DNA of 19,080 nucleotides from Chthoniobacteraceae bacterium (GTDB lineage Bacteria > Verrucomicrobiota > Verrucomicrobiia > Chthoniobacterales > Chthoniobacteraceae). The position numbers and the translations under genes are program-made. The stretch spans positions 1-19,080 of the forward strand of contig JANNXQ010000094.1 of NCBI GenBank assembly GCA_031409655.1, in the 5' to 3' direction. Positions 1 through 19,080 of this stretch are shown one piece after another. Position 1 is the first letter of the stretch. The number at the start of each line of letters is the position of its first letter. The notes below the pieces were generated by a model. The model searched no databases. It was not told the origin of the DNA and worked only from the letters and a program-made list of their open reading frames with translations.

Positions 1-726
1 CAGGCCATCGCCGCGCTTGCCTATGGCACCGCGACGATTCGCCCCGTGCAGAAGATCTTCGGTCCCGGCAATGCCTACGTCGTCGAGGCCAAGCGGCAGG
101 CCTTCGGGCAAGTGGCCATCGACCTCCTGCCCGGCCCGAGCGAGATCCTGGTGCTCGCCGATGCCAGTGCGAATGCCGAGTGGATCGCCGCCGATCTCCT
201 CGCGCAGGCCGAGCACGGCAAGAACAGCGTCATCCTTTTCGTCACCAACTCCGCTCCGCTCCTCAAGCGCGTGGAGCAAGCAGTGGCTACCCAACTCGCC
301 ACGCTCAGCCGCCAGGAGCATCTCGCGCCCGTGCTGGAAAAGGATGCCGTGCTCATCCTGGTGAAGTCGCTCAAGGAAGGCATCGCCATCGCGAATGACT
401 TCGCACCCGAACACCTTTCACTCGTGACGAAGGACGACGCGAAGATCGCCGCCTCGATCCGCACGTCCGGCGCGATTTTCCTCGGTGGCTACAGCCCGGT
501 GGCGGCAGGCGATTTCGTCGCCGGCCCCAGTCACACTCTGCCGACAGGCGGCGCGGGAAAATCGTTTCCCGGCCTCACTGCCGACATGTTTCAGCGCCGC
601 ACGAGCTTGGTGCAGCTCGACGCGAAATCACTCAAGAAGTCCGTCGCGACGATCGCGAAGTTTGGCGAAGTCGAGGGCCTCGACGCCCACGCGCGGAGCG
701 CGACGATCCGCTTCGATCGGCCCTGA
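1..726 (+). CDS. hisD: Histidinol dehydrogenase, 3' part (5' end outside window)
   Basis: Frame is open from base 1 (QAIAALAYGT...). Contains HisD motifs KIFGPGNAYV, PGPSE, DLLAQAEH, APEHL, GPSHTLPTGG and EGLDAH. Confidence 0.97.
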   Translation, partial: QAIAALAYGTATIRPVQKIFGPGNAYVVEAKRQAFGQVAIDLLPGPSEILVLADASANAEWIAADLLAQAEHGKNSVILFVTNSAPLLKRVEQAVATQLATLSRQEHLAPVLEKDAVLILVKSLKEGIAIANDFAPEHLSLVTKDDAKIAASIRTSGAIFLGGYSPVAAGDFVAGPSHTLPTGGAGKSFPGLTADMFQRRTSLVQLDAKSLKKSVATIAKFGEVEGLDAHARSATIRFDRP

Positions 727-755
727 CTCACGGCGCATTTCCTGGGATTGCCCGG

Positions 756-857
756 AGAGGGAAGCCACGGATTACACAGATGGCACGGATGGGGATTCGG
801 CGCGGCGCGCCTCCGCCGACATTTGTGCCCATCGGTGTGATCTGTGGTCCATCCCTC
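756..857. repeat. Imperfect inverted repeat built of ~9-bp units (CACRGATnn) between convergent hisD and cimA
   Basis: Left arm ccacggatta-cacagatgg-cacggatgg (765-792). The right arm (821-847) reverse-complements to ccacagatcacaccgatgggcacaaat. Outer agaggga/tccctct also pair. Confidence 0.7.
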
Positions 858-866
858 TGTGAAATC

Positions 867-2444
867 TCAGCTCCTCACGAGCTCACGCGGACTCAGTCGG
901 TGCTCAAAGCTATCCACGAGCGCAAGCCAACTCGCCTCGATGATATTGTCCGAAACGCCGACGGTTCCCCAATCGGCATTCCCATCCGTGGAGACGATGA
1001 AGACGCGGGTGCGGGCAGCGGTGCCGGACTGGCCGTTGATGATCCGCACCTTGTAATCGGAAAGCGCGATGGCATCGATCTGCGGATAAAACGGACGCAG
1101 CGCCTTGCGGAGAGCGGCGTCGAGCGCGTTCACGGGACCATCGCCTTCCTCGACCGTGTAGGCTTTCTCGCCGTTGATCGTGAGCTTCACCGTGGCCTCG
1201 CACTTATCCCACGCGCCATTGGCCGTGCGGCGAAAGGAACAGTGGTACTCCTGCAGATCGAAAAGCGGGCGATGCACGCCAACGGTCTTACGCACCAGTA
1301 ACTCGAACGACGCTTCCGCCGCCTCAAACTCGTAACCTTCGCTTTCGAGCTGCTTCACTTCGCTGAGGATCTTGCCGACCTCCGGCGCGCCTTTTTGAAA
1401 CTTAAAGCCGAGCGCCTCGGCCTTCACGATCACGTTCGATTGGCCCGACACATCCGAGATCGAGATGACGCGTTCGTTACCGACCAGCGTCGGATCGATA
1501 TGCTCGTAACTGCTCGCGAGTTTCTGCACGGCGTGGACGTGCTGGCCGCCTTTGTGGGTAAAGGCCGCGGTGCCGATGTAAGGCGCGCGCACGTCGTGCG
1601 GCACGTTAGCGAGTTCATCGACGAAGAGCGACAGCCCGCGCAGCGCCGTGAGATCGCGCGCGACCTTGAGGCCCATCTTGAGCTGAAGATTCGGGATCAC
1701 GGTGATGAGGTTGCAGTTCCCCACGCGCTCGCCGTAGCCATTGATCGTCCCCTGCACCTGCACCGCTCCGGCCTGCACGGCGATGAGCGCATTGGCGACG
1801 CCGAGGCCGCAATCATTGTGCGTGTGGATGCCGACCGGCACGCCGAGCGCGGCGATCACGTCGCGGGTCGTTTGCTCGATGAACTCGGGCATGGTCCCGC
1901 CATTCGTATCGCAGAGGACGACGAGATCGGCGCCCGCCGCATGCGCGGCCTGGATCGTCGCGAGCGAATACTTCGGATCGTCGCGATAGCTGTCGAAGAA
2001 GTGCTCGGCGTCGTAGAGCACCTCGCGTCCGTGCTTCTTCAGGTAGGCGACGGTGTCGCTGATCATCGCGAGGTTTTCCTCGAGCGTGACCCCCAGGACT
2101 TCGGTGACCTGCAGCGGCCAAGTCTTGCCGACGATCGTCACCGCAGGCGTCTCCGCATCGAGGAGCGTGCGGACCTGCGGATCATCCTCCACCTTCATCT
2201 TTCCACGACGCGTCGCCCCGAAAGCGGCGATCTTCGCGTGCTGCCAGGTGCGCTTTTTCGCTTCCTTGAAAAACTCGGCGTCCTTCGGATTCGAGCCGGG
2301 AAATCCGCCCTCGATGTAATCCACGCCAAAGGCATCGAGCCGCTCGGCGACGCGAATCTTATCCAGCACCGAGAACGAAATGCCGGTCCCTTGCGTGCCG
2401 TCGCGAAGGGTGGTGTCGTAGATGGTGACTGTTGGCGTGCTCAT
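867..2444 (-). CDS. cimA: Citramalate synthase (DRE-TIM, LeuA/CimA family)
   Basis: YDTTLRDGTQG, YDAEHFFD, LCDTNGG, HTHND, GYGERVGN, GDGPVNALDAALRKAL, and WGTVGVSDNIIEASW in the regulatory domain. Start taken at ATG 2444 (MSTPTV). Confidence 0.9.
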   Translation of the reverse strand: MSTPTVTIYDTTLRDGTQGTGISFSVLDKIRVAERLDAFGVDYIEGGFPGSNPKDAEFFKEAKKRTWQHAKIAAFGATRRGKMKVEDDPQVRTLLDAETPAVTIVGKTWPLQVTEVLGVTLEENLAMISDTVAYLKKHGREVLYDAEHFFDSYRDDPKYSLATIQAAHAAGADLVVLCDTNGGTMPEFIEQTTRDVIAALGVPVGIHTHNDCGLGVANALIAVQAGAVQVQGTINGYGERVGNCNLITVIPNLQLKMGLKVARDLTALRGLSLFVDELANVPHDVRAPYIGTAAFTHKGGQHVHAVQKLASSYEHIDPTLVGNERVISISDVSGQSNVIVKAEALGFKFQKGAPEVGKILSEVKQLESEGYEFEAAEASFELLVRKTVGVHRPLFDLQEYHCSFRRTANGAWDKCEATVKLTINGEKAYTVEEGDGPVNALDAALRKALRPFYPQIDAIALSDYKVRIINGQSGTAARTRVFIVSTDGNADWGTVGVSDNIIEASWLALVDSFEHRLSPRELVRS

Positions 2445-2478
2445 AAAATGGGCGCGCAAGCTAAGGCACCCAGCCCCC

Positions 2479-2661
2479 CTAGGCAAGACGCCGGACTTGC
2501 CAACCCTGCACGGTCGCCCCCTCCTCCCTCACGCGCTTCCCCAGCGAGTCCAGAACCCGTTCCCCGCCGGCATCGTCACAAAAGTTCGTCTCGCGCCGAT
2601 CACTCCGGTCGAGAAGGTGAGACACTGCACCCCCGAATTCGACGCGGGCCGTACGTGCCAT
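2479..2661 (-). pseudogene. Degenerate 5' fragment of RAYT-like transposase (type C, copy 1)
   Basis: MARTARVEFGGAVSHLLDRSDRRETNFCDD matches the N-terminus pattern of the intact copies (MxRxxRvEfxgAxYHvxxRGdxRexIfxDD). DNA 2573-2725 is similar to 4915-5062. Confidence 0.8.
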
Positions 2662-2729
2662 GCTCCGGTTCTCAGCCGACCGGCACGGGTTCTGGCCAGC
2701 GAAAATGAGCCGATCTCACAGACCGCATC

Positions 2730-2918
2730 CGGTGATCGTGATCGGGCATCAGGCCCCACGCCTGCACCACCAAACCGTGCCATTCCATGGCCTTCGCCAG
2801 CGTGACCACCCACATCGCCCCGATCCGCGCCGTCCTTGAAAATGGCACGCCGCTCATTGCCGCGGGCAGTCACATGATAGCTGGCGTCGGAGAACTCGAC
2901 GCGAATGGGCCGGGACAT
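2730..2918 (-). pseudogene. Frameshifted, truncated 5' copy of RAYT-A
   Basis: MSRPIRVEFSDASYHVTARGNERRAIFKDGADR, a frameshift, then ..TLAKAMEWHGLVVQAWGLMPDHDH. Closely similar to 4625-4810, including the upstream region through the TIR. Confidence 0.9.
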
Positions 2919-2961
2919 GCCTGCTTCCACCAGAGGCTCCGCAACGGGTCAACTTTCAAGT

Positions 2962-2977
2962 TTCAAGCGTTGACCCC
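2962..2977 (+). repeat. Type A terminal motif TTCAAGCGTTGACCCC (upstream of RAYT-A fragment)
   Basis: Identical to 4854-4869 and to the reverse complement of 3838-3853. Confidence 0.95.
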
Positions 2978-3041
2978 GTTCACATGGTACACCGCTCCCG
3001 TACACCGCTCCCGGATATTAGATGCGCACCTGTCTTGGCAT
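2978..3041 (-). pseudogene. Short 5' fragment of a type B-like RAYT (not in ORF track)
   Basis: Manual translation from ATG 3041 gives MPRQVRI*YPGAVY[13-bp duplication]HV. Compare MPRPLRIEYAGALYHV of 6185-7117. There is a stop codon where Glu is expected. Confidence 0.8.
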
Positions 3042-3106
3042 GGTCCGCAGGGTGTCGAATCACTGGAATCTTGCAACAGGATTCGACTGAACCATTTTTC
3101 TGACAC

Positions 3107-3129
3107 TGTCAATAGTAAGCTTTGACCCC
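3107..3129 (+). repeat. Type B terminal motif TGTCAATAGTAAGCTTTGACCCC
   Basis: 21/23 identical to the reverse complement of 6181-6203. Confidence 0.92.
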
Positions 3130-3158
3130 TCTCACCCCTCTCACCGCTGCGTTCTCTC

Positions 3159-3749
3159 TTACAGATGCCCTTCGCCCTCCCACACGAGGTTGAACTTCAG
3201 TTCCTCCAACCCTGACTCCTGATAGGCTCGATAAAAGTCCTGACTGTGGCCGGTGTCGTCTGAGGCCACCAGAATCAGGTGAGACATGTTCGGAATTTTG
3301 AAGATCAATGATTCGTCGATCAAATTTGGAAAGAATGCTGGCTTCCTGATTCCCATTTCGTGATCCACTCCCAGTTCTTCCCCATTTGGCGCGTTGAAAG
3401 TGGTATTGTTCCGATCCATGCAATTGTAACATGCTGTAATATTTAGAAAGAAGATCTCTTCTCCTGTGTCATTTAGTTGTGTTTTGTGGATGTTCCCGGA
3501 ATATTCCAGGAATTCGCCAAGGCTACTGGAAAGAACCCTTTCAGTAAACACTAGAGCCTTACTAGGGAGATTAAAAAAGCCCTTCGCCGTCGTAAACGGA
3601 GCACGAATAAGTTGAAAAGGAGGGATAGTAGCATCGGCAGGAAGCGTATCTAAATCTCTCATAATCTCCCGCCAGAATTGATCATTGTTCGGAGTTGCAG
3701 CGATTGGAGGTGCCTTATCCGTATATCCTATTTCAAATATTCTCACCAT
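3159..3749 (-). CDS. Putative immunity protein, Imm11/DUF1629-like
   Basis: 196 aa, AT-rich. The pattern LVFTERV...FFLNITACYNCMD...IRKPAF...IFKIP...LVAS...F...SGLEELKFNLVW resembles the Imm11 family as I recall it. No HMM was run. Confidence 0.65.
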   Translation of the reverse strand: MVRIFEIGYTDKAPPIAATPNNDQFWREIMRDLDTLPADATIPPFQLIRAPFTTAKGFFNLPSKALVFTERVLSSSLGEFLEYSGNIHKTQLNDTGEEIFFLNITACYNCMDRNNTTFNAPNGEELGVDHEMGIRKPAFFPNLIDESLIFKIPNMSHLILVASDDTGHSQDFYRAYQESGLEELKFNLVWEGEGHL

Positions 3750-3837
3750 GGGTAGTTACCTCTAATTAATTTGTCGGCTATTCTTTGAAGTTCATTTTTT
3801 AATATCATCGTGTTTTGTAGCGAAACTGGTATGAGAC
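3743..3837 (-). pseudogene. Severed C-terminal tail of upstream gene (possible nuclease toxin)
   Basis: Stop-free frame from the TIR: LIPVSLQNTMILKNELQRIADKLIRGNYPW*. Its stop overlaps the next start (ATGGTGA). Confidence 0.55.
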
Positions 3838-3853
3838 GGGGTCAACGCTTGAA
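3838..3853 (-). repeat. Type A TIR at 3' end of RAYT-A (GGGGTCAACGCTTGAA)
   Basis: Perfect 16-bp inverted repeat of 4854-4869. It directly abuts the stop codon at 3854-3856. Confidence 0.95.
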
Positions 3854-4810
3854 TCATGAATCCACCGCTTGAAACTCCCGCCGGTATCGCTCGAACCGCT
3901 CTGCCACGGTCGCGTCTGCCGGGCTCAACCCGGCCAGGCGCCGCAAGGCGTGGGTGATCGCGCTCCCATCTGCGTAACCCAGCGCTCGCGCCGCTGCGCT
4001 GCGCTTTTCGCCCCCTCCGATTACCCGAAGCCACGCTTGCAACGCTCGATCCGGCTCTGCCGCGGCTAATTCCAGCGCACGTCGCCGCCTCCCGTCCGGG
4101 TCCACTTCCTGTCGACGCCACTGGACCTCCTGTGGACCGAGCCGGTCGCCGAGCATTTCCCCGATGCGCGCCAGGAAACTCTCGCCGCCCAGCACCAACG
4201 CCCCACGCAACTCCTCCCACGGGCTGCGCAGCACCTCCCCAAATGCCGCCCGCACGAAAGCCACGTAGCCTTCCTGGGCTTCCGCCCGATGCGTCCCGAA
4301 ATACGCCAGCCAACTCGCCGAGAGCCACGCCGGCGCTCCCTCGATCCCGGCATACACCCGATGGCTGCTCCAGCGGTAGCTTCGCAGCGCCTCCAGCCGC
4401 TCGCCGGGCACCGGCGCCTGTTTGTCCCGCGGGCGCACCGGGTTGAGATGCACGTAGCGGAGCAACTCCTGCGCATAGCTGTCGGCTTCCACCAGTTGCG
4501 CCTTGAATCGTCCTTGAAAGAGATGCCCGCTGCGCCGCCACCGTCGATTGAAGCGGATCGTGTAAGTCGTCTGCAGCCAGCCCAGCGCTCGACTCAGATT
4601 GGCCCGCGGCGTCTCGATCAGCAGGTGGTAGTGGTTGAGCATCAGGCACCACGCTTGCACCACCAGGCCATGCCCTTGCACCGCCTCCGCCAACGTGGCC
4701 ACAAACATGGCTCGATCCGCGTCATCCTTGAAAATGGCGCGCCGCTCATTGCCGCGGGCAGTCACATGATAGCAGGCGTCGGGGAACTCGACGCGAACGG
4801 GCCGGGACAT
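3854..4810 (-). CDS. HUH/Y1 tyrosine transposase, RAYT-like (RAYT-A), intact
   Basis: YHVTARGNERR, HUH motif NHYHLL, GHLFQGRFKA, YVHLNPVR, YRWSS, and a C-terminal helical/HTH-like extension. Start taken at ATG 4810. Confidence 0.95.
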   Translation of the reverse strand: MSRPVRVEFPDACYHVTARGNERRAIFKDDADRAMFVATLAEAVQGHGLVVQAWCLMLNHYHLLIETPRANLSRALGWLQTTYTIRFNRRWRRSGHLFQGRFKAQLVEADSYAQELLRYVHLNPVRPRDKQAPVPGERLEALRSYRWSSHRVYAGIEGAPAWLSASWLAYFGTHRAEAQEGYVAFVRAAFGEVLRSPWEELRGALVLGGESFLARIGEMLGDRLGPQEVQWRRQEVDPDGRRRRALELAAAEPDRALQAWLRVIGGGEKRSAAARALGYADGSAITHALRRLAGLSPADATVAERFERYRREFQAVDS

Positions 4811-4853
4811 GCCTGCTTCCACCAGAGGCTCCGCGACGTGTCAACTTTCAAGT

Positions 4854-4869
4854 TTCAAGCGTTGACCCC
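4854..4869 (+). repeat. Type A TIR upstream of RAYT-A
   Basis: TTCAAGCGTTGACCCC, which pairs with 3838-3853. Confidence 0.95.
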
Positions 4870-4903
4870 AATCATTGTTGACCCCAATCATTGACCCCAA
4901 TCA
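4862..4903 (+). repeat. Three copies of TTGACCCCAATCA at the TIR tip
   Basis: Copies at 4862-4874, 4878-4890 and 4891-4903. Confidence 0.95.
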
Positions 4904-4999
4904 TCCGACCGACTTCGTCACGAAAGATCATCTCGCGCCGATCACCCCGGTCGAGAAGGGGCACTGCACCCCGAATTCGACGCGGACCTTCCGTGCCAT
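4904..4999 (-). pseudogene. 5' fragment of RAYT-like transposase (type C, copy 2)
   Basis: MARKVRVEFG, a frameshift, then LLDRGDRREMIFRDEVGR. Its upstream region ends in TTTACAGACCCCC (5053-5065). Confidence 0.8.
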
Positions 5000-5085
5000 G
5001 CTCCGGTTCTCAACCGACCGGCCCGGGTTCTGGCCAACGAAAAAGGCCAACGTTTACAGACCCCCTTCCCTCGCGAATGGCATTC

Positions 5086-6126
5086 TCACTCCGGCTTACG
5101 CACGAACCGCGTCCTGCCAGACGCTGTTTCCAAATGCCGTGATCCAACTTTGGGATTAAAAAAAGACTCGAATCGAAGGAAGTGATCACCACCCGCCACC
5201 ATTTCAATATCGAATCGGGCAAAGGTTTTATCGTCAAAAGAAACGAAAAAGCTTTTCTCTACGGAAGAACGCCACTCGCTTCGAGGAAGCGTGGACAACA
5301 TATTAATGACGTAGGATTTCCGGTATCCATTCTCTGGAGCATCGAACAACAACCTATCGTTCCTTTCGAGCAGCCCGCCGTCAGAAACTTCGATTTCAAG
5401 CTTCCAATCGTATTGCCTCTGGCCCGCTGGCCTATCCAACTCGCTATTCCAACACGTAAAAACAACATGATGCCGTGTCTCGTGTTCACCGAAGCTGACG
5501 ACGAGCGGCGACCCGTCTCTTGCAATCCGAAAGGACCTTCTTGAAACACTTACCAATGCCTCAATCGTCCCTTCCTTGTGAAGAATGAAAACAACCGGCG
5601 CTTCACGTTCCGGCTTGTGAGTTGGTGCAAGCCCATAGTTAAACATACCGCTTGAGCTGGCCGCTCCGGAATGATCCTTACGCATCACCTTGTAGCCATT
5701 CCGAGAAACCCAAATAGAAAGACTCAATCCGGATAAGCCTTGAATTGAGAAAAGTCCATCAGCGTCAGTTCTCCGAGAATCGTTCAATGCGTTTTCCTTG
5801 CCATTCCCATTTGCAGAAACCGCAACGGCGGCACCCTCGACCGGATGACCGTTTTGATCTACCACTTTTCCATAAAAAACAATTGGTGCCCGAAAAGCGG
5901 CTAAAAATGCCTTTTGCTTCTCTTCAATGCCGGCAATGGGCTCGTTTTTTCCCTCTGACAGCGGCGGCTCTGGAAGCAGAGGAGCTTGCGATGCCGGTTC
6001 GTATGCAGTTTGCCCCGGCGCTTTTCTTGTTGATGCGCTGAACACTTCATTTGGCTTCCGATCAAAGAAAAGTACTATCGCAATCAACAATGCGATCACC
6101 AAAGTGCCTAATATTATCTTCTTCAC
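5086..6126 (-). CDS. Exported/membrane-anchored protein with carboxypeptidase-regulatory-like (beta-sandwich) domain
   Basis: 346 aa, AT-richer than the flanks. N-terminal MKK plus hydrophobic stretch, and PIVFYGKVVDQNGHPVEGAAV...TDADGLFSI. GTG start. Confidence 0.75.
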   Translation of the reverse strand: MKKIILGTLVIALLIAIVLFFDRKPNEVFSASTRKAPGQTAYEPASQAPLLPEPPLSEGKNEPIAGIEEKQKAFLAAFRAPIVFYGKVVDQNGHPVEGAAVAVSANGNGKENALNDSRRTDADGLFSIQGLSGLSLSIWVSRNGYKVMRKDHSGAASSSGMFNYGLAPTHKPEREAPVVFILHKEGTIEALVSVSRRSFRIARDGSPLVVSFGEHETRHHVVFTCWNSELDRPAGQRQYDWKLEIEVSDGGLLERNDRLLFDAPENGYRKSYVINMLSTLPRSEWRSSVEKSFFVSFDDKTFARFDIEMVAGGDHFLRFESFFNPKVGSRHLETASGRTRFVRKPE

Positions 6127-6180
6127 TGAGTTATAATGTTTAAGGGTAAATCATAAACTTCGCTAGAACGGTAAGCGCTA
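6123..6180 (-). pseudogene. Possible severed C-terminal tail of upstream gene
   Basis: Stop-free frame from the TIR: SAYRSSEVYDLPLNIITQ*. Its TGA overlaps the GTG start of the next gene (GTGA). Confidence 0.45.
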
Positions 6181-6203
6181 GGGGTTAGAGCTTACTATTG
6201 ACA
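6181..6203 (-). repeat. Type B TIR overlapping the 3' end of RAYT-B
   Basis: GGGGTTAGAGCTTACTATTGACA. It encodes the final VNSKL* of RAYT-B and is an inverted match to 3107-3129. Confidence 0.92.
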
Positions 6204-7117
6204 CTTTCCGAAGCGAGTAAGACTGAAAGATAGCTCGCGCTTCCCATCCGCAACCGGGCGGCGATCCAGGGGCGGGTCATCTGCGTCTGTTGCCTCAGCT
6301 GCCGTGCAATGGCCACCTTTCGGCGGTCGCCTTTGGGCAGTGTCTCGAGCGCGACCTCGGCCAATCCTTCTCGGGCCAGCCCCTCTCGCAGCAAGCGCCC
6401 TGCGAGTTGTTCGTCGGTCTCACTCCGCTCCATGGCGCGCTCACCCACTGCGCCGCGCCGCCCCATTCGCTCGGCCAGCCGCTCGAGGAAATCTTCCGCT
6501 CCATGCCACCAGCGGCTCCGAATCGCCATCGCCTCGGTGACTCCATTGGTCCGCGCCCATTCCACCTGCCGGGCATACTCCTGCCGGCTCGCCGCTTCAT
6601 CCCGCTCCAGCGCATGCTCGCCCAGCACCCGGTCCACCCGCAGCCACGACGTCCGCAACGCCGGCTGCAAATACGCCGGGTAACTGCTCCATTGCCAAGC
6701 CTCCAGCGGTGTCTCCGCGGCCAGCAGCCGGGCGCGCGCTGGATTCAGATGCACGTAATCACACGCCGTCACCAGATACGCCCCGCTGCGTTCATCGATG
6801 GGTTGCGCCTTATACCACCCGCCAAACAAATGCCCGCTCCAACGATGCCTCCGGTTAAACCGCCCGGTGAAGGTTCCCAGCAGCCACTTCATCCCGACCA
6901 CCAGATTCGCCTGCGGCGTCTCCAGCACCAGATGGAAGTGATTGCCCATCAGACACCAGGCATGGGCCTGCCAGCCGGTCTTGCCACACACTTCGCCAAG
7001 CGTCTGCAAGAAGCACTCCCGATCCTGATCGTCACGGTAGATCGCCTCCCGCCGATCCCCCCGACTCATCACATGGTAAAGCGCTCCAGCATACTCGATT
7101 CGCAGCGGTCTCGGCAT
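6185..7117 (-). CDS. HUH/Y1 tyrosine transposase, RAYT-like (RAYT-B)
   Basis: MPRPLRIEYAGALYHVMSRGDRRE, NHFHLV, YVHLNPAR, WQWSSY, and a C-terminal HTH-like WIAARLRMGSASYLS. Start taken at ATG 7117. Confidence 0.95.
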   Translation of the reverse strand: MPRPLRIEYAGALYHVMSRGDRREAIYRDDQDRECFLQTLGEVCGKTGWQAHAWCLMGNHFHLVLETPQANLVVGMKWLLGTFTGRFNRRHRWSGHLFGGWYKAQPIDERSGAYLVTACDYVHLNPARARLLAAETPLEAWQWSSYPAYLQPALRTSWLRVDRVLGEHALERDEAASRQEYARQVEWARTNGVTEAMAIRSRWWHGAEDFLERLAERMGRRGAVGERAMERSETDEQLAGRLLREGLAREGLAEVALETLPKGDRRKVAIARQLRQQTQMTRPWIAARLRMGSASYLSVLLASESVNSKL

Positions 7118-7148
7118 GGCAGTCTTTCGCTGCAGACGGCCCCACGAA

Positions 7149-8357
7149 CTACGCCGGCTCGTGTTTTTTGAGTTCCCGCTTCCACTCCCGCACCTGCGTC
7201 TTCGCAGCTTCCATCTTCTCCGGCGTCTGGTTGCACAGCACCACGCCCATGAGCGCGGAGAGATGATAGTGCCGCACGATGAACTTCTTCTTCGTCCGAT
7301 CGCCCTCGATCTCGAAGCGCGTCGCCACCTTGGTAAAGTCACCCACGAAGTCGAAGCGCAGATCGAAGACCTGGCTCCAGCAATGCGGCATCCAGTCCCA
7401 CTTGATCCGCTTTTTGCCGGTCATATTGGCGCCCGCCACACGGCCTTGCGCGATCGCGGAATCGTGGTGATCGACGCGCCGCACACTCCCGAAGACGTGA
7501 TCGGGATAGAGCGCGATGTCGCCCGCCGCAAAGATCCCCTTTTCGTCCGTCTCGAGGTAGTCGTTCACCGGGGTGCCGTTCGGATAGTTGAGCGGAGTAT
7601 TGAGGAAAAGGCCGTTATTCATGTCCGCACCGAGCGCAACCACCGCAGCGCCGGCGGCGAAACGCTGCCCACTTTTCGTCTGCACATTGCGCAAGACGGT
7701 GCGGCCTTCAAAGCCATTCAGCGCCTCGCCCATACAGAGCTTCACGCCCTGTTTGGCAAAGTAAGCCGTCAGCCAGGCCGCGGTCTCGGCATCCAGAATG
7801 CGCCCCAAAATGTGCGCGCCGCGATGCATCACCGTGACCTGCGCCTTGGGCAACTGGCTGAGGAGAGCGGCCGTTTCGGCAGCGAGAAAGCCGCCGCCGA
7901 TCACCACCACATTGCGCTCGAGGTCCACCACCTCGCGGAGCGCCTGGAGATCGCGCACCGAGCGGAGGTAGAAAACATTGCCCAGATTTGCTCCGGCCAT
8001 CGGCAGTCGCCGGGCGCGGCAGCCCGTGGCGACGAGCGCCTTGCGAAACTCCACGGCCTGGCCATTGCCCAGCACCGCGAGATGCCGCTCGATATTGAGC
8101 TGGCTCACGAGGGTATCCAGACGCACGTCGATCTTCTGCTTTGCAAACCACGCCTCGTCCTGCACGAGCAACTTCGCCGGCGAAGCGGGCGCACTCTTGC
8201 CGAGATACGATTTCAGCAGCAGCGGGCGGTGGTAAGGGAGCACGGTTTCATTGCCCACCAGCATGATGCTGCCCTTTTTGTCGTGCTCGCGGATGCCTTC
8301 GCACGCCCCGACGCCCGCGACTCCGGCTCCAACGATAAGATAGTCTCGGCGAATCAT
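7149..8357 (-). CDS. NAD(P)/FAD-dependent oxidoreductase (ferredoxin reductase-like)
   Basis: LIVGAGVAG, YHRPLL, LVATG, VVIGGGFLAAE and IFAAGD. Start taken at ATG 8357. Confidence 0.9.
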   Translation of the reverse strand: MIRRDYLIVGAGVAGVGACEGIREHDKKGSIMLVGNETVLPYHRPLLLKSYLGKSAPASPAKLLVQDEAWFAKQKIDVRLDTLVSQLNIERHLAVLGNGQAVEFRKALVATGCRARRLPMAGANLGNVFYLRSVRDLQALREVVDLERNVVVIGGGFLAAETAALLSQLPKAQVTVMHRGAHILGRILDAETAAWLTAYFAKQGVKLCMGEALNGFEGRTVLRNVQTKSGQRFAAGAAVVALGADMNNGLFLNTPLNYPNGTPVNDYLETDEKGIFAAGDIALYPDHVFGSVRRVDHHDSAIAQGRVAGANMTGKKRIKWDWMPHCWSQVFDLRFDFVGDFTKVATRFEIEGDRTKKKFIVRHYHLSALMGVVLCNQTPEKMEAAKTQVREWKRELKKHEPA

Positions 8358-8491
8358 TTCCTGTGGGGATAGCGGCAAGCACCGTGCCGCAGCGAGGAAA
8401 AAAATGCCGGACGCCGGGAATGTGTTCTCCACCGCGCACGGCATTCCACTTTCCACCGCCACTGGCCACTGCGTAGCCTGCCCAGCCGCGC

Positions 8492-9562
8492 ATGATAGCT
8501 CTGACGATCGAAAATCTCACCAAGCGCTTCGGCGACACCGTCGCGCTGAATCGGATCAATCTCAGCATCGGCGCGGGCGAGATCTTTTTCCTGCTCGGCC
8601 CGAGCGGCTGCGGGAAGACGACGCTCCTGCGCTCCATCGCCGGCTTTTATCTGCCGGAGGAAGGGCGCATCCTTTTCGGTGACGAAGAGGTGACGCACGT
8701 GCCGCCGCATCTCCGGAATACGGGGATGATGTTTCAAAGCTACGCGCTCTGGCCGCACCTCACGGTGGCGCGCAATGTGGCCTTCGGGCTCGAGGAGCGG
8801 AAGGTCCCCACGGCGGAAATCTCGCAGCGGGTCGGGCAGGCGCTGGAGCAGGTGAAGATGGGGCAATACGGCGAGCGGAAGATCCATCAGCTCTCGGGCG
8901 GTCAACAGCAGCGGGTGGCCCTCGCGCGGGCGCTCGTCATCCGTCCGCGGTGCCTGCTGCTCGATGAGCCGCTCTCCAATCTCGATGCGCGCCTGCGCGT
9001 CGAGATGCGCACGGAGATCCGGCGCATCTGCAAGGAATTCGGCCTGACCGCGATCTACGTCACCCACGATCAGAAAGAGGCGCTCTCCATCGCCGATCGA
9101 ATGGCGATCCTGGAAGGTGGACACATTCGCCAGGCCGGGACGCCGGCGGACGTGTATCGGCATCCGCATTCCAAGTTCGTCGCGGACTTCATGGGTGAGA
9201 CAAATTTCCTGACCGGCAAAGTGGCGTCCGTGGATGGCGACAAAGTGCGCGTGGAAACACCGCTCCGCATTTTTGAAATCACGCTGGGTCGCAACGACTG
9301 GCAGCCGAAGATTGGCGACGGCTGCGCGCTTTCGATCCGTCCGGAAAGCTGGCGGCTCTCCACCACTGACTCGGCGGAAAATTCCGTGCCGGGTCGCATC
9401 CACGACCGCGTCTATCTCGGCGAGATGGCGCAGTATCAATTCACCACTGGCCCGCAGACGCTGAAGATCTTTGAGTTGAATCCGAAATTCGTGGAACTGA
9501 GTCCCGAGCGCGAAGTCTTCGCCAGCGTCGCCCCGGAAGATGTGGTCGCCCTGCCCACATGA
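8492..9562 (+). CDS. ABC transporter ATP-binding protein (PotA/FbpC-like, C-terminal TOBE)
   Basis: Walker A GPSGCGKT, LSGGQQQR, LLLDEP and YVTHDQKEA. Confidence 0.93.
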   Translation: MIALTIENLTKRFGDTVALNRINLSIGAGEIFFLLGPSGCGKTTLLRSIAGFYLPEEGRILFGDEEVTHVPPHLRNTGMMFQSYALWPHLTVARNVAFGLEERKVPTAEISQRVGQALEQVKMGQYGERKIHQLSGGQQQRVALARALVIRPRCLLLDEPLSNLDARLRVEMRTEIRRICKEFGLTAIYVTHDQKEALSIADRMAILEGGHIRQAGTPADVYRHPHSKFVADFMGETNFLTGKVASVDGDKVRVETPLRIFEITLGRNDWQPKIGDGCALSIRPESWRLSTTDSAENSVPGRIHDRVYLGEMAQYQFTTGPQTLKIFELNPKFVELSPEREVFASVAPEDVVALPT

Positions 9563-9590
9563 GTGCGCGCGGTGAAAGTATTCCGCTGAC

Positions 9591-11207
9591 ATGCTGAAGT
9601 CCGCCGCCGTCGCTCTTTTGCTGCTCGTAGTGCTGCTCGGACCGCTGATCTTTCGTCCGCAAGGCGAGTCCGCGCCGCAGCCTGGTGAACGCTCGGTTGT
9701 CATCGTCACCCCGCACATCGAATCCATCCGCTACGAATTTGCGCGCGCCTTTGAGCAGCGGCACCTCGAGCGCACGGGCGAGAGGGTGCATGTGGACTAC
9801 CGCACCCCCGGCGGCACGAACGAGATCGGCCGCTACATCGCGTCGGAATATTTCGCCGCCTTCAAAAACCACTGGACCCGCACCCTCGGTCGCAAGTGGA
9901 GCCGCGCGGTCGAACTCAGCTTCGACAATCCCAAGGTCGTGCTCGACGACTCGCCTGCCGATGACACGCCAGAGCAGCAGGCCCGCCGCGCTTTTCTCGC
10001 GTCGGAAGTGAGCAGCAAGCTCGACCTCTTTTTTGGCGGCGGCCCCTACGACTTCGAGCAGCAGGCGCGCGCTGGACGACTCGTCGATAGCGGCTTCATC
10101 CGCGAGCATCCAGAGCTGTATGGCGAAGGTCCGGGAAAAATCCCGCCGATCCTCAGCGGCGAACCTTTCTACGATCCGCAAGGGCGCTGGATCGGCGCGG
10201 TGCTCTCCTCCTTCGGCATCGTCCACAACGTCGATTCCCTGCGCCGCCTCGGCATCACCCAGCCGCCCGCACAGTGGGACGATCTCGCCGATCCGCGTTA
10301 CTTTCACCAGATCGCCATGGCGAATCCAACGCAGAGCGGCTCGGTCAGTAAATCCTTTGAAATGCTGATCCAGCAACAGATGCAGCGTGAGGTCGCAGCG
10401 CGCGGCCCGCTTTCTCCCGAGCAGGAAAAGGAAGCCCTCGCCGCCGGTTGGACGCGCGCGCTGCGGCTGCTCCAGAAGATCGGGGCCAACGCCCGCTACT
10501 TCACCGATGCCTCGACGAAGATCGCGCTCGATGTGGAAGCAGGCGAAGCCGCCGCCGGTATGACCATCGACTTCTACGGCCGCTTCCAAAGCGAGGCGGT
10601 GCGCAAGCCCGATGGCTCATCGCGCGTCCAATACGTCAATGTCGTCGGCGGCTCGTCCGTGACCGTCGATCCCATCGGCCTCTTCCGCGGTGCGCCGAAT
10701 CGCGAGCTGGCGAAAGAGTTCCTCGCCTTTGTCCTCTCCGCCGATGGGCAGAAGTTGTGGAATTGGAAGGTCGGCACGCCCGGCGGGCCCCAGCGCTACG
10801 CCATTCGCCGGCCACCGATTTTACCCGCGCTCTACGTGCCGGAGTTCCAGCAGTTTCGCAGCGACCCTGAGATCGCGCCTTACGAACTCGCGAAGACTTT
10901 CACCTATCACGAAAAGTGGACCGCTCCCCTCTTCCGCCCGATCGCCTTCGTCTTCCGACTCATGTGCATCGACACCCACGGAGAACAGACGGACGCCTGG
11001 CGCGCCCTGATCGAGGCCGGCTTTCCGCCCGAAGCGAAAGCCGTCTTTGAGGACGTGAGCGCGATCGACTACGCGATCGCCGGCAGCCGGATCCGCGAGG
11101 CGCTGAGCGGCGATAAGATCAAGGAAGTGCAACTCGCCAAGGAACTGGCCGACGGCTTTCGCGCGCAGTATCGCCGCGCGGCGGAACTGGCCCGCGCCGG
11201 GCGCTAG
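9591..11207 (+). CDS. ABC transporter extracellular solute-binding protein (AfuA/Fe3+-like family)
   Basis: N-terminal hydrophobic anchor, IVTPH, DLFFGGG, PAQWDDLADP, ANPTQSGS and APNRELAKEFLAFVLSADGQ. Confidence 0.85.
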   Translation: MLKSAAVALLLLVVLLGPLIFRPQGESAPQPGERSVVIVTPHIESIRYEFARAFEQRHLERTGERVHVDYRTPGGTNEIGRYIASEYFAAFKNHWTRTLGRKWSRAVELSFDNPKVVLDDSPADDTPEQQARRAFLASEVSSKLDLFFGGGPYDFEQQARAGRLVDSGFIREHPELYGEGPGKIPPILSGEPFYDPQGRWIGAVLSSFGIVHNVDSLRRLGITQPPAQWDDLADPRYFHQIAMANPTQSGSVSKSFEMLIQQQMQREVAARGPLSPEQEKEALAAGWTRALRLLQKIGANARYFTDASTKIALDVEAGEAAAGMTIDFYGRFQSEAVRKPDGSSRVQYVNVVGGSSVTVDPIGLFRGAPNRELAKEFLAFVLSADGQKLWNWKVGTPGGPQRYAIRRPPILPALYVPEFQQFRSDPEIAPYELAKTFTYHEKWTAPLFRPIAFVFRLMCIDTHGEQTDAWRALIEAGFPPEAKAVFEDVSAIDYAIAGSRIREALSGDKIKEVQLAKELADGFRAQYRRAAELARAGR

Positions 11208-11232
11208 GTCCGCGACGAATCTCCGCCCGCCG

Positions 11233-12579
11233 ATGCTCCCTGAATCCCACGACGCCGAGATCCCCAGGGGCAGCGATCCCTATGCGGCCTTCCGCTTCAG
11301 CGACTATCGCCGATATTTCATCGGCGGATTCATCTCCGTGATTGGCCGCCAGATGCTCGCCGTCGCCATTGGCTGGGAAGTCTATCAGCGCACCCATTCC
11401 GCCACGGCGCTCGGCCTGGTGGGGCTCATGGGCGCGATCCCCGTCATCCTGCTCTCCCTGCCAGCGGGGCACATCGCGGACCGGCTCAGCCGGAAGTGGA
11501 TCATCATCCTTGCGCAGTGCCTGCTCGTCGTCACGTCGCTGGCGCTTGGCTGGCTCGCGCTCGGGCACACCGTGGCCTTGCCCGTCGAGTGGGCGCAGCG
11601 GGCGCTCTCCACGCTGGCCGCTTGGTTTGGGGAAAAAGAGCGCGTCGTTTTCGGACCGGAAGTGCCGCTGATTTATGGGCTCCTTTTGATCAATGGAACC
11701 GCCCGCGCCTTTGGCTGGGCCGCGCGCACGCCATACGCCGCGGGCCTCGTGCCGCGCCGGGCGCTGGCCAATGCGGTGACTTGGGGCAGCAGCAATTTCG
11801 AGATCGGCTCCATGGTCGGCCCGGCCATCGGCGGACTGCTCCTCGCGCAGTTCGGCTTCCCCTTTGTCTATGCGCTGGATGCCGGGTGCCAGCTCGCCTT
11901 CATCGCCTTTCTCCTCCCCACCCGCTCACGGCAGGAACCCCACGAGCCGACCGGCGAACATCCCGTGCGCGATCTGCTCGCCGGCCTGCGTTTCGTCTGG
12001 GGGAAGAAGGTGATTCTCGCGACGATCACCCTCGATCTCTTCGCTGTGCTGCTCGGCGGGTCGATTGCGCTCCTGCCGATGTTTGCCGAGCAGATCCTGC
12101 ACGTCGGTCCGGTCGGGCTGGGCTGGCTGCGCGCCGCGCCGTCCATCGGGGCCGTGACCATGGCCATGGCGCTCACCCATCTGCCACCGATGCGCCGCGC
12201 TGGCGTCGCGATGCTCTGGGCGGTCGCGGTCTTCGGCGTGGCCACGATCGTCTTCGGGCTCTCGCAAAACTACTGGCTCTCCCTCGCCGCGCTCGCCCTC
12301 ACCGGCGCCGCAGACAATATCAGCGTCGTCGTCCGCCACACCCTCGTGCAACTGATGACGCCGGACCAAATGCGCGGCCGCGTCGCCGCGGTGAACAACA
12401 TTTTCATTGGCTCTTCGAATGAACTCGGGGCGTTTGAGAGTGGACTGACGGCGGCCTATTTCGGGCCGGTGCTTTCGGTGGTCGGCGGCGGCATCGGGAC
12501 GATCCTCGCGGTGCTGGCGGTCGTGGCGATCTGGCCGGAAGTCCGCCGCATCGGCCCGCTCGCGCGAGCGGGTGGATGA
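11233..12579 (+). CDS. MFS transporter (EntS/H+ antiporter-like)
   Basis: Multiple TM segments, GHIADRLSRK (MFS motif A), LDLFAVLLGG and TPDQMRGRV. Confidence 0.9.
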   Translation: MLPESHDAEIPRGSDPYAAFRFSDYRRYFIGGFISVIGRQMLAVAIGWEVYQRTHSATALGLVGLMGAIPVILLSLPAGHIADRLSRKWIIILAQCLLVVTSLALGWLALGHTVALPVEWAQRALSTLAAWFGEKERVVFGPEVPLIYGLLLINGTARAFGWAARTPYAAGLVPRRALANAVTWGSSNFEIGSMVGPAIGGLLLAQFGFPFVYALDAGCQLAFIAFLLPTRSRQEPHEPTGEHPVRDLLAGLRFVWGKKVILATITLDLFAVLLGGSIALLPMFAEQILHVGPVGLGWLRAAPSIGAVTMAMALTHLPPMRRAGVAMLWAVAVFGVATIVFGLSQNYWLSLAALALTGAADNISVVVRHTLVQLMTPDQMRGRVAAVNNIFIGSSNELGAFESGLTAAYFGPVLSVVGGGIGTILAVLAVVAIWPEVRRIGPLARAGG

Positions 12580-12710
12580 TCTGGGAACGCCGCCGTCCCG
12601 TGCGGCATCGTTATCCTTGCGCGCAGCGCCGCTCCTTCATGGCCGGCGTCGAGAATGGCGCTGCGCGCGATCGTCACAATGCCGCACGGGACGGCGGCGC
12701 TCCCAGATCA
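12577..12710. repeat. REPIN-like palindromic element, copy 1
   Basis: 32-bp inverted arms 12577-12608 and 12679-12710 with one mismatch, plus an inner gcgcgcagcgcc/ggcgctgcgcgc pair. Confidence 0.9.
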
Positions 12711-14468
12711 CATCCGCTCGGGCACTCCGATGCCGAGCAGGCCCAGCCCCTTTTGCAAGGTGCGCGCCGTCGCGTCGCAGAGCGCCAGCCGGGCCGCGCG
12801 CGTGTCCCCTTCACTCTTCAAGACCGGGCACGCTTCGTAGAATCCGTGGAAGGTGTTGGCCAGTTCGAAGAGATAGTTCGCGAGCAGATTGGGCCGGTGA
12901 TCTTCCAGCACTTGTGGGATGACTTCCCCGAACTGGAAGAGCTTCTTCGCCAGCGCAAGCTCCGCGGCCTCGCCAAATCTGAAATCTGAAATCTGAAATT
13001 TGAAATCCTCTCCCGCCTTGCGGAAGATGGACCGGATCCGCACGTAAGCGTTCTGGAGATACGGCGCGGTGTTGCCTTGCAGGCTCAGCAGCTTGTCCCA
13101 CGCGAAGACGTAATCACTCTGCCGATTCGGCAGCAGGTCCGCGTATTTCACTGCGCCGAGACCGATGATCCGCGCGATGTCGCGGCGCTCCGTCTCCGCG
13201 AGGTCGGGATTCTTTTCCGCGACGATCTTCCACGCACGCTCCTCAGCTTCGTCGAGCAGGTCGGTGAGCTTGATGGTGTCGCCGCTGCGCGTTTTGAAAG
13301 GCTTGCCGTCGTCGCCGAGGATCGAACCGAACCAGACATGCGCGAGCCGCACTTTCTCGGCGAACTCTGGCTGCCAGCGGCGGAAGATCGCGAAGAACTG
13401 CCGGAAGTGGAGCTGCTGCCGGCCATCCGTCACATAGACGATCTCGTCCGGTGTCCACTCGTTCATCCGATAGCGCAGCGTCGCCAGATCGGTGGTGGTG
13501 TAATTCGCCGCACCGTCACTCTTTTGCACCAGCGCGGGATTCTTCCGCCAGCCTTCCTTGTCTTTGACGAGAAAGGGATCGCTCTCCGCGGGGATCGAGC
13601 CGTCGCTGAACACGCAGAGCGCGCCCCCGCTCTCCGCGGCAATGCCCCGCTCGCGCAGTTCAGCCACCACTTGCTTCAGCCACGGATTGTAGAAGCTCTC
13701 GCCGAGCGCGACGTCGAAGCGCACCCCGAGCCGCCCATAGATCGCGTCGAACTGCGCCTGCGAAAGCCGGATCATTTCTTTCCAGATGCAAAGATTCTCC
13801 GCATCGCCGCCTTGCAACTTCACGAGTTCCGCGCGCGCGGCATCGAGCGTCGCCGGGTCTTCTTTGCAACGCGCGGAGATGAGTTTGTAAATCCGCTCCA
13901 TCTCGCCGAGCGGGTCGGCCTCGAGCGCCGCGCGGTCCATTTCCGTGCGCCAGCCCACGAGCAACATCCCGAACTGCGTGCCCCAGTCGCCGATGTGATT
14001 GTCCCGCACCACGCGATGACCGACGAACTCCGCGATCCGTGCGAGCGCATCGCCGAGAATGGTCGAGCGGATGTGGCCGACGTGCATCGGCTTCGCGACA
14101 TTCGGCGAGCTGAAATCGATGACAATGGTCCGCTGGAGCGGCGGCGCGGGCACGCCGAGCCGCGCATCGTCCGCGAACTCCGCAAAGCGCGCGGAAAGCC
14201 ACTCGGGCTTGAGCCGGAAGTTGATGAAACCCGCACCGGCGATCTCCGGCGGCTCGCAGAAGTCGGCCACGTCCAGCTGGTCGATGATCTGCTGCGCGAG
14301 TTGGCGCGGATTCGCCCGCTGCTGCTTGGCGAGGATCATCCCGACATTCGTCTGGTAGTCGCCGAAACGCGCATCGGTCGTCGGCGTCACTTGCGGAACC
14401 GTCTCAGGCGACACGGTCGCGAGCGCGGTGCGAAGTCGGGCGATTAACAGATTGGGGATCGTTTCCAT
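12708..14468 (-). CDS. argS: Arginine--tRNA ligase
   Basis: FGDYQTN, IAGAGFINF, DFSSPNVAKPMHVGHIRSTILGD (HIGH region), GDWGTQFG, KPFKTRSG and GNTAPYLQ. Start taken at ATG 14468. Confidence 0.98.
   Translation of the reverse strand: METIPNLLIARLRTALATVSPETVPQVTPTTDARFGDYQTNVGMILAKQQRANPRQLAQQIIDQLDVADFCEPPEIAGAGFINFRLKPEWLSARFAEFADDARLGVPAPPLQRTIVIDFSSPNVAKPMHVGHIRSTILGDALARIAEFVGHRVVRDNHIGDWGTQFGMLLVGWRTEMDRAALEADPLGEMERIYKLISARCKEDPATLDAARAELVKLQGGDAENLCIWKEMIRLSQAQFDAIYGRLGVRFDVALGESFYNPWLKQVVAELRERGIAAESGGALCVFSDGSIPAESDPFLVKDKEGWRKNPALVQKSDGAANYTTTDLATLRYRMNEWTPDEIVYVTDGRQQLHFRQFFAIFRRWQPEFAEKVRLAHVWFGSILGDDGKPFKTRSGDTIKLTDLLDEAEERAWKIVAEKNPDLAETERRDIARIIGLGAVKYADLLPNRQSDYVFAWDKLLSLQGNTAPYLQNAYVRIRSIFRKAGEDFKFQISDFRFGEAAELALAKKLFQFGEVIPQVLEDHRPNLLANYLFELANTFHGFYEACPVLKSEGDTRAARLALCDATARTLQKGLGLLGIGVPERM
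12975..13007. repeat. Heptamer tandem repeat (AAATCTG)n inside argS
   Basis: aaatctg x3, aaatttg, aaatc. Encodes DFKFQISDFRF. Confidence 0.9.
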
Positions 14469-14533
14469 TGCGGGGTTTGTAGGAGTGGATTGAAAGGGTC
14501 GCAACATCCGTTGGCCGGGGCCGCGATCGGAGT

Positions 14534-14658
14534 CCTGGGAGCGCCGCCGTCCCGTGCGGCAAACCAACCAGCGCGCGCAGCGCCAAACTCTTCACCGTTG
14601 TCGGATGGCGCTTCGCGCAACGGATAGGTTTGCCGCACGGGACGGCGGCGCTCCCAGG
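14534..14658. repeat. REPIN-like palindromic element, copy 2
   Basis: Perfect 32-bp inverted arms 14534-14565 and 14627-14658. Same core CTGGGAGCGCCGCCGTCCCGTGCGGCA as copy 1. Confidence 0.92.
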
Positions 14659-14703
14659 CCAGCATCCGCGGGCCAGTGCACATTCGCGATTTCCCAAGCC
14701 GAC

Positions 14704-15171
14704 TTACGCCTTGGCCGGCGAATTCTCGAAGATCGCCAGGATTTCCGCGGCCGAGACGGCCGAGCCGAGGCGGTCGCGCACCGAGCGATCGTTGAGAAAC
14801 TTCGCGATCGCCGCCAGCGTCCGCAGATGGGTCTGAAACTGATCCTTCGGCACCACGAAGAGAACGATGAATTTCACCGGCGCATTGTCCAGCGACTCGA
14901 ATTCGATGCCGGTGCTGGAACGCCCAAACGCCGCGACCACTTTCTCCACCCGATCCGACGACGCGTGCGGGATGGCAATGCCAAAGCCGATACCGGTGCT
15001 CATGGTTTCCTCCCGCTGCCGCAGCGCACCGAGGACGACGTCGCGGTCGGGCTCCTTGATCTGCTTTTGCGCGACGAGGAGATCGACCAGTTCGACAATC
15101 GCGGTCCACCGTTCCGCCGATTTCATCTCCGGGATGATTTGATCGACCGAGAGTAAATTGCCGAGGGTCAT
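14704..15171 (-). CDS. PTS IIA domain protein (PtsN/fructose-type)
   Basis: REETMSTGIGFGIAIPH phospho-His motif, and FESLDNAPVKFIVL. Start taken at ATG 15171. Confidence 0.92.
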   Translation of the reverse strand: MTLGNLLSVDQIIPEMKSAERWTAIVELVDLLVAQKQIKEPDRDVVLGALRQREETMSTGIGFGIAIPHASSDRVEKVVAAFGRSSTGIEFESLDNAPVKFIVLFVVPKDQFQTHLRTLAAIAKFLNDRSVRDRLGSAVSAAEILAIFENSPAKA

Positions 15172-15245
15172 TCGAGGAAGAGGTGGCCTGAAAACACGGT
15201 CGGCGGAATTTAACAATCGGCCCCGACCTGACAAGCGCGAACTCT

Positions 15246-15328
15246 CGGAAGGATGAAGGACGAAGAAGGGTGCGCGCGAAAGCGCGGTATTCACTTCATC
15301 CTTCATCCTTCATCCTTCATCCTTTCCG
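15246..15328. repeat. Inverted heptamer repeats (GGATGAA / TTCATCC x4) in divergent intergenic region
   Basis: cggaaggatgaaggacgaag (15246-15265) versus ttcatcc x4 (15295-15322) followed by tttccg. Confidence 0.85.
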
Positions 15329-15329
15329 C

Positions 15330-16769
15330 ATGAAGCTCCTCCTCGCCGCCAGTGAAGTTGCCCCCTTTGCCCGTACCGGCGGGCTCGGCGATGTGCTCGA
15401 AGGGATGCCGCCTGCACTCACCGCCCGCGGCCATGAAGTGAGCGTGGTGCTGCCGTGCTATCGCGGGCTGCGCGGGGATCCGCGGCTCGGGGCGCGGAGC
15501 ACCGGCGTGCGTCTGGTGATCCCGCTCGGTGGCAAGCGGGTGCCTTGCGAAATTTTCGAAGGCCAGGCCCCGAATGGTTCGCAGATCTTCCTGATCGGGT
15601 GCGATGCCTATTTTGATCGCCCCGAGCTGTACGGCGAAAATGGCGGCGACTATCCGGACAATGCGGAGCGCTTCATCTTCTTTTCAAAGGCGGTGGTCGA
15701 ACTCGCGCGGCGCATCCTTCCTCCTCCGGACATCCTGCACGTTCACGATTGGCAGACGGCGCTCGCGCCCGTGCTCGCCCGGCATCTGCGGCTGCCCTTT
15801 CGCACGGTGCTGACGATTCACGATCTCGCGTTTCAGGGAAATTTCTGGGGCGTCGATTTCGGTCTCACGAATCTGCCGGGCGATTACTTTTCCGCACGCG
15901 GGGTCGAATTTTACGGGAACCTGAATCTGCTCAAAGGCGGCATCGTGCAGGCCGACGCGCTCGCGACGGTGAGCGAAAGTTACGCCCGGGAAATCCAGAC
16001 ACCCGAAGGCGGCTCGGGCCTCGACGCCGTGATCCGCGAGCACGTCGGGAAGCTCAGCGGGATCCTGAACGGGGCGAACTATGCGGAGTGGAATCCGGCG
16101 ACCGACGCGTCTCTGCCGGAGACGTATCAGCCGTCGGAACTCGCCGGCAAGAAGGCCTGCCGCGCCGCCTTGCTCGGGGAACTCGGGCTGGAGCCAAATC
16201 CGCCCGGACCCGTCTATGCGCTCGTCTCGCGGCTCACCGAACGCAAAGGAATCGAGCTGCTGCTCCCACTGCTCGACCGCCTGCTCGCCAATGATGTGCG
16301 CCTCGTGGTGCTCGGTCAGGGCGAGACGGCTTACGAACGCGAGTTTGCCATCGCGATGCGGCGGCACCCTGGACGGTTTGCCTATCGGAATGGCTTCGAT
16401 CTTCGGCTCTCGCATCTCATCGAGGCCGGCGCGGATATCTCGCTCGTGCCTTCGCATTTCGAACCGTGCGGGCTCACCGCGATGTATTCGCTCAAATACG
16501 GAACGCTGCCCGTGGCCCGCGCCACCGGCGGATTGCACCAGATCGTGCAGGACTACGATCCGACGACGGAGACGGGCAGCGGGTTCCTTTTCTACGAGTA
16601 CACACCGGCCGCACTCTGGGACGCGATCATGCGGGCGACGGCTTATCACGCCGATGCGCCGCGCTGGGAAACGCTGATGCGGCGCGCGATGGCAGTGGAT
16701 TTCTCGTGGTCAAAAGCGGTGCTGGCTTACGAGGAAGTGTATGCGCGCGCGCTTCATGGAGGGCGGTGA
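15330..16769 (+). CDS. glgA: Glycogen/starch synthase (GT5)
   Basis: SEVAPFARTGGLGDV, YPDNAERF, HVHDWQT, GILNG and PSHFEPCGL. Start taken at ATG 15330. Confidence 0.93.
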   Translation: MKLLLAASEVAPFARTGGLGDVLEGMPPALTARGHEVSVVLPCYRGLRGDPRLGARSTGVRLVIPLGGKRVPCEIFEGQAPNGSQIFLIGCDAYFDRPELYGENGGDYPDNAERFIFFSKAVVELARRILPPPDILHVHDWQTALAPVLARHLRLPFRTVLTIHDLAFQGNFWGVDFGLTNLPGDYFSARGVEFYGNLNLLKGGIVQADALATVSESYAREIQTPEGGSGLDAVIREHVGKLSGILNGANYAEWNPATDASLPETYQPSELAGKKACRAALLGELGLEPNPPGPVYALVSRLTERKGIELLLPLLDRLLANDVRLVVLGQGETAYEREFAIAMRRHPGRFAYRNGFDLRLSHLIEAGADISLVPSHFEPCGLTAMYSLKYGTLPVARATGGLHQIVQDYDPTTETGSGFLFYEYTPAALWDAIMRATAYHADAPRWETLMRRAMAVDFSWSKAVLAYEEVYARALHGGR

Positions 16770-16789
16770 TCTAGCACCGCACTCGATCG

Positions 16790-18160
16790 ATGCTTCCTGA
16801 ACTCCACACCGCTATTCCGGGCCCGCGTTCCCGCTCGCTCGCTGAGGAACTGCGGCGCCATGAGTCGCGCAATGTCACCTTTCTCGCCGACGACTGGCCG
16901 ATCTTCTGGCAGCGCGCCTCCGGGATGAATGTGTGGGACGCGGATGGCAATCGTTTCCTCGATCTCACGTCGGCCTTCGGCGTGAGCGGGCTCGGGCACA
17001 CGAATGCCGCGGTCTGCGAGGCGCTCGTCGAGCAATCGCAAGAACTGCTGCACGCCATGGGCGACGTGCATCCCACGGCATTAAAGGCGCAGCTTTGCGC
17101 GCGGCTCAGTGCGCTGACTTTCGAGCGCTGGGGGCGGGGTGATGGGAAGGTGATCCTCGGAAACTCGGGCTTCGAAGCGATCGAAGCGGCGCTCAAGACG
17201 TCGCTGCTCTACAGCGGAAAACCCGGCGTGATCGCCTTCACCGGCGGCTACCACGGGCTCGGTTTCGGCGCGCTCACGACCACCGGCATCCCGTTTTTCC
17301 GCGAGCCGTTCCAGGCGCAGTTGCGCGAGTTCGCGACGTTCCTCCCGTATCCGCATTGCTACCGTTGCCCATTCGGCGTGCGGGATGAGTACCGCACCGA
17401 AGGCGGGTCGTGTCCGAACTGCTCGACCTCGTGCCTGGAAAAACTGCACGACCAAATCGAAGAGACGATCACGCAACGCGCGATCGGTGCGATCCTCGTC
17501 GAGCCAGTGCAAGGCCGCGGTGGGTGCGTGGTGCCGCCGCGCGATTTCCTGCCGATGCTCCGCGGCCTGTGCGACGCGCACAAAATCCTGCTGATCACGG
17601 ACGAGATCTACACGGGCTTCAACCGCACCGGGGAGCTGTTTGCCGGCGATCACTCCGGCGTCGTGCCGGACCTCATCTGCGTGGGGAAAGCGCTCACCAG
17701 CGGCTTTCCGCTTTCGGCCTGCGTGGGGCGCGCGGATGTGATGGATGCCTGGCCGCGCTCGTCTGGCGAGGCGCTGCACACGAGCACCTTTCTCGGCAAT
17801 CCGCTCGGCTGCGCGATGGCCCTGGCGTCGCTCGATCTGCACGTTGATCCCGAAGTCGCGCGGCAGGTGCGGGAGCGCGGGGCGAAGTTCCGCGCGGCGC
17901 TTGCGGCCTTGCAGTCGCCGCAGATCGGAAACATCCGCGGACTCGGTCTGATGCTCGGGATGGAACTCGTGAGCGACCGCACCCTGACGCCCGCGACGGA
18001 TCTGGCGATCGGGATCGTCCAGCGCGCGCTCCGCGACGGTGTCCTCCTCCTCGCGGATTCTCCGACTTCGAATGTCCTCAGCTTCGCGCCCCCCTTTGAG
18101 ATCAGCGACGCAGAGATCGCCTTCGTCATCGACCGTCTCCAGGCCTACCTCACGCCGTAA
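16790..18160 (+). CDS. Class III PLP-dependent aminotransferase (GabT/ArgD-like)
   Basis: WDADGNRFLD, GYHG, VEPVQGRGG, DEIYTGFNRTG, PDLICVGKALTSG and TFLGNP. Confidence 0.92.
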   Translation: MLPELHTAIPGPRSRSLAEELRRHESRNVTFLADDWPIFWQRASGMNVWDADGNRFLDLTSAFGVSGLGHTNAAVCEALVEQSQELLHAMGDVHPTALKAQLCARLSALTFERWGRGDGKVILGNSGFEAIEAALKTSLLYSGKPGVIAFTGGYHGLGFGALTTTGIPFFREPFQAQLREFATFLPYPHCYRCPFGVRDEYRTEGGSCPNCSTSCLEKLHDQIEETITQRAIGAILVEPVQGRGGCVVPPRDFLPMLRGLCDAHKILLITDEIYTGFNRTGELFAGDHSGVVPDLICVGKALTSGFPLSACVGRADVMDAWPRSSGEALHTSTFLGNPLGCAMALASLDLHVDPEVARQVRERGAKFRAALAALQSPQIGNIRGLGLMLGMELVSDRTLTPATDLAIGIVQRALRDGVLLLADSPTSNVLSFAPPFEISDAEIAFVIDRLQAYLTP

Positions 18161-18175
18161 CCCGCAGCGCTTCGG

Positions 18176-18493
18176 TCAGGAAAATTTGACGTTCTTTCCC
18201 GGCTCCATTTCGTAGTCGAGGGCGAGATGTCCGTGGGTGTTGGGCCGAACCACATCGGCGACGAATTTCATGTAGATGGCGTCTTCCTCGGTCATCCGAA
18301 ATTTCTCCATCGATTCAAAATCGAGCGCGATGAAGAACGGCCACTCATTGCCCGGATCGATGTTTTTTCCGCAGCGCACGCTCAGGATTTCAGGGATCTT
18401 GAGGAGGCTCATCCGCGTCGTCATCATGATCTGCTCCAACTTTGCAGGGGTGACCTCGGGCTTGAGTTTGCAGAGCAGGAGGTGGTGGACCAT
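18176..18493 (-). CDS. Dabb family (stress-responsive alpha/beta barrel) protein
   Basis: MVHHLLLCKLK...LKIPEI...G.N...F...Y......ALDYE pattern. Start taken at ATG 18493. Confidence 0.8.
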   Translation of the reverse strand: MVHHLLLCKLKPEVTPAKLEQIMMTTRMSLLKIPEILSVRCGKNIDPGNEWPFFIALDFESMEKFRMTEEDAIYMKFVADVVRPNTHGHLALDYEMEPGKNVKFS

Positions 18494-18564
18494 TAGGCAG
18501 GGTTTTGTAGGACGGGCGCGGAGGAGAGGCAACGGGGAAAATTCTGAAATCCAATTTCCCCCCG

Positions 18565-18602
18565 AAAAAGAAAGGGCGGCTGACCATTTCGATCAGCCGC
18601 CC
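18565..18602 (-). terminator. Rho-independent terminator downstream of nuoA
   Basis: 10-bp stem gggcggctga (18574-18583) / tcagccgccc (18593-18602), followed on the minus strand by TTTCTTTTT. Confidence 0.8.
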
Positions 18603-18628
18603 GTTGGGGTTTTAGTTTCAGGCCTGGC

Positions 18629-19000
18629 TCAGCTCTTCCACTCGAGGGCGCCCTTCATGATCGCATACACGTAGCCGACCGTGAGGATGGCGACGAAGCT
18701 GAGCATGCTCCAGAAGATGCCCGGGCCGTGCGCCGCGACGAAGTCGCGATAGACCACGGCCCACGGATCCATGAACACGATTTCGATATCGAAAAGGATG
18801 AAGAGCATCGCCACGAGGTAGAACTTCACGCTGAAACGCGGCTGCGCGGGCCCTTCGGCCGGCATGCCGCACTCGTAGGCGCTGTCCTTGGTGGGATTGC
18901 TCCGGGCGCTCTTGCCGAGGATCACGCTGATGATCAGCGCCGAGGCGGCAAACACCACGGCGACGATCACCTGCAGCAGAATCGGAAGATAGTCCTTCAT
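18629..19000 (-). CDS. nuoA: NADH-quinone oxidoreductase subunit A
   Basis: KDSAYECG, RFSVKFYLVAMLFILFDIE, PWAV and KGALEW. Confidence 0.96.
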   Translation of the reverse strand: MKDYLPILLQVIVAVVFAASALIISVILGKSARSNPTKDSAYECGMPAEGPAQPRFSVKFYLVAMLFILFDIEIVFMDPWAVVYRDFVAAHGPGIFWSMLSFVAILTVGYVYAIMKGALEWKS

Positions 19001-19032
19001 GTCTCCAGAGCTTTCGGAACGTCAAACCGGAC

Positions 19033-19080
19033 TCAGGCGACGGCGGCGGGAGCCGGGATCGGTGGCGCCACGGTCTCCAG
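19033..19080 (-). CDS. Probable 3' end of an upstream gene (unidentified)
   Basis: Open frame from the window edge, LETVAPPIPAPAAVA*, with GC-rich third positions. Confidence 0.45.
   Translation of the reverse strand: METVAPPIPAPAAVA

Follow-up and report, generated by a model that had tools for sequence, protein, structure and literature searches.

Two foreign genes between TIRtron ends in a Chthoniobacteraceae genome suggest that these elements can move neighbouring genes

TIRtrons (TIRYTs) were described by Di Nocera, De Gregorio and Rocco in 2013 (PMC3733652). They correspond to the TnpA-Y1 subclass 2.1 of Quentin et al. (2018, PMC6006769), whose Table 1 lists NH[YFV]H and Y[IV]HLNP as its motifs, and to the RAYT Group 1 of Bertels et al. 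(2017, PMC5581495). In common with the genes reported here, these elements have a 310–350-aa Y1 HUH gene with the motifs NH[YF]H and Y[IV]HLNP and GGGG-headed inverted repeats (TIRs), some of which extend over the stop codon. Neither cargo nor stacks of nested 5' pieces are mentioned in the main-text passages of the three papers, and the same holds for stutters at tips, 6–12-nt tails and tests of activity; no activity or role of subclass 2.1 has been demonstrated in the accessible literature. Gene capture by TIRtron-type elements was not found in the openly accessible main texts searched.

One-ended capture by ISCR/IS91 also involves an HUH enzyme that mobilises adjacent DNA, but this is a Y2 rolling-circle enzyme, and oriIS and terIS stand in place of inverted ends. 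TnpA-REP genes of the same subclass 2.1 lie beside prochlorosin genes, as full and truncated copies among a variable antagonism-type family, and a recombination role was proposed for them (Laurenceau et al., bioRxiv 10.1101/2020.03.09.984088); the authors afterwards retracted the causal claim. Unlike in our island, those genes face each other, inverted repeats were not found, and the proposal concerned diversification of one gene family, not foreign-gene carriage. IS26/IS6 pseudo-compound transposons (PMC7986276) share with the island directly repeated arrays holding cargo, insertion beside a resident copy and the loss of target duplications. They use a DDE transposase on double-stranded DNA and have near-identical copies with exact inverted-repeat ends, whereas the only transposases of the island are Y1_Tnp proteins (HUH chemistry), its copies have diverged and the tail is variable. 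rAID clusters and integrons (10.1101/471110; PMC3482391) hold low-G+C, co-directional orphan immunity-type genes behind a recombination enzyme, a possible parallel to the island; there the enzyme is a XerD-like tyrosine recombinase accompanied by conserved intergenic repeats and up to 31 genes; the island has one gene per cassette, with element ends and fragments as spacers. The likeness to rAID clusters lies in the co-directional, low-G+C cassettes, although the Imm11 match is weak and the role of cassette 2 is read from gene context only.

The window, i.e., the whole stretch of 19,080 nucleotides analysed here, contains a minus-strand nest of two intact Y1/HUH genes and four 5'-only copies in one common orientation, situated between a cimA-type gene and an oxidoreductase gene. 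Within this nest, 24-bp inverted ends with TGACCCC tips bracket two AT-richer cassettes. The features are as follows:

867..2444, minus strand: cimA-type gene (HMGL-like and LeuA_dimer, Pfam), housekeeping left flank outside the island
2500..2726, minus strand: RAYT-C' 5' fragment, ~54 codons, frameshifted (tblastn)
2719–2726: CAGACCGC, the degenerate end of the 5' TIR of RAYT-C'
2727..2977, minus strand: RAYT-A' 5' fragment, ~60 codons, 5' TIR-A at 2954–2977
2978..3129, minus strand: RAYT-B' 5' fragment, ~15 codons, internal stop, 13-bp duplication, 5' TIR-B at 3106–3129
3130..3837, minus strand: cassette 1, G+C 0.44, toxin stub and Imm11-like gene
3159–3749, minus strand: Imm11-like gene of cassette 1, 196 aa, after the stub
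~3743–3825, minus strand: C-terminal toxin stub of cassette 1
3838..4869, minus strand: complete TIRtron A with 3' TIR (3838–3861), RAYT-A (3854–4810) and 5' TIR (4846–4869)
4870..4904, no strand: tip "stutter" of two tandem units of TIR suffix and tail, 6-nt tail, then RAYT-C sequence
4905..5064, minus strand: RAYT-C 5' fragment, ~32 codons, frameshifted, 5' TIR-C at 5041–5064
5065..6180, minus strand: cassette 2, G+C 0.48, complete 346-aa gene at 5086–6126
6181..7117, minus strand: 3' TIR-B (6181–6204) and RAYT-B (6185–7117), without 5' TIR
7149..8354, minus strand: pyridine nucleotide-disulphide oxidoreductase gene (Pfam), right flank outside the island

The element order, strands and coordinates given in a first-pass annotation were reproduced, with the tips found again at +2977, +3129, −3838, +4869 (repeats at 4885 and 4898), +5064 and −6181. 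As it had claimed, the gene in each cassette points the same way as the RAYTs. The 7-mer WRACCCC was mildly enriched in the window (11 occurrences versus 5.8 expected; at least 11 in 10 of 200 shuffles) and clustered, with 8 of the 11 located within 2971–6187 and six of these eight terminating paired 20–24-bp repeats. The G+C content of both cassettes is below that of the genome (0.63). RAYT-C' is 84–88% identical to the C fragment, RAYT-A' matches 4624–4869 with 88% identity across 247 nt, and RAYT-B' has a 33-nt inverted match with 6180–6212. Neither outer edge of the island carries a tip; RAYT-B, whose start lies 31 bp past the oxidoreductase stop, lacks a 5' inverted repeat.

Both intact proteins matched Y1_Tnp (PF01797) above the cut-off (E = 1.6e-12 for RAYT-A and 1e-8 for RAYT-B) and share 35–40% identity. 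RAYT-A (318 aa) contains the motifs NHYH and YVHLNP, and its stop is overlapped by the 3' TIR. RAYT-B (310 aa) contains NHFH and YVHLNP, with Trp replacing a nearly invariant Arg. The HUH residues H59 and H61 and the catalytic Y118 were invariant across 15 aligned sequences. A long C-terminal tail is present in both proteins; it matched HTH_18 under the cut-off in RAYT-A (E = 0.013) and not in RAYT-B, and a PDB sequence search retrieved no solved relative. The 23-nt arms of TIR-A are 91% complementary. Of 59 homolog ORFs of full length, a set in which some loci occur twice, 44 have end pairs of 24 bp, and each window end agrees with the consensus GGGGWSAS at 7 of 8 positions (GGGGTCAA, GGGGTCTG, GGGGTTAG), which many relatives match in full. 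Gene-less TIR pairs occur elsewhere in the genome. The Y1_Tnp core, motifs and TIRs match the descriptions in PMC3733652 and PMC6006769, in support of the earlier TIRYT assignment, and judged by sequence the island genes fit TIRYT/TIRtrons, i.e., TnpA-Y1 subclass 2.1, a family already described in 2013 and 2018. IS200/IS605 elements (subclass 1.1) have subterminal hairpins, a short protein with a Y---Q motif and near-identical copies; the island differs in its mostly hairpin-free ends, its proteins of 310–318 aa with Y---NP and its diverged copies. Plasmid-borne RAYTs were distant (28 records, all <60% identity), and two RAYT loci lay on viral contigs. As predicted, no tyrosine recombinase (IntI or XerD-like) was detected among the six island ORFs and fragments scanned.

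Cassette 1 starts inside a gene, with a stub of ~25 codons, as had been claimed for both cassettes; the gene of cassette 2 is complete and preceded by 54 bp. The gene following the stub matched Imm11 under the Pfam cut-off (E = 0.012), and its best Atlas matches were Imm11 (score 0.92, low recognition). Only three homologs of this protein were found in the protein database and two in 400 genomes of the phylum. A genome from another family (G500) carries a homologous toxin-stub and Imm11 module behind a different TIRtron. The stub there is 61% identical over 23 aa and longer, the TIR type is different, and the junction is independent of that in the window. A toxin/immunity origin of cassette 1, as first suggested, is supported. 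A short tandem repeat is present in cassette 1 at the 3129 tip. The cassette 2 protein has a hydrophobic stretch at its N-terminus and contains a CarboxypepD_reg domain (Pfam E = 3.3e-9). A hydrolase C-terminal motif adjoins its homologs in 11 of 29 loci, and DUF900/Abhydrolase was found in 6 of 10 neighbouring ORFs (those with the hydrolase motif). Based on this gene context, the cassette 2 gene is a probable immunity-like partner of an alpha/beta-hydrolase. Both foreign genes are probably leftovers of bacterial toxin–immunity pairs. Cassette 2 homologs were near a tip at 10 of 29 loci, compared to 1/30 for N6_Mtase, 1/30 for ParE and 0/29 for cimA (p = 0.0025), and the near-tip label was scattered on the tree (7 rows, 6 changes). 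One relative (G001) carries a 1.26-kb TIR-bounded insertion of the cassette 2 family between genes that are adjacent in two congeners (G003 and G000), both of which lack the insertion.

An assembly artefact might be considered, the genome assembly being fragmented (306 contigs), and other insertion sequences that target the TIR tips might also make such junctions. We regard either explanation as highly improbable. Among Logan contigs from four runs of one study (X1–X4; X1 may be the source run), single contigs of X1 and X2 cross the cassette junctions 3129, 3838, 5064 and 6181 with 0–1 differences and an even depth of 8–14, and X3/X4 contigs cross some of them. Misassembly was therefore rejected. 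Moreover, the repeats are 84–94% identical and none is exact, and no further transposase was present among the scanned island ORFs. No excision, circle, joint of element and cargo or alternative cassette was seen among the listed contigs of the four runs, from which rare variants drop out.

The first-pass annotation had placed the start of the cassettes, and the joining of foreign DNA, exactly at the CCCC tip. This did not hold: where near-identical second copies permit a comparison, they start matching 6–12 nt beyond CCCC at 23 of 31 junctions, >12 nt beyond it at 8 and within 0–5 nt at none. The first shared base was C at 15 of 23 junctions. The 2977 junction may be an exception to this rule; by eye, the RAYT-B' coding consensus seems to come within ~2 nt of the tip. 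Joining precisely at CCCC was rejected, as was microhomology between CCCC and a donor; the apparent matches were self-matches to stutters, a pattern found at 43 of 115 tips versus 10 of 1162 control ACCCC sites. No target-site duplication was seen in 33 elements inspected by eye. No near-identical nucleotide donor was found for any of 18 cassettes in a search covering every fetched locus and G000. The offset rule hence derives from RAYT copies nested in one another, from miniature elements and from repeats, and not from foreign cargo. Each window cassette is flanked by two tips of different TIR types, which means that extra nested events are needed. The suggested integron-like recombination site is not supported, given these unlike tips and ends that are not gene-precise. 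TIRs occupy the cassette ends, and the offsets of 6–12 nt and beyond, together with differing stub lengths, depart from a fixed crossover of the integron type. Hairpin ends of the IS200/REP style were also rejected: for 8 of 10 end strands the fold did not surpass that of shuffled sequences, and in the remaining two the 3' end of RAYT-B pairs with its own tail.

A RAYT or island at the cimA–oxidoreductase junction was found in none of nine relatives, which speaks against the supposed shared hotspot with variable cassettes. The two genes are adjacent in G002 and G005 (spacing ~100–150 bp). Both have different neighbours in the two closest congeners, and the junction is thus labile anyway. The idea that foreign DNA is joined beside element ends was supported. 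Tip-bounded cargo recurs in relatives: 18 of 60 RAYT loci contained 20 segments between facing tips, 17 of them below the locus G+C and 14 with one TIR type at both sides. Neighbouring RAYT pieces were on the same strand in 21 of 22 pairs in relatives, as are all six pieces in the window. Against this, other collections (96 loci, many on short contigs) yielded only five cargo-holding facing pairs and stutters at 13 of 120 tips.

Our preferred reading of these sequence patterns, to which we assign a probability of roughly 55%, takes the island for a set of nested TIRtrons that would cut and rejoin DNA just outside their ends, insert into each other and carry flanking DNA, in a geometry resembling IS26 arrays rather than an integron. 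In each element, inverted ends of 24 bp enclose a gene of RAYT subclass 2.1. The enzyme would bind the end, probably via its C-terminal HTH-like region, and would cut and rejoin single-stranded DNA ~6–12 nt beyond CCCC, a position taken from the genomes, by a chemistry presumed from other Y1 enzymes. Cleavage away from the bound REP, and strand transfer, are described for E. coli TnpA-REP (PMC3333891). As the cut would lie outside the tip, a short tail would enter every new junction with its end, and repeated cutting there may produce the observed tandem stutters. Ends are often inserted in or beside other TIRtrons, with co-oriented 5' fragments stacked as a result. An element inside a toxin–immunity locus could later move together with part of its flank, a second end-joining event closing the moved stretch. 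It would then settle next to a resident copy, so that the cargo comes to lie between a 3' end and a 5' end. Cargo cut points would be arbitrary, and selection would preserve those pieces that retain a single intact gene in the common orientation, in many cases the orphan partner of an antibacterial toxin. The two foreign genes held between TIRtron ends thus suggest that these elements move neighbouring genes, but not as a true integron does.

Passive hitch-hiking is a rather unlikely alternative, according to which TIRtrons are ordinary selfish elements with a preference for AT-rich toxin islands. Their flanks would be trimmed by adjacent deletions, and the trimmed pieces would be moved by RecA recombination between similar RAYT copies, so that the enzyme creates junctions and transports no cargo. 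Flanks beyond the tips are indeed AT-richer (29/37 on the 3' side, 27/39 on the 5' side), some of them inside RHS regions, and A and A' are direct repeats with 88–94% identity. One low-depth X3 contig, possibly an assembly chimera, links alleles of A' to the 5' end of A in a manner resembling a RecA deletion, and among RAYT groups it is Group 1 that most resembles IS (PMC5581495). However, the G001 cassette lies between two conserved genes without an intact RAYT, and type I methylase and ParE genes, which are likewise island-borne, are seldom near tips (1/30 each).

A domesticated integron-like platform, with a resident RAYT capturing whole genes at a fixed site and with its own promoter, excision or reordering, and an immunity bias, appears improbable. 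Such a platform would agree with cargo that is commonly one whole gene 20–150 bp off the tips, with the co-orientation of the longest ORF in 18 of 23 low-G+C flanks (p = 0.011) and with the two gene families that recur beside tips. Y1 elements show replication-strand bias, however, which could produce the co-orientation. This bias is stated for IS608 (PMC6006769). The fixed site is lacking in the nine relatives, promoter-like sites for the cassettes are at chance level (2 versus 1.9), and the same events destroy most RAYT copies of the nest. The general bias to immunity families proposed initially also failed to appear: SMI1_KNR4 was near tips at 2 of 25 loci versus 2 of 60 controls (p = 0.58; 2/25 versus 0/60 under a stricter tip rule, p = 0.08), Imm11 loci counted 1 of 5, and the Imm11 family search found only three loci in 151 genomes, with a tip at none. 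By crude ORF calls, no immunity family occurred among 25 cassette ORFs, and 65 flanking ORFs included only one Imm11 and two RHS.

Beyond the preferred reading of a TIRtron nest carrying flanking DNA, subclass 2.1 HUH enzymes might constitute an integrase-free acquisition system, in which cuts a fixed short distance outside the inverted ends pick up whole partner genes from antibacterial toxin loci and tip-bounded delivery to housekeeping junctions builds the orphan-immunity repertoires of the family; we offer this only tentatively. Subclass 2.1 is the largest non-IS Y1 group and occurs in 14.9% of sampled species (PMC6006769, Table 1). The locus and its relatives supply a defined substrate (a 24-bp end with its tail) and predict both where the cut would fall, 6–12 nt outside CCCC and often before C, and what would follow, the carriage of flanking genes; the question is therefore open to direct in vitro tests. 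Should cargo transport be confirmed, these elements would represent a gene-moving route that is missed by integron and IS finders.

Between a cimA-type gene and an oxidoreductase gene, the window holds six RAYT pieces (Y1/HUH genes of types A, B and C, with A', B' and C' denoting 5' fragments), every one of them on the minus strand:

867-2444, cimA-type gene, left boundary of the island
3130-3837, minus strand, cassette 1
3854-4810, minus strand, RAYT-A, intact, Y1_Tnp match
5065-6180, minus strand, cassette 2
6185-7117, minus strand, RAYT-B, intact, Y1_Tnp match
7149-8354, oxidoreductase gene, right boundary of the island
same inter-gene interval as RAYT-A and RAYT-B, minus strand, fragments RAYT-C, B', A' and C'

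RAYT-A and RAYT-B retain the HUH and tyrosine residues; RAYT-B has a tryptophan in place of a nearly invariant arginine and is without the 5' repeat. The ACCCC motifs highlighted in the first-pass annotation proved to be the tips, i.e. the CCCC-side ends (WRACCCC), of 24-bp inverted ends (TIRs) of three types. The two segments between facing tips have G+C contents of 0.44 and 0.48 in a genome of 0.63. Misassembly, which that annotation had considered, found no support in the contigs of two sequencing runs, where each of the four cassette junctions is crossed at even depth with no more than one difference (both runs are from one study, and one may be the source of the 6.85-Mb, 306-contig assembly that includes the contig analyzed here, C94). 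We therefore regard the island structure as real. One low-depth contig (run X3, record 21) joins A' alleles to the 5' end of RAYT-A (window 2821-2977 / 4713-4869); it may come from an allele in which cassette 1 and RAYT-A are deleted, or be a chimera of the assembly. Elsewhere in the window, two intergenic, REP/REPIN-like inverted-repeat pairs (12577-12710 and 14518-14674) with a common 27-nt exact core flank an arginyl-tRNA-synthetase-like ORF.

A 24-bp inverted pair was present at 44 of the 59 full-length homologous ORFs of relatives (some loci were fetched twice) and also at 32/96 loci from wider collections. Convincing hairpins were not found at the ends, with 8/10 folds at chance level. 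Tip-like sites number 54 across the genome, among them pairs with no gene between them as well as 5' ends stacked on one another. Paired TIRs also form miniature elements without a gene, 60-105 bp long, on contigs C15, C45, C133, C6 and C29 of genome G000; by eye, one on C45 seems to be flanked by what we take to be an IS256-like gene on one side and, on the other, a group II intron ORF. Many ends in the TIR library carry TGTCAA ~24 nt from the tip, equivalent to an inward-facing TTGACA, which could provide the RAYT gene with its −35 box and might overlap the predicted enzyme binding site (possible autoregulation). Three RAYT-like places were noticed on the 24-kb Pseudomonas aeruginosa plasmid NZ_CP116719.1. 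The island proteins bear the subclass 2.1 motifs as defined by Quentin et al. (PMC6006769), who treat this subclass as identical to the TIRYT/TIRtrons that Di Nocera et al. described (PMC3733652); the TIRtron family itself is already known.

The cimA-oxidoreductase interval did not turn out to be a shared hotspot, as had been proposed, with RAYT genes there in 0/9 fetched relatives. The two genes are spaced by about 100 bp (G002), about 150 bp (G005) or 1.2 kb (G006), and are non-adjacent in the other six of the nine, the two closest included. Since the junction is without RAYT in nine relatives and its neighbours vary, we conclude that the island is an insertion at a labile junction and no shared platform. 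In G006, the 1.2 kb between the two genes is an insert of another kind (L037:2300-3484), with no RAYT match.

The cassette 1 gene is Imm11-like (Pfam E 0.012; Atlas score 0.92, low recognition) and preceded by a short stub. A gene 49% identical to it lies downstream of a different TIRtron in a genome of another family (G500), where the homologous stub is longer (61% identity over 23 aa). Imm11 appears alongside AHH/HNH/SHH nuclease toxins in PMC3482391. Cassette 2 contains a complete gene for a CarboxypepD_reg protein. A hydrolase C-terminal motif is present at 11 of its 29 homolog loci, and 6/10 ORFs upstream of homologs with this motif match DUF900 or Abhydrolase, a gene context that suggests a putative immunity role; intact hydrolase-partner pairs occur, for instance, at L074 and L079. 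In the window itself, the gene is preceded by 54 bp, too few for an assignment. In the congener G001, a cassette-2-type gene lies inside a 1.26-kb insertion, with facing tips at distances of 37 and 25 bp from it; the two genes on either side of the insertion are directly adjacent in genomes G003 and G000. Another locus (L088) has the order RAYT end, tip, hydrolase stub, partner gene, tip.

Tips occurred within 1.5 kb of 10/29 cassette-2 homologs (7 under a stricter rule), compared with 1/30 type I methylase, 1/30 ParE and 0/29 cimA controls (stricter rule 0, 0 and 0); the first of these contrasts was significant (p = 0.0025), with kin among the rows being non-independent. The seven tip-adjacent rows require six changes on the protein tree. 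The anticipated enrichment of immunity families was not borne out for SMI1_KNR4 (2/25, stricter rule 2; contrast not significant). Among 60 long RAYT loci selected from the best matches, 18 contained a total of 20 facing-tip segments, of which 17 were below their own locus in G+C and 14 had one end type on both sides. Cargo ORFs were mostly unnamed (Pfam matches for 7/25 cassette and 19/65 flanking longest-ORF calls, some of which are shadows), and the named ones include two RHS, one Imm11, one PIN and one HicB. The pattern was weaker in the 96 loci of other collections (five cargo pairs). Low-G+C flanking ORFs were on the RAYT strand in 18/23 cases, and neighbouring RAYT pieces were co-stranded in 21/22.

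A near-identical second copy of the flank existed for 33 of the 323 tips, which gave 31 distinct junctions; these copies were mostly RAYT genes and repeats rather than foreign donors. Joining directly at the CCCC, as first suggested, was not observed: identity began within 5 nt in 0/31 junctions, 6-12 nt past the CCCC in 23 and further out in 8, and C was the first shared base in 15 of those 23. In the window, the tail between tip and rejoined flank is about 6 nt at tip 4898, whereas at tip 2977 the B' coding consensus may, by eye, extend to within 2 nt. Stutters, in which a TIR suffix joined to a flank prefix is repeated in short tandem, followed 43/115 tips versus 10/1162 control sites, and no target duplications were seen among 33 elements. 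The offsets resemble the action of E. coli TnpA-REP, which cuts at a distance from its binding site and performs strand transfer (PMC3333891). Beyond the 3' tip of RAYT-B (window 6170-6195), the first 10 nt are a 9/10 reverse complement of the TIR interior (fold z −2.97), a pattern of the sort that fold-back synthesis or head-to-head joining of ends would leave. At L140:1-4300 (G042:C17), both ends of a single TIRtron are joined to one target position in inverted orientation with differing tails (18-19 nt; 99.9% over 1568 nt); an inverted duplication would account for this, or else a contig end at which two orientations of the element were merged.

In the openly available articles searched, we found no account of TIRtrons with cargo, stacked fragments, stutters or tails; the nearest published claim is a prochlorosin association (bioRxiv 10.1101/2020.03.09.984088), the causal part of which its authors withdrew. 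With no tyrosine recombinase among the scanned island ORFs and no fixed crossover point, the island does not qualify as an integron or as a rAID.

The loci show directly the footprints of rejoining close to the element ends, nested elements, foreign genes bounded by tips, and sites both filled and empty. An artefact or the work of another IS is a very improbable source of these features, and a domesticated integron-like platform appears unlikely. Passive hitch-hiking plus RecA is a tentative alternative of somewhat greater weight. We favor, at a probability of roughly 0.55, a joint reading modelled on IS26 units settling beside resident copies, as described in PMC7986276: the RAYT enzyme would cut near the element ends, units of TIRtron plus flank would travel and then settle beside a resident copy, and orphan partner genes may be retained through selection.
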